53,574 nucleotides of DNA, from assembly GCA_034190245.1 (NCBI GenBank), contig JAXHTJ010000003.1, forward strand, positions 1 through 53,574, written 5' to 3'. The notes under the pieces were generated by a model. It saw nothing but the letters and a program-made list of their open reading frames with translations. It did not search any database and was not told where the DNA came from. This DNA is from Halobacteriota archaeon. Its GTDB lineage: Archaea > Halobacteriota > Syntropharchaeia > DAOWMC01. A program made the position numbers and the translations under genes. Of this stretch, positions 1 through 53,574 are shown one piece after another (the stretch's first letter is position 1; every line of letters starts with the position of its first letter).

Positions 1-2
1 TA

Positions 3-365
3 GTAGCAACTGGGGGCGTTTTATCTGGAGCTACAATTACAGTCAATGAAACGATCACATCAATCGTGTATGTTTTCATCTTATGGGTGGCCATTGCTGG
101 AGCTTCTCACATGATCTCAACAGCACTTAGAGGGGGCGGAGAGTTTCATCCTCAGATGACCACACTCATTGGTTTCAGCACAATTCCGATCTGTATAGGG
201 TATGCAATATATATGATGGCTCCGTATGGCGTGATTATACCGATCGCAGTAATCTGGTCAGTGATAATATCGTTTTTTGGGGTGAAGGAATCACGCAATC
301 TGACATCCACAAAATCTGTTATCTCCGCAGGTGCATCTCTCCTATGGCTGTTGTTACTACTTTGA
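3..365 (+). CDS. Yip1-like multi-pass membrane protein, 5'-truncated by window edge
   Basis: Frame is open from position 3 to TGA at 363-365; several hydrophobic helices with the Yip1-like pattern 'SHMISTALRGGGEF...LIGFSTIP...GVKESRNL'. Confidence 0.55.
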   Translation, partial: VATGGVLSGATITVNETITSIVYVFILWVAIAGASHMISTALRGGGEFHPQMTTLIGFSTIPICIGYAIYMMAPYGVIIPIAVIWSVIISFFGVKESRNLTSTKSVISAGASLLWLLLLL

Positions 366-407
366 AAATTTTTAGTAATTGAAGCAAAGACTTGCTGATG
401 TATAAAT

Positions 408-1311
408 ATGTCCCGTAGAAAATTAGAAGAAGAAACGGAAAAGCTGATCGACGATTTGAAAAATTCTTCTAGCTTAATCCAGACAGTGAAACATGGAACG
501 AAGAATTCGAGGAATGGATGATGGGTGCTTATGAGGAGGATGTAGAAGAGATAGATTATAATCAGCCACTTGAAGTGGATACAAAGATCCTAAATGACTT
601 TTCTGAGGATGATTTGAGTCATACATCCGTTTTGAAAGATTTTCAGACGTTTTTAAGCTACATTTCAGAGAAAAATGGTATGAAGTTAACCAAGGCAAAT
701 AGTTTTATCATGAGACGTGATCTCTTGGCATTAAACGAAGTTATGAGTGAACCGGAAAAATTGAAGAAGACAGTAAATCAACCCGGTTCTAAGACAATGC
801 GCCTATTTTACAACATGGGTAGAACCTTAAATCTATTCATCGTGAACTCGAAAAACACGTTAAAGATAACTCCAAGAATGGAGATTTTCAATAAGCTTTC
901 GCCGAGGGGGCAATTTGCTATTCTCTTTGATGCCATGTGGAACAAAACGAGATGGCAGAAGTTTCTATCACCGGATAGTGGAGGAAGACCAGAATGGGCA
1001 CAAGAAGAGAGAACGGAAATTGCATACGCATTATCTGATTGTGAAGCAGGGAAAAATATCCATATCGAGATTGGATTAAGGGGCTTTACATGGAAGACGG
1101 CGATGATGAATTAAGCGCATCTCTTGATGCAATGACATTTATATGCAGCGTCTTTGAAGAGAGGATCATTCCAGCACTGAAGTTATTTGGACTCCTTTAT
1201 TTTGAGTATGGGAAGAATAGAGATGAATATTTCATTAGGCACTGTTGGGGAATAGAATGGTTTTCGGTTACAGGCTTTGGGAAGAAGATATTTAAAGCCG
1301 TTGGAATATGA
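408..1311 (+). pseudogene. Disrupted gene for a hypothetical protein resembling the N-terminal domain of pRiA4b ORF-3-associated proteins
   Basis: ATG at 408; frameshift at A5 run 459-463, in-frame TAG 470-472, second frameshift at A5 run 1052-1056 joining ORFs 518-1114 and 1090-1311 into one plausible protein. Confidence 0.6.
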
Positions 1312-1631
1312 AAAAAGAAGAACTAAGAGAGAGAATGGGTAAGAGAAGCAATAAGAGCGAGAAGCTTCTCCTGTATTGAAACATTTGAACAAGGTTTATG
1401 CTTATTGAATTTGCGATGGGGGTGGCAGAAAATGCGAAACATGGATGAGATAATTCAGACGATGGGCAAGGTAGAAGATGAACCCAGAGATAAAAATGAT
1501 TATGATAGATGAGAATACAGATGGAGTAATAGAAAATATTAAACACATCAAAAATAATGCCGAAACCATTAATGGAAATCTTGGTGATAAACAGGTTTTT
1601 TGGATTTGAAATCTAAGTTAGATGTGATAAA

Positions 1632-2231
1632 ATGACCGAAACACAACAGCGTATCCACGTAAGTAGGGTTGAGGTGAACTCAATCGAGTTCGATCATGAG
1701 GTGATGAACATCCCTATCAATCTTGGAGAAGAAGTCAGTTTCGAGTTCATTGTAATAAACTACGGAAACCCCGCACATGTACATCTTTCCACAAGTGAGG
1801 AGATTGGAAAACAGGTGAGCTTTCTCAAGGACAATCCATACGTTAAATACGAGGAGAGGATACCTGTGATACTGAGATTACCCAAGGATGGAGGCTCCCA
1901 GGAGGGGGAGATATTCGTGACAACTGGATACGGCTCGAAGAAGAAGAGCTTCAAGGTTAAGATGCTGATCAAAGAGGAGAAGAAGCATGAAGTAATCGTA
2001 GACAATAAATTGTCAAAAAAGGTGACGGAGAAGCCTAAGAAGAGGGAATTGAGCGGGATTTATAGTCAACAGGAGGTGATGGTAGCGACATTTACGCTAG
2101 TATTGATCCTTCTTTCTCTGTTCCTGACATTTTACGGAGAAGACTCGTATCCTTTTGCAGGATCGTTGCTTGCTTCAATCCTGATAGTATTTTTGGTCCT
2201 GTATAGTTATAAAAGATCAATCAGTTTGTGA
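1632..2231 (+). CDS. Conserved archaeal hypothetical protein (Ig-like N-domain, two C-terminal TM helices)
   Basis: 199-aa ORF 6 bp upstream of pyrG; 'NYGNPAHVHL' and 'TGYGS' segments, C-terminal hydrophobic hairpin. Confidence 0.7.
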   Translation: MTETQQRIHVSRVEVNSIEFDHEVMNIPINLGEEVSFEFIVINYGNPAHVHLSTSEEIGKQVSFLKDNPYVKYEERIPVILRLPKDGGSQEGEIFVTTGYGSKKKSFKVKMLIKEEKKHEVIVDNKLSKKVTEKPKKRELSGIYSQQEVMVATFTLVLILLSLFLTFYGEDSYPFAGSLLASILIVFLVLYSYKRSISL

Positions 2232-3851
<1,620 letters not shown>

Positions 3852-3862
3852 AGGGATAGGAG

Positions 3863-4246
3863 ATGAAAAAGGAAGTCTTTTTTACGAAGAAGGCACCTCA
3901 GCCAAAGGGAGCTTACTCTCAAGCCGTTATCCATAATGGTCTTTTGTATATATCTGGGCAGGTTCCCATCGACCCAATAACTGGCGATATTTTTAAGGGA
4001 ACGATCGAGGAAGAGACGAGATTGGTGCTTGAAAATATAAAAGCCATCGTAGAAGGGGCTGGAAGCGAAATGGGGGATGTTTTGAATGTAACGTGCTATC
4101 TTGCCGATATCGATGAATTTAAAGGTTTCAACAGAGTATATGGGGAATACTTTGAGAAAAAACCACCCGCAAGAACAACCATTCAAGCGGGAAAACTGCC
4201 TCTCGGTGTGAAGATAGAGATCGATGCAATAGCTGCAATTGGATGA
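3863..4246 (+). CDS. ridA: RidA/YjgF enamine/imine deaminase
   Basis: AP..GAYSQAV, YISGQ, PPARTT, KIEIDAIA motifs. Confidence 0.93.
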   Translation: MKKEVFFTKKAPQPKGAYSQAVIHNGLLYISGQVPIDPITGDIFKGTIEEETRLVLENIKAIVEGAGSEMGDVLNVTCYLADIDEFKGFNRVYGEYFEKKPPARTTIQAGKLPLGVKIEIDAIAAIG

Positions 4247-4287
4247 TGCATTACCAAGGATTTAAAAAAAATAAAAAAAAGTGGAGT

Positions 4288-5175
4288 TTACCTCTTGAAG
4301 ATCTCTGGCATCTTCTCGATCAACTCCTGAGGTGTCCACTTTTCTTTCTTCGATATACCCTTACCGGATTTCCATGGAATCATTCTGTTGACATTTGCTC
4401 CCATGACATGAATCACCTCGCCATTTACTCTTCTTGCTGCTTCTGAGGCCAGGTATACTACAACCGGTGCAATGTTTCCCGGATCCATTGGATCAAAAGC
4501 ACCCTCCTTCGGCTTCGCTTCTGCCATTGCCCCGCCAAACTTCGTTCCCTCTATTGTCATCCTTGTCCTTGCAGCAGGACATACAGCATTGACGGTCACA
4601 CCATATTTTTTCAACTCTTTGGACGTGATAATTGTGAAGGATGCAATTCCAGCTTTTGCAGCTCCGTAATTACCCTGCCCGGGGTTTCCGGTTAGTCCGG
4701 AATCAGAGGTTGTATTTATGACTCGTCCATACACCTTCTTCCCGGCCTTCGATTGTGCCCTCCAGTATTCAGCCGCGTGTCTGATGGTGTTGAATGTGCC
4801 TTTAAGATGCACTCCGACGACGATATCAAACTCATCTTCACTCATGTTGAAGATCATCCTGTCCCTCAGGATACCGGCGTTGTTTACAAGTATATTTAGA
4901 TCGCCGAACTCATCTACCGCTTGTTGAACCATCTCCTTGGCAGCATTGTAGTCTGTAACGCTACTGTAATTTGCTACTGCCTCTCCTCCCGCATCTTTAA
5001 TCTCTTTTACAACCTCACCGGCCGGGGTCGAATCACTCCCTGTTCCATCCCAGCGTCCACCCAGGTCATTGACAACGACCTTTGCACCTTCCTGGGCCAG
5101 AAGTAACGCTTCGCCTCTTCCGATTCCTCGTCCAGCTCCTGTCACTATTGCTACTTTTCCATCTAACAATCCCAT
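4288..5175 (-). CDS. SDR NAD(P)-dependent oxidoreductase (FabG/Hsd4A/MFE-2-like 3-hydroxyacyl-CoA dehydrogenase type)
   Basis: Start at MGLLDGKVAIV; TGAGRGIG, VVVNDLGG, NNAGILRD, YGAAK catalytic motif. Confidence 0.9.
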   Translation of the reverse strand: MGLLDGKVAIVTGAGRGIGRGEALLLAQEGAKVVVNDLGGRWDGTGSDSTPAGEVVKEIKDAGGEAVANYSSVTDYNAAKEMVQQAVDEFGDLNILVNNAGILRDRMIFNMSEDEFDIVVGVHLKGTFNTIRHAAEYWRAQSKAGKKVYGRVINTTSDSGLTGNPGQGNYGAAKAGIASFTIITSKELKKYGVTVNAVCPAARTRMTIEGTKFGGAMAEAKPKEGAFDPMDPGNIAPVVVYLASEAARRVNGEVIHVMGANVNRMIPWKSGKGISKKEKWTPQELIEKMPEIFKR

Positions 5176-5291
5176 TTTAATGCCCTCTTTTAAACATTTA
5201 CCTCTTATTTCACGTAATGTTATATAAAAATAATTGAAGATATCCCTGTAGCATATTGTGCACCAGGAACCATGCACCTTTTAAAAAATAT

Positions 5292-6446
5292 CTACAATCT
5301 ACCGATCCTCTCTATTGCTTCTTTCATCCTCTCAACAGGTTCAGTAAGCGCAAATCTCAGATACCCCTGCCCATACTTACCAAACCCAACTCCTGGAGTT
5401 GCAACTACCCCAGCCTCTTCGAGTAAAATTTTGGAGAAACCGATGGAGTCATACTCATCGTCAGGGACCCTTGCCCAGACATAAAATGTTGCCTTTGGAA
5501 CCTGCATATCCCAGCCAAGCGCCTTTAAACCCTGCACCAGAGTATCCCTTCTCTCTTTGTATACCTCAACGTTCTTACTTATACAGTCTTGAGGCCCTGT
5601 CAACGCAGTTATACCTGCCTCTTGAACTGCCTGAAAGAGACCCGAGTCGATATTGGTCTTTATCTGCCCTATGCCATTCAGAATCTCTTCATTGCCGACC
5701 GCGTAACCGACCCTCCAGCCGGTCATGTTGTATGTCTTTGATAGCGAGTTGAACTCTATTCCCACGTCCCTTGCACCATCAATTGTGAGAAAACTCAAAG
5801 CTTTATACCCATCGAATGTTATCTCTGAGTATGGATTATCGTGGCAGATTATTATCTCATTATCTTTTGCGAAATCGACGGCTTCCTTGAAGAATGATTC
5901 ATCCGCAGTCGCCGAAGTTGGATTGTTCGGATAATTTAAAAACATCATCTTCGCTTTTCTGGCAGTATCGGGACCTATTGCCTCCAGATCCACTTTAAAG
6001 TCATTTTCAGAGGTTAAAGGCATCACGTGTGGTATCCCATCTGCAAGTATGGTCGAATTGTTATAGACAGGGTACGCAGGATCAGGAACCAGCACAACAT
6101 CTCCGCTGTTTATAAATGCAAATGGAGCATGCGCAATCCCCTCTTTTGAACCTATCAACGTGAGCACCTCGCTCTTCGGATCAAGTGAAACTCCTTTCGT
6201 CTTTTCGTACCATTCTGCAACTGCTTCTCTGAACGAGAGCATGCCTATGTATGAGGGGTATCTATGATTTTCAGAATTCTTTGCGGCCTCGTACAATGAA
6301 TCGATGATATGCGTGGGAGTTGGTAGATCAGGATCACCTACCCCAAGGTCTATGACATCAATACCTTTGCCAATCGCTGCGGATTTTGCTTCGTCGATAT
6401 CCGAAAATAGATATGGTGGTAATAGATTAATCCTCTCCGAGTACAT
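5292..6446 (-). CDS. dapL: LL-diaminopimelate aminotransferase (class I/II PLP aminotransferase)
   Basis: LPPYLF, DLGVGDPD, GSKEGIAH, NYPNNPT, SLSKTYNMTGWRVG. Confidence 0.85.
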   Translation of the reverse strand: MYSERINLLPPYLFSDIDEAKSAAIGKGIDVIDLGVGDPDLPTPTHIIDSLYEAAKNSENHRYPSYIGMLSFREAVAEWYEKTKGVSLDPKSEVLTLIGSKEGIAHAPFAFINSGDVVLVPDPAYPVYNNSTILADGIPHVMPLTSENDFKVDLEAIGPDTARKAKMMFLNYPNNPTSATADESFFKEAVDFAKDNEIIICHDNPYSEITFDGYKALSFLTIDGARDVGIEFNSLSKTYNMTGWRVGYAVGNEEILNGIGQIKTNIDSGLFQAVQEAGITALTGPQDCISKNVEVYKERRDTLVQGLKALGWDMQVPKATFYVWARVPDDEYDSIGFSKILLEEAGVVATPGVGFGKYGQGYLRFALTEPVERMKEAIERIGRL

Positions 6447-6563
6447 ACAAGTCAACCTTTAGTTTAGAGGTGATCACCCGCTCATAAAACTTTTGAAGTA
6501 GAGAGAATGTTTAATACACATCAGGCACTTAATATCTTGTTAAGTATAAGGACCTGTGAAGAG

Positions 6564-7310
6564 ATGAAGAAAAAGATCATGAAACTTTTGGCCTTTCTAT
6601 TTGTATTGACGCTATTTTTCAGTTTTACAGGGGTGGCACTGGAACTTGATAACCCCTCTGATTACATAATGATACACTATACAGGCTCTCATGTAGCGGA
6701 ATTGACCTCGCCCAAGAGCGAGCTGGTCTTCCTTGTTGTGAAGGCGAGAATTGATAGCATCAAGCTGGAGGGGGCAGAAGATCTTATGCGCATAAATGTA
6801 AATGGGATGCCTATAACAAAGCCGCAGCTTGAAAACAAAGGCCCCAACTGGCAATATGCCGATGGAAGTATATTTTCATATTATAGTCTAAAACATGACT
6901 CATGGAACCTATTTTATAGCCCCGATTTCAAGTCAAATAATCTTGATGAAGCCGAATATAGCGGCTATAGTGTACTTCAGGGGGAAGCCTACAGATACAA
7001 ATTTGATGTTACAGAGATGGTGATAAAAGGCGATGTCAATAAAATTACGATCAAACATGCAGCAGATGAATGGATAGATGAATATTCCAAAGAAGAAGTC
7101 AGAAGAATCAAGTCAACAGTAATCGTGGTCGAATCTGTAGAGTTTGAAGGGGGGGCAAGAGAGGCCCCAACACCATCAGTTACCCCAACGTTTGTTTTTA
7201 ATGCTTCGAATACCTCCCAATCATCTGAAGAAGGAACGCCGGGATTCGAAGCAGTATTTGCAATCGTGGGACTTTTGACGGTCGCGTATATCTTCAGGAA
7301 GAGGAGATGA
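6564..7310 (+). CDS. Secreted surface protein with PGF-CTERM archaeosortase signal
   Basis: Signal peptide MKKKIMKLLAFLFV..., Ser/Thr/Pro linker, C-terminal TPGFEAVFAIVGLLTVAYIFRKRR. Confidence 0.88.
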   Translation: MKKKIMKLLAFLFVLTLFFSFTGVALELDNPSDYIMIHYTGSHVAELTSPKSELVFLVVKARIDSIKLEGAEDLMRINVNGMPITKPQLENKGPNWQYADGSIFSYYSLKHDSWNLFYSPDFKSNNLDEAEYSGYSVLQGEAYRYKFDVTEMVIKGDVNKITIKHAADEWIDEYSKEEVRRIKSTVIVVESVEFEGGAREAPTPSVTPTFVFNASNTSQSSEEGTPGFEAVFAIVGLLTVAYIFRKRR

Positions 7311-7333
7311 TATAGACATATATAAAGTTGAGA

Positions 7334-8563
7334 CTACAGACTCACTTCATCCCCATTTTCGGGTGCAATAGCATCACATTCGCAGTTCTCTCTGATCCAT
7401 TCAGCAAACCCCTTTGTATCATCCCCGTGAACGGTAAAGACGCATTCCACTCCACTATCGCAGAATTTTGATACGATCGACTTCAGTCCGGCATCATCTG
7501 CATGCGCGGAGAAGTCGTATTGCTCAACCTTCGCTATGATGTTAAGTATCCTTCCATCGACTTCGATGCGATGTTGCTCTATTGCCTTTCTACCATTTGT
7601 ATCTTCCACTTGATATCCTGTGAGCAGAATCTTGCTCATCGGGTCATTGTGAATCTTGCTGATATAGTATAATACCGGCCCACCATTCAGCATTCCGGCC
7701 GTAGTGACAACAATAGATGGCTCTGAAAGAACTCCTGACCTTCTTCTTCTTTTGACGAAACGGACATTATCAAAGGCTTCAGTGAGCTCCTTCTCATCCT
7801 TTAGAAATGATGGACTCTTTTCGATTATTTCAAAGACCTCTATACCCATCCCATCCACGTATGGTGAAAATCCATGTGCATGGAGGATCATCACGATCTC
7901 CTGAGTTCTACCCACAGCAAAACAGGGAATTATTGCATTTCCACCGTTATCAAGTGTCTCGGTAATGGACTCAATAAAAGCCTTCTCCAGCTCAGCTCTA
8001 TTTGGGTGGCTCTTATTATAATATGTGCTCTCGATGATGAGTATATCTGCTGCTGGATAGTTGGGGTCCGCCCCGTTTATCAACCTCGTATCCATCGTGT
8101 TGATATCACCGGTGTAAAGTAGGCTCTTCTTCCCCTCGAGATATATACAGGAGCTACCAGGGATATGGCCCGCATCGTGAAGTCGGACACTATATCCCGA
8201 TGTGAAGAAATCTTCATTATAGGATACAAGGGTGGTCTTCTCCATAAATTTCTTCAGATCTTCTTCAATGAACGGAAGAATGCCCTGCTCCTTTCCAATC
8301 TTGATCGTATCTTTACCCATAAGATAGGAGATGTCCCTTGTTGGAGGAGTCATAAAGACATCCAGCTTAAGATCCATAAGATTCGGTACTATCCCCGAGT
8401 GATCGAGATGAGCATGTGAAACGATGATAGATCTTGGACGGATGCCATTCAGGGGAAATTGTGGTGGATCTGACGGTTTCATCCCGTAATCAAGAAGCAG
8501 ATCATCCACAAGTATGGCTGAGCGCCCTACCTCGCCACATCCTCCCAGAAATCTTATATCGAT
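7334..8563 (-). CDS. MBL-fold beta-CASP ribonuclease (aCPSF2-like)
   Basis: SHAHLDH, DAGHIPGS, YTGD, IESTY, FSAHAD; conserved N-terminus (I)DIRFLGGCGEVGRSA lies upstream of the called GTG and begins at ATC 8563. Confidence 0.9.
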   Translation of the reverse strand: MDIRFLGGCGEVGRSAILVDDLLLDYGMKPSDPPQFPLNGIRPRSIIVSHAHLDHSGIVPNLMDLKLDVFMTPPTRDISYLMGKDTIKIGKEQGILPFIEEDLKKFMEKTTLVSYNEDFFTSGYSVRLHDAGHIPGSSCIYLEGKKSLLYTGDINTMDTRLINGADPNYPAADILIIESTYYNKSHPNRAELEKAFIESITETLDNGGNAIIPCFAVGRTQEIVMILHAHGFSPYVDGMGIEVFEIIEKSPSFLKDEKELTEAFDNVRFVKRRRRSGVLSEPSIVVTTAGMLNGGPVLYYISKIHNDPMSKILLTGYQVEDTNGRKAIEQHRIEVDGRILNIIAKVEQYDFSAHADDAGLKSIVSKFCDSGVECVFTVHGDDTKGFAEWIRENCECDAIAPENGDEVSL

Positions 8564-8574
8564 CTTTTTTCCCC

Positions 8575-9324
8575 CTATCCGTACGGTCGCATATGATCAT
8601 CGTCTTCCTTTCTCACATCTCGATACTCTTGATGCTCGACTTCCCTTATCAGACCCTGCTTGATCTCATCAGCCTTCTCAATACCATCCAGGCTCACCTC
8701 AATATTCAGCATTTTTGACAGGACTTTCAGTAAAGCTCTGGCAGCCTTCAAATCACTGACATCGCGACCGGATGTTTCACCCAACAGGCATATTCCCTGC
8801 ATGTCATAGAAGGTGCAAAGACCAATTAAGAGCCCGTTGATACCACTTATCGCCCCGCCATGCATCTTTATTACACCAAGCCTCGTTAGATCTTCAATAA
8901 CCTCGGAACTGGTCCCTGCTCTGAAAACCCTCGGTTTTCTAAATTGATAACCACTCGCATATGCCGCCAGTGTAATTATACGTGTTACACTAAATTTTTT
9001 TGCGATCTTCAAGATCTTGTCCCCGAGCTCATACATGCCAACCGAATCAAGTGGTTGTGAATTTCCACAAAGAATTATCAGATCGGGGTCCTTCGTATAA
9101 TAAAACTCGTTCTTCATAAGTTCGGCCTCCCTATTGTTGACCAAAACCTGGGATGGAAATCTCGTGGAATGCAGCGCCCCAAAAAGTTCTGCCTTAAGCT
9201 CGATTGCTAAATAGTCGGCTGCTATCTTCCCTATACTCCCGATTCCTGGCAGTCCACAGATCATTGTCGGGTTATCAAGGTCAGGATTTTCATATATGCT
9301 GGTATCTATCCCATTGTCATTCAT
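8575..9324 (-). CDS. Proteasome assembly chaperone (PAC2/PbaB family)
   Basis: GLPGIGSIGKIAADYL, ISGINGLL, ICLLGETSG, C-terminal HbYX-like 'PYG'. Confidence 0.85.
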   Translation of the reverse strand: MNDNGIDTSIYENPDLDNPTMICGLPGIGSIGKIAADYLAIELKAELFGALHSTRFPSQVLVNNREAELMKNEFYYTKDPDLIILCGNSQPLDSVGMYELGDKILKIAKKFSVTRIITLAAYASGYQFRKPRVFRAGTSSEVIEDLTRLGVIKMHGGAISGINGLLIGLCTFYDMQGICLLGETSGRDVSDLKAARALLKVLSKMLNIEVSLDGIEKADEIKQGLIREVEHQEYRDVRKEDDDHMRPYG

Positions 9325-9410
9325 CTACTCTCCCACCAACCTACCAGTTTACGCATAACATTGTATACATATCCTATATTTATTTATGTTTCCATCACAT
9401 ATTTGGTTTA

Positions 9411-11639
9411 ATGGCCGAATTTATTGCTCACCCCATGATCAAACCGGCAAAGATACAAAAGCGGTCATATCAAATTTCTTTGGCTGAAAAAGCTGCAAAA
9501 AAATCTACAATGATCGTATTACCTACAGGTATGGGGAAGACGGTTATCGCACTCCTTGTGATGGCAGAACGATTGGACAAGGGAAAGATCCTCATGCTCT
9601 CACCCACCAAGCCATTGGTGGAACAGCACGTCGCTTTTCTCAGAAGCGCCTTGAGATTGGACCCTGAAGATATACAGGTCTTCACCGGGGAGATAACGCC
9701 TGATAAGAGGGAGGCGCTCTGGAAGAATGCAAGGGTCATCGTCTCAACACCTCAGGTGATAGAGAACGACCTACTGAACAGGAAGATAGACTTTCGAGAT
9801 GTTGCCCATATAACATTTGATGAGTGTCACAGGGCAGTTGGAAATTACGCCTATGTATACCTGGCGGAGAAGTATTCCGAACAGAGTGAAAATCCTCTAA
9901 CATTGGGAATAACCGCATCACCTGGAAGCGAATCTGATAAAATATCGGAGATCTGCTCCAACCTGCACATCGAATCGGTCGAGATTAGAACAGAGTATGA
10001 TAGTGACGTGTCACCCTATGTTCATGAAAAGAAGATAGAGTGGAGAGTCGTTGAGCTTCCTGAAGAGATCCGGTCTTTGAAGAGGATGATGAGTGAGATT
10101 CTTGTTGATCGGTTGGACAGATTGCACAGACTGGGATTTTTGCCATACAAAAGAAGAGATATATCGATGAGAGAGCTCCTGGCACTCCAGAAGCGTACTC
10201 AGATTCTTCTATCTCAGCAGAAGCACTCCAATACATATAAAGCGGCCTCTATAGAAGCAGAAATTCTTAAACTGAAGCACGCTCTGGATTTGATAGAGAC
10301 TCAGGGAGTTTCCGCCTTACAAAAATATTTTGAGCGCCTTGAAAATGAAGCAAAGTCAAAAGATGGGAGTAAGGCCACCAAAAGACTGCTTTCGGAGCCG
10401 AATATCAAAAAGGCCATCTCTCTACTTGACAGTTGTAAAGAACATCCAAAATTGAATGTTGCAAGACGAATTATAACAGGACAGTTCAAAAATAGTCCCA
10501 ACTCAAGGATAATCGTCTTTGCAAACTTCAGGGACACCGCAGAGATGATCACGAGTTCCCTGAGAGATCTGGATGCAGTAAGGCCCATAAAATTTATCGG
10601 GCAGGCGAGCAAGTACGAGGACAAGGGACTATCTCAGAAGAAGCAGGTAGAGATACTGGATAAGTTCAGAAAGGGCGAGTACAATGTGATGGTTGCAACA
10701 TCAGTCGCAGAAGAGGGGCTGGACATACCTTCCACGGATCTTGTGCTCTTCTATGAGCCTGTACCCTCAGAGATAAGAAACATTCAGCGAAAGGGTCGCA
10801 CGGGAAGGGGGAGATTTGGGAGGGTGATCGTTCTCATTGCGAAGAATACCAAGGATGAAGCCTACTACTGGGCAAGCAAGGGCAAAGAAGAGAAGATGTA
10901 CAGGAAGATGAGGCAACTTCAGAGGAGTGCCGATTACGACACAAAATCCTTCGAAAAACCATCTTTTCAGAAGATGCTCGGAGATAACGATTGCCAGGTT
11001 AAGGTCTTTGCCGACCAGAGAGAGGCGAGATCCGCGGTCGTCAAATCCCTTGACAAGCTCGGTGTTGAGCTTGTTTTAAAGACCCTGGAGGTTGGGGATT
11101 ATGTCTTGAGCGAGAGGGTCTGTGTCGAGCGAAAGAGGGTGGAGGATCTTCTCAGCTCTTTCATGGACAAGAGATACCTCTTCGGACAGCTCTCCGACAT
11201 GAGTAATGAATACGAGAAGCCATTGCTGATAATCGAGGGTGATGGGCTCTATGAGACTCGCAATATTCATCCAAATGCGATCAGAGGGCTGCTCGGTACC
11301 CTTGCCATAGACTTCTGTATGCCTGTGATATTCACAAAGGATGAAGAGGATACTGCAGCCATGTTACAGGTTATAGCCAGACGAGAGCAGGAGAAGAAAC
11401 CCAAAAATTTCAATCCGCACGGTAAAAGATCCTCGCTGAGCCTGAAAGAACAGCAAGAGTACCTGGTATCATCAATATCAAATATCGGCCCCGTAACTGC
11501 CCGTAACCTGCTCACTCGCTTTGGATCTGTCGAAAATGTGATCAAAGCTTCGAAGGAGAGATTGATGGAAGTCGAGAGAGTCGGTCCGATAACTGCTGAT
11601 AAGATAAGGGAGGTTGTTGGATCGGATTATGGTGGGTAA
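9411..11639 (+). CDS. hef: Hef (FANCM/XPF-like) DEAH helicase-ERCC4 nuclease
   Basis: PTGMGKT, DECH, ATSVAEEGLDIP, QRKGRTGR, nuclease ERKRVED, C-terminal HhH; ATG at 9411. Confidence 0.95.
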   Translation: MAEFIAHPMIKPAKIQKRSYQISLAEKAAKKSTMIVLPTGMGKTVIALLVMAERLDKGKILMLSPTKPLVEQHVAFLRSALRLDPEDIQVFTGEITPDKREALWKNARVIVSTPQVIENDLLNRKIDFRDVAHITFDECHRAVGNYAYVYLAEKYSEQSENPLTLGITASPGSESDKISEICSNLHIESVEIRTEYDSDVSPYVHEKKIEWRVVELPEEIRSLKRMMSEILVDRLDRLHRLGFLPYKRRDISMRELLALQKRTQILLSQQKHSNTYKAASIEAEILKLKHALDLIETQGVSALQKYFERLENEAKSKDGSKATKRLLSEPNIKKAISLLDSCKEHPKLNVARRIITGQFKNSPNSRIIVFANFRDTAEMITSSLRDLDAVRPIKFIGQASKYEDKGLSQKKQVEILDKFRKGEYNVMVATSVAEEGLDIPSTDLVLFYEPVPSEIRNIQRKGRTGRGRFGRVIVLIAKNTKDEAYYWASKGKEEKMYRKMRQLQRSADYDTKSFEKPSFQKMLGDNDCQVKVFADQREARSAVVKSLDKLGVELVLKTLEVGDYVLSERVCVERKRVEDLLSSFMDKRYLFGQLSDMSNEYEKPLLIIEGDGLYETRNIHPNAIRGLLGTLAIDFCMPVIFTKDEEDTAAMLQVIARREQEKKPKNFNPHGKRSSLSLKEQQEYLVSSISNIGPVTARNLLTRFGSVENVIKASKERLMEVERVGPITADKIREVVGSDYGG

Positions 11640-11648
11640 ATGAAAACC

Positions 11649-12788
11649 CTAATACCCTCTCCCCACCAGAAAATCTGCAAGTTTTAGAAGGTCACTTCTC
11701 GCCTGTGAATCCGGGAAGATTCCAAGGCAATCTTTCGCCTTCTTCAAAAGATCATTTTCAAACTCTTTTGCATAATCGATGGCCCCACTCTTCCTCAGAA
11801 TCTCGATGGCTACCATCTTCTCTTCTTCTGTATTATTCCTTTTATCAAGGATCTCAAGAAGCAGCTCTCTGTCATATTCTCCTAACTCGCCTAACGCATG
11901 GACGGTGATGACGGTTCTTTTCCCCTCTTCTATGTCTCCACCGACCTCTTTTCCATATGCATCCTCACGAATGTCTATATTTAAGATATCGTCCTGCAGC
12001 TGGAATGCCAGGCTTATATACTCGCAGAACTTTCCAAGGTTATCGACCTCCTCATCTGTCGCACCGCCGATTATGGCAGAAGCTTTACATCCAGCGGCTA
12101 TTAATGATCCTGTCTTGAGTCTCAACGTCTTCAGGACTTCCTCTTCACTCAACTCATTTTTACTGAATATCTTCTCGTAAGAGTCTATGTCTCTACCCTG
12201 CCCCACACAGACATTAAGAACACCAAAAATTAATGTTTCAAAAGCCTTTATCGCCCTCTTCTCTTCAACACCTGAAGAATGTATGTCGTTGGCAGCAATT
12301 AAGGACAGGATCATCAGGGCATCTCCTGAATTGATCGCATGAGAAAGCCCATAAGGTTCTGAAAGATCATCTTTTTCTACCCCCATGCTCTTTAAGACAC
12401 TATCGGCCTCATCCGGGGACTTTGTTATGCTGTTGCAATATGGACAATGAGACATGTCAGATAGAGCATCTCCAAGCGGAGAAAGATGAATTGCAAGCTT
12501 GTTTCTACGCAGATCGCCCCTGTCTTCTATGTCATCGTGGATCAGGCTGAAGTTATGAAACATCTCGATAGAGGCAGCAACCGGTAATGCCTTCTCTATA
12601 TCGCCTCCCACAAGCTCACAGCTCAAGAGACACATGATCGGTCTGAATCTCTTTCCACCCCTCTCAAAAAAATCTACCAACGGAATCTTCAGTTGAGGAA
12701 ACTTACCTACCAGATCCAGGTATCCATAGATCTTCTCCTCAATCTCTTTCGCATATCTTTCCTGGAGCTTGGCAATGATGTTTTCCAT
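11649..12788 (-). CDS. idsA: Short-chain polyprenyl (geranylgeranyl) diphosphate synthase with internal insertion
   Basis: GGKRFRP, FARM HNFSLIHDDIED..RR, GQGRDI, KTG, SARM FQLQDDIL, DIEEGKRT. Confidence 0.9.
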   Translation of the reverse strand: MENIIAKLQERYAKEIEEKIYGYLDLVGKFPQLKIPLVDFFERGGKRFRPIMCLLSCELVGGDIEKALPVAASIEMFHNFSLIHDDIEDRGDLRRNKLAIHLSPLGDALSDMSHCPYCNSITKSPDEADSVLKSMGVEKDDLSEPYGLSHAINSGDALMILSLIAANDIHSSGVEEKRAIKAFETLIFGVLNVCVGQGRDIDSYEKIFSKNELSEEEVLKTLRLKTGSLIAAGCKASAIIGGATDEEVDNLGKFCEYISLAFQLQDDILNIDIREDAYGKEVGGDIEEGKRTVITVHALGELGEYDRELLLEILDKRNNTEEEKMVAIEILRKSGAIDYAKEFENDLLKKAKDCLGIFPDSQARSDLLKLADFLVGRGY

Positions 12789-12800
12789 ACACTTCTCCTC

Positions 12801-13892
12801 TTAATAACTTCTAACCTCATCTATCTTATCTCTGGCTATCTTCAGTACACGATCCTTAAGATCACTTACATCTTCTATATCTATTGTATCTCTGTCTTCA
12901 AATATCTCTCTTTTTATTCTCCTGCCTATCTCATCATCATATCCTTCTTTCAGCTGCACAATAATTGACCCTGGGGCGATATGTGTATCCGGGACAATTT
13001 TATCAATATCACCATCTGTTATCCCGATGATGGGAATTCCAAACCTGTACATCAGGTCTCCTGCAATATCGGTTGTGTCGTCGCCAATTGTGACAGCGAT
13101 ATCCGCACCCTTCGCTATCTCGAAAGTGCTTTCAGCACAATGATCTATAATCACAGCCTTCCCAGACTTCTCTTTTTCCAATACCCTCGGCCTTCTCTTC
13201 GTCCTTCTCAATATCCCCGTTTTTATGATTGCACTCTCCAAATCAACATCGCCGAGTTTCTCGATGCCATGCTCTTTTACCACTCCGCCATTAATCTCAC
13301 ATATTCTATTATTCTCAGAAACAATCTCCACATATTCGGAATTCGCCTTTCCTATCACAACACCGTTTATCAGGATGACTTCGTCGGGATAAACTCCGGA
13401 CAGCCTCCTGTATATCTTCCCATCACTTCTCTTTACGGATTCTTCTATCTTAGGCGGCGGAACAACCGAGATTCCAAGATCTTCAGCCATCTCCAGGGCA
13501 AGCTTCCTTGATCCTTCAGTCCACGGGAGAATGGTGCCATCGGTGTCCCCGGGTCTCTCTATCTGGACGAGAGGGATCTCAAGTCTTCCAACATGAAACA
13601 TCACAAGTCTGCCAAAAGCATGGCCTGTTTCTTTCGATTTCCCATAATTCAGCAGGTATAACTCATCTACTTCTTCAGACAGCTTCCTTACAGATTCACT
13701 CGGCCTTAGCCTCTCGGTAATGTCTATTCTATTCTCCAGTGAAGCATCTATGACCGCGGTCCTCCCCATCGTCCCACCAAGCTTTGCTTTGACATCGCCT
13801 TTGGTCTCTAACAGGTCAATTATCTCTTCTGCCCATCCGGAGTCAATTATCTCGGGCCCGTGAACCACCACACCGATCTTCTTCCTGTCCAT
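12801..13892 (-). CDS. DUF2117-family conserved archaeal protein
   Basis: IGVVVHGPEIIDSG, LGGTMGRTAVIDA, TIGDDTT, ITDGD; start MDRKK at 13892. Confidence 0.8.
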   Translation of the reverse strand: MDRKKIGVVVHGPEIIDSGWAEEIIDLLETKGDVKAKLGGTMGRTAVIDASLENRIDITERLRPSESVRKLSEEVDELYLLNYGKSKETGHAFGRLVMFHVGRLEIPLVQIERPGDTDGTILPWTEGSRKLALEMAEDLGISVVPPPKIEESVKRSDGKIYRRLSGVYPDEVILINGVVIGKANSEYVEIVSENNRICEINGGVVKEHGIEKLGDVDLESAIIKTGILRRTKRRPRVLEKEKSGKAVIIDHCAESTFEIAKGADIAVTIGDDTTDIAGDLMYRFGIPIIGITDGDIDKIVPDTHIAPGSIIVQLKEGYDDEIGRRIKREIFEDRDTIDIEDVSDLKDRVLKIARDKIDEVRSY

Positions 13893-14005
13893 CTTTACCC
13901 TTATTGAGTGGAAAAGAGTAAAATAGCTTTTGAAAAGTATTACAGAAATCTTTAGGTCTGAGATAACAGAAATAATTACCCTGAGATTGGGAGTGAGAAT
14001 TTTAT

Positions 14006-15004
14006 TTGAATGCAATAGAATCTGAAGGACTGATTAAGGTATACGATGGTATAGTAGCAGTCGACAGGGTTAGTATCAATGTTTCCGAGGGGGAACTCTT
14101 CGGTCTTCTCGGTCCAAACGGCGCAGGTAAAACGACTTTGATCAATCTGCTCTCCACCATGATCCCACCGACAGGAGGATCTGGAAGAGTGTGGGGACAT
14201 AATATAATACATGGCTCTTCCAGGGTGAGGAGTTCTATAGGTGTTGTTTTTCAGGATACATCCCTTGATGATCAGCTAACCGGAAGGGAGAATCTTGACC
14301 TGCATGGGAGATTGTATGGGATGAGCAGGAGCCTCAGAAGAGAGAAGGTGGAAGAGGTCCTGAAGTTGGTCGAACTCTCAGATAGGGCAAAAGACCTTGT
14401 AAAGACCTATTCTGGTGGAATGATGAGGCGTCTTGAGATAGCAAGGGGCCTTATGCACCATCCCAAAGTATTGTTTCTGGACGAGCCGACACTCGGACTC
14501 GATCCTCAGACCAGGGCCCATATATGGGAATATATAAAGAAGCTGAACGAAGAGGAAGGAATAACAATGATTTTGACAACCCATTACATGGATGAGGCTG
14601 ACAAGCTCTGTGATCGTATCGCTATAATGGATGGGGGTAAGATAATTATCACAGGAACACCTGAGAGCCTGAAATCGGGACTTGGTGGAGATATGATCTC
14701 CCTTGAGGGCGATGAAAAATCAAAAGATGGGATGGAAAAGCTCAAAACTGCCCTCATAGACATGGATTTTGTTAAAGAAATTGTGATTTCGGAAGATGGA
14801 TTACATCTGACAGTTAAAGATGGTAAACGCTCTATATTAACAATTTTAGAGGTTGCGTCACGGTTAAACGTACAGATAGAGGCTGTAGAGCTCAGAAGAC
14901 CCACGTTAGAGGATGTATTTTTACACCACACCGGAAAAGCGATAACCGAAGGATCAGTAGACCTTATGGACCATTTAAGATACAAAACACGTCGGAGGTC
15001 ATAA
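14006..15004 (+). CDS. ABC transporter ATP-binding subunit (DrrA family)
   Basis: GPNGAGKT, YSGGM, LFLDEPT, TTHY. Confidence 0.95.
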   Translation: MNAIESEGLIKVYDGIVAVDRVSINVSEGELFGLLGPNGAGKTTLINLLSTMIPPTGGSGRVWGHNIIHGSSRVRSSIGVVFQDTSLDDQLTGRENLDLHGRLYGMSRSLRREKVEEVLKLVELSDRAKDLVKTYSGGMMRRLEIARGLMHHPKVLFLDEPTLGLDPQTRAHIWEYIKKLNEEEGITMILTTHYMDEADKLCDRIAIMDGGKIIITGTPESLKSGLGGDMISLEGDEKSKDGMEKLKTALIDMDFVKEIVISEDGLHLTVKDGKRSILTILEVASRLNVQIEAVELRRPTLEDVFLHHTGKAITEGSVDLMDHLRYKTRRRS

Positions 15005-15005
15005 C

Positions 15006-15788
15006 TTGATTGAAAGTCTCAACAAGAGTATCTCGGCAATGTACACTCTCTGGCTTCGGGAGATGCTACATTTTATAAGGGCGAGGTCCAGAATAATCGG
15101 TACTATTGTGATGCCTCTGATGTTCCTTGGCATGCTGGGGCCGGGTTTTGGCATGTCGTTTCGGGCCAGCATGATGACAATAGATGCAGAATTTCTAACA
15201 CCGGGGATAATAGGTATGACCGTACTATTCACATCGCTTATCAGCGGAGTCTCCATTATATGGGACAGAGAGTTCGGATTCTTAAAGGAGATGCTGATAG
15301 CACCTGTGAATCGTTATTTCATCGTTCTCGGAAAAGCGATTGGGGGAGTTACAGCCGGAATGATTCAAGGTATTATGATAATGATCATCGCAGGAACTGT
15401 AATTGGGGTGAGTTACATCTCTTGGTTCAGGGTCATAATTGCCATTGGTGTCATGTTCCTGATCGGTCTTGGATTTATCGGCCTTGGGATTGCTCTTGCA
15501 TCCAGGATAGAGAGCCACGAAGGTTTTGAGCTGGTGATGACATTTATAATGTTCCCGATCATGATTCTCAGCGGGGCATTCTTCCCGATCGAAGGGTTGA
15601 TGGAGTGGTCGGAATGGTTGGATCTGTTTGCCCGGTTGGATCCGCTAACATACGGAATTGACGCACTAAGAGGTCTCTTATTGGGGACGAATGTCTTTTC
15701 CCTGACTCTGGACATACTTGTTACCCTCACCTTCGCAATTGCTGCGATAGGCATAGGAGCTATACTGTTTGATAGAGCTATAGTGTGA
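15006..15788 (+). CDS. ABC-2 permease (DrrB family)
   Basis: WDREFGFLKEMLIAP, SGAFFPI, PLTYGIDALR; directly follows ATPase. Confidence 0.93.
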   Translation: MIESLNKSISAMYTLWLREMLHFIRARSRIIGTIVMPLMFLGMLGPGFGMSFRASMMTIDAEFLTPGIIGMTVLFTSLISGVSIIWDREFGFLKEMLIAPVNRYFIVLGKAIGGVTAGMIQGIMIMIIAGTVIGVSYISWFRVIIAIGVMFLIGLGFIGLGIALASRIESHEGFELVMTFIMFPIMILSGAFFPIEGLMEWSEWLDLFARLDPLTYGIDALRGLLLGTNVFSLTLDILVTLTFAIAAIGIGAILFDRAIV

Positions 15789-15826
15789 TACAAGTGTAAT
15801 AAAATATGAAAAAAGAAAAGAGGGGT

Positions 15827-16033
15827 TCAACCCACTCTTCTAGCCGCTTCATCAATATCGACGGCTTTTATTGTTTTTCTACCGGCATGCTTTGCCCATT
15901 TTACTGCTTCTGCCGATATCTTTTCGCCGTATTCTTCCAATATTTCTGCCAATGCCGCTTTAGCATCTTCGCTTACTCTATCAGCTCCGGCATTTCTTAT
16001 AACCCTATCAACCGATGCAAGTGGAAGTTCCAT
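15827..16033 (-). CDS. Archaeal histone (HMf family)
   Basis: [23 protein letters not shown]...[12 protein letters not shown] histone fold. Confidence 0.97.
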
Positions 16034-16039
16034 TCGGTC

Positions 16040-16047
16040 TCACCTCC
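16040..16047 (-). promoter_or_regulatory. Strong Shine-Dalgarno site (GGAGGTGA) of histone gene
   Basis: Full SD consensus 6 nt upstream of ATG 16033; AT-rich promoter region 16050-16200 beyond it. Confidence 0.8.
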
Positions 16048-16255
16048 TTTAATATATCTATAATGAAACTTACAAGAGTTCAATCTTGCAGTATTATTTA
16101 ATTTGAAAAGCTGTATATATATCTTTCTATTATCAGGATATTCTATGGCCTTTATATTACAATATATATGATTAAACTGAAATTATTTTTAAAAAATTGT
16201 AAAAATAGGTGAGTTTGGATGGATCGAAATGCCCTCAACTGTAAAAAATACGGCC

Positions 16256-16801
16256 TTACTTCTTCGCCAGATTGTAGTAATACCTCAACTTGCAACTGTA
16301 CTCGATTGCACTTGTTATCACATAGGCATCTTCGATGTTCTTTCCGATGGCAAAAGTACCATGCCCCCTAACAATGACGCCTTTATTCTTCGTTAATTTT
16401 GAACTTACGTCCTCTGCCAGTTCTGTTGATCCAGTCCCGCACTTAAGGATCGGGATTGAGTGGAGAAAATAGTCCCCCTCGACATCCATCGGCTCAATGG
16501 GCCCTTCCTCAAGGAATGATAGTATCACTGCAAAGGGGCAGTGTGCGTGTATTACGGCAAGAGCAGAAGTATTTTTATAGATGCTTCGGTGGACTATTGT
16601 TTCACTTGATGCTATAAGATCGAAGCTCGACGGATCGAAGCCTACTTCAACAATACTTGCCTCAGTCAACTCATCGAGCATGCTCCCACTCCTTGTTATC
16701 AGTATATTGTCTCCTATACGGATGCTCATATTTCCTGAGTGCGAGCTGACCATTCCACCTTCAACCAGCTTCTTCCCGAATCTTCTAAGTTCTTCGTACA
16801 T
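16256..16801 (-). CDS. Class II aldolase/adducin family protein (FucA-like)
   Basis: SGNMS, ASSETIVH, HAH, VRGHG Zn ligands. Confidence 0.9.
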   Translation of the reverse strand: MYEELRRFGKKLVEGGMVSSHSGNMSIRIGDNILITRSGSMLDELTEASIVEVGFDPSSFDLIASSETIVHRSIYKNTSALAVIHAHCPFAVILSFLEEGPIEPMDVEGDYFLHSIPILKCGTGSTELAEDVSSKLTKNKGVIVRGHGTFAIGKNIEDAYVITSAIEYSCKLRYYYNLAKK

Positions 16802-16828
16802 ACGATCACCACTTGTATATTACTTCAC

Positions 16829-18562
16829 CTATCTCAAAGATATTTTACACTCACCAAGTCTCAATTCATTCATCTTATCTCTTCCTGGCACACCATCCTC
16901 GTCCCAGCCTCTGAACCTGTAATACTCCTCTAGTGAGCGATCGAATTCTCTTTTATCTATGCCGCCCTTCCCAAAGAATCTATCCGGCAAAGTATCATCA
17001 TCTCTTGAAAATCCTTCTTTCAGGTTGAAGATTTTTTCGACGTTCCAAATCCTTTCGCCAACCTTCATTAAATCTTCAGAAGTGAAGTTTACACCCGTGA
17101 TCGCACTCAACATTCCTGCATATTCCTCCCCGGATAGTGCGAAGGAGGAGAACTTACACATCACGAGTGAGTCGACGGCAGCGAGAATATTCTGAAATAT
17201 CTGCACCAGTCCCGCTTTCCCATCAAAACTGAGTCTGTCCACGAGATTTGGCACCCCCAATATTTCCGGTGCAACCATGTAGGCCCTGAGGTGGCATCCA
17301 CCCCGATTCGAGGTTGCGTAAGAGAGAGCCATACCCAATGCCCCCCTCGGATCGTAACCGGGTAGCTCAAGTCCCTTCACATGCATACTTGCAGAAGGAT
17401 CTTCCTTCTCCCGGGAGTGCTCAAGTGATCCTCGCCCCAGAAAACCTCTATTTCCTCTGGAATCTCCAATATCTTCAATAATCCCTGTAAAATCCTCAAT
17501 ATCGCAATCAGTCAGTTCTTTATAGCAGGCGATTGTAGAGCCACAGGAGATTGTGTCCAGACCGTAGTCATTGCAGAGCCGGTTCGCCTCAAATATTAGG
17601 TCTAAATCGGAGTTTTCGCAATCTGGGCCAAATGCCCAGAGAGTTTCATATTCTGGCACTTCAAGGCCATCTTTGGTCTTTCTCTTGCATGCGATAAAGC
17701 AGTTGTAGCAGGATCTTCTCGTAAGTTCATAATTCTTGTTTATATACTCTCCTGATACCTCTTCTGAGAATTCAAACCTGCTCTTTCTAAAGTTCTCCGT
17801 CGGCATGATATTCATATAATTTATCAGATTGACAAGAACCGGAGTTCCATAGGAAACAAGGCCTTTGGAGGTGACGGCATTGACCTTCAAGAGTCGCATG
17901 GCTTCTTCTCGTGATCTAGTGAATAATTCTCTCTCTTTTATTTCTGGCTTACTCTTACTTGATCCCTTTATAACAACTGCCTTCAGGTTTTTAGAGCCCA
18001 TAACCGCTCCAAGCCCACCTCTCCCGCACGCATGAACGTAGTCGCTCATGATATTTGCAATCGGAACCTGTCTCTCTCCGGCACGTCCTATACAGGCAAC
18101 CCTTCCACCATCTTCTGAGAGGATATTCGTCGTATCTTTCGTGTTTTTACCCCATATCTCGGTGGCATCCTTGATCCCTATCCCCTCTTCTGATATGTCC
18201 AGGTAAACCGGTTCATCCGATCTATTCAAAAAAACAAGTGCATCATAACCTGTCCGTTTCAGAGCAACCCCGAAGAACCCACCGGCACTGCAATCGAAGA
18301 TCGTCCCTGTAAGTGGTGATTTGGAGATTACGGCATGCCTACCGGACATCGGTGCCACACCCGTAATTGGCCCGACCGAGAAGATCAGTATGTTATCCTC
18401 GCTCAGAGGATCTGTCTTCGCTTCCAAGTTGTCAGATAGTAACTTGACTCCAAGGCCCCTGCCACCCAAATATGATTTCGCAAGCTCAAAGTTAAGTGGA
18501 ATCTCTTTTATCCTCCTATCAATCAGATCGACGACTGATATCTTCTCATTCCATCCATACAT
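16829..18562 (-). CDS. Tungsten/molybdenum aldehyde:ferredoxin oxidoreductase family protein
   Basis: YLGGRGLG, GRGGLGAVMGSKNLKA, CYNCFIAC, EYET, GLDTIS, YDPRG, NRGGCH. Confidence 0.93.
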   Translation of the reverse strand: MYGWNEKISVVDLIDRRIKEIPLNFELAKSYLGGRGLGVKLLSDNLEAKTDPLSEDNILIFSVGPITGVAPMSGRHAVISKSPLTGTIFDCSAGGFFGVALKRTGYDALVFLNRSDEPVYLDISEEGIGIKDATEIWGKNTKDTTNILSEDGGRVACIGRAGERQVPIANIMSDYVHACGRGGLGAVMGSKNLKAVVIKGSSKSKPEIKERELFTRSREEAMRLLKVNAVTSKGLVSYGTPVLVNLINYMNIMPTENFRKSRFEFSEEVSGEYINKNYELTRRSCYNCFIACKRKTKDGLEVPEYETLWAFGPDCENSDLDLIFEANRLCNDYGLDTISCGSTIACYKELTDCDIEDFTGIIEDIGDSRGNRGFLGRGSLEHSREKEDPSASMHVKGLELPGYDPRGALGMALSYATSNRGGCHLRAYMVAPEILGVPNLVDRLSFDGKAGLVQIFQNILAAVDSLVMCKFSSFALSGEEYAGMLSAITGVNFTSEDLMKVGERIWNVEKIFNLKEGFSRDDDTLPDRFFGKGGIDKREFDRSLEEYYRFRGWDEDGVPGRDKMNELRLGECKISLR

Positions 18563-18672
18563 TTTAAGTAATAATCATCAAATGTAGCAGTATAAATAAT
18601 CACCGAACAAGACCATAAGAAAAGGTTTAACACTTAAGAGATGAATCAATTTAGAGGATGAGATGACACAAA

Positions 18673-19578
18673 ATGACACAAAATATGAAAGATGTCTGTA
18701 TATTGATTCCGACCCTCAACGAAGAACGATCGATAGGGGAAGTAATCGAAGGATTTAAAAAGCTGGGCTTTGACAAAGTGCTTGTAATTGACGGTAATAG
18801 TAGTGATAAAACCAGAGAAATTGCAGAAGACGCAGGTGCTACCGTCGTAATTCAAAAGGGTAAAGGGAAAGGATTGGCAGTCCAGCAAGCATTTGGGATG
18901 ATAGAGGACGATATTGTTGTGATGATAGATGGTGATGGTACTTATCTACCATCCGAAGTGAATAGTTTACTCGAGCCAATATTGCGTGAAGAGGCAGATC
19001 ACGTAATCGGAAACAGGTTTTCAAATTATAGCAAAGGAGCATTCACAAGGTTGAATCTGCTCGGAAATAAGCTACTGAATTGGCTATTCAGTTTTGCTTA
19101 TGGCCTCCATCTGGATGATATCCTCTCAGGATATAGGGCACTTACAAAGGAAGGTATAGAGGAGTTGGAGTTGAACAAAGCCGGTTTTGAGATTGAAGCA
19201 GAAATGGCGATCGAGAGTGTTAAGAAGGAGGTGAGAATCTCAGAAGTCCCCATCACATATGAGCCAAGGATCAAAAGTGCCACAAAACTCAATCCAGTAC
19301 GTGATGGTGTCAGGATAGGTTATACGTTGTACGGGCTTGTGAAGACGCATAATCCTATGTTCTATTTTGGGTTGATTGGTGCATGTTTTATATTTTTAGG
19401 TTTGATAGGTGGTTTTTTTGTAACATTGGACTGGTTTAGGCAGATAGAACGCATTCCATTAACGGTGCTAACAGCTTTATTAATCATCACGGGTGTCCAG
19501 ATATTTGTCTTTGGTCAATTGGGCAATCTTCTCGTTGCTCTACAAAAAGAGATGATACGAGAGTTGAAGAAGAGGTGA
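18673..19578 (+). CDS. aglJ: AglJ-like GT2 glycosyltransferase (S-layer N-glycosylation)
   Basis: [35 protein letters not shown], two C-terminal TM helices. Confidence 0.8.
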
Positions 19579-19946
19579 TGAAGTTGATCGATATGATGGA
19601 TGTAAAATATAAAGATGGACTGGTGCCCGCGATTGCCCAGGACTTTGAGACTGGTGAAATCTTGATGCTTGCTTATATGAATGAAGAGGCCCTGATAAAG
19701 ACTGTCGAGACCGGGGTAGCGCACTATTGGAGCAGGAGCAGAAGCAAGATCTGGAGAAAAGGTGAGACGTCCGGAAATGAGCAGAGTGTTAAAGATATTC
19801 TGGTGGATTGTGATGAAGATGCAGTTCTATTGAAGGTCAAGCAGATCGGTGGAGCCTGCCACACGGGATATAGGTCTTGTTTTTACAGAAGACTTGATGG
19901 AGAGATTGTAGGGGAAAAGTTATTTGATCCAGAAGATGTGTATTGA
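19575..19946 (+). CDS. hisI: Phosphoribosyl-AMP cyclohydrolase
   Basis: [28 protein letters not shown]. Confidence 0.97.
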
Positions 19947-19963
19947 AGAATGAAAAAAAATGC

Positions 19964-20036
19964 AGCCCGGTGGTGTAGTGGTCAATCATGCGAGGCCCTG
20001 GACCTCGCAACCGCGGTTCGAATCCGTGCCGGGCTA
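19964..20036 (+). tRNA. tRNA-Gln (anticodon CTG)
   Basis: Acceptor AGCCCGG/CCGGGCT with archaeal Gln A1-U72, anticodon stem CGAGG/CCTCG, loop CCCTGGA, T-loop TTCGAAT; no encoded CCA. Confidence 0.93.
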
Positions 20037-20090
20037 TTGAGGAGGGGCCTTGCACCCTTCCAAAAATTAAAAAAAAGAGAGTTACCGACT

Positions 20091-20131
20091 TCACAAAACG
20101 AAATAGACTTCAGGCAATAATTAAGGCTCTC
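20091..20131. repeat. att-like repeat copy 1 (diverged copy of the 3' end of the MBL gene at 23343-23384)
   Basis: tcacaaaacgaaatagacttcaggcaataattaaggctctc vs tcacacaacagaaatagacctcaagcaataattaagactctc. Confidence 0.85.
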
Positions 20132-20292
20132 TTCTTACCTGTTTATTCCAATATAATTGTGAATTTTTTTATGATAGACTCTATACACTGAGATGACCTC
20201 TGTTATAGATCGCTGGTTTAATATATGATAACAACGATAGTATGAAGCTACAGTTAAAAATGGTTAGAATCGAAAAAAGAGAGGTGAATAGT
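20132..20292 (+). promoter_or_regulatory. Duplicated upstream/promoter region of NosD-PEF gene 1 (homologous to 21537-21702)
   Basis: Aligns along its length with 21537-21702, including AT-rich TATA-like segment and SD GAGGTGA. Confidence 0.7.
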
Positions 20293-21402
20293 ATGGGATT
20301 TAGTAAGCTTATGGCAATTAGTTTTGTATCGTTGTTTATTCTGTCGATGCTTGTTGGGGTTGTGCCAGTGGCGGCCGTAACAACGACTTATGTGCCGGAT
20401 GATTATGCAAAGATTCAGTGGGCTGTGAATAATGCCTCAGAGTACGACACAATAATTGTAAGAGATGGAAGTTACACTGAAAATGTAGATGTTAACGTGG
20501 CTCATTTGAGTATACTATCTGAGAATGGATCTGCTTCAACCACAGTTCAGGCTGCAAATTCAGGTGATCATGTCTTTTATGTTAATTCAGATTTTGTGAA
20601 TATCTCAGGATTCACAGCGTCCGGGGCGACCAATGCGATCGGAATCTACCTTGACTCTGTAGATCATTGCAACATCTTGGATAATAATGTATTGAACAAC
20701 AACTACGGCATCTACCTGTCTTCTTCAAGCGACAACACACTTACGGGCAACACCGCAAACTCGAACGGCATCTACGGCATCTACCTGTTTTATTCGGACA
20801 GCAACACACTCACGGACAACACTGCAAACTTGAACGACGGATGTGGCATCATGCTTTTTTCTTCAAGCGACAACACACTTACGGGCAACACCGCAAACTT
20901 GAACAATTTTTACGGCATCCACCTGGTTTATTCAAGCGACAACACACTTACGGGAAACACCGCAACTGACAACGACTACGGCATCTACCTGTATGTTTCG
21001 AGCAGCAACACAATATACAACAACTACTTCAGCAACACAAACAACGCCTACGATGACGGAACAAACATCTGGAACACCACGAAAACAGCAGGAACAAACA
21101 TCATTGGTGGACCATTCTTTGGTGGAAATTACTGGCCCGATTATGCTGGCGTTGATATTGACGCAGATGGTCTGGGGGATACATTGCTCCCATATAATTC
21201 CGGTGGGGATATAATAAATGGTGGGGATTTTCACCCATTGGTAGAGGTTTTAACACCCACACCAACACCCACACCAACACCGACGCCAACGCCGACAATT
21301 CCGCCAGATGAAGAGATACCGGAATTCCCAACAATAGCAATCCCCGCAGCAATGATACTTGGCCTTGTCTTCATCATGCAGAGAAGAAGAAAGAACGAGT
21401 GA
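20293..21402 (+). CDS. NosD/right-handed beta-helix surface protein with PEF-CTERM sorting signal (paralog 1)
   Basis: Signal peptide, VPDDYAKIQWAVNNA, repeated GIYL..SS.NTLTGN, GGNYW.DY, (TP)7 linker, IPEFPT + TM + RRRK. Confidence 0.92.
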   Translation: MGFSKLMAISFVSLFILSMLVGVVPVAAVTTTYVPDDYAKIQWAVNNASEYDTIIVRDGSYTENVDVNVAHLSILSENGSASTTVQAANSGDHVFYVNSDFVNISGFTASGATNAIGIYLDSVDHCNILDNNVLNNNYGIYLSSSSDNTLTGNTANSNGIYGIYLFYSDSNTLTDNTANLNDGCGIMLFSSSDNTLTGNTANLNNFYGIHLVYSSDNTLTGNTATDNDYGIYLYVSSSNTIYNNYFSNTNNAYDDGTNIWNTTKTAGTNIIGGPFFGGNYWPDYAGVDIDADGLGDTLLPYNSGGDIINGGDFHPLVEVLTPTPTPTPTPTPTPTIPPDEEIPEFPTIAIPAAMILGLVFIMQRRRKNE

Positions 21403-21413
21403 AAAGTTATGCT

Positions 21414-21452
21414 GGAAGATAGAGATTCTATCTTCCGTATCTATCTTTTTTT
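21414..21452 (+). terminator. Hairpin + T-tract terminator after NosD-PEF gene 1
   Basis: GGAAGATAGA-gat-TCTATCTTCC inverted repeat followed by T7. Confidence 0.65.
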
Positions 21453-21494
21453 AAAAAATACACCAGAATAACGACTGACGCCGACACAGCATAA

Positions 21495-21536
21495 TCACAC
21501 AACAGAAATAGACCTCAAGCAATAATTAAGGCTCTC
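21495..21536. repeat. att-like repeat copy 2
   Basis: 41/42 identical to 23343-23384; reverse strand reads ESLNYCLRSISVV*. Confidence 0.92.
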
Positions 21537-21702
21537 TTCTTACCTGTTTATTCCAATATAATTGTGAATTTTATTTTATGATAGACTCTATATACTGAGA
21601 TGATATGTCTGTTATATATCGATGATTTTATATATTATAACAACAGAAAGTTAATTCAACATAATTAAATCAGTTAGAATCGTAAAAAGAGAGGTGAGTA
21701 GC

Positions 21703-23250
21703 ATGAGTTTTATTTCAAAGAAGTTTTTGTTAGTACTTTTGACTCTACTGGTCTTCTCGATGATATCACCAGTAGCAGCAGGAACAACATGGTTTGTAGA
21801 TGATGATAGTGGGTCGGATTTCACGACTATACAAGATGCAGTTAATGCATCAAGTCCAGGAGATACGATCATCGTAAGAGATGGAACATACAACGAGAAT
21901 GTGGATGTGGGCAAGAGTATAACACTCAAGTCTGAAAATGGGGCAGCTTCGACAACTGTTGTTGCATCTAATCCAGATGATCATGTCTTCGAGGTGACTG
22001 CAGATTATGTGAATATTAGTGGGTTTACGGTGAGAGGACCAACGTTAGGTGCAGGTGTATTCCTTACTACAGTTGAAAACTGCAATATTTCCAATATCGA
22101 CGCAACTAACAACAACGTCGGAATCGCGCTGTTTTCTTCAAGCGACAACACACTTACGGGCAACATGATGTTTGACAATAACTATACCCTTTTTGTTCAT
22201 GGTTTTAGTCTTCCCAATTTTATAAACAAGATAGACACAACAAATAAAGTAGATGGAAAACCGGTTTATTATTGGGTCGATAGGCACGATCAGAAGATAC
22301 CAGACGATGCTGGGTATGTGGGGGTTGTAAATTCCACAAACATAACGGTGGAGGATCTAACATTAGAGGGCAATGGTCAAGGCATTCTGTTTGCATATAC
22401 AAGTAATTCAAAGATAGTGAATGTGAATGTATCGAACAACTTCAACGGCATCGACCTGGCTTCTTCGAGCAACAATATTCTCACTAATAACAATGCATCG
22501 GACAACGAGGGCGGCTTCACCCTGATTTCTTCGAGCAACAACACACTTACGGGCAACACCGCTTCGAACAAAAGGGTTGGAATCGGCCTGGCATATTCAA
22601 GTAACAACACACTTATGGGTAACACTTTAAATTCGAACTACCAGAGCGGCATTGTCTTGTATATTTCAAGCTACAACACACTTACGGGAAACAATGCGGA
22701 AGGCAACGGGATCGGCATCACCTTGGAAAATTTGAGCAACTATAACACACTTACGAGCAACAACGCATCTGGCAACAACCACGGAATCTGGCTACATTCT
22801 TCAAGCGACAACAAACTCACGAACAACACCGCGTCGAGCAACTTATTTGGTATCTACCTGGTGGAACGTTCGAGCGACAACCTCATCTATAACAATTACT
22901 TCGACAACACAAATAACGCCGAGGATGATGGAAACAACATCTGGAACATCACAAAAACACTTGGAACAAACATTATCGGTGGACCATACCTTGGTGGAAA
23001 CTACTGGTCTGATTATGCTGGTGTTGATAATGACACAGATGGCCTGGGGGATACTTTGCTCCCATACAACTCTTCAGGAAATATCATAACTGGTGGGGAC
23101 TATCATCCATTGGTAGAGGTTTTAACACCCACACCAACACCGACAATTCCGCCAGATGAAGAGATACCGGAATTCCCAACAATAGCAATCCCCGCAGCAA
23201 TGATACTTGGTCTTGTATTCATCATGCAGAGAAGAAGAAAGAACGAGTGA
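21703..23250 (+). CDS. NosD/right-handed beta-helix surface protein with PEF-CTERM sorting signal (paralog 2)
   Basis: SD GAGGTGA then ATG 21703; signal peptide, DFTTIQDAVNA, extra NKVDGKPVYYW module, beta-helix repeats, C-tail identical to paralog 1 apart from TP number. Confidence 0.92.
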   Translation: MSFISKKFLLVLLTLLVFSMISPVAAGTTWFVDDDSGSDFTTIQDAVNASSPGDTIIVRDGTYNENVDVGKSITLKSENGAASTTVVASNPDDHVFEVTADYVNISGFTVRGPTLGAGVFLTTVENCNISNIDATNNNVGIALFSSSDNTLTGNMMFDNNYTLFVHGFSLPNFINKIDTTNKVDGKPVYYWVDRHDQKIPDDAGYVGVVNSTNITVEDLTLEGNGQGILFAYTSNSKIVNVNVSNNFNGIDLASSSNNILTNNNASDNEGGFTLISSSNNTLTGNTASNKRVGIGLAYSSNNTLMGNTLNSNYQSGIVLYISSYNTLTGNNAEGNGIGITLENLSNYNTLTSNNASGNNHGIWLHSSSDNKLTNNTASSNLFGIYLVERSSDNLIYNNYFDNTNNAEDDGNNIWNITKTLGTNIIGGPYLGGNYWSDYAGVDNDTDGLGDTLLPYNSSGNIITGGDYHPLVEVLTPTPTPTIPPDEEIPEFPTIAIPAAMILGLVFIMQRRRKNE

Positions 23251-23261
23251 AAAGTTATGCT

Positions 23262-23300
23262 GGAAGATAGAGATTCTATCTTCCGTATCTATCTTTTTTT
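23262..23300 (+). terminator. Hairpin + T-tract terminator after NosD-PEF gene 2
   Basis: Identical to 21414-21452. Confidence 0.65.
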
Positions 23301-23342
23301 AAAAAATACACCAGAATAACGACTGACTCCGACACAGCATAA

Positions 23343-23996
23343 TCACACAACAGAAATAGACCTCAAGCAATAATTAAGACTCTCCTGGATCTTCTCTCTT
23401 CCAACCAGAATGCCCATATGCCCCGGTAGCAGATATTCAACATCCATCTTTGAGATCTTTAATAAAGACTCTCTCAACTGATTCAGATCGCCTCCGTAAA
23501 GATCCCACCTCCCCATGCTGTAGGCAAATGCAGTATCGCCCGAGATCAGGACTTTGCTATCCTCGTCGTATAAACAGACGCTACCCTTTGAGTGGCCGGG
23601 TGTATGGATGACCTTGAGAGCAATGTCTCCCAGATCGAGTGTATCACCCAGGAACTGATCGACTTTCGTCTTCTTAAGTCCAGGAATCGGCATTGATATC
23701 GGAAGTATACTCATCCTGTCAAGAGACCTGGCATCATCTTCGTGCATCATAACTGTGGCACCAGACGACTTTACTATCTTTGAATTTCCGCCGGTGTGAT
23801 CGGGGTGGCCGTGCGTATTCACGATGTATTTGATATCTCCGGGATCAAAACCATCATCTCTAATCTCTTTGAGTAGCCCACCCATGTTTAATCCGATACC
23901 GGGATCAACTATCGTGAGAAAGTCTGCGCCGATCAGATATGCGTTGCTGCTTATCGAACCTCCTTCATACAGATAATACCCATCTGTGACTTTCAT
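23343..23996 (-). CDS. MBL-fold metallo-hydrolase (glyoxalase II-like)
   Basis: THGHPDH, HTPGHS, SGD, PGH; SD GAGGTG before ATG 23996. Confidence 0.9.
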   Translation of the reverse strand: MKVTDGYYLYEGGSISSNAYLIGADFLTIVDPGIGLNMGGLLKEIRDDGFDPGDIKYIVNTHGHPDHTGGNSKIVKSSGATVMMHEDDARSLDRMSILPISMPIPGLKKTKVDQFLGDTLDLGDIALKVIHTPGHSKGSVCLYDEDSKVLISGDTAFAYSMGRWDLYGGDLNQLRESLLKISKMDVEYLLPGHMGILVGREKIQESLNYCLRSISVV

Positions 23997-24114
23997 CAGG
24001 CACCTCGCTCCAATTGCTTCAATTGCTCCAATTTTTAGTTTATTAAGAGAAGTCATATATCTTTTTGTTTGAAGACCAAACACCGTTAAAACCGATAGAT
24101 ATAAGTTCAATTGA

Positions 24115-26098
<1,984 letters not shown>

Positions 26099-26102
<4 letters not shown>

Positions 26103-26689
26103 TATCGCTTATTAGAGGAAATCTGGAACTGAAAACCGAGGAATTTATCATTGTGGACGTAAGTGGAATCGGATTTCAGTTGAATATCCCCCTATCTACA
26201 TATGCCTGCTTGCCCGATCTCGGGGAAGAGGTGAAGCTCTACACCCACTTGCAGATGAGGGAAGACTCAATAAAGCTTTATGGTTTTTCTAGTATGAAGG
26301 AGAGGGAGCTATTTGAGCTTCTGATCAACATATCCGGAGTCGGACCCAAGATAGCGTTAGCGGTCCTTTCCGATATATCTGCAACCGAGCTTCAGAAAGC
26401 CATTGGTCAGGAGGACCTTGTAAAGTTGACGGGCATTAGCGGGATTGGCAAAAAGACCGCACAGAGACTGATTCTGGAGCTGAAGGAGAAGATAGGGGTT
26501 CTGGGAATTGAGGCAGAAGAGGTTGCTGGTGCCATGGGCAATGAACTCTTGAATGATGCTGTTTCTGCTTTGATATCACTGGGTTACGGCCAGAATGAAG
26601 CAAAAAAGAGTGTGAGTAAAGCGTCAGAATCTTTAAAAGGTGACTATACTTTAGAAGATCTTGTAAAGAAGACCCTTACATTCCTTTGA
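26099..26689 (+). CDS. ruvA: Holliday junction branch-migration DNA-binding protein RuvA
   Basis: MISLIRG..VDVSGIGF, LYTHLQMRED..LYGF, ISGVGPKIAL, GIGKKTAQRLILELKEK, DAVSALISLGY. Confidence 0.95.
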
Positions 26690-26764
26690 TTCCTGCGGGT
26701 TCTTTATCTGTTTTTGATGAGTTGGAAGGAAAAGATTATTAGTTTTTAAGAGGATTTATCTGCG

Positions 26765-27841
26765 ATGGATACGGAAAGTAAGATTGAGCTAGCAGCAAGA
26801 CCACCCACAAGGGAGATTGTGACATATGATGATCTGAGAAATCTCTTTGAGACAGAAGAGCACCCAAAGCATTACATCGGTTATGAGGTCTCAGGTATGA
26901 TTCATCTCGGTTCCGGGTATATGGCTGCCCGAAAGATCAAAGATCTTCTGAAGGCCGGTGTTAAGCCGACCATCTTCTTTGCGGATTATCACGCATGGAT
27001 AAACGGGAAGTTGGGTGGAGATCTGGACCTGATAAGAAACGTTGCAAAGAGGTACTACCAGAAGGCATTTGAATCTCTTGGGCTCTCGGATGTTGATTAT
27101 GTCTTTGCATCCGACCTTTACGAGGATCTGAATTACTGGACAGAGGCCATAAATATCGCAAACAATGTCACCATAAAAAGAGTGATGAGGACTCTTGCCA
27201 TAATGGGGAGAAGAGAGGCAGAGGTGAATCAAGTTTCTCAACTCATGTACACCCCGATGCAGGTTGCAGACATCTTCCATATGGACGTTCAGATTGCCCA
27301 TTCTGGAATGGATCAGAGAAAGGCGCACATGGTGGCAAGAGAAGTGGCCCCGAAGATAGAGAGGGAGAAACCGGTGGCACTACATCATGGCCTTCTGATG
27401 GGGCTCACATCTCCAAGAAGGGCCGGTTATGAGGAGGATGAGCTCCTGGATCTTGAGATCTCCTCGAAGATGAGTAAATCTTTACCCAATACCTGTATAT
27501 TCATCCACGACTCCCCTGATACAATCAGAGAGAAGATGAAGAAGGCTCACTGCCCTCCAAAAGAGATAGTGAACAATCCGGTTCTGGAACACTGCAAATA
27601 CGTAGTCTTCAATGAGATGGACACGCTGGAGATAGAAAGAGACGCGAAGTATGGCGGAGATCTGAATATCAAGAGTTTTGAGGAGCTTGAGAAGATCTAC
27701 CAGAGTGGCGAGTTGCATCCCCTCGATTTGAAGAACGCAACTGCAAAGTGCTTGATCGAGATATTAGAGCCATCAAGAGCCTACTTTGAGTCCCATCCCG
27801 AAGTACTGGATGTATTCAAAGAAGTGCAGATTTCAAGGTAA
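26765..27841 (+). CDS. tyrS: Tyrosine--tRNA ligase (archaeal type)
   Basis: YIGYEVSG.IHLG, ADYHAWIN, YTPMQVADI, GMDQRKAH, KMSKS, LHPLDLK. Confidence 0.93.
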   Translation: MDTESKIELAARPPTREIVTYDDLRNLFETEEHPKHYIGYEVSGMIHLGSGYMAARKIKDLLKAGVKPTIFFADYHAWINGKLGGDLDLIRNVAKRYYQKAFESLGLSDVDYVFASDLYEDLNYWTEAINIANNVTIKRVMRTLAIMGRREAEVNQVSQLMYTPMQVADIFHMDVQIAHSGMDQRKAHMVAREVAPKIEREKPVALHHGLLMGLTSPRRAGYEEDELLDLEISSKMSKSLPNTCIFIHDSPDTIREKMKKAHCPPKEIVNNPVLEHCKYVVFNEMDTLEIERDAKYGGDLNIKSFEELEKIYQSGELHPLDLKNATAKCLIEILEPSRAYFESHPEVLDVFKEVQISR

Positions 27842-27906
27842 TTTTTAAACAAACATAATATATAGGTGCAATGCGAATATAGTTGCGTGAAATTCGAGGT
27901 GTTTGT

Positions 27907-28206
27907 CTGGTAAACAATCAAGATAATGAAACTGAAATAATGCGTGTACGTCAGCCGAATAAAAGGGCTGGTGAGATCCTGGGAACTGTAGACACCATGC
28001 TCGGCGCCAATCATCTCAAAGTCAGATGTCTGGATGGAAAGGTCAGGACGGCAAGAATCCCGGGGAAGATGAAGAAGAGAGTATGGATTCGAGAAGGTGA
28101 TGTTGTTATTGTTGTGCCTTGGGAGTTTCAGGACGAAAAGGCTGATGTCAAATGGAGGTATACAAGGCCACAGGTGGCCTGGTTAGAGCGTAAAGGATTT
28201 TTGTGA
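27907..28206 (+). CDS. eif1a: Translation initiation factor aIF-1A
   Basis: [32 protein letters not shown]; start uncertain (TTG 27883, CTG 27907 after SD, or ATG 27940). Confidence 0.93.
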
Positions 28207-28213
28207 TGATAGT

Positions 28214-28981
28214 ATGGATGATAAGAAGATCCGAGATATGGAGGGGCGGATCGAGGGGTTCCGGATAAGGTCTAAAGATTCTGATGATTACAAAGTTAAG
28301 GATGATGTATTCGATGAAGTGACTTTAAAGACGCTCTACAAAATTGCAAAAAAGGGGATAATTAGTGCGATGGGCGGGCCTATAAGCACGGGAAAAGAGG
28401 CCAATGTCTTCCACGCTATCGGTGAAGGGGATGAAGAGATCGCCATAAAGATCTATAGAATAACCACGTCTGATTTTAGAGCGATGCAGGACTATCTGAT
28501 CGGTGACCCAAGATTCAGCAATGTCAAAAATGAAAAGAAGAATATAGTATTTGCCTGGACGAAGAAAGAGTTTAGAAACCTGAAACGATCGCATGATGTG
28601 GGAGTTCGTGTTCCTGAACCGATATCCTCGGAGAGGAATATCCTTGTTATGAGATTCATAGGGGAGGATGGAGTTGCCGCTCCAAGGCTTAAAGATGTTG
28701 GATCTCATCTCGATAATGCAGATGAAATCTTTGAGAACGTCGTGGATTATACGGCGGATCTCTATACAAAGGCCGACCTGGTTCACAGCGATCTGAGTGA
28801 ATTCAATATTTTGTATGACGATGGTCCAGTTTTAATCGATATGGGCCAGGCTGTTACCCTCGATCACCCGAGAGCAGGGGAGTTCCTTGAGAGGGATGTT
28901 AAAAATGTTGTAAGATACTTCAAAAAACTTGGTGTCAGATGCGACGAATACGATGTGATGGAGAGGGTGAAGGGCCATTGA
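28214..28981 (+). CDS. rio1: RIO1 serine/threonine kinase
   Basis: STGKEANV, AIKIY, LVHSDLSEFNIL, IDMGQ; downstream of aIF-1A. Confidence 0.95.
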   Translation: MDDKKIRDMEGRIEGFRIRSKDSDDYKVKDDVFDEVTLKTLYKIAKKGIISAMGGPISTGKEANVFHAIGEGDEEIAIKIYRITTSDFRAMQDYLIGDPRFSNVKNEKKNIVFAWTKKEFRNLKRSHDVGVRVPEPISSERNILVMRFIGEDGVAAPRLKDVGSHLDNADEIFENVVDYTADLYTKADLVHSDLSEFNILYDDGPVLIDMGQAVTLDHPRAGEFLERDVKNVVRYFKKLGVRCDEYDVMERVKGH

Positions 28982-29000
28982 ATCTATTGATCAAAATTGA

Positions 29001-29816
29001 TCACACGGTTGCAATGACCTCTGTCTCCTTATAATACAAGACTACATCGAAAGCATCCGGATTGGCGTTGTTACCCTCTATTAAAATACTTACGGGATTT
29101 ATATCTTGACCTGATATCGTATAGGTCACTCCCGCACCATCAAGCATCTCTTCAAAGTAATCGTGCCAACCCCTGTAGAAAGTACTCTCTATTGTAAAAG
29201 ATACATTCGTCATCTGAAGGCCACCCTTAAATACATCGCCAGGTCCGAAAGAGACATTTCCACGTCTGAAGGCAATCTGCGCAAGGCCAGAACCACCCAC
29301 GGACTTATTGGTACCGTTTAACACGATAGAGTGTATGTGCACATGTGTAACATCTTCTTCATCCAAGATGATATACATCCTTGGGTCTTCTACAACCTGC
29401 GAATACTCCTGGTAAGGATACTTCAGAAAAACCGCACCGTTCTCATATGCAACAATACTCCCCCCGATATTATATTCTATGTACCCTGTGCCATTTACCA
29501 CTCTTGCGGGACGGACGTATAAGTAACCTTCACTCATTATTATCTTGGTCATCCTCCCTGCCCCCGTGGTATTGGGTCCCTGCGCAACCTGCTTGATGTC
29601 CGATTGGAGGACACCGAATACATTGACGATATTCCCCACATTGGCCACCTCCCTTGCTTCCTCAATTCTCGGCAACCCCGCTGCATAGATAACGGCTATT
29701 GTGCTTGTTACAATAACAATCAACAACATCATTGCAATTAAAGGAGATACCGCATCAGTCGACCTTAAAAAAGATTTTAAATCTAAACATCCATCGTCTT
29801 CAGAGGAATTAGCCAT
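29001..29816 (-). CDS. Archaeal type IV pilin-like protein (class III signal peptide)
   Basis: FLRSTDA/VSPLIAMMLLIVIV hydrophobic N-helix; YENGAVF segment. Confidence 0.7.
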   Translation of the reverse strand: MANSSEDDGCLDLKSFLRSTDAVSPLIAMMLLIVIVTSTIAVIYAAGLPRIEEAREVANVGNIVNVFGVLQSDIKQVAQGPNTTGAGRMTKIIMSEGYLYVRPARVVNGTGYIEYNIGGSIVAYENGAVFLKYPYQEYSQVVEDPRMYIILDEEDVTHVHIHSIVLNGTNKSVGGSGLAQIAFRRGNVSFGPGDVFKGGLQMTNVSFTIESTFYRGWHDYFEEMLDGAGVTYTISGQDINPVSILIEGNNANPDAFDVVLYYKETEVIATV

Positions 29817-30037
29817 TACCCATACCCCAGCTTTTACTTATTGTTTATCAATATTAGATGTTTCTATGCATCTTATCTTTAATGACTTCCCGTCATCCAT
29901 CAAATATCTATTCCAAATCCTTATTTTTGAGCAATTGCAGAGGCAGAATCACTCTATTGCGGGAAATAAGTTCACTCAGATTAGATCTATGAATCTACCA
30001 CAAGGTTTATCTATCGTTGTAAAGTCTAACTTCACTT

Positions 30038-30841
30038 ATGTTTCATGAGAAGTTTCTCAAGGTTGTTGATACTAATATATCCTATATTTCGGAAGGTGGA
30101 GGAGAAGTGATATTATTCATCCATGGCCTAAGTGGATGCAAGGAGGAGTGGGAGTTCTCCATACCCTTTTTTGCGGATAATTTCAATGCAGTTGCGATAG
30201 ATCTTCCCGGTTCCGGACATTCGGATAAGCCTGATGCAGATTACACGATGGACTTCTATTGCGATGCCATTAAAGGCTTCCTTGATGCGATGGGGATTGA
30301 AAAGACGGTACTTGTCGGTAACTCAATGGGTGGGCTGATAGTTCAGTTCTTCACACTGAAGTATCCAGAAAATGTAAATAAATTGATCCTTGTGGATGCA
30401 GCCACTATCAATTCCTCAGAAGTTAGGAGCCCATTCACCCTAAACTCGGAGGCCATTCAAGAGCAGAAGGGATTCTCACCTTCTATGATAAAGATGATGA
30501 AGAGGATGCTCTTTTATAAGCCCTCGGAGGCCACAGATAAGCTCATCGAGAGGGCGATATCAGATATAAAGAGGGAGGATCATCCGGCCGCCTTTAAGGC
30601 CATTCTATCCAGTGCTGCAAATTTGATAAATGCCGATCTGGGCGAAAGAGTAGGTGATATCAGCCCCCCTACTTTGATCGTATGGGGTGAGAATGACAGG
30701 CTCATGTGTCCAAAAGTTGCCAGAGGGTTATGCGAAAAGATTAGTGGATCAGAACTGGTGATCATAGACGAGTGTGGCCATGTCCCCATGCTTGAAAGAC
30801 CAGACGAGTTCAATAAAGCTGTGCTCGATTTCATAAATTAG
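30038..30841 (+). CDS. Alpha/beta-fold hydrolase
   Basis: FIHG, DLPGSG.S, GNSMG nucleophile elbow, WGEND, GHVP. Confidence 0.92.
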   Translation: MFHEKFLKVVDTNISYISEGGGEVILFIHGLSGCKEEWEFSIPFFADNFNAVAIDLPGSGHSDKPDADYTMDFYCDAIKGFLDAMGIEKTVLVGNSMGGLIVQFFTLKYPENVNKLILVDAATINSSEVRSPFTLNSEAIQEQKGFSPSMIKMMKRMLFYKPSEATDKLIERAISDIKREDHPAAFKAILSSAANLINADLGERVGDISPPTLIVWGENDRLMCPKVARGLCEKISGSELVIIDECGHVPMLERPDEFNKAVLDFIN

Positions 30842-31611
30842 GGATGGTCAGTCTTCTCTTTCCCATCTTCCTTGAGCACCCTGTACAATCGCCCAACATT
30901 CATCCGTTGCAATGCTTTTCTGAAACCTTCAATTCCAACATCCATGGGATAGTGATCAATGGACGATAGCTTCCCTGCCGCTTCTTTTTCGCTTAAACCA
31001 TCGTCAATAGCTTTCCTTATCGCATCTATCCACTCACTGATAAGTGCCGCCTGCTCTTTTATATAGCTCCTGTCACAGACCTCGCCATGTCCTGGGATCA
31101 GTATATCAGCATTTATCTCACTCATCTTTTCAAGTGATTCCAACCATTTGAAGGGGAGGGCTTCCTGTAAGAAGGTCTGCACCTGGTAGAATATATTGTC
31201 TCCCGTGAACAAAACCTTCTCTTGTGGTATGTATACGGCTATCTCACTCGGTGTGTGACCGGGCAGGTGCATGAGCTCAAATGTGTGTTCTCCCGAATAT
31301 AGGCACATCTTATGAGAAAAGGTAATCTCTGGAAGTCTGAATTTCTGCCCCTTTAGTGCATCTCTTGTTCCCTGATGTGAGACTATTGTACCCGGGAAAA
31401 GGTGGTTGCTTGAGACGTGATCAAGGTGATACTCGGTGTTGATTATGAAGCGCACTTCACCCCTTGATTCTATCTCTTCTTTAAATATTGCCGCATCTGA
31501 AGACTTCTGGGGCGTATCGATCATCACCACCCCTTCAGACGTCGTCACAAAACCCGGATTGCAGCCTTGAAACCCCGTTTCTACATAAATATTTTCAGAG
31601 ACCTTCTTCAT
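30838..31611 (-). CDS. MBL-fold metallo-hydrolase (cyclase-like, EYHLDH variant)
   Basis: IDTP, TEYHLDH, PGHT, FTGD, IPGHG; start MKKVSEN. Confidence 0.85.
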   Translation of the reverse strand: MKKVSENIYVETGFQGCNPGFVTTSEGVVMIDTPQKSSDAAIFKEEIESRGEVRFIINTEYHLDHVSSNHLFPGTIVSHQGTRDALKGQKFRLPEITFSHKMCLYSGEHTFELMHLPGHTPSEIAVYIPQEKVLFTGDNIFYQVQTFLQEALPFKWLESLEKMSEINADILIPGHGEVCDRSYIKEQAALISEWIDAIRKAIDDGLSEKEAAGKLSSIDHYPMDVGIEGFRKALQRMNVGRLYRVLKEDGKEKTDHP

Positions 31612-31820
31612 ATTAATCCCCTCTAAATGATACGATAAAAGATCTGTTATTCGAAAATTAAGTTTTTCGATCAATATAAATTTAAAAGGATTTACAGCTC
31701 CACAAAGGCTGAATTTAGGTGAATAACATTTATACAAAACGGGCGTGGCCTAAGTAAAGTCTGCAAACCCTATGTCCCTTTCTCTCTCAGGAGATATATT
31801 AAACTTTTGAAATTGGATTT

Positions 31821-32492
31821 TCACCTTTCATTGTAGCTATTTATTCGTCTCAAAAAACCGCTGTATGCCTGGTATAAATAGGTATGTAGTGGAGTTTTAC
31901 TCCCTTCAAAAGTTGAACGCCCCTCCCTTATACCTTCAAGAACGGAAGTAACATCTCTATCAACATCTACCTTTGTGACTCCAAATCCGACGGCTTCTGC
32001 CACGTGCGCATCACTTCCGGCAACAACAGGGTAACACAATCTCTTTGCATATCTCTCTGCACTCTTATTTGAAAGCCCTGTGATGTACCTGGAGTTGAAT
32101 ACTTCTATTGCATCAACAGCCAGTCCGTTAACATCACCCACTCCGTGTCTGAACGGATGGAAAGGGTGCGGTACAATGATCAGCCCCCCCAGCTCACTTG
32201 CCTTCTCTATCGTCTCCTCAAGAGAGAGTTTTCTTGGTATCTTCTCCCTTATACCAAGCACCAAAATATGGCCTTTCGATGTTGTAACTTCTATTCCTGG
32301 GATTATCATGAGATCAACCCCATTCTCTTCAACGTATCTTTCAGCAGCATTAACACCTTCTATACTGTCATGATCGGTGATAGCAATTCCATCCAATCCT
32401 GCTTCTTTCGCTCTCTTTACAATATCTTCGATGCTGCTATGGGAATCTATCGAGAAACAGGAATGAATGTGAAGGTCAAATCTCAGTAGCAT
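31821..32492 (-). CDS. PHP-domain metal-dependent phosphoesterase
   Basis: DLHIHS, ITDHD, GIEV, PHPF, GSDAH. Confidence 0.92.
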   Translation of the reverse strand: MLLRFDLHIHSCFSIDSHSSIEDIVKRAKEAGLDGIAITDHDSIEGVNAAERYVEENGVDLMIIPGIEVTTSKGHILVLGIREKIPRKLSLEETIEKASELGGLIIVPHPFHPFRHGVGDVNGLAVDAIEVFNSRYITGLSNKSAERYAKRLCYPVVAGSDAHVAEAVGFGVTKVDVDRDVTSVLEGIREGRSTFEGSKTPLHTYLYQAYSGFLRRINSYNER

Positions 32493-32553
32493 CGTATTCT
32501 ATTAGTTAGACTTAAGTCATTAAAAGCATTTTTAAATATGAAAGGTGGCGCAA

Positions 32554-32964
32554 ATGAACTGGATTATATATGCTCTAATTGCTTTTTTTGCATGGGGATT
32601 TGCCAATCTGGGCTTCAAATATATATCGGAGAAGGACCCTTTTGTTATGACTCTTTTTATGTACGTTTCTGCAACAGTTATGCTTATTTCATACACCCTT
32701 ATTTCATTTACCGAGAGGGATTTCAGTCTGAATAAGTATGCTGCCGTTGCGGCTGTGATGGGTCTCGGATCTATAGTCGGGACTGTAGCCGTGATCAAAG
32801 GAACTGAGATAGCACCAAATCCGGGTTACGTCATAGCAATATTCTCCTCGAGCGTCATCATCGTGACACTGCTCTCACCACTTATTTACGGATCAGAGCT
32901 CAGTCTCCTGAATCTGCTGGGCGTGATGGCAGTGATTATCGGTATAGCACTACTTGCCATATGA
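32554..32964 (+). CDS. EamA/DMT-family small transporter
   Basis: MNWIIYALIAFFAWG..K, five hydrophobic segments. Confidence 0.8.
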   Translation: MNWIIYALIAFFAWGFANLGFKYISEKDPFVMTLFMYVSATVMLISYTLISFTERDFSLNKYAAVAAVMGLGSIVGTVAVIKGTEIAPNPGYVIAIFSSSVIIVTLLSPLIYGSELSLLNLLGVMAVIIGIALLAI

Positions 32965-32986
32965 TTCTCACCTTAAGGGATAAAAA

Positions 32987-33721
32987 ATGTCAAAAAGTGA
33001 TTGTATAGGCCTGATCTCTGATATACATGGAAATCTGGAAGCATTTAAGAAAGTGCTTAAGGAGATTGAGGAGCATGACTGCCCGATATTTTGTCTGGGC
33101 GATGTCGTTGGGTATGGTGCAGACCCAAACGAGGTTATTGAGCTTGTGATAGAGAAGAATATACGTTGTATAATGGGAAATCACGATGCAGCGGCAATTG
33201 GAAAGATGGATACAACATGGTTCAACGAAAGGGCCAGAAGAGCGATAGAATGGACTTCCAACGAGTTGACGAAGAAGGGAAGGAATTTTCTTGAGAGTCT
33301 GAAGAAGGAGATGAGATTTGGTGATGCCTATATGGTTCATGGAAGCCCGATGGATCCGATATCTGAGTACGTGGACAATTCATTTGTCGCCGAAGAATCC
33401 CTCAACTTTGTTGATGATATAATCATTATAGTAGGGCACACTCATGTACCATGTTCATTTTCTGAAAGGGTGGGAAAGATCGAGCTTGAGCGCTACTTGC
33501 ATGGGGGCACTTTTACGATCGATACAAGATCTGTCCTGAATCCCGGCTCCGTCGGTCAGCCGAGGGATGGGAACCCAATGGCAAGTTATGCCATCCTTGA
33601 ATTCTCCAAAAGAGAATTTACAGTCTTCAGGACTTATTATGACATAGGCAAAGCCTCAGAAAAGATTTTAAAGGCAGGAATACCAAAGTCTCTGGCCGAA
33701 AGGTTGTTTATTGGTTTATGA
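32987..33721 (+). CDS. Calcineurin-like metallophosphoesterase
   Basis: SDIHGN, GDVVGYG, GNHD, VHGSP, GHTH, NPGSVGQPRDG. Confidence 0.93.
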   Translation: MSKSDCIGLISDIHGNLEAFKKVLKEIEEHDCPIFCLGDVVGYGADPNEVIELVIEKNIRCIMGNHDAAAIGKMDTTWFNERARRAIEWTSNELTKKGRNFLESLKKEMRFGDAYMVHGSPMDPISEYVDNSFVAEESLNFVDDIIIIVGHTHVPCSFSERVGKIELERYLHGGTFTIDTRSVLNPGSVGQPRDGNPMASYAILEFSKREFTVFRTYYDIGKASEKILKAGIPKSLAERLFIGL

Positions 33722-33743
33722 GGGCTGGTGCTCTCATTTCTCT

Positions 33744-35042
33744 CTAAATCCTCCCCTTCTTATTTGAGAGATAGTCCTCGAGTATCACCTCTCCCAGGCT
33801 GTAAGGAGATGTAAAAAAGACCCTTCCCAGGTTCTTTTTTGCAAGGGTACTTGCAAACTCTCTCAGGTGAGGTGTCCAGCTCAGCATGATTATGTTCAAT
33901 GTAATCTGATCTTCTCTGTAGTGCAGCGCCTCTTCCAATACATCCTGAGTCGCTTTTTCGAAACCGACACACTCGCCATCTTTATAATTTGGCTCGGTGT
34001 CCGTGATCAGGTAAGCATGTCTATCCCCTTCTTCACCTACGACAGACTTCCTGAAAGCCTTCATGCCGGCTCTGATATCCGTCCAACCTCCGCATTCGAT
34101 ATTTGTAATATCCCAGGGCTGGATCTGCTCGACATCATCGGAGAAGACGAATATCTTCATCGTGTCTGTTGGATTTCCCTTAAGCAGCTCAGAAAATGCA
34201 AGTGAAGTCTCTATCGCTGCATTGATCTTGCCATTGGACTTCATAGATCCGCTCTTATCGATCAACAGTCCGGCACACATCCTGGTCTGATGTATGGTTT
34301 TGTAAACACAGAAGTCTTTAGGGTGAAGCATTATCTTACTCGGATTTCGCTCCAATGATCTTAGGAGGGTCTCTTCGATAGCCAAAAGCTCGTAGTCATC
34401 TCCGATTTCGTGCGGTCTTGTTATCGAAGTCACCTTGGCCCCGTGATATGTGGCTTCAGGGGTCTCATGAATCCCCACCTCCTTCTTTCTGAAGTTCTCG
34501 GTGATCTCTCTTAAGACGCCTTTTGCGAGTACATTTGCGCCTTTTGACGTGATCTTAACGATCCCTCTCTCAATTCCGATGTAGCCCTTCTCTTCGATAT
34601 CCTTAAGCGTTTCCTCAATATCCTTTTTCGTTATCTGCTCGGTCTTCTCAAGGTTACTTATCGATTCTTTTATCTCAAATATTACTTCGTCATCCTTCAT
34701 ATCTTCGGCGAGCTCATCCACATCTCCGCCGTCGAGGATGAACTCCATAGCATTCAAGGCGAGCTCTTCCTCATGCTTCTTCAGATCCTCTTTTTTATCC
34801 TCCAGTTCCTTCTTCTTCTGCTCAGACCTCGACTGCGAAAGTTTCTCCGCCAGCTCCTTGAGCAGACGCAGCTCTTTTGGATTTTTACAGAGGTCCTCCA
34901 ATGATTTTTTTCCATCGGCCCTTGCCCTTGCTAACTCTTTGAGTAACTGAAAGTCTATAGGCTGCTCGAAAGTGCAGAATGTCGTTCTTCTGAAGTCCTG
35001 TCTCTTCTGCAGCTTCTCTGAGACTAAGTAGCCGTCACCCAT
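33744..35042 (-). CDS. vWA-domain protein (partner of chelatase-like AAA+)
   Basis: MIDAS DKSGS...T...LITD in C-terminal half; charged coiled N-terminal half. Confidence 0.8.
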   Translation of the reverse strand: MGDGYLVSEKLQKRQDFRRTTFCTFEQPIDFQLLKELARARADGKKSLEDLCKNPKELRLLKELAEKLSQSRSEQKKKELEDKKEDLKKHEEELALNAMEFILDGGDVDELAEDMKDDEVIFEIKESISNLEKTEQITKKDIEETLKDIEEKGYIGIERGIVKITSKGANVLAKGVLREITENFRKKEVGIHETPEATYHGAKVTSITRPHEIGDDYELLAIEETLLRSLERNPSKIMLHPKDFCVYKTIHQTRMCAGLLIDKSGSMKSNGKINAAIETSLAFSELLKGNPTDTMKIFVFSDDVEQIQPWDITNIECGGWTDIRAGMKAFRKSVVGEEGDRHAYLITDTEPNYKDGECVGFEKATQDVLEEALHYREDQITLNIIMLSWTPHLREFASTLAKKNLGRVFFTSPYSLGEVILEDYLSNKKGRI

Positions 35043-35045
35043 CCT

Positions 35046-36563
35046 TCAGAACACCTCGGGAACAAAGAAATCTCTCTTCGCCGAATTCTCGTCGACGAAT
35101 CCTTTGTAAATTCCGGTATTAACAAGAATCTCAAGAGCCGAGAAGTCATACTCATATAAAGCCCCCTCATCAAACTTTTCAGGATGAAGTATCAGAGTCT
35201 TCTCAGACGTGCTCAATAGATCTTCATCAATCTTTTTGGGTGCAATCTTGAACATCTTGTCAATAGCTACTCTTATCTCCTCGGATTTTAATAGATTCCC
35301 GACTTTCTTATCAAGGAGCAATTTATTTATCTCCTGGGCAACACCTTTTCCGTAATCAAGAAGCTCATAAAAGTCGCTCCCAACATTTTTTGTAGCGTGC
35401 CTCAATATATCCTCAATGATCACATCGATCTTCTTGAATGATTCCTTTGGATCTTCACCAAAGTCCACAAGATCCGCCCTTATCCTGATCCTACCCCGCA
35501 ATGCAAGCTTCAATCCTTCAGAGGCATCTCTCAGATTTGCCACCTGCCCCCCACGCATCTCCAGGCTTGCATAGGTGTGATCGATCGCCTTTTTAGCCCC
35601 CCATACACTCGCACCCCTGTCCAAATTGGCACAATATCTGGTGAAATCCACAGTTTTGCTCACTATATGTGATATCCACCATGGAACAATACCTCTTCGG
35701 TCCAGAAGATCGTGATTTGGAGTATATGACTTCCCATTAGGTTCTGAAGAAGTACCTTTGTGAGGAGAGGTTGGATCGAATTTGAACATCTCTTTTCGCA
35801 TTATCTTCCTCTCTACATCCTCTTCGGGTAGGTCCATGTGAATCAACTCCATACTATCAAGAATGGAGGATGGTATTCTGTTTACATGTGCGAAACCCTC
35901 TGGATTGCCTGTTGCCACCATAAGAATGTCTACAGGTTGCTCTAAATTGTACTCCTCAAGAATTACCTTCCCCTCTTCTAAAATGGGGTGAAATAACAAT
36001 TGAACGTTGGTCGGAATAGATGGGAACTCGTCGATAAAGAGTATTCCCCGGTTTGCATGAAATACGCCTGTTCCGGTGAAGGCTCTGGGATCGGTTGGAC
36101 TTACACCCACTCTAATTGCTTCGATATCTTTTAAACCCAGTATCTTTGCATAATTGGTGTATTCATTCCCCTGGATTCGTGAGAATCTTTCATCTCCGGA
36201 TATAAAGTCGATACCAAATTCATCCACCGGATCCTCTGACTCTGCACATCTTGGGCATAACATCTCCTTTCCCCACTTGGGGTCATCATGATAAGGGCAG
36301 CCATTGATAACAGGTACTGAGGAGAGTAGCTTAGTCAGAGATCTTGCCAGTCTCGTCTTACCGGTTCCTTCTTCAGAAACCAGATACGGGTTCGCTCCTG
36401 ACAGGATTGCACGGATGACGTCTTGCTTCGTCTCTTCCCTCCCGTCAATATCTGTTAGAATCTCCTCGCCACTCTTGATCTTTTCAAGTATCGATTGTCT
36501 CAGCTCATAAATAACAGGAATCGGTTGATAATCATCCAGATTAAAATTTTCAATCTCCATCAT
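35046..36563 (-). CDS. Mg-chelatase ChlI-like/MoxR-clade AAA+ ATPase
   Basis: Variant Walker A SEEGTGKT, CPYHDDP..CPRC, ANRGILFIDE Walker B, ATGNP sensor 1. Confidence 0.82.
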   Translation of the reverse strand: MMEIENFNLDDYQPIPVIYELRQSILEKIKSGEEILTDIDGREETKQDVIRAILSGANPYLVSEEGTGKTRLARSLTKLLSSVPVINGCPYHDDPKWGKEMLCPRCAESEDPVDEFGIDFISGDERFSRIQGNEYTNYAKILGLKDIEAIRVGVSPTDPRAFTGTGVFHANRGILFIDEFPSIPTNVQLLFHPILEEGKVILEEYNLEQPVDILMVATGNPEGFAHVNRIPSSILDSMELIHMDLPEEDVERKIMRKEMFKFDPTSPHKGTSSEPNGKSYTPNHDLLDRRGIVPWWISHIVSKTVDFTRYCANLDRGASVWGAKKAIDHTYASLEMRGGQVANLRDASEGLKLALRGRIRIRADLVDFGEDPKESFKKIDVIIEDILRHATKNVGSDFYELLDYGKGVAQEINKLLLDKKVGNLLKSEEIRVAIDKMFKIAPKKIDEDLLSTSEKTLILHPEKFDEGALYEYDFSALEILVNTGIYKGFVDENSAKRDFFVPEVF

Positions 36564-36720
36564 CTTGCATATATAATAGCATGAAATGTCATATACATTT
36601 TCATTCTGGTAAGATGTAGTTGCAATTTTTGACAGCGCGCGATAAAATCAGCTACAAGTACAGCATTATTAACGATCACCCCCAAAGTATTTTAATCCCT
36701 TGGACTACAAGTAATATTTA

Positions 36721-38493
36721 ATGCTCAGAAGGATATTGACGGTCGCCAAGTGGGAGATGTTCAAGTCCAGATCAACACTCAGCCCAAAATCGATTGCGGT
36801 TTCTATTGCTCTTCTGATCATACTGATACTCTCTTCACTTGCAGCTTCGGAATCCGGGGTGCAGATGGATGATGGCATCTATTCCGTTGCGGTGACAGGC
36901 GATCTGCTCTTACCGGTGGTACAGAATGATAACCGGTTTAATGTCTTTATTCTGAATGCAGAAGAGGGGAGAAGTCTGCTCCAATCTGAGATGGTCGATA
37001 TGCAGATAGTGGGTGATACCGTCTATTTCTTGAATACCGATAAGTCACGCGCTGCCCTCAATGCGCTTGAAACCTCCACAAAGAGATACAGGGAGGAGGA
37101 ACTGTATGTACAGAGCACTGCTGACAACTTTTATGATGCATTTCCAGTCTGGGTGGAGACCCATTATCTGGAGAGGGAGCAGGGGTTTTATCTGGTCAGG
37201 AGTCGAGGAGACAGTACACAAGTAGCACCTGAAGAAGAGACACCGGATATCTCCTCAACTGGCACGGACGAATCACTCCCATCAAGATCAAGAATGCCAG
37301 AGGTTATGAGAAGAGAGACGGGGGTGACAAGTATGTTCACGCAACCGGAGAATGTTACAACGCCATCCCAGCTGTCACCACCCATCCCATTCGAATCCGT
37401 CCTTCTCTCATTTCTCTTCATATTCCCCATGTACTTCATTACCCAATTTTACTCCGCGAGTATAATGAGCGAGAGGGTGAACAGAAGATGTGAGCTGCTC
37501 CTCTCGTCACCTGTGCGAAGAAGTGAGATTGTCATCGGGAAGATGCTCCCATATCTTGCGATCACACTCCTCACAATCCTTGGGATATCTCTATTCCTCG
37601 GTCAGGTCTGGACCTCTTTTTATGTACTTGCACTTCTCTTTCCGGTGACACTTTTCTTCCTTGCGGTCGCATTCTTCACGGCAATACTTGCAAGAAGCTT
37701 CAAGGAGCTTACCTTCATATCGGTCTTTTTTGCCACAGCAATGTCTTCATACCTATTCCTCCCGGCCATGTTCATGAACGTCCCCACTATAAGCGCAATC
37801 TCTCCAATGACGTTTGTGGTCATACTTTTAGAGGGGGAGATTTTTACGCTTGGAGAGTATCTCTTCTCAACTATACCGTTCTATTTCACCTCTATTGCAC
37901 TACTTGGGTTCTCCACGTTTATATTCAGGGAGGAAGACTTGTTCACACAGAAACCTGTGATATCAAAGGCTCTGGACGTGATAGAATCCTCAATATCCAA
38001 GAGACACATCAAAAGTTCTGTATTTCTGTTGAGTGTCATCTTCATCCCCTTTGCTTTCATGTTAGAGCTTATGATGCTTACATTGTTCTTCAATGTCCCG
38101 CTCCCTTATTCTCTCATTCTCTTTATGGTATTTATTGCGGGAATAGAAGAATTTCTTAAGTCCATTGGTATTTTTACCATCTTTTCAAGGAAGATCATAG
38201 AGATTAACACAAAAAATGCAATAATTCTGGCGGTTATATCGGCACTGGGATTCTTTATAGGTGAAAAGGCGCTGGTTCTGGTTACACTCGCCCCCATCCT
38301 GGCATCGCCTTATGGTTTGATAATGTTCGGAAGATTGTTATTTCCACTGATCTTGCATATAGCAGCCGTCATGGTAACTGCCCTTGGCATACGCTTCTAT
38401 GGGGTGAAGAGATACCCAGTATTCCTAATACTCTCGGTACTTGTTCACAGCGCATACAACTTGGCTGTAACGTGGGGTGTTATGGTTGGATAA
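36721..38493 (+). CDS. ABC-2 permease fused to PrsW-like intramembrane metalloprotease domain
   Basis: SERVNRRCELLLSSPV..IVIGK permease signature; C-terminal IEEFLK, FFIGEK, LH and HSAYN motifs. Confidence 0.75.
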   Translation: MLRRILTVAKWEMFKSRSTLSPKSIAVSIALLIILILSSLAASESGVQMDDGIYSVAVTGDLLLPVVQNDNRFNVFILNAEEGRSLLQSEMVDMQIVGDTVYFLNTDKSRAALNALETSTKRYREEELYVQSTADNFYDAFPVWVETHYLEREQGFYLVRSRGDSTQVAPEEETPDISSTGTDESLPSRSRMPEVMRRETGVTSMFTQPENVTTPSQLSPPIPFESVLLSFLFIFPMYFITQFYSASIMSERVNRRCELLLSSPVRRSEIVIGKMLPYLAITLLTILGISLFLGQVWTSFYVLALLFPVTLFFLAVAFFTAILARSFKELTFISVFFATAMSSYLFLPAMFMNVPTISAISPMTFVVILLEGEIFTLGEYLFSTIPFYFTSIALLGFSTFIFREEDLFTQKPVISKALDVIESSISKRHIKSSVFLLSVIFIPFAFMLELMMLTLFFNVPLPYSLILFMVFIAGIEEFLKSIGIFTIFSRKIIEINTKNAIILAVISALGFFIGEKALVLVTLAPILASPYGLIMFGRLLFPLILHIAAVMVTALGIRFYGVKRYPVFLILSVLVHSAYNLAVTWGVMVG

Positions 38494-39544
38494 GATGTTC
38501 GTAATAGCCAAAAAAGAGTTCAAAAGCTTGATCAATGAGAAGACGTTGCTACTGGCCATCTTGATTCAGTTATTTATAGCTTCATTCTCCTCATTCCTTG
38601 TGATAGGTTTGACATCATTCTACTCTCCAGAAGCTATTGGACCCGATATTGCGAATGTGAATATTGGTATATATGGGGACAGGGAGACCGGCCTTGTGAA
38701 ATTACTTGAGAATGATAGAAGAGTCTCAATCACCCATTTCTCCTCTTTTAAGGATGCAAAGGAAAAATTTTATGATCACAGGATAGACGGGATAGTCGTA
38801 GTCCCATCTATGCCTGAAAATAGCTCTGATGCAATAAAGATTGATATATTTTTGCCAAGAAACGATATAAGATCTACATTGATTGCCGTATATCTCAAAG
38901 AGCCATTAGAAGAGTTTGAAATGGAATTGAGATATGATGATATCGATAAATTGCCGCCGGTCGCTAAACTTGACGTTGAAGGGTCCGATTCTTCAACCAG
39001 TTACTTTGAGTTTATATATGGGCTTTTGATTCCGCTTTTAATGTTCACACCGGCATTTATATCCGGGGGGCTTATCATCGATCTGATCACAGAGGAGTTT
39101 GACCACGAGACGATCGATCTCTTGATGGTTTCACCGATAACATCCACACAGGTAATGCACGGGAAACTCCTTGTTGCCGCAGTTATAGCTCCACTGCAAG
39201 CATTTGCATGGATCGCGCTGCTTGTGCTCAATGGGATCTCAGTTTACAACGTTTCCATGATCTTGATCCTCGTCACAGCCGTTACCTGTCTGCTGGTCCT
39301 ATTCGGGGCGATACTGTCGTTGCAGTTTAAGGAGAGGGGGCAGGTCCACTTTATATACTCGATACTGCTCCTCCTTCTCTTCACCACATCATCTCTAATG
39401 CCCAATTCACCATTTAACCTGACAGCGAAACTTGCCATCGGTAGTGCCGGTGCAAGTGGACTACTTATGCTCGGAGTCTATATGATGGTGTTAGTTCCTC
39501 TTTACCTGATTATAAGGAGGATGATTCATGGAATGGAGTGGTAG
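38477..39544 (+). CDS. ABC-2 permease
   Basis: IAKKEFK, ITEEFDHETIDLLMVSP..GK; true start may be a few codons downstream. Confidence 0.82.
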   Translation: MLWLDKMFVIAKKEFKSLINEKTLLLAILIQLFIASFSSFLVIGLTSFYSPEAIGPDIANVNIGIYGDRETGLVKLLENDRRVSITHFSSFKDAKEKFYDHRIDGIVVVPSMPENSSDAIKIDIFLPRNDIRSTLIAVYLKEPLEEFEMELRYDDIDKLPPVAKLDVEGSDSSTSYFEFIYGLLIPLLMFTPAFISGGLIIDLITEEFDHETIDLLMVSPITSTQVMHGKLLVAAVIAPLQAFAWIALLVLNGISVYNVSMILILVTAVTCLLVLFGAILSLQFKERGQVHFIYSILLLLLFTTSSLMPNSPFNLTAKLAIGSAGASGLLMLGVYMMVLVPLYLIIRRMIHGMEW

Positions 39545-39563
39545 TTTTTTGGTATCAGAATAA

Positions 39564-40712
39564 CTACAATTTCGGAGGTTGATAACGCTCCAATTCGGTG
39601 GCTATCCTCTCTTTGTGCAGATCCGAGTCCCCCATGGCAAACTGCGATGCTTTTGTGCGCAGATAGTAAAGACCGATATCCTGTTCCCTCGTGAATCCAA
39701 TAGCTCCATGAGTTCTGATACATTCAATGCAGGTTCGCTGGTAAACCTCGTTCGCCTTTGTCTTTGCCATTGAGATCAGCAGTTCAGATGGTGAGCCACC
39801 GCTCGCTCCCCATGTCGCCTCATAGACGAGATAACGCAGACCCTCTACATCGGTAAACAGGTCAGCCAACTTGTGCTGAACCGCCTGGAATGAGCCGATG
39901 GGCCGCTTAAACTGGATTCTCTGTTTGGCATATTCATTTGTTATATCGAGTGCAGCTTGAGCCCCGCCAAGCATCTCCGCACTCTTTAAAATCGTGCCTT
40001 CCTGCAGGATGAACTTCACTATATCCCATCCTTTTCCAACCTCGCCGAGTACGTTGCTTCCTGGGACTCGCACGTCCTCAAAGATCACCTCACACTGCCT
40101 GTCATTGGCTGTTGTGGGTATCACTTCCACCTTAATCCCCTGGCTATTGGCATCCACAATAAAGAGAGTGATACCTTCTTCACCTTCTCCACCTGTACGG
40201 GAAACGACGAGAATATAATCTGCCACATTGGCATACGGAACAAATAGCTTTTTACCCGAAAGGACGTAATCGTTGCCATCCTGTTTGGCTACAAGATCTA
40301 TTCCCGAGGCATCATAACTCGCAGATTGTTCTGTCAATGCAAGCGTCCAGATATCCTCTCCAGTGGCTATCCTGGGAAGGAAGTTCTTCTTCTGTTCACT
40401 ACTACCGTACTCTAGTATCGGAAGTGAAGAGAGTACTATTGTTGAGAAGAACGGTGAAGGCAGTAGCTTCGCACCCATCTCTTCCATCAGAATCATAAGA
40501 TCGATTATGTCTCCTTCGGTTCCTTCATACTCCTCGGGGAATGCGATACCCATCCACCCCAATTCTGCCATCTTCTTCCACATCTCTTTATCGTATCCGC
40601 AGCTCTCATCTTCCTCCAGCTCCCTCACCTTCTCCGTTGGGCATTCTTTATTTAGAAAATCCCTCACCGATTTCTGGATCATCTTCTGATCTTTTGAAAA
40701 ATTAAAGTCCAT
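39564..40712 (-). CDS. Acyl-CoA dehydrogenase family protein (FadE27-like, probably non-catalytic chain)
   Basis: MDFNFS, LGWMGI..PEEY, R.QF.RPIGSFQAVQH, HGAIGFT; no Glu at the IBD-type catalytic position. Confidence 0.88.
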   Translation of the reverse strand: MDFNFSKDQKMIQKSVRDFLNKECPTEKVRELEEDESCGYDKEMWKKMAELGWMGIAFPEEYEGTEGDIIDLMILMEEMGAKLLPSPFFSTIVLSSLPILEYGSSEQKKNFLPRIATGEDIWTLALTEQSASYDASGIDLVAKQDGNDYVLSGKKLFVPYANVADYILVVSRTGGEGEEGITLFIVDANSQGIKVEVIPTTANDRQCEVIFEDVRVPGSNVLGEVGKGWDIVKFILQEGTILKSAEMLGGAQAALDITNEYAKQRIQFKRPIGSFQAVQHKLADLFTDVEGLRYLVYEATWGASGGSPSELLISMAKTKANEVYQRTCIECIRTHGAIGFTREQDIGLYYLRTKASQFAMGDSDLHKERIATELERYQPPKL

Positions 40713-40723
40713 TTTCACACCTC

Positions 40724-41923
40724 TCAATATGATTTTGGTAATTTTAGCCCGAATTGGGCGATGATATTCTTCTCGATTTCGTCAGTCCCGGCAGCGATTG
40801 ATATACCCGGAAAGAGCCAGTAGAGACCCTCGACACAACCCTTCAATTTGGTCCATCTGGAATCTCGACGCAGGGGGTCCAGTTGAGAGTAGCCCCCCAT
40901 GATCTCTGTTCCAGTAATGGCCAGCCGCTCTGTCACCAGATCGCTATAGACCTTATCTCTCGATGGCTCGTAAACGGGGACGACTTTCTTGCTCATCTTC
41001 CAGATCGTCTGGTAGGCGAGCATCTTCAATGTTTCAACTTCAGTAGCCCTATCAGCCAGTTTATGGCGTATCTCAGGGTCATTGAAGAGCCCGACTTCCT
41101 TTGTGTACTGGATCAACTCATCAAGTATCCTCCTGCAGTAACCATAACCACCTACACCAACACTGCCCCTCTCGTATCCCAGAGATCGCATCAGCTGATA
41201 CCATCCCTTGTTCTCCTCGCCAACCAGGTTTTCACAGGGAACTCTGACCTCATCCAGGAATACCTCGTTGAATATGTGATACCCGGTGTAATTTACCAGC
41301 GGATTGACCGTGATCCCCTCGCTCTTCATATCCACAATGATCGTGCTAATTCCCTGGTGTTTCTTAGGTGCATCCGGGTCCGTTACAACCGCAATCCACA
41401 TCCATCTTGCACGGTGAGCGGCACTCGTCCATATCTTCTGTCCATTGATTACATATTCGTCGCCTTCTTTTATTGCCTGCGTCCGAATATTTGCAAAATC
41501 AGAACCCGCATCAGGTTCACTATATCCTGTACACCAGACACCATCCGGTTCTCCAGAAGCTATCTGAGGAAGATATTTCTCTTTCTGTTCATCTGTACCA
41601 AATAGCATGACAGAGGGACCTACCCAGTCGACCCCGCTCACACCCATCGAGGTACCCGGAATACCCCAGTACCCCACCTCTTCCCTGTAAACCATCTGTT
41701 CGAATAGAGAAGCTCCTCCGCCACCATACTCCTCTGGCCATGACAATGTAAGCCAGCCCCTATCTGAAAGCTTCTTGGCGATTGACATCGCAAACTTCCA
41801 ATCTTCATCCCGGCTCTCTTCCTCGAGCATGGCCGTGAGCCAGCCTGATGGCAACTCCTCTTTAACAAATTCTCGAATCTCTCTTCTAAGCGCCTCTTCT
41901 TTATCGCCAAATTTAAAATCCAT
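40724..41923 (-). CDS. Acyl-CoA dehydrogenase family protein (FadE26-like catalytic chain)
   Basis: WPEEYGG, GYSEPDAGSD, NGQKIWTS, FNEVF, LGYER, AGTDEI..NIIA. Confidence 0.9.
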   Translation of the reverse strand: MDFKFGDKEEALRREIREFVKEELPSGWLTAMLEEESRDEDWKFAMSIAKKLSDRGWLTLSWPEEYGGGGASLFEQMVYREEVGYWGIPGTSMGVSGVDWVGPSVMLFGTDEQKEKYLPQIASGEPDGVWCTGYSEPDAGSDFANIRTQAIKEGDEYVINGQKIWTSAAHRARWMWIAVVTDPDAPKKHQGISTIIVDMKSEGITVNPLVNYTGYHIFNEVFLDEVRVPCENLVGEENKGWYQLMRSLGYERGSVGVGGYGYCRRILDELIQYTKEVGLFNDPEIRHKLADRATEVETLKMLAYQTIWKMSKKVVPVYEPSRDKVYSDLVTERLAITGTEIMGGYSQLDPLRRDSRWTKLKGCVEGLYWLFPGISIAAGTDEIEKNIIAQFGLKLPKSY

Positions 41924-42004
41924 CTTCAACACCCTATGACGTAAGATATACATAATTAAAACTTATTTAACACTTATAAAGTCTTCTTATCTAATGGAGT
42001 TTAA

Positions 42005-42637
42005 ATGAGGGTCGTTGTTAAGATCGGTGGGAGTCTCATAGACCACGGGCGTGAAATAATAGATCACCTCGCCTATTATTCATCTGCATCCGGATCAGAG
42101 ATCATCGTAGTCCCGGGTGGAGGGCCATTCTCAGATGTTGTCAGGAAACACTCTGATGACCTCACCCTTGATACCGCACACTGGATGGCAATTCTTGCTA
42201 TGAATCAGTTCGGTCTATTTCTGTCTGACCGGACAAAATCGAAGGTAATCGAGAGTTTTGATCAATTGGGTGAAGGTGTCCTAATATTACTTCCGTATAA
42301 GTTACTAAAAGAGATTGATCCACTTCCTCACAGCTGGAGAGTGACATCGGATACGATTGCGGCGTGGGTAGCAGTACAACTTGAGGCAGAGCTTATCAAG
42401 GTGACGGATGTGGACGGAATATATATGGATGGGTCGCTTATGGATGAGATTGCAGCGAAAGACCTCTTAGATACAACGACCTGCGTAGATGTTGAGTTAC
42501 CGAGATTTCTGATGGATGAGAAGATGAACTGCTCAATCGTCAATGGTAAGTATCCTGATAGAATCACAAACGCAATTGAAAAGAAGAGATTTATAGGGAC
42601 TGTTGTGATCGGATCCAAAGATTTTATAAAGCTTTGA
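42005..42637 (+). CDS. mfnE: Amino-acid-kinase-family protein, MfnE-like (methanofuran pathway kinase)
   Basis: VVKIGGSL, PGGG.F.D.VR, AHWMAILAM, LPHSW.VTSD, TDVDG. Confidence 0.7.
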   Translation: MRVVVKIGGSLIDHGREIIDHLAYYSSASGSEIIVVPGGGPFSDVVRKHSDDLTLDTAHWMAILAMNQFGLFLSDRTKSKVIESFDQLGEGVLILLPYKLLKEIDPLPHSWRVTSDTIAAWVAVQLEAELIKVTDVDGIYMDGSLMDEIAAKDLLDTTTCVDVELPRFLMDEKMNCSIVNGKYPDRITNAIEKKRFIGTVVIGSKDFIKL

Positions 42638-42677
42638 TTCAAACAAGGTGAGTAGAACATCTTCTACTCCGGTTTAT

Positions 42678-42764
42678 GTCGGGATGGCCCAGCCCGGTCC
42701 AAGGCGATGGGTTGCTAACCCATTTCCCCTTCGGGGAGCGGGGGTTCGAATCCCCCTCCCGACG
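42678..42764 (+). tRNA. tRNA-Ser (anticodon GCT)
   Basis: Acceptor GTCGGGA/TCCCGAC, anticodon arm ATGGG-TTGCTAA-CCCAT, long variable arm, GGTTCGAATCC, G73. Confidence 0.95.
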
Positions 42765-42773
42765 TTTAAATCT

Positions 42774-44132
42774 TCACTTCTTTCTAACCATCTCTGCGTA
42801 CCTGGTCAGTGCGGCAAGGGATTTGACCGCTTCTTCCGGATAGACATATGAGGCGATTCCGGCTTTGCTCAGAACGTCAGAGCCTTCCTGAGTACTCCAG
42901 TATGGGCTGGAGACGAGTATAAACGGTTTTTCGATATCCCCACCTGACTTTGCCATAAAACCATCATAAAATGTGGCTCCTGTTATAACTATCATTGAAT
43001 CTATATCAGGATCGGAATCCAGCACCTTCATACTCTCTATGAAGTAATTGGGATTCTGGATGGCCATCATAGTGAGATCAACCGGATTTTTGGTGAAACA
43101 GTAATCAGGTAAAACTTTCTTCAGTTCTTTCGAAGTCTCATCAGATAGCTTTGGCATCTTCAACCCGTATCTTTCGCAGGCATCTGCCGTTGCAACACCA
43201 AATCCACCCGGACTAGTGATTATACCAACCCGGTTCCCTTTGGGTAATTTACAGTGTGAAAAGGCTATCGTAAAATCTATAAGGTCCTTTCCCGAGTCTG
43301 CCTGTATCATCCCGGTCTGTGAAAATACAGCATTGTAGATCGATTCGCTCCCTGCAAGACTCCCGGTATGCGATGAGGCCGCTATGGAACCCGCTCCTGT
43401 AAGTCCGACTTTCCATGTTATAACAGGTTTTTTCGGAGTTATTGTTTTGACCAATTTCATGAACTTACCGCCGTCATCGACACCCTCCAGATACATCGTT
43501 ATTATATCCGTATCATCGTCTTCACTCAGGTATTCCAGAAAGTCAAGTTTATTCAGATCAGCCTCGTTTCCACTGCTCACGAGCATACTGAAGTCAACAC
43601 CCTTTGTAATGCACTGGTATGCATAGAACCCACAGAACCATCCACTCTGACTCACAGTCCCAACCTTCTTGGATGCCCCATTGGACCTAGGAAGTGGCAT
43701 TGTGCTGACGTTAGGATGGTGGAAACCGACACAGTTGGGGCCTATTATTCCCATGCCGGTGGACTCGGCGACCTCCTTTAAACCCACTTCTTTCTTTCTC
43801 CCCTCTTCCGTCCCAATCTCTTTGAAGCCTGCTGTGTTTATAACTGCCCCCTTTGCACCTTTCTTGGCACATTCAACGAGAACAGAAGGCACTTTGTCTG
43901 CTGGAATAGCTATAAAAGCAAGGTCGAATGAATCGGGAATAGAACTCACATCGGGGTATGCTTTTATCCCCATTATCTTCTTTGCTGAAAGGTTGACCGG
44001 GTAGATGGTGCACCCTGAAGACCTCAGTGCCATCAACGCCATCTGGCTGGGATGGCCAGTCTTTCTTGAAGCTCCAACAACTGCTACGGATCTGGCATTA
44101 AAGATATCTTTTATACTTTCGATACGGGACAT
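42774..44132 (-). CDS. Acyl-CoA synthetase (ADP-forming) alpha subunit / CoA-binding protein
   Basis: SVAVVGAS, YPVN, GPNCVG, SQSG, GNEADL, YLEG, SHTGSL phospho-His, NPVDL. Confidence 0.88.
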   Translation of the reverse strand: MSRIESIKDIFNARSVAVVGASRKTGHPSQMALMALRSSGCTIYPVNLSAKKIMGIKAYPDVSSIPDSFDLAFIAIPADKVPSVLVECAKKGAKGAVINTAGFKEIGTEEGRKKEVGLKEVAESTGMGIIGPNCVGFHHPNVSTMPLPRSNGASKKVGTVSQSGWFCGFYAYQCITKGVDFSMLVSSGNEADLNKLDFLEYLSEDDDTDIITMYLEGVDDGGKFMKLVKTITPKKPVITWKVGLTGAGSIAASSHTGSLAGSESIYNAVFSQTGMIQADSGKDLIDFTIAFSHCKLPKGNRVGIITSPGGFGVATADACERYGLKMPKLSDETSKELKKVLPDYCFTKNPVDLTMMAIQNPNYFIESMKVLDSDPDIDSMIVITGATFYDGFMAKSGGDIEKPFILVSSPYWSTQEGSDVLSKAGIASYVYPEEAVKSLAALTRYAEMVRKK

Positions 44133-44152
44133 TGTAAATACCTTGTATCTCT

Positions 44153-44980
44153 TTAAGCTTTACTTGCATCTTCTTTTGGCCTTTTGGCACCGCCAAACTC
44201 CCTCGAACGTTCTGTGGCCTCGATCACTGCATACATCAGTGCAAATCTGACCCTGTGCTCCTCTATAACTCGTATTCCTCTAATCGTTGTTCCACCGGGA
44301 GAGGTTACCATATCCTTCAGCTCCTCAGGGTGTTTCTTTGTCTCAAGCACCAACTTTGCAGCCCCAAGGACCGTTTGAGCAGCAAGCTCCAGTGCTGTTA
44401 CCCTGTCCAAGCCCTCATGCACTCCACCATCTGCAAGCGCTTCAATTATCATAAAGACGAATGCAGGTGCACTGGCAAAACCAGTAACCACATCCATCAG
44501 ATCCTCTTTAATTGTAACAACCTTTCCAACAGTGATAAAGATCTCCCTTGCAATAACTTCGTCCTCTTCGGTAGCAAATTTCCCCCGGCAGATGGCAGAG
44601 ACGGACTCGCCAACAATGCATGCCATATTTGGCATAACACGGATAACCCTTCCTCCATCTCTTTCGATCCTTTCTGTGCGAATTCCGGCAGCAACAGATA
44701 TTATGAGTTTATCTTTATCCATCAAGGGACCTATCTCCGAAACCACCTCCTCTATATGGTTGGGCTTAACGGCCAAGATAACAACCTTTGATTTCTTCGC
44801 TACTTCCTCATTTTTGTTGGTCACACTGACATCAAAATTCTCTTTCAAATATCTCAATCGACTCTCGTCCACATCGCCTGTAATGATCTCATCAGGAGAA
44901 TATAAACCCGATTTTATTATACTCCTGATGATAGCCTCTCCGATATTCCCTGCACCTATAAATCCTATTTTTTTAGTCAT
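44153..44980 (-). CDS. proC: Pyrroline-5-carboxylate reductase
   Basis: IGFIGAGNIG, LAVKP, RVMPN, SPGGTT. Confidence 0.96.
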   Translation of the reverse strand: MTKKIGFIGAGNIGEAIIRSIIKSGLYSPDEIITGDVDESRLRYLKENFDVSVTNKNEEVAKKSKVVILAVKPNHIEEVVSEIGPLMDKDKLIISVAAGIRTERIERDGGRVIRVMPNMACIVGESVSAICRGKFATEEDEVIAREIFITVGKVVTIKEDLMDVVTGFASAPAFVFMIIEALADGGVHEGLDRVTALELAAQTVLGAAKLVLETKKHPEELKDMVTSPGGTTIRGIRVIEEHRVRFALMYAVIEATERSREFGGAKRPKEDASKA

Positions 44981-45405
44981 CTTTTAGACTCCGGTAAATG
45001 ACACTATATTCCAAATAAGATAAAAACCTATTTTCCTTTTTTCTCTTCTCTCTCTTAGTAAATTGATAAAAAGTATACATATTGGGATGTAGACTGTCAT
45101 TGTTGCGAAAGATAGTGCCATCATATCTTTTGAAACCATAATATCATCTACACCTTGCAACTCAATGTCGCTTAGCCTAACTTCTTATATATGCACTTGG
45201 TTTGCATATAATTCCCTCTGAATGAACTTCAATTTAACGCTTACACTTCTTAACCCACTTCTTCGATTTAAGTCCCGACCACGCCATGCTCGGAATAAAA
45301 TTTAGGGGGATTCACGGGGCGCGGTTGGTTGGGTTTATGCTAATTTTATGAATCTCTTGTTTTAAGTTTTTTTTGGTACAATATCAAAGTTATGCGAATC
45401 CCTGT

Positions 45406-45541
45406 TATAGTATAAGACTTATGTATCTTCAACCTATTTTAGCTTATGCAAGGGGATGGGATAGAACTTATAGATGCAAAATTAAGAGAGGAAAAGGATC
45501 CAAAGGTGCGACATAGGCTAAGAATGATACTTCTTCTGAAA
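45406..45541 (+). mobile_element. IS630-family left-end remnant with truncated transposase N-terminus
   Basis: TA-starting end TATAGTATAAGAC; ATG 45446 MQGDGIELIDAKLREEKDPKVRHRLRMILLLK, then broken. Confidence 0.55.
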
Positions 45542-45562
45542 CCCAACTTTGACAGTTGGGTT
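45540..45562. repeat. Palindromic junction AACCCAAC-tttgaca-GTTGGGTT
   Basis: 8-bp inverted repeat between two IS630 remnants; shares TTTGACAGTT with 46197-46206. Confidence 0.6.
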
Positions 45563-45575
45563 ATAAATAAGTATT

Positions 45576-46190
45576 TATACTCAAGAACCTAACAATTGAT
45601 ACTTAAGATCCTCATCGAGAAACTTTTCGATCCATCCTTTTGCAAAGCTGAGATGTGACGAAAACACTTCAAATTGCTCTCGTATCAACCTCAAAAACTC
45701 ACACACAGCTTCTTTTTTTTAAATTGCTCTTGAAATCAATAACTGAGGTTCCATTTATCGCGTAAAAGCCAAAGGTAATTGCTCTTAGCTTTGTTGTATT
45801 CTTTCGTATTGCTGATTTACCAAACGACCATAGCCGCTGTGTATTCGCAGTTGTCTGTGGTGAGGTATCATCGAGAAATCCAATGATTGTTCTCCTACGT
45901 ACTGCGGCGAGTTTTTTTTAAACGCTCCTCTGCATCTGCAGGTCTCCTGTAATCTCGCGGATAGGGCTTGGCATACTGCATCCCAAAACTCATTAAAATG
46001 ATTCGTACCTGTTTCAACGAATATTCGACTCCGAAGGTGCTTTGTATAAACTCACGAACTTCACTTGTTGTCCAATCGCCTCGTTCCTTGAGTAACTCGT
46101 GGAGCTGCTCCTTCTGCTCTCTCTTGAGTTTAGACGGTCTACCACCGGCGTAGCGAGGCACTAATCCGGAATAACCCTGCTCATTCCAGC
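45576..46190 (-). mobile_element. Degenerate IS630-family element (orfA wHTH + internally deleted DDE orfB)
   Basis: WNEQGYSGLVPRYAGGRPSKL...FGVEYS..PYPRD; A8 slippage site 45912-45919; orfB IIGFLDDTSPQTTANTQRLWSFGK; right end near TATACTCAAG 45576. Confidence 0.85.
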
Positions 46191-46194
46191 ATTG

Positions 46195-46317
46195 AATTTG
46201 ACAGTTACGGTCGAATACATAAAACCAGAGGAAAACGGTTCATCTTTTCCAATTTTGGGGGGGTTTCACAGGTGATTTTGGGGCAAAAACGGCCCGATTT
46301 TAGGCTTCTGTCAAATT
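46195..46317. mobile_element. MITE-like non-coding element
   Basis: 10-bp perfect terminal inverted repeats AATTTGACAG/CTGTCAAATT; sits at the truncation points of IS630 orfA and the acyltransferase pseudogene. Confidence 0.55.
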
Positions 46318-46323
46318 AATTTT

Positions 46324-47233
46324 TTGAAGAAATTAGCGGATGTTAAGTGTCAAAGATGGGTTATGAAGGCCTGGTCGGATACAGTAAATAAGAAAGAATA
46401 CACTTTGCCTCTAATTGCTACAAAAAGAGATGAATATCTTCAGGCGAACTTGGAAAAAATGATAATACTGCCCCAGGTGTCAGGTATTTTAATACAAAAG
46501 AGTTGTTGGGATTATTGTTTTATGATATTTAGAGCCCGGAGTAAACTCGCCTTACAATTTTATTTTTCTCAGAATGAGCTGAAGAATGTGAAGAAGGAAT
46601 TTGAAGCAAAAACTGATAAAAAGCTGTCTACAAAGGATGTCTTATGTACACATCTGTTCACTATTGTTTCAGAATTGGATTCATACAACAAAAAGAGATA
46701 TTCATCAATAGCAGTAGATATCAGAAACAGAGTGAATATGCCACAAAACCATTTGGGAAACGCTGTTACAAGTACAAATATGCTTACCAATCGGGGAGTT
46801 GATCCTCTTCAATTAGCTAATGATTTAAGAACAGCAGTTGACAATTTTCAGCGTTTGCATATGAATTATTTTTCAACAAAGGAATATATCGAGCAAAAAG
46901 GTGGCGCAAAAAAATTGATAGATTTGTTGCCACAGGTATTGACCCAGTAAAAAGGAGTCTATTGATCACCAGTTGGGCCAATTTTGGAGTATACGATGTA
47001 ACATTTGGGGAATCAAAGCCCTTGTACTTCGCCCCTTTAAACGAATTCCCATTTCCCTGGTTATCAGTAATAGTTGAAGGGTTCTCAAATTAGGGTCTGA
47101 TCTATTCTACGGATCTGCCGACGAAATTAACTATGAAACTAAAGCTGTAGGATAACCTTAAAAAATACATAAATATCGCGATCAAAAAGAGGTTATGCCA
47201 GAATTGATAGGAAAAGTAGGATGGTTGTTATAG
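46324..47233 (+). pseudogene. BAHD/CoA-dependent acyltransferase-like pseudogene (5'-truncated)
   Basis: LSTKDVLCTH, AVDIRNR, HLGNAV; after frameshift at A7 46908-46914 reads ITSWANFGVYDVTFG (DFGWG-like); TAG stops at 47091 and 47148; AT-rich. Confidence 0.65.
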
Positions 47234-47278
47234 TTAGAAATGGCTCCATTAAAAGACTAATCCAAGAGAGAAACTTTC

Positions 47279-49129
47279 TTATGAAGATTTTAAATCCTCT
47301 GCAACACCATCAAGCCCCAGTTCCACAAGTTTCTCTGTTGTTGGAATCCCAGTTTGAACATCCCAGCCCCGCTCATCGTAATAGTCATCAAGTAATTTTT
47401 CAGCAAGCTCTTCAGTAACTCTTACACCGCCATAAAAGTAAGTAAGTCTTGATTTGATCAGGTGCTCGGGAAATAGATCATCTTTTCTATTAAAACCCTC
47501 TCTAACATTTAATACCTTATACAGATTCCATGCCCTTTCAGCGGCTTTCATATGGTCCTCTCTTCTCGTCTGCCTCCCTGTTACAGCAGAGTAAAGCTCA
47601 GCACAGAGCTTGGCGCTGTAGAATCTATTTATCTGCGCTCGTGCACATACTCCCAGAGAGCCAAGGACTGTGAACCAATCCTCGGAGTATCTCGTGAGCC
47701 TTCCGACACTGAATCCCATCTTCTCTTCGGGTGGGATGAATATCCTATCAATTGCATCTTCCGGTATTCCTGTCCTATCAAAGTGGGTCCTGAAAGAATC
47801 GAGTGGACGGCCTGGTGCAAAGTAGGTCGGAGATCCTCCGGAGGCGACCTGTGGCCCTCTTGGATTAACAATCTGTTCAAATTCGATTGTGCCGAGACGC
47901 ATCATCTTCGGATCGACAACAAAGCTCATACCTTTTATGATGGAAGTATATTCTTCCAATTCATCTCCAAATCTCTTCACAATCCCGCATAAGCCCTCTG
48001 CCAAGATATCGCCAAAACCTTGTCTGTATGAGGTCATTTCAAGCAATTTAAGTATCGTATCAAAATTCTTCTTCAATGCAAGGCCATCTGTATCCTGATC
48101 TGTTATTACTCCACGTTTGTAAAGATCGAAGACAAATAAAAAGAGATTTGTTATCGCTACCGAGTCGAGTCCATATCTGTTTATCATATCGAAACATTTT
48201 ATAGTCCGATCATAAGAGCCAGCGCCAATCACACCGAGTTGATATGCATTGACAATAGAGGCCTGATAAGAGACCATACCTGCAAACTCACCCTCTTTTA
48301 TCTCGATCAGATCTTTATCACCAATCGGGCAGGATGGGCACGCAATTCTCGCCTTCTTCAGTTTCTCAATATACTGATCCTTTGGCACGATTGGAATCGA
48401 ACGAATCAGTCCATACTTCATCCATTCTTCACGTAGGGGATACTTTAATATGCGATCGTACAACTTTTTGTATGACTTCATAAGCCTATTTCGGTCAGAA
48501 ACCTCTACGCCTTTTGTACCTCTTGTAATAATTGCCTTGAGGTTCTTTGATCCCATTACGGCTCCAAATCCACCTCTTCCAAGTGTAGAGATTCTATCAA
48601 CGAGGGCCATCGATATTTTGACCATATTCTCTCCTGCCTGCCCAATCGAGATCACTCCACAGTTGTCATACATCTTCCATAGCTCATCAGCGGTTTCATT
48701 GGTATCTTTTCCCCACAGATGGCTTGCATCATTTAGGTGAACATCATCGTCAGAGATACTCAGGTAAACGGGACTCTCTGCTCTGCCCGTCACAATAACA
48801 TGGTCATAGCCTGCGTTCTTCAACATACATCCAAAACTCATACTACCACCTGCCCATCCGATAGAACCGTTTATTGGCATCTTTGAAGTAATATAAATTC
48901 TCGATGTAGCAGGAACAACCGTACCGACAAGAGGCCCTGCACCAATTATAATCGGGTTATCTGGCGAGAGTGGATCTATTCCTGGCTCGATGAGATCGTA
49001 AGCCAGCTTGAGATTGATACCAAGACCACCGATGAAATCTTTAATCAGATCTTCGTCAAGTGGTTCTTTTCCGATTTTGCCTGTGGTTAAGTCCACATGA
49101 AGTATGTTTCCGGCGTAGCCATAATACAT
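47279..49129 (-). CDS. Aldehyde:ferredoxin oxidoreductase family protein (divergent paralog)
   Basis: YGYAGNILHVDL, GRGGFGAVMGSKNLKA, CPSCPIGD, GLDSV, YYDERGWD. Confidence 0.9.
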   Translation of the reverse strand: MYYGYAGNILHVDLTTGKIGKEPLDEDLIKDFIGGLGINLKLAYDLIEPGIDPLSPDNPIIIGAGPLVGTVVPATSRIYITSKMPINGSIGWAGGSMSFGCMLKNAGYDHVIVTGRAESPVYLSISDDDVHLNDASHLWGKDTNETADELWKMYDNCGVISIGQAGENMVKISMALVDRISTLGRGGFGAVMGSKNLKAIITRGTKGVEVSDRNRLMKSYKKLYDRILKYPLREEWMKYGLIRSIPIVPKDQYIEKLKKARIACPSCPIGDKDLIEIKEGEFAGMVSYQASIVNAYQLGVIGAGSYDRTIKCFDMINRYGLDSVAITNLFLFVFDLYKRGVITDQDTDGLALKKNFDTILKLLEMTSYRQGFGDILAEGLCGIVKRFGDELEEYTSIIKGMSFVVDPKMMRLGTIEFEQIVNPRGPQVASGGSPTYFAPGRPLDSFRTHFDRTGIPEDAIDRIFIPPEEKMGFSVGRLTRYSEDWFTVLGSLGVCARAQINRFYSAKLCAELYSAVTGRQTRREDHMKAAERAWNLYKVLNVREGFNRKDDLFPEHLIKSRLTYFYGGVRVTEELAEKLLDDYYDERGWDVQTGIPTTEKLVELGLDGVAEDLKSS

Positions 49130-49360
49130 TCACTCACCTCCTTTTTCTAGCGCTCCATACAAACAATAGTTAGCACAGAGCACACAACCTTTTACGCATT
49201 CATCGGCGAAACTGATTCTTCTTTCGTGATCCTTTTCCTCAATTAAAATGTGGGACTTCGATGGGTTAAACGCCTTTTCATATGTAAAAGAGCAGTGAAG
49301 TTGACATATTAAGCATCCCGTACAATTTTCTTTATGTACAATAATTTTACCTTTATCCAT
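49130..49360 (-). CDS. 4Fe-4S ferredoxin-like subunit associated with AOR
   Basis: CTGCLICQLHC and CVKGCVLCANYC; abuts AOR start. Confidence 0.85.
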   Translation of the reverse strand: MDKGKIIVHKENCTGCLICQLHCSFTYEKAFNPSKSHILIEEKDHERRISFADECVKGCVLCANYCLYGALEKGGE

Positions 49361-49546
49361 TGCATCACATCTTTTAGTTGTGATATGATGATATATAATA
49401 CTTGACTATAATTTTATATAAACAACTGCAATACCGTAGTTATAAAGAGGCAGATGACGAGCCAACCATTATAAGGAGGGTAAAAGCTCTGGAGAAGAAG
49501 TTTTCAACGATAAAATAATTTCATCGTATCAAATTAGATTACCAAG

Positions 49547-50140
49547 TTATTGATGGTGTAGGCCATGCTTGATCGTGAATATCCTGTATTTGATATCATC
49601 GTCTTTAAGCTCCTCTTCAATTCGTTTTACTATGAGTTTATCTGGATGATATAGACCCTTAATCCTTTCCGAGATATCTTCGAAGCTCGAAAATTCACTC
49701 TTCTTACGCTCGTTTATAATCGACCACATCGTCTTCTTCCCGATTCCTGGAAGTAACTCCAGCATATGCAGTCTTGTCGTTATCGCGTAAGACTCGTTAT
49801 AGACATCAAGAAATCTCTCTTCGTTACTTTTTACTATCTCTTCGATCACATACGGGAGCTCTATTTTTGCTCCATGTGTCAGCTCATCATATCTCAGTTG
49901 CCTCTTCACATGATCGATTACATCTCTCTCGTCAGCTCCAATGTACACTCTCTCCTGAGTCTGTGTAACTTTCCCCTCTTTTGGTACAGCTTCCATCAGA
50001 AAAAACTTCTTTTCCCCAATCACTTGAACGATCGGTTTCTTCTGAAAAACCGGTCGGTTATCTTCAGGATAACCGTACGGCAGATAGTCCAAGACCCAAG
50101 CATGCGTTTCCTTCTCTTTTTTAGAATCCTCAGGCCTCAT
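49547..50140 (-). CDS. DUF655 family nucleic-acid-binding protein
   Basis: VLDYLPYG, RLHMLELLPGIGKK HhH; downstream of rpo4. Confidence 0.9.
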   Translation of the reverse strand: MRPEDSKKEKETHAWVLDYLPYGYPEDNRPVFQKKPIVQVIGEKKFFLMEAVPKEGKVTQTQERVYIGADERDVIDHVKRQLRYDELTHGAKIELPYVIEEIVKSNEERFLDVYNESYAITTRLHMLELLPGIGKKTMWSIINERKKSEFSSFEDISERIKGLYHPDKLIVKRIEEELKDDDIKYRIFTIKHGLHHQ

Positions 50141-50162
50141 ATCTCTCCTCCAAATGACGGAT

Positions 50163-50516
50163 CTATTTACTGTAATCTGAGACTAAATCAAGTATTTTAT
50201 CTAGCTCTTCATCTGTCAGTGTGAATCGCTCTTTTGCATATACTGATCTGAGCTCATCCCTTGTTTTTGGCATCAAATCAGATATTTTTATCGCTATTTC
50301 TGGCTTCATCTTATCAAGCTTGACCAGTTTTTTGACCAGCGCGCGTGCAGATTTACCATCAGTCTTGGCAAACTTGTTTGCATGAGCAATTGCTTTTCGT
50401 TTTCCATACGCCATATCCTCATCGGAGACATGCTTATCTTTAATCGAGTTTAAAATATCTTTTGCTTCTGCAAGTGTTATCGACTCCTCGCTAATTACTT
50501 CTTTTATGAGCATCAT
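50163..50516 (-). CDS. rpo4: DNA-directed RNA polymerase subunit F (Rpo4)
   Basis: ITLAEAKDIL, AIKISDLMP..RDELRSVY; adjacent to DUF655. Confidence 0.92.
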   Translation of the reverse strand: MMLIKEVISEESITLAEAKDILNSIKDKHVSDEDMAYGKRKAIAHANKFAKTDGKSARALVKKLVKLDKMKPEIAIKISDLMPKTRDELRSVYAKERFTLTDEELDKILDLVSDYSK

Positions 50517-50613
50517 TTATCAAATCAAAATATCGTATCTCTATATAAATATATATCGGTCATAATGAGATTAAATATCCAAAATATTTATAGAGGATTG
50601 CACTTTATGTTGG

Positions 50614-52155
50614 GTGAGGGAAAAATTGGCAAGAGAGATAGTCGGCATAATATTCGGAGAGACAAGCCCATTTGAATTTAAATTTGCCGTTTCTGATGTT
50701 GAAACGAAGAGAAGTGATTATGTTAAGGTATCGCATAACTCAAGATGGGTGCTTGCACAGGTTGTTGCAATCACAATATCCAGCGATGTCTTATCACTCG
50801 ATGCCGCCATAAGTGCCGCCTCAGGAAAGAGAATCGGTGATACTGAAGAGAAGATTGTTGCAAAGGCTATAGTCATCGGCTCGAAGGATAAGAATGGACT
50901 TCTCAGAACTCCAAAAACACCTTTTTCACCTGGCGATAAGGTCTATAAAGCAGACCATTCTCTCATCAAGAAGACACTGGGACTGGCATCAGGAGATGCA
51001 TATATCGGTCTACTGGAAGGAAGCGATATTCAGGTACGTATCGATGTTAACAAGCTGGTACAACACCACTGCAGCATACTTGCTAAGACCGGAAGCGGGA
51101 AATCATATACAGCGGGAGTTATTATTGAGGAACTTATAGAAAAAGGAGTGCCACTCTTGATCATCGACCCTCATGGCGAGTACACCTCTCTGAAGGGAGT
51201 GAACAGAAACAAGGATGATAATATTCTGATGGAGAGATTTGGGTTACTGCCAAGAGGATATGACTCCGTTATAACTTTTACACCATCCAACCTGACCTTG
51301 AATCAAGTAGCTGATGAAGTTTTCAGACTTGATGGTGTCAATCTGAGTGCTAAAATGCTCTCACAACTTATGCCATCGCTTACAAACACTCAGATAGGCG
51401 TTTTATACAGGTCAGTTAGAAGAGTGATGGCACATAATGAGTTTTACACAATCGAAGACATTCTAGCCGAAGTCAGCGGTGATAATAGCAACGCCAAGTG
51501 GAACGTCATAGACGCACTGGAGTCGCTCAGAGATATGGGCATCTTCTCCGATAGTCCCACTGTGATCGATGATCTTATGCAAAAGGGAAAAACATCCATA
51601 ATTGATATGAGAGGTGTTGATCCGGATCTGAAGGACATCGTTGTATCTATGATTTGTGGTGAGCTATGGGAAGCAAGAAAGATAGGAAGAGTTCCTCCTG
51701 GCATGCTAATAATAGAAGAGTCTCACGAGTTCTGCCCTGAGAAAGGGTATGGAAAGACAGCGAGCTCAAACATAATAAGAACGATTGCATCGGAAGGTAG
51801 AAAGTTCGGTTTGGGACTGATGGTAATATCACAAAGACCTGCCAGAATTGATAAGAATGTTCTTTCACAGTGCCATACACAGATAATTTTGAGGATTACA
51901 AACGCAAACGACCTCAGGGCCTTAACCAAAGGATTGGAGGGGATAAGTACGGAGCTTGAGGAGGAGATCAAGAGGCTACCACCAGGGGTGGCCCTCCTTG
52001 TCAGCGATGACATTGAGAGGCCGATATCGGTCGATATCAGAGTACGAAGGAGTGCACATGGCGGAGAGTCAATATCCATATTGGATGAAGAGGATAGCGA
52101 AGAAGCACATGAAAGCCTGATTACATCGATCTTCAGGAGAAGTGAAAGGGATTAG
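50614..52155 (+). CDS. HerA/DUF87-family ATPase with HAS-barrel
   Basis: N-terminal beta-barrel, AKTGSGKS, IDPHGEY, IIEESH, EGRKFG, SQRPA. Confidence 0.9.
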   Translation: MREKLAREIVGIIFGETSPFEFKFAVSDVETKRSDYVKVSHNSRWVLAQVVAITISSDVLSLDAAISAASGKRIGDTEEKIVAKAIVIGSKDKNGLLRTPKTPFSPGDKVYKADHSLIKKTLGLASGDAYIGLLEGSDIQVRIDVNKLVQHHCSILAKTGSGKSYTAGVIIEELIEKGVPLLIIDPHGEYTSLKGVNRNKDDNILMERFGLLPRGYDSVITFTPSNLTLNQVADEVFRLDGVNLSAKMLSQLMPSLTNTQIGVLYRSVRRVMAHNEFYTIEDILAEVSGDNSNAKWNVIDALESLRDMGIFSDSPTVIDDLMQKGKTSIIDMRGVDPDLKDIVVSMICGELWEARKIGRVPPGMLIIEESHEFCPEKGYGKTASSNIIRTIASEGRKFGLGLMVISQRPARIDKNVLSQCHTQIILRITNANDLRALTKGLEGISTELEEEIKRLPPGVALLVSDDIERPISVDIRVRRSAHGGESISILDEEDSEEAHESLITSIFRRSERD

Positions 52156-52157
52156 AG

Positions 52158-52505
52158 ATGCCCGACTACCTTATTTTGCTCGAAGGTGCATGGATAGTGA
52201 AGGATGTAGATTCGGTAAATGACGCTGCAAGCATCGCAATTTCAGAGATTGGAAAGAGGTTGAATCCCAAATTTAAGTACGTAGATTTTGAGGTCGGTAA
52301 GGGGGTGTGTCCAGCCTGCAAAGATGAGGTTGATAAAGTTATCCTGGTCGCAAGAACAGCACTTGTTGGAATTCTGTTCAAGATGAAAGTGTATGATGCA
52401 AAGAACGAGAAACATGCCTCACAAATCGCAAAATCCGTAATCGGAAAGGCACTCAGAGATATACCTTTGAAAGTCGTTGAGATGAGTGAGATTAAAGATG
52501 GTTAG
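52158..52505 (+). CDS. DUF555 (UPF0212) family protein
   Basis: AWIVKDV..DAASIAISE.GKRL, CPAC, HASQIAKS.IG. Confidence 0.85.
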   Translation: MPDYLILLEGAWIVKDVDSVNDAASIAISEIGKRLNPKFKYVDFEVGKGVCPACKDEVDKVILVARTALVGILFKMKVYDAKNEKHASQIAKSVIGKALRDIPLKVVEMSEIKDG

Positions 52506-52522
52506 TCCTCAAATAGCTTGCA

Positions 52523-53191
52523 CTATACCACAATCTCATTATCAGAAAGTTGTTTTAATATATCCTCTACAACCTCTTCCCTGAGATCTACCTCTTCGGA
52601 TAATTCTCGAATTGATGGGTGGCCTTCCCCCAAAATCACGTATAGAATGCTACGCTGATGGTAATCGTCCAGCTTCCCGATGATGTTGTGGGCCTCTTCC
52701 AGAATCTTTTGTTTAATTTGACATAGATGCATACGCTGTTCTTCCAGCTCCTGGATGGATCCATTGATATCTTTAATGAAGTTTGAGAGCTCGCTTAACC
52801 TTCTCAATGAATTCTTTGCCTTTGATATGCGCTGATATTCAAGGTCGAGGTCTTCAAACTTGGAGGTTATCCTTTCGCTCAAATCCTCAAAAGTCTTCAG
52901 CCCCACATCAAACATACATGGGCCAAGGTCTATGCGGATGGAAAATTGCTTATTGGGCATATAGTATGTCCGTGGAGGTCCGGCAGTACTCTCCATCTCA
53001 TACGATTCTACAACACCGGCCTCTTCCAAGGCTTTAAGATGCTTTGTTATAGCTTGCTGACTAATTTTAAGCTCTTTTGATAGTTGCAATGGATAATGTG
53101 CCTCTTTTACCAATTTATACAATATTTTGCGTCTTATTGGGTTTTCAACTACCTTCAGGAGTACATCAAGATCCGCCCTTCTTCTCCTCAT
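52523..53191 (-). CDS. ArsR-family transcriptional regulator with coiled-coil and C-terminal wHTH
   Basis: ENPIRRKIL, YPLQLS, SQQAITKHL, GPPRTYY. Confidence 0.88.
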   Translation of the reverse strand: MRRRRADLDVLLKVVENPIRRKILYKLVKEAHYPLQLSKELKISQQAITKHLKALEEAGVVESYEMESTAGPPRTYYMPNKQFSIRIDLGPCMFDVGLKTFEDLSERITSKFEDLDLEYQRISKAKNSLRRLSELSNFIKDINGSIQELEEQRMHLCQIKQKILEEAHNIIGKLDDYHQRSILYVILGEGHPSIRELSEEVDLREEVVEDILKQLSDNEIVV

Positions 53192-53492
53192 TCAGCTACA
53201 CCCTTTTATGATCATCGGTGAGACGGTATAAAACAACTTCAACGTTTTATCAACCAAAGGTTGTATACCTATGATTGATATTTAACTTTAAGATCATATA
53301 AAGCTTTCGGCATAGAATTTAGGTCATCCAGAAACCCCTGTTTATCCATCATCACGAATTAGAATGGTCATCTCGCAGAACCATTCTATTTTCATGCATC
53401 TTTTGTGCTATTTAAAAAAATAACTAATTTGCCAAAGCTTCCTAAATAACACCACAATACATATTTACCATAGCCCCCTAAGTATATACACC

Positions 53493-53574
53493 ATGCCTTT
53501 TACAAGCAACCGTCCAAAATTAAACTTAACTCAAAAAGAGATCGACAAATTAACCGAGATTTCCAATTCCAGGA
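53493..53574 (+). mobile_element. Start of probable IS630-family transposase, running off the window
   Basis: MPFTSNRPKLNLTQKEIDKLTEISNSR resembles IS630 N-terminal HTH starts. Confidence 0.5.

Follow-up and report, generated by a model that had tools for sequence, protein, structure and literature searches.

Two NosD-like surface-protein genes between three copies of an MBL-fold hydrolase gene end in a Halobacteriota archaeon, and their possible origin by insertion and local duplication

In a metagenome-assembled Halobacteriota genome (331 contigs, 91% complete), two self-contained genes for NosD-like PEF-CTERM proteins are stacked between direct copies of the 3' end of an MBL-fold hydrolase gene. 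The anatomy is R-S1-R-S2-R, where R is a ~42-nt core present three times and each interval holds one gene. The array lies in a window of 53,574 nt (contig JAXHTJ010000003.1, the whole stretch of DNA that was analysed), and its GC content is that of its surroundings. The best reading, which we regard as about equally likely to be right or wrong, is that one unit was inserted by recombination inside R and that unequal crossing-over and gene conversion followed.

The three copies of R were found where the sequence-only reading had placed them, at 20091-20131 (R1), 21495-21536 (R2) and 23343-23384 (R3). R3, on the minus strand, encodes ESLNYCLRSISVV* and is the working 3' end of the MBL-fold gene, as had been proposed, and it differs by 1 substitution from R2, an internal copy of this gene end. 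R1 (TCACAAAAC-GAAATAGACtTCAgGCAATAATTAAGGCTCTC) is a decayed copy of the last 13 codons and stop, with one 1-nt deletion, which breaks the frame, and 3 substitutions compared with R2; neither R1 nor R2 is assigned a strand. Past the core, R1 and R2 both run on as TTCTTACC whereas R3 continues as CTGGATC, so that both units part from the MBL gene at one base, again as had been read. The att-element-att anatomy with a restored gene was thus seen, R3 being the intact gene end.

The MBL-fold gene itself occupies 23343-23996 on the minus strand (217 aa from the ATG at 23996, in an ORF spanning 23343-24110) and matches Pfam Lactamase_B (PF00753, 1.3e-40). Its orthologues in three genomes of the same family, each from a different genus (G001, G002 and G003), are 69-75% identical over residues 1-215/217. 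Since in all three the alignment reaches residue 215-217 of 217 and the terminal DNA is near-identical, R is, judged by sequence, the native end of the MBL gene, comprising its last 13 codons and stop. The left neighbour of the array is a tRNA-Gln(CTG) gene called by ARAGORN (19964-20036, plus strand). The order glycosyltransferase-hisI-tRNA-Gln is kept in G001-G003, the sequence after the tRNA differs in each, and synteny around the MBL gene is not conserved. Neither a cassette nor a NosD-like gene was present beside the MBL orthologue in these three genomes, and this lack of a donor arrangement counts against the best reading.

Each interval between consecutive cores holds a complete unit with a gene, a promoter and a terminator, and g1 and g2 are the only long ORFs inside the units. 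Unit 1 begins after R1 with a left arm of 67 nt (20132-20198, plus strand), which is ~95% identical to the left arm of unit 2 (21537-21607, plus strand). It is followed on the plus strand by a predicted promoter and 5'UTR (20199-20292; TATA-like TTTAATATA, with GGTGA before the ATG), g1 (20293-21402, 369 aa) and a terminator made of a hairpin and T-run (21413-21452; 11-bp hairpin called at 21413-21437; fold -9.3 kcal/mol, z -4.6), and then by spacer 1 (21453-21494, no strand). Unit 2 repeats this order with its promoter and 5'UTR (21608-21702), g2 (21703-23250, 515 aa) and a terminator (23261-23300; 11-bp hairpin called at 23261-23285), all on the plus strand, and with spacer 2 (23301-23342, no strand). 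With a predicted promoter and terminator of its own, each unit would be a separately transcribed gene whose product is a secreted beta-helix protein. The left arm and the spacer are common to both units; the arm occurs at no other locus and the spacer in no other paralogue. The homologous promoters and terminators, which had been taken as parts of the unit, are instead family modules, since the promoter/5'UTR and the PEF tail with its terminator are also found at dispersed paralogues. The first 38 nt of the g1 promoter region (20199-20236) are identical at 38/38 positions to C286:8686-8723, upstream of another surface-protein gene, and the region also matches C18:150-174 at 25/25 positions. 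The g1 terminator hairpin is found 3' of PEF-CTERM genes in G002 and of a remnant on contig C289.

Both g1 and g2 encode NosD-like beta-helix proteins with a PEF-CTERM domain, and g1 is a secreted form with a Thr-Pro linker before this anchor. They match PF05048 (7.8e-44 and 2.1e-59, respectively), Beta_helix (PF13229) and TIGR03024 PEF-CTERM (25.8 and 25.0 bits, cut-off 23). Identity with NosD itself, the nitrous-oxide reductase maturation protein, was considered and rejected, as the true NosD model TIGR04247 gave 104.3 bits for g1 and 150.7 bits for g2 against a cut-off of 300. From their sequences, they are NosD-like surface proteins of the beta-helix fold family. In consortia of syntrophic archaea that oxidise alkanes or methane, surface beta-helix proteins are assumed to serve in adhesion. 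The genome has three matches to the archaeosortase family (PF09721) besides the C-terminal domain on g1 and g2, and both proteins are probably anchored at the cell surface by archaeosortase. PEF-CTERM pairs with archaeosortase C according to PMC5244752.

To compare the two units, we aligned 20091-21536 with 21495-23384. They align throughout, head-to-tail, with the same R|TTCTTACC junction. Considering that this identical junction at R1 and R2, with the same arm and spacer, is found nowhere else, the units seem to share common descent, and one insertion followed by tandem duplication, the second option of the sequence-only reading, fits best. The uniform divergence along the unit that simple tandem duplication predicts was not observed. 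Identity was 95% in R and the arm, 64-72% in the promoter/5'UTR, 50-70% in N-terminal coding sequence, 77-87% in C-terminal coding sequence and 97-100% in the last ~300 nt, and 21403-21536 is 98.5% identical to 23251-23384. As such, later conversion or exchange must be assumed. The g1 promoter core, which is only 86% identical to that of unit 2 (family D11) compared with its perfect match on C286, points to exchange with dispersed paralogues. Paralogues of g1 and g2 gave tblastn matches above 80 bits on 12 other contigs, and the N-terminal half of g2 is 56-63% identical in amino acids to paralogues on C324, C157 and C1 but ~40% to g1. No donor for the divergent gene parts was found in the assembled genome, where the best paralogue was 54-63% identical in amino acids. 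Gene bodies diverge far more than non-coding ends, which would not be expected from a simple recent duplication, and fixed ends with variable middles are also expected of mobile cassettes with fixed recombination arms; both observations weigh against the best reading.

Duplication does not by itself account for the leftmost core, as had been argued. Only R is repeated on the left side, and the stop codon marks how far outward the repeat extends. Homology left of R1 was not significant (p=0.15; 15% of 2000 shuffles score as well), and no remnant of the spacer was found there. An A-rich run ~14 nt beyond R1, read from the sequence at 20062-20076, is an oligo-T run on the minus strand; no other minus-strand gene terminates there, and the run may be what is left of the terminator that once followed the original MBL gene end. 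The origin of R1 is best explained by an insertion that doubled the gene end, based on the lack of homology to the left of R1, its own oligo-T run, and empty sites at an analogous locus of another clade described below.

We propose that a piece composed of left arm, promoter, NosD-like PEF-CTERM gene, terminator, spacer and R was inserted once by recombination inside R. This incoming DNA would already have carried a copy of the MBL end, either as a circularised piece or as a donor fragment from a strain whose surface gene adjoined the MBL gene, and could have entered through a single homologous cross-over or homology-facilitated illegitimate recombination. A repeat ending at the stop codon is then expected, as the likeness of donor and recipient would not extend beyond the conserved gene. 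The anatomy suggests that the old gene end, R1, was stranded at the tRNA-Gln gene and has since decayed with its own oligo-T run still after it, and that the MBL gene was given an equivalent new end, R3. The unit would then have been doubled by unequal crossing-over between R copies. Gene conversion may have preserved the likeness of the unit ends (95-100%), and the bodies seem to be mosaics with dispersed paralogues, which the comparisons above show in part. A circle junction (terminator-spacer-R-promoter) would have the same sequence as the R2 junction, and thus a circle-junction test cannot discriminate. A dedicated recombinase would be unnecessary, and general recombination within a surface-protein family that evolves fast could have left the array as a by-product.

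A purely local history without insertion, in which an ancestral NosD-like gene convergent with the MBL gene was triplicated in tandem together with 42 nt of the MBL gene and the first unit was deleted save for R, seems distinctly unlikely to us. Tandem NosD-like gene arrays are indeed common in the same genome (C307, C157 and C1) and also occur in other Methanosarcinales/ANME records (L064, L068 and L094), and the analogue below includes a junction of tandem-duplication type followed by truncation. However, this history requires three events, with a deletion that stopped exactly at the stop-codon edge of R and left no spacer, and the oligo-T run just beyond R1 better fits a former real gene end.

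We also considered whether g1 and g2 are alternative alleles of two strains at one site that the assembler joined in tandem. The source is a fragmented metagenome assembly, stretches of 134-300 nt are nearly identical between the units, and no contig among the public ones listed bridges g1-spacer-R2-g2, yet such an artefact is very improbable. Among the assembled contigs of 4 runs, those of X1 confirm R1 joined to the tRNA flank and arm 1 (record 1), and those of X3 confirm R2 joined to arm 2 and g2, through a unitig (record 19) that covers 21501-21890 with no differences. R1 and R3 have no identical stretch longer than ~12 nt across variant sites, and R2 could therefore not have been produced by a k-mer graph. 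Moreover, the g1- and g2-specific unitigs each have about single-copy flank depth, not half, in three runs, although contig depth is a weak measure. The depths of g1, g2 and MBL unitigs were 53/44/59 in X1, 41/32/38 in X2 and 12.6/7.9/8.5 in X3, which fits both units being in one genome.

Another explanation is that small integrase-less elements (left arm-gene-spacer-R) enter the MBL 3' end repeatedly under a recombinase encoded elsewhere, resembling cis-mobilisable elements accreting in tandem or, loosely, an integron. We consider it possible, though somewhat unlikely. The array has an att-like anatomy (attL-unit-attI-unit-attR, gene restored), the repeat stops at the stop codon as in elements targeting gene 3' ends, and the arms are conserved while the cargo is divergent. 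PF00589 tyrosine recombinase matches were found on four contigs (C141, C80, C237 and C35), two of them intact genes (C141, 320 aa; C80, 423 aa), together with one serine recombinase (C291). These Pfam matches all lie on other contigs, and none of the ORFs in 17000-27000 is a recombinase. NosD-like adhesion genes are reported from viral contigs of alkane-oxidising enrichments (PMC13452462); in viral contigs, we found 0 matches to R and no relatives of g1 or g2. Such a system would want the core elsewhere, but a degenerate 32-mer search allowing up to 3 mismatches over all 2,613,469 bases gave 3 matches, all at the array locus (reversed control pattern, 0), and the only R-like DNA in 40 relatives was at the ends of MBL orthologues. 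No recombinase was found to have an attP copy beside it, and none lies in or near the units. Folded as single-stranded DNA, the spacer with R (21440-21560) does not form an attC-like structure (z 0.24 on the plus strand and -0.68 on the minus strand). With its own promoters, modules shared across the family and a rare architecture as well, the array gives no support to the integron-like reading. In the same genome, several other direct repeats of 35-45 nt, each a doubled gene terminus, enclose one to three genes (C79, C263, C288 and C296). Such a narrow range of sizes might point to a specific mechanism, and these repeats speak for the recombinase in trans and against the best reading.

We surveyed 80 other NosD-like loci and found this architecture at one, L140 (JAIWAP010000029.1, genome G042). 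There, a NosD-like gene and a gene of 233 aa lie between the copies of a 145-nt repeat (99-100% identical) of the thiC 3' end that extends 6 nt beyond the stop. As in the array, a gene for a secreted NosD-like protein converges with a housekeeping gene, both sides have a direct repeat of that gene's 3' end with its outer edge close to the stop, and the ORFs between the repeats include no recombinase. L140 differs in its longer repeat (145 nt versus 42 nt), in being a single unit with two genes, and in a protein of dockerin/LTD rather than PEF-CTERM architecture. In 4 of the 8 L140 relatives fetched, the site is empty and thiC joins the left flank of L140 directly, whereas for the array, known from one genome, no conspecific genome or close metagenome contig turned up, which also weighs against the best reading. 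In G057, the L140 cassette (85-88% nucleotide identity) sits after porA, and behind it come ~300 nt from the end of thiC and next a porA fragment of 55 nt; by its sequence, this thiC/porA junction is of the tandem-duplication or circle type. Since the end points vary (145 nt at L140, ~300 nt in G057), general recombination, homologous or illegitimate, is indicated rather than a fixed att site. L140 belongs to another archaeal clade and has another target gene, which limits its value as an analogy for the best reading.

A broader idea is that, in alkane- and methane-oxidising archaea, NosD-like adhesin genes move about in small cassettes that lack a recombinase. Each would carry the end of its last neighbour gene as a portable homology arm or att site, re-enter beside the same gene in other cells and pile up in tandem to give a variable surface-protein stock. 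The array, the thiC cassette with its empty sites and the porA-site copy with a thiC fragment would then be traces of one process, which we think unlikely. An undescribed archaeal system for swapping surface proteins had been suggested earlier; insertion and local duplication are judged most likely instead.

Compared with known systems, the array resembles CIMEs and tandem accretion in that direct repeats (R1, R2 and R3) include the host gene 3' end and leave the gene intact, no integration or transfer genes lie inside, and tandem units share internal att copies. In contrast with CIMEs, neither a cognate element nor an integrase using this site was found in the genome, viral contigs or 40 relatives, each unit is one gene of a resident family, 1.4-1.8 kb long, and not a decayed conjugative element, the host is archaeal, and recombination at R is only putative. 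As in integrons, single-gene units are stacked with a short recurring site at one genomic position. Unlike in integrons, there is no IntI gene or attI, the recurring site copies a coding host gene end without an attC-like hairpin, and each unit has its own predicted TATA-like promoter, 5'UTR and terminator, whereas integron cassettes are mostly promoterless with a common promoter. The third comparison is with Campbell-type (single cross-over) integration or homology-facilitated illegitimate recombination, followed by unequal crossing-over in a multigene family, mechanisms known from bacteria and laboratory constructs. Such a course would likewise double the homologous segment around an insert, with the outer edge of the repeat where the likeness of donor and recipient stops, and with end points that differ between events as in the thiC analogue. 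It would also give homogenised ends and mosaic gene bodies.

The array also cautions that att-like repeats alone are no proof of a mobile element. Taken together, the array and its thiC analogue suggest that a housekeeping gene can receive whole surface-protein genes at its 3' end and remain undamaged, and that the insertion doubles the gene end, from which tandem expansion can then start. Should a specific mechanism be at work, archaea would have a new route of gene mobility; otherwise, the locus would be a clear worked example of ordinary recombination building surface-protein arrays.

The genome that contains the window (G000; 2.61 Mb in 331 contigs, 91% complete; the window is its contig C221) carries three copies of a core of about 42 nt, denoted as R, beside tRNA-Gln(CTG) at 19964-20036. 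R3 (23343-23384) is the terminus of a minus-strand ORF, ending in ...ESLNYCLRSISVV*, whose product is an MBL-fold protein (PF00753, 1.3e-40; hereafter MBL). R2 (21495-21536) differs from R3 by one base, and R1 (20091-20131) has a 1-nt deletion and three substitutions against R2. Past the core, the sequence reads TTCTTACC... after both R1 and R2, in contrast with CTGGATC... into the gene after R3. The three-copy core, the real 3' end of MBL in its third copy and the shared point at which both units depart from MBL, as described in the sequence-only reading, were thus all borne out. That reading had also proposed to look for the core elsewhere; when the 32-nt centre was searched in the whole genome with up to three mismatches, the three matches were all at this locus, and a reversed control pattern gave none.

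Three further genomes of this family have MBL orthologues with 69-75% amino acid identity, which align to residue 215-217 of 217 and whose DNA closes almost identically at the stop codon. When the inter-unit region was compared as DNA with 40 relatives, core-like sequence turned up at two of these MBL orthologue ends only. Because the orthologues share a near-identical DNA ending and core-like sequence is confined to orthologue ends, R is the native end of the MBL gene, and R1 and R2 are ectopic copies. The sequence left of R1 has no significant similarity to the spacer, the unit-specific stretch between the terminator and the next R (score 16, with shuffles averaging 13.3, sd 2.3; reached by 15% of 2000 shuffles, p=0.15), and therefore the repeat begins at the stop codon. 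An oligo-T run on the minus strand (20062-20076), about 14 nt past R1, would suit a former gene end. The in-register similarity past R between MBL and the arm, the unit-specific stretch that follows R, is probably chance (11/20 over the first nucleotides, 38/100 overall).

Each interval between the cores holds one complete gene, g1 (20293-21402, 369 aa) in unit 1 and g2 (21703-23250, 515 aa) in unit 2, both of which encode NosD/right-handed beta-helix repeats and a PEF-CTERM sorting domain. With the true-NosD profile, g1 and g2 scored 104 and 151 bits, far under the cut-off of 300. An 11-bp hairpin with a T-run lies behind each gene (fold z-score -4.6). Comparing the two units, R and the next 67 nt are 95% identical, the promoter/5'UTR 64-72%, the N-terminal coding part 50-70%, the C-terminal part 77-87%, and the last ~300 nt, comprising the Thr-Pro linker, PEF-CTERM, terminator, spacer and R, 97-100%; over 134 nt, 21403-21536 and 23251-23384 are 98.5% identical. 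The Thr-Pro linker of g1 (21252-21296) is 24 nt (8 codons) longer than that of g2 (23124-23144), and public contigs with 24-nt insertions at 23123/23139 probably represent the g1 copy placed on g2. The 67-nt arm and the spacer are confined to this locus in the genome, and the units' GC content does not set them apart from their surroundings.

A 38-nt promoter element of g1 (CTGTTATAGATCGCTGGTTTAATATATGATAACAAC-like, 20199-20236) is only 86% identical to its counterpart in unit 2 but 38/38 identical to C286:8686-8723, upstream of a large subtilase/NosD-like surface-protein gene, and recurs in part at C18:150-174 (25/25 identical). Surface-protein genes may share this element as a regulatory site. 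Likewise, the PEF tail and terminator hairpin also follow a PEF-CTERM gene in G002, which belongs to another genus, with a remnant on C289. In G002, the end of the PEF-CTERM gene, the hairpin and about 40 nt more match at 79% over 110 nt in two copies (L006:970-1078 and L011:1465-1573), the second of which has no gene in front and is a relic 3' end. Terminator-region matches in two further genomes (G032, G039) lie inside coding sequence and were dismissed as coincidence. NosD-like paralogues occur on 12 other contigs of the genome, some as tandem arrays, and the N-terminal half of g2 is 56-63% identical in amino acids to several of them versus about 40% to g1. These shared promoters and terminators and the similarity of g2 to paralogues mark the promoter/SD and terminator as modules of the family and g1 and g2 as mosaics. 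The sequence-only reading, which took the intervals for complete units with homologous promoter/SD and terminator, therefore holds for the single complete gene with hairpin and T-run, but its promoter and terminator are common to paralogues.

We give about an even chance to an origin of the array from one insertion inside R, followed by unequal crossing-over and then by conversion and exchange with paralogues. A unit already carrying an MBL end would have been inserted once by recombination inside R, stranding R1; unequal crossing-over between R copies would then have doubled the unit, and gene conversion would have homogenised the unit ends, with exchange with paralogues on top. An improbable rival is that the unit was triplicated and one part of the array was then deleted.

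A comparable arrangement was found when the g1/g2 alignment was scanned against one genome per prokaryote species, which gave 249 relatives. The best 80 loci, mostly from Methanosarcinales, ANME and related archaea, were screened for short direct repeats outside NosD-like coding sequence, and ten were inspected by eye. A gene-end repeat around a NosD-like gene was present at one of the 80, L140 (genome G042, from another archaeal clade), so the architecture is no regular property of NosD-like genes. In L140, a 145-nt repeat (99-100%; 5048-5192 and 8168-8312), with two copies only in that genome, spans the final ~46 thiC codons and 6 nt past the stop. Its 3-kb insert carries genes for a NosD/LTD/dockerin protein and a 233-aa membrane protein, convergent with thiC, and the locus is a true analogue of the window array. 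In eight relatives, whose ThiC proteins are 88-96% identical, thiC runs directly into the left flank of L140 in four (L169-L172), which is the empty site; in one, a NosD-like gene is convergent with thiC and the second gene is absent, and three have other neighbours. In the relative G057, the same cassette (L187:2785-7203, 85-88% nucleotide identity) lies on another contig behind porA, followed first by ~300 nt from the 3' end of thiC and next by 55 nt that repeat part of porA, and the complete thiC is elsewhere in the genome.

These loci show that insertion of NosD-like genes with duplication of the convergent gene's end does occur, and that the repeat has its outer edge at the stop codon simply because two arrangements stop being alike there. 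The carried gene-end pieces vary in length, and one junction is of the tandem-duplication or circle type. A rather unlikely alternative is that the units were integrated repeatedly at a specific site by a recombinase acting in trans, in a CIME-like manner, which would fit the conserved unit ends with divergent bodies. The unequal gene-end lengths in L140 and G057, together with the junction type, favour homologous or illegitimate recombination over a fixed att site. The site-specific alternative also draws on 35-45-nt repeats that flank inserted genes and duplicate sequence at gene termini or close to them, which occur at four loci of the genome besides the window (C79, C263, C288 and C296).

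In the case of C79, a 44-nt direct repeat (43/44; 116-159 and 4321-4364) bounds 4.2 kb of inserted DNA that holds a 1092-aa ORF plus two small ORFs. Its right copy is located 18 nt within a gene (4303-4965), and ahead of its left copy there is an alternative start (MPYEEAES...); the locus looks like an insertion replacing the gene's 5' end. Repeats that include the start codon region surround single genes on C263 (45 nt; 17974-18018/18916-18960; 313 aa) and C288 (35 nt; 18094-18128/19030-19064; 235 aa). On C296, a 36-nt repeat (33/36; 860-895 and 2028-2063) unique to the locus surrounds one NosD-like gene on the minus strand (1069-1980), and the repeat could not be assigned to the end of any neighbouring gene. 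An R-like stretch beside this repeat scored 22, which 13/1007 sampled 300-nt genome windows equalled, and was attributed to chance.

Among the other surveyed loci, L117 (Methanococcoides vulcani) was tried as a second analogue, having a 60-nt repeat around two NosD-like genes that overlaps a Cas1 gene end, and was rejected as a dispersed repeat. A 701-nt query from it gave 28 matches in its genome (G041), most of them to the 60-mer, and 11 of the 12 further genomes searched in the genus also contain copies. This ~60-nt element (TCCAACCTCTCCCTCACATGAGCATTGAG...; L117:4720-4779 and 9894-9953) thus has many dispersed copies across Methanococcoides (matched in 12/13 genomes searched, G041 and G043-G054), one overlapping the 3' end of the Cas1 gene. 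The repeat pairs of L126, L090, L087, L116, L064, L068 and L094 were coding paralogy, dispersed intergenic motifs or ordinary tandem arrays. In L111 (Methanophagales), 123-nt and 73-nt direct repeats (10031-10218 and 12344-12665) at the 5' end of a 417-aa gene enclose 2.3 kb with two to three small ORFs.

The integron-like system of the sequence-only reading gained no support, given the single similar locus among the 80, the confinement of R to this locus and the following results. No recombinase gene was found among the ORFs in or near the units; the tyrosine recombinase matches of the genome (two intact, on C141 and C80, and two fragments) and its one serine recombinase (C291), which that reading had wanted listed, are all on other contigs, none beside R. 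Spacer plus R folds no better than shuffles and is hence not attC-like. The proposed read test for circles cannot separate them from the array, since the junction of a one-unit circle is exactly the R2 junction. Among the papers that the literature searches listed, no title or abstract deals with gene-end-flanked NosD-like cassettes in archaea. The other option of that reading, one insertion followed by duplication, is supported, its insertion step by the lack of similarity left of R1, the oligo-T run past R1 and the thiC analogue with its empty sites, so the earlier interpretation is partly supported.

In G001-G003, the three relatives of the same family, the order glycosyltransferase-hisI-tRNA-Gln is kept; the sequence after the tRNA is different in each, that before gyrB is unlike the window in all three, and no NosD-like gene lies downstream of the MBL orthologue. 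As synteny is not conserved, these relatives give no readable empty-site allele. A metagenome-contig search with the MBL protein gave four loci at 27-37% identity and no close relative. Contigs from four public runs of one study were also searched, and three runs contain the locus. No join of the tRNA side straight to MBL, the empty site that the sequence-only reading had proposed to look for, was found among the contig rows listed, and contigs cannot reveal rare forms. The contig joints listed had short sides (21-47 nt), mostly with unmatched letters at the joint or inside gene-internal 66-69-nt repeats, and were discarded. The tRNA-R1-arm and R2-arm-g2 junctions are distinct real sequences in these contigs. 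An assembly artefact, in which two strain alleles collapsed into one array, is very improbable in our view; the similar depths of unitigs specific to g1, g2 and the flank speak weakly against it.

The archaeal host probably metabolises alkanes or methane, because the MCR alpha subunit family has seven matches on seven contigs, and six of them pass the Pfam cut-off, which makes several methyl/alkyl-coenzyme M reductase genes in one genome. NosD-like proteins without the NosD copper motif are reported to be encoded also on viral contigs from alkane-oxidising consortia (PMC13452462); in the viral contigs searched here, the R pattern had no matches and the g1/g2 alignment no relatives. The genome has three exosortase/archaeosortase-family genes, and archaeosortase C is the enzyme to which the PEF-CTERM signal is assigned (PMC5244752). 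By prediction, g1 and g2 encode beta-helix proteins that are secreted and anchored through PEF-CTERM, and for NosD-like proteins lacking the NosD copper motif in alkane-oxidising consortia, a role in adhesion has been proposed (PMC13452462).
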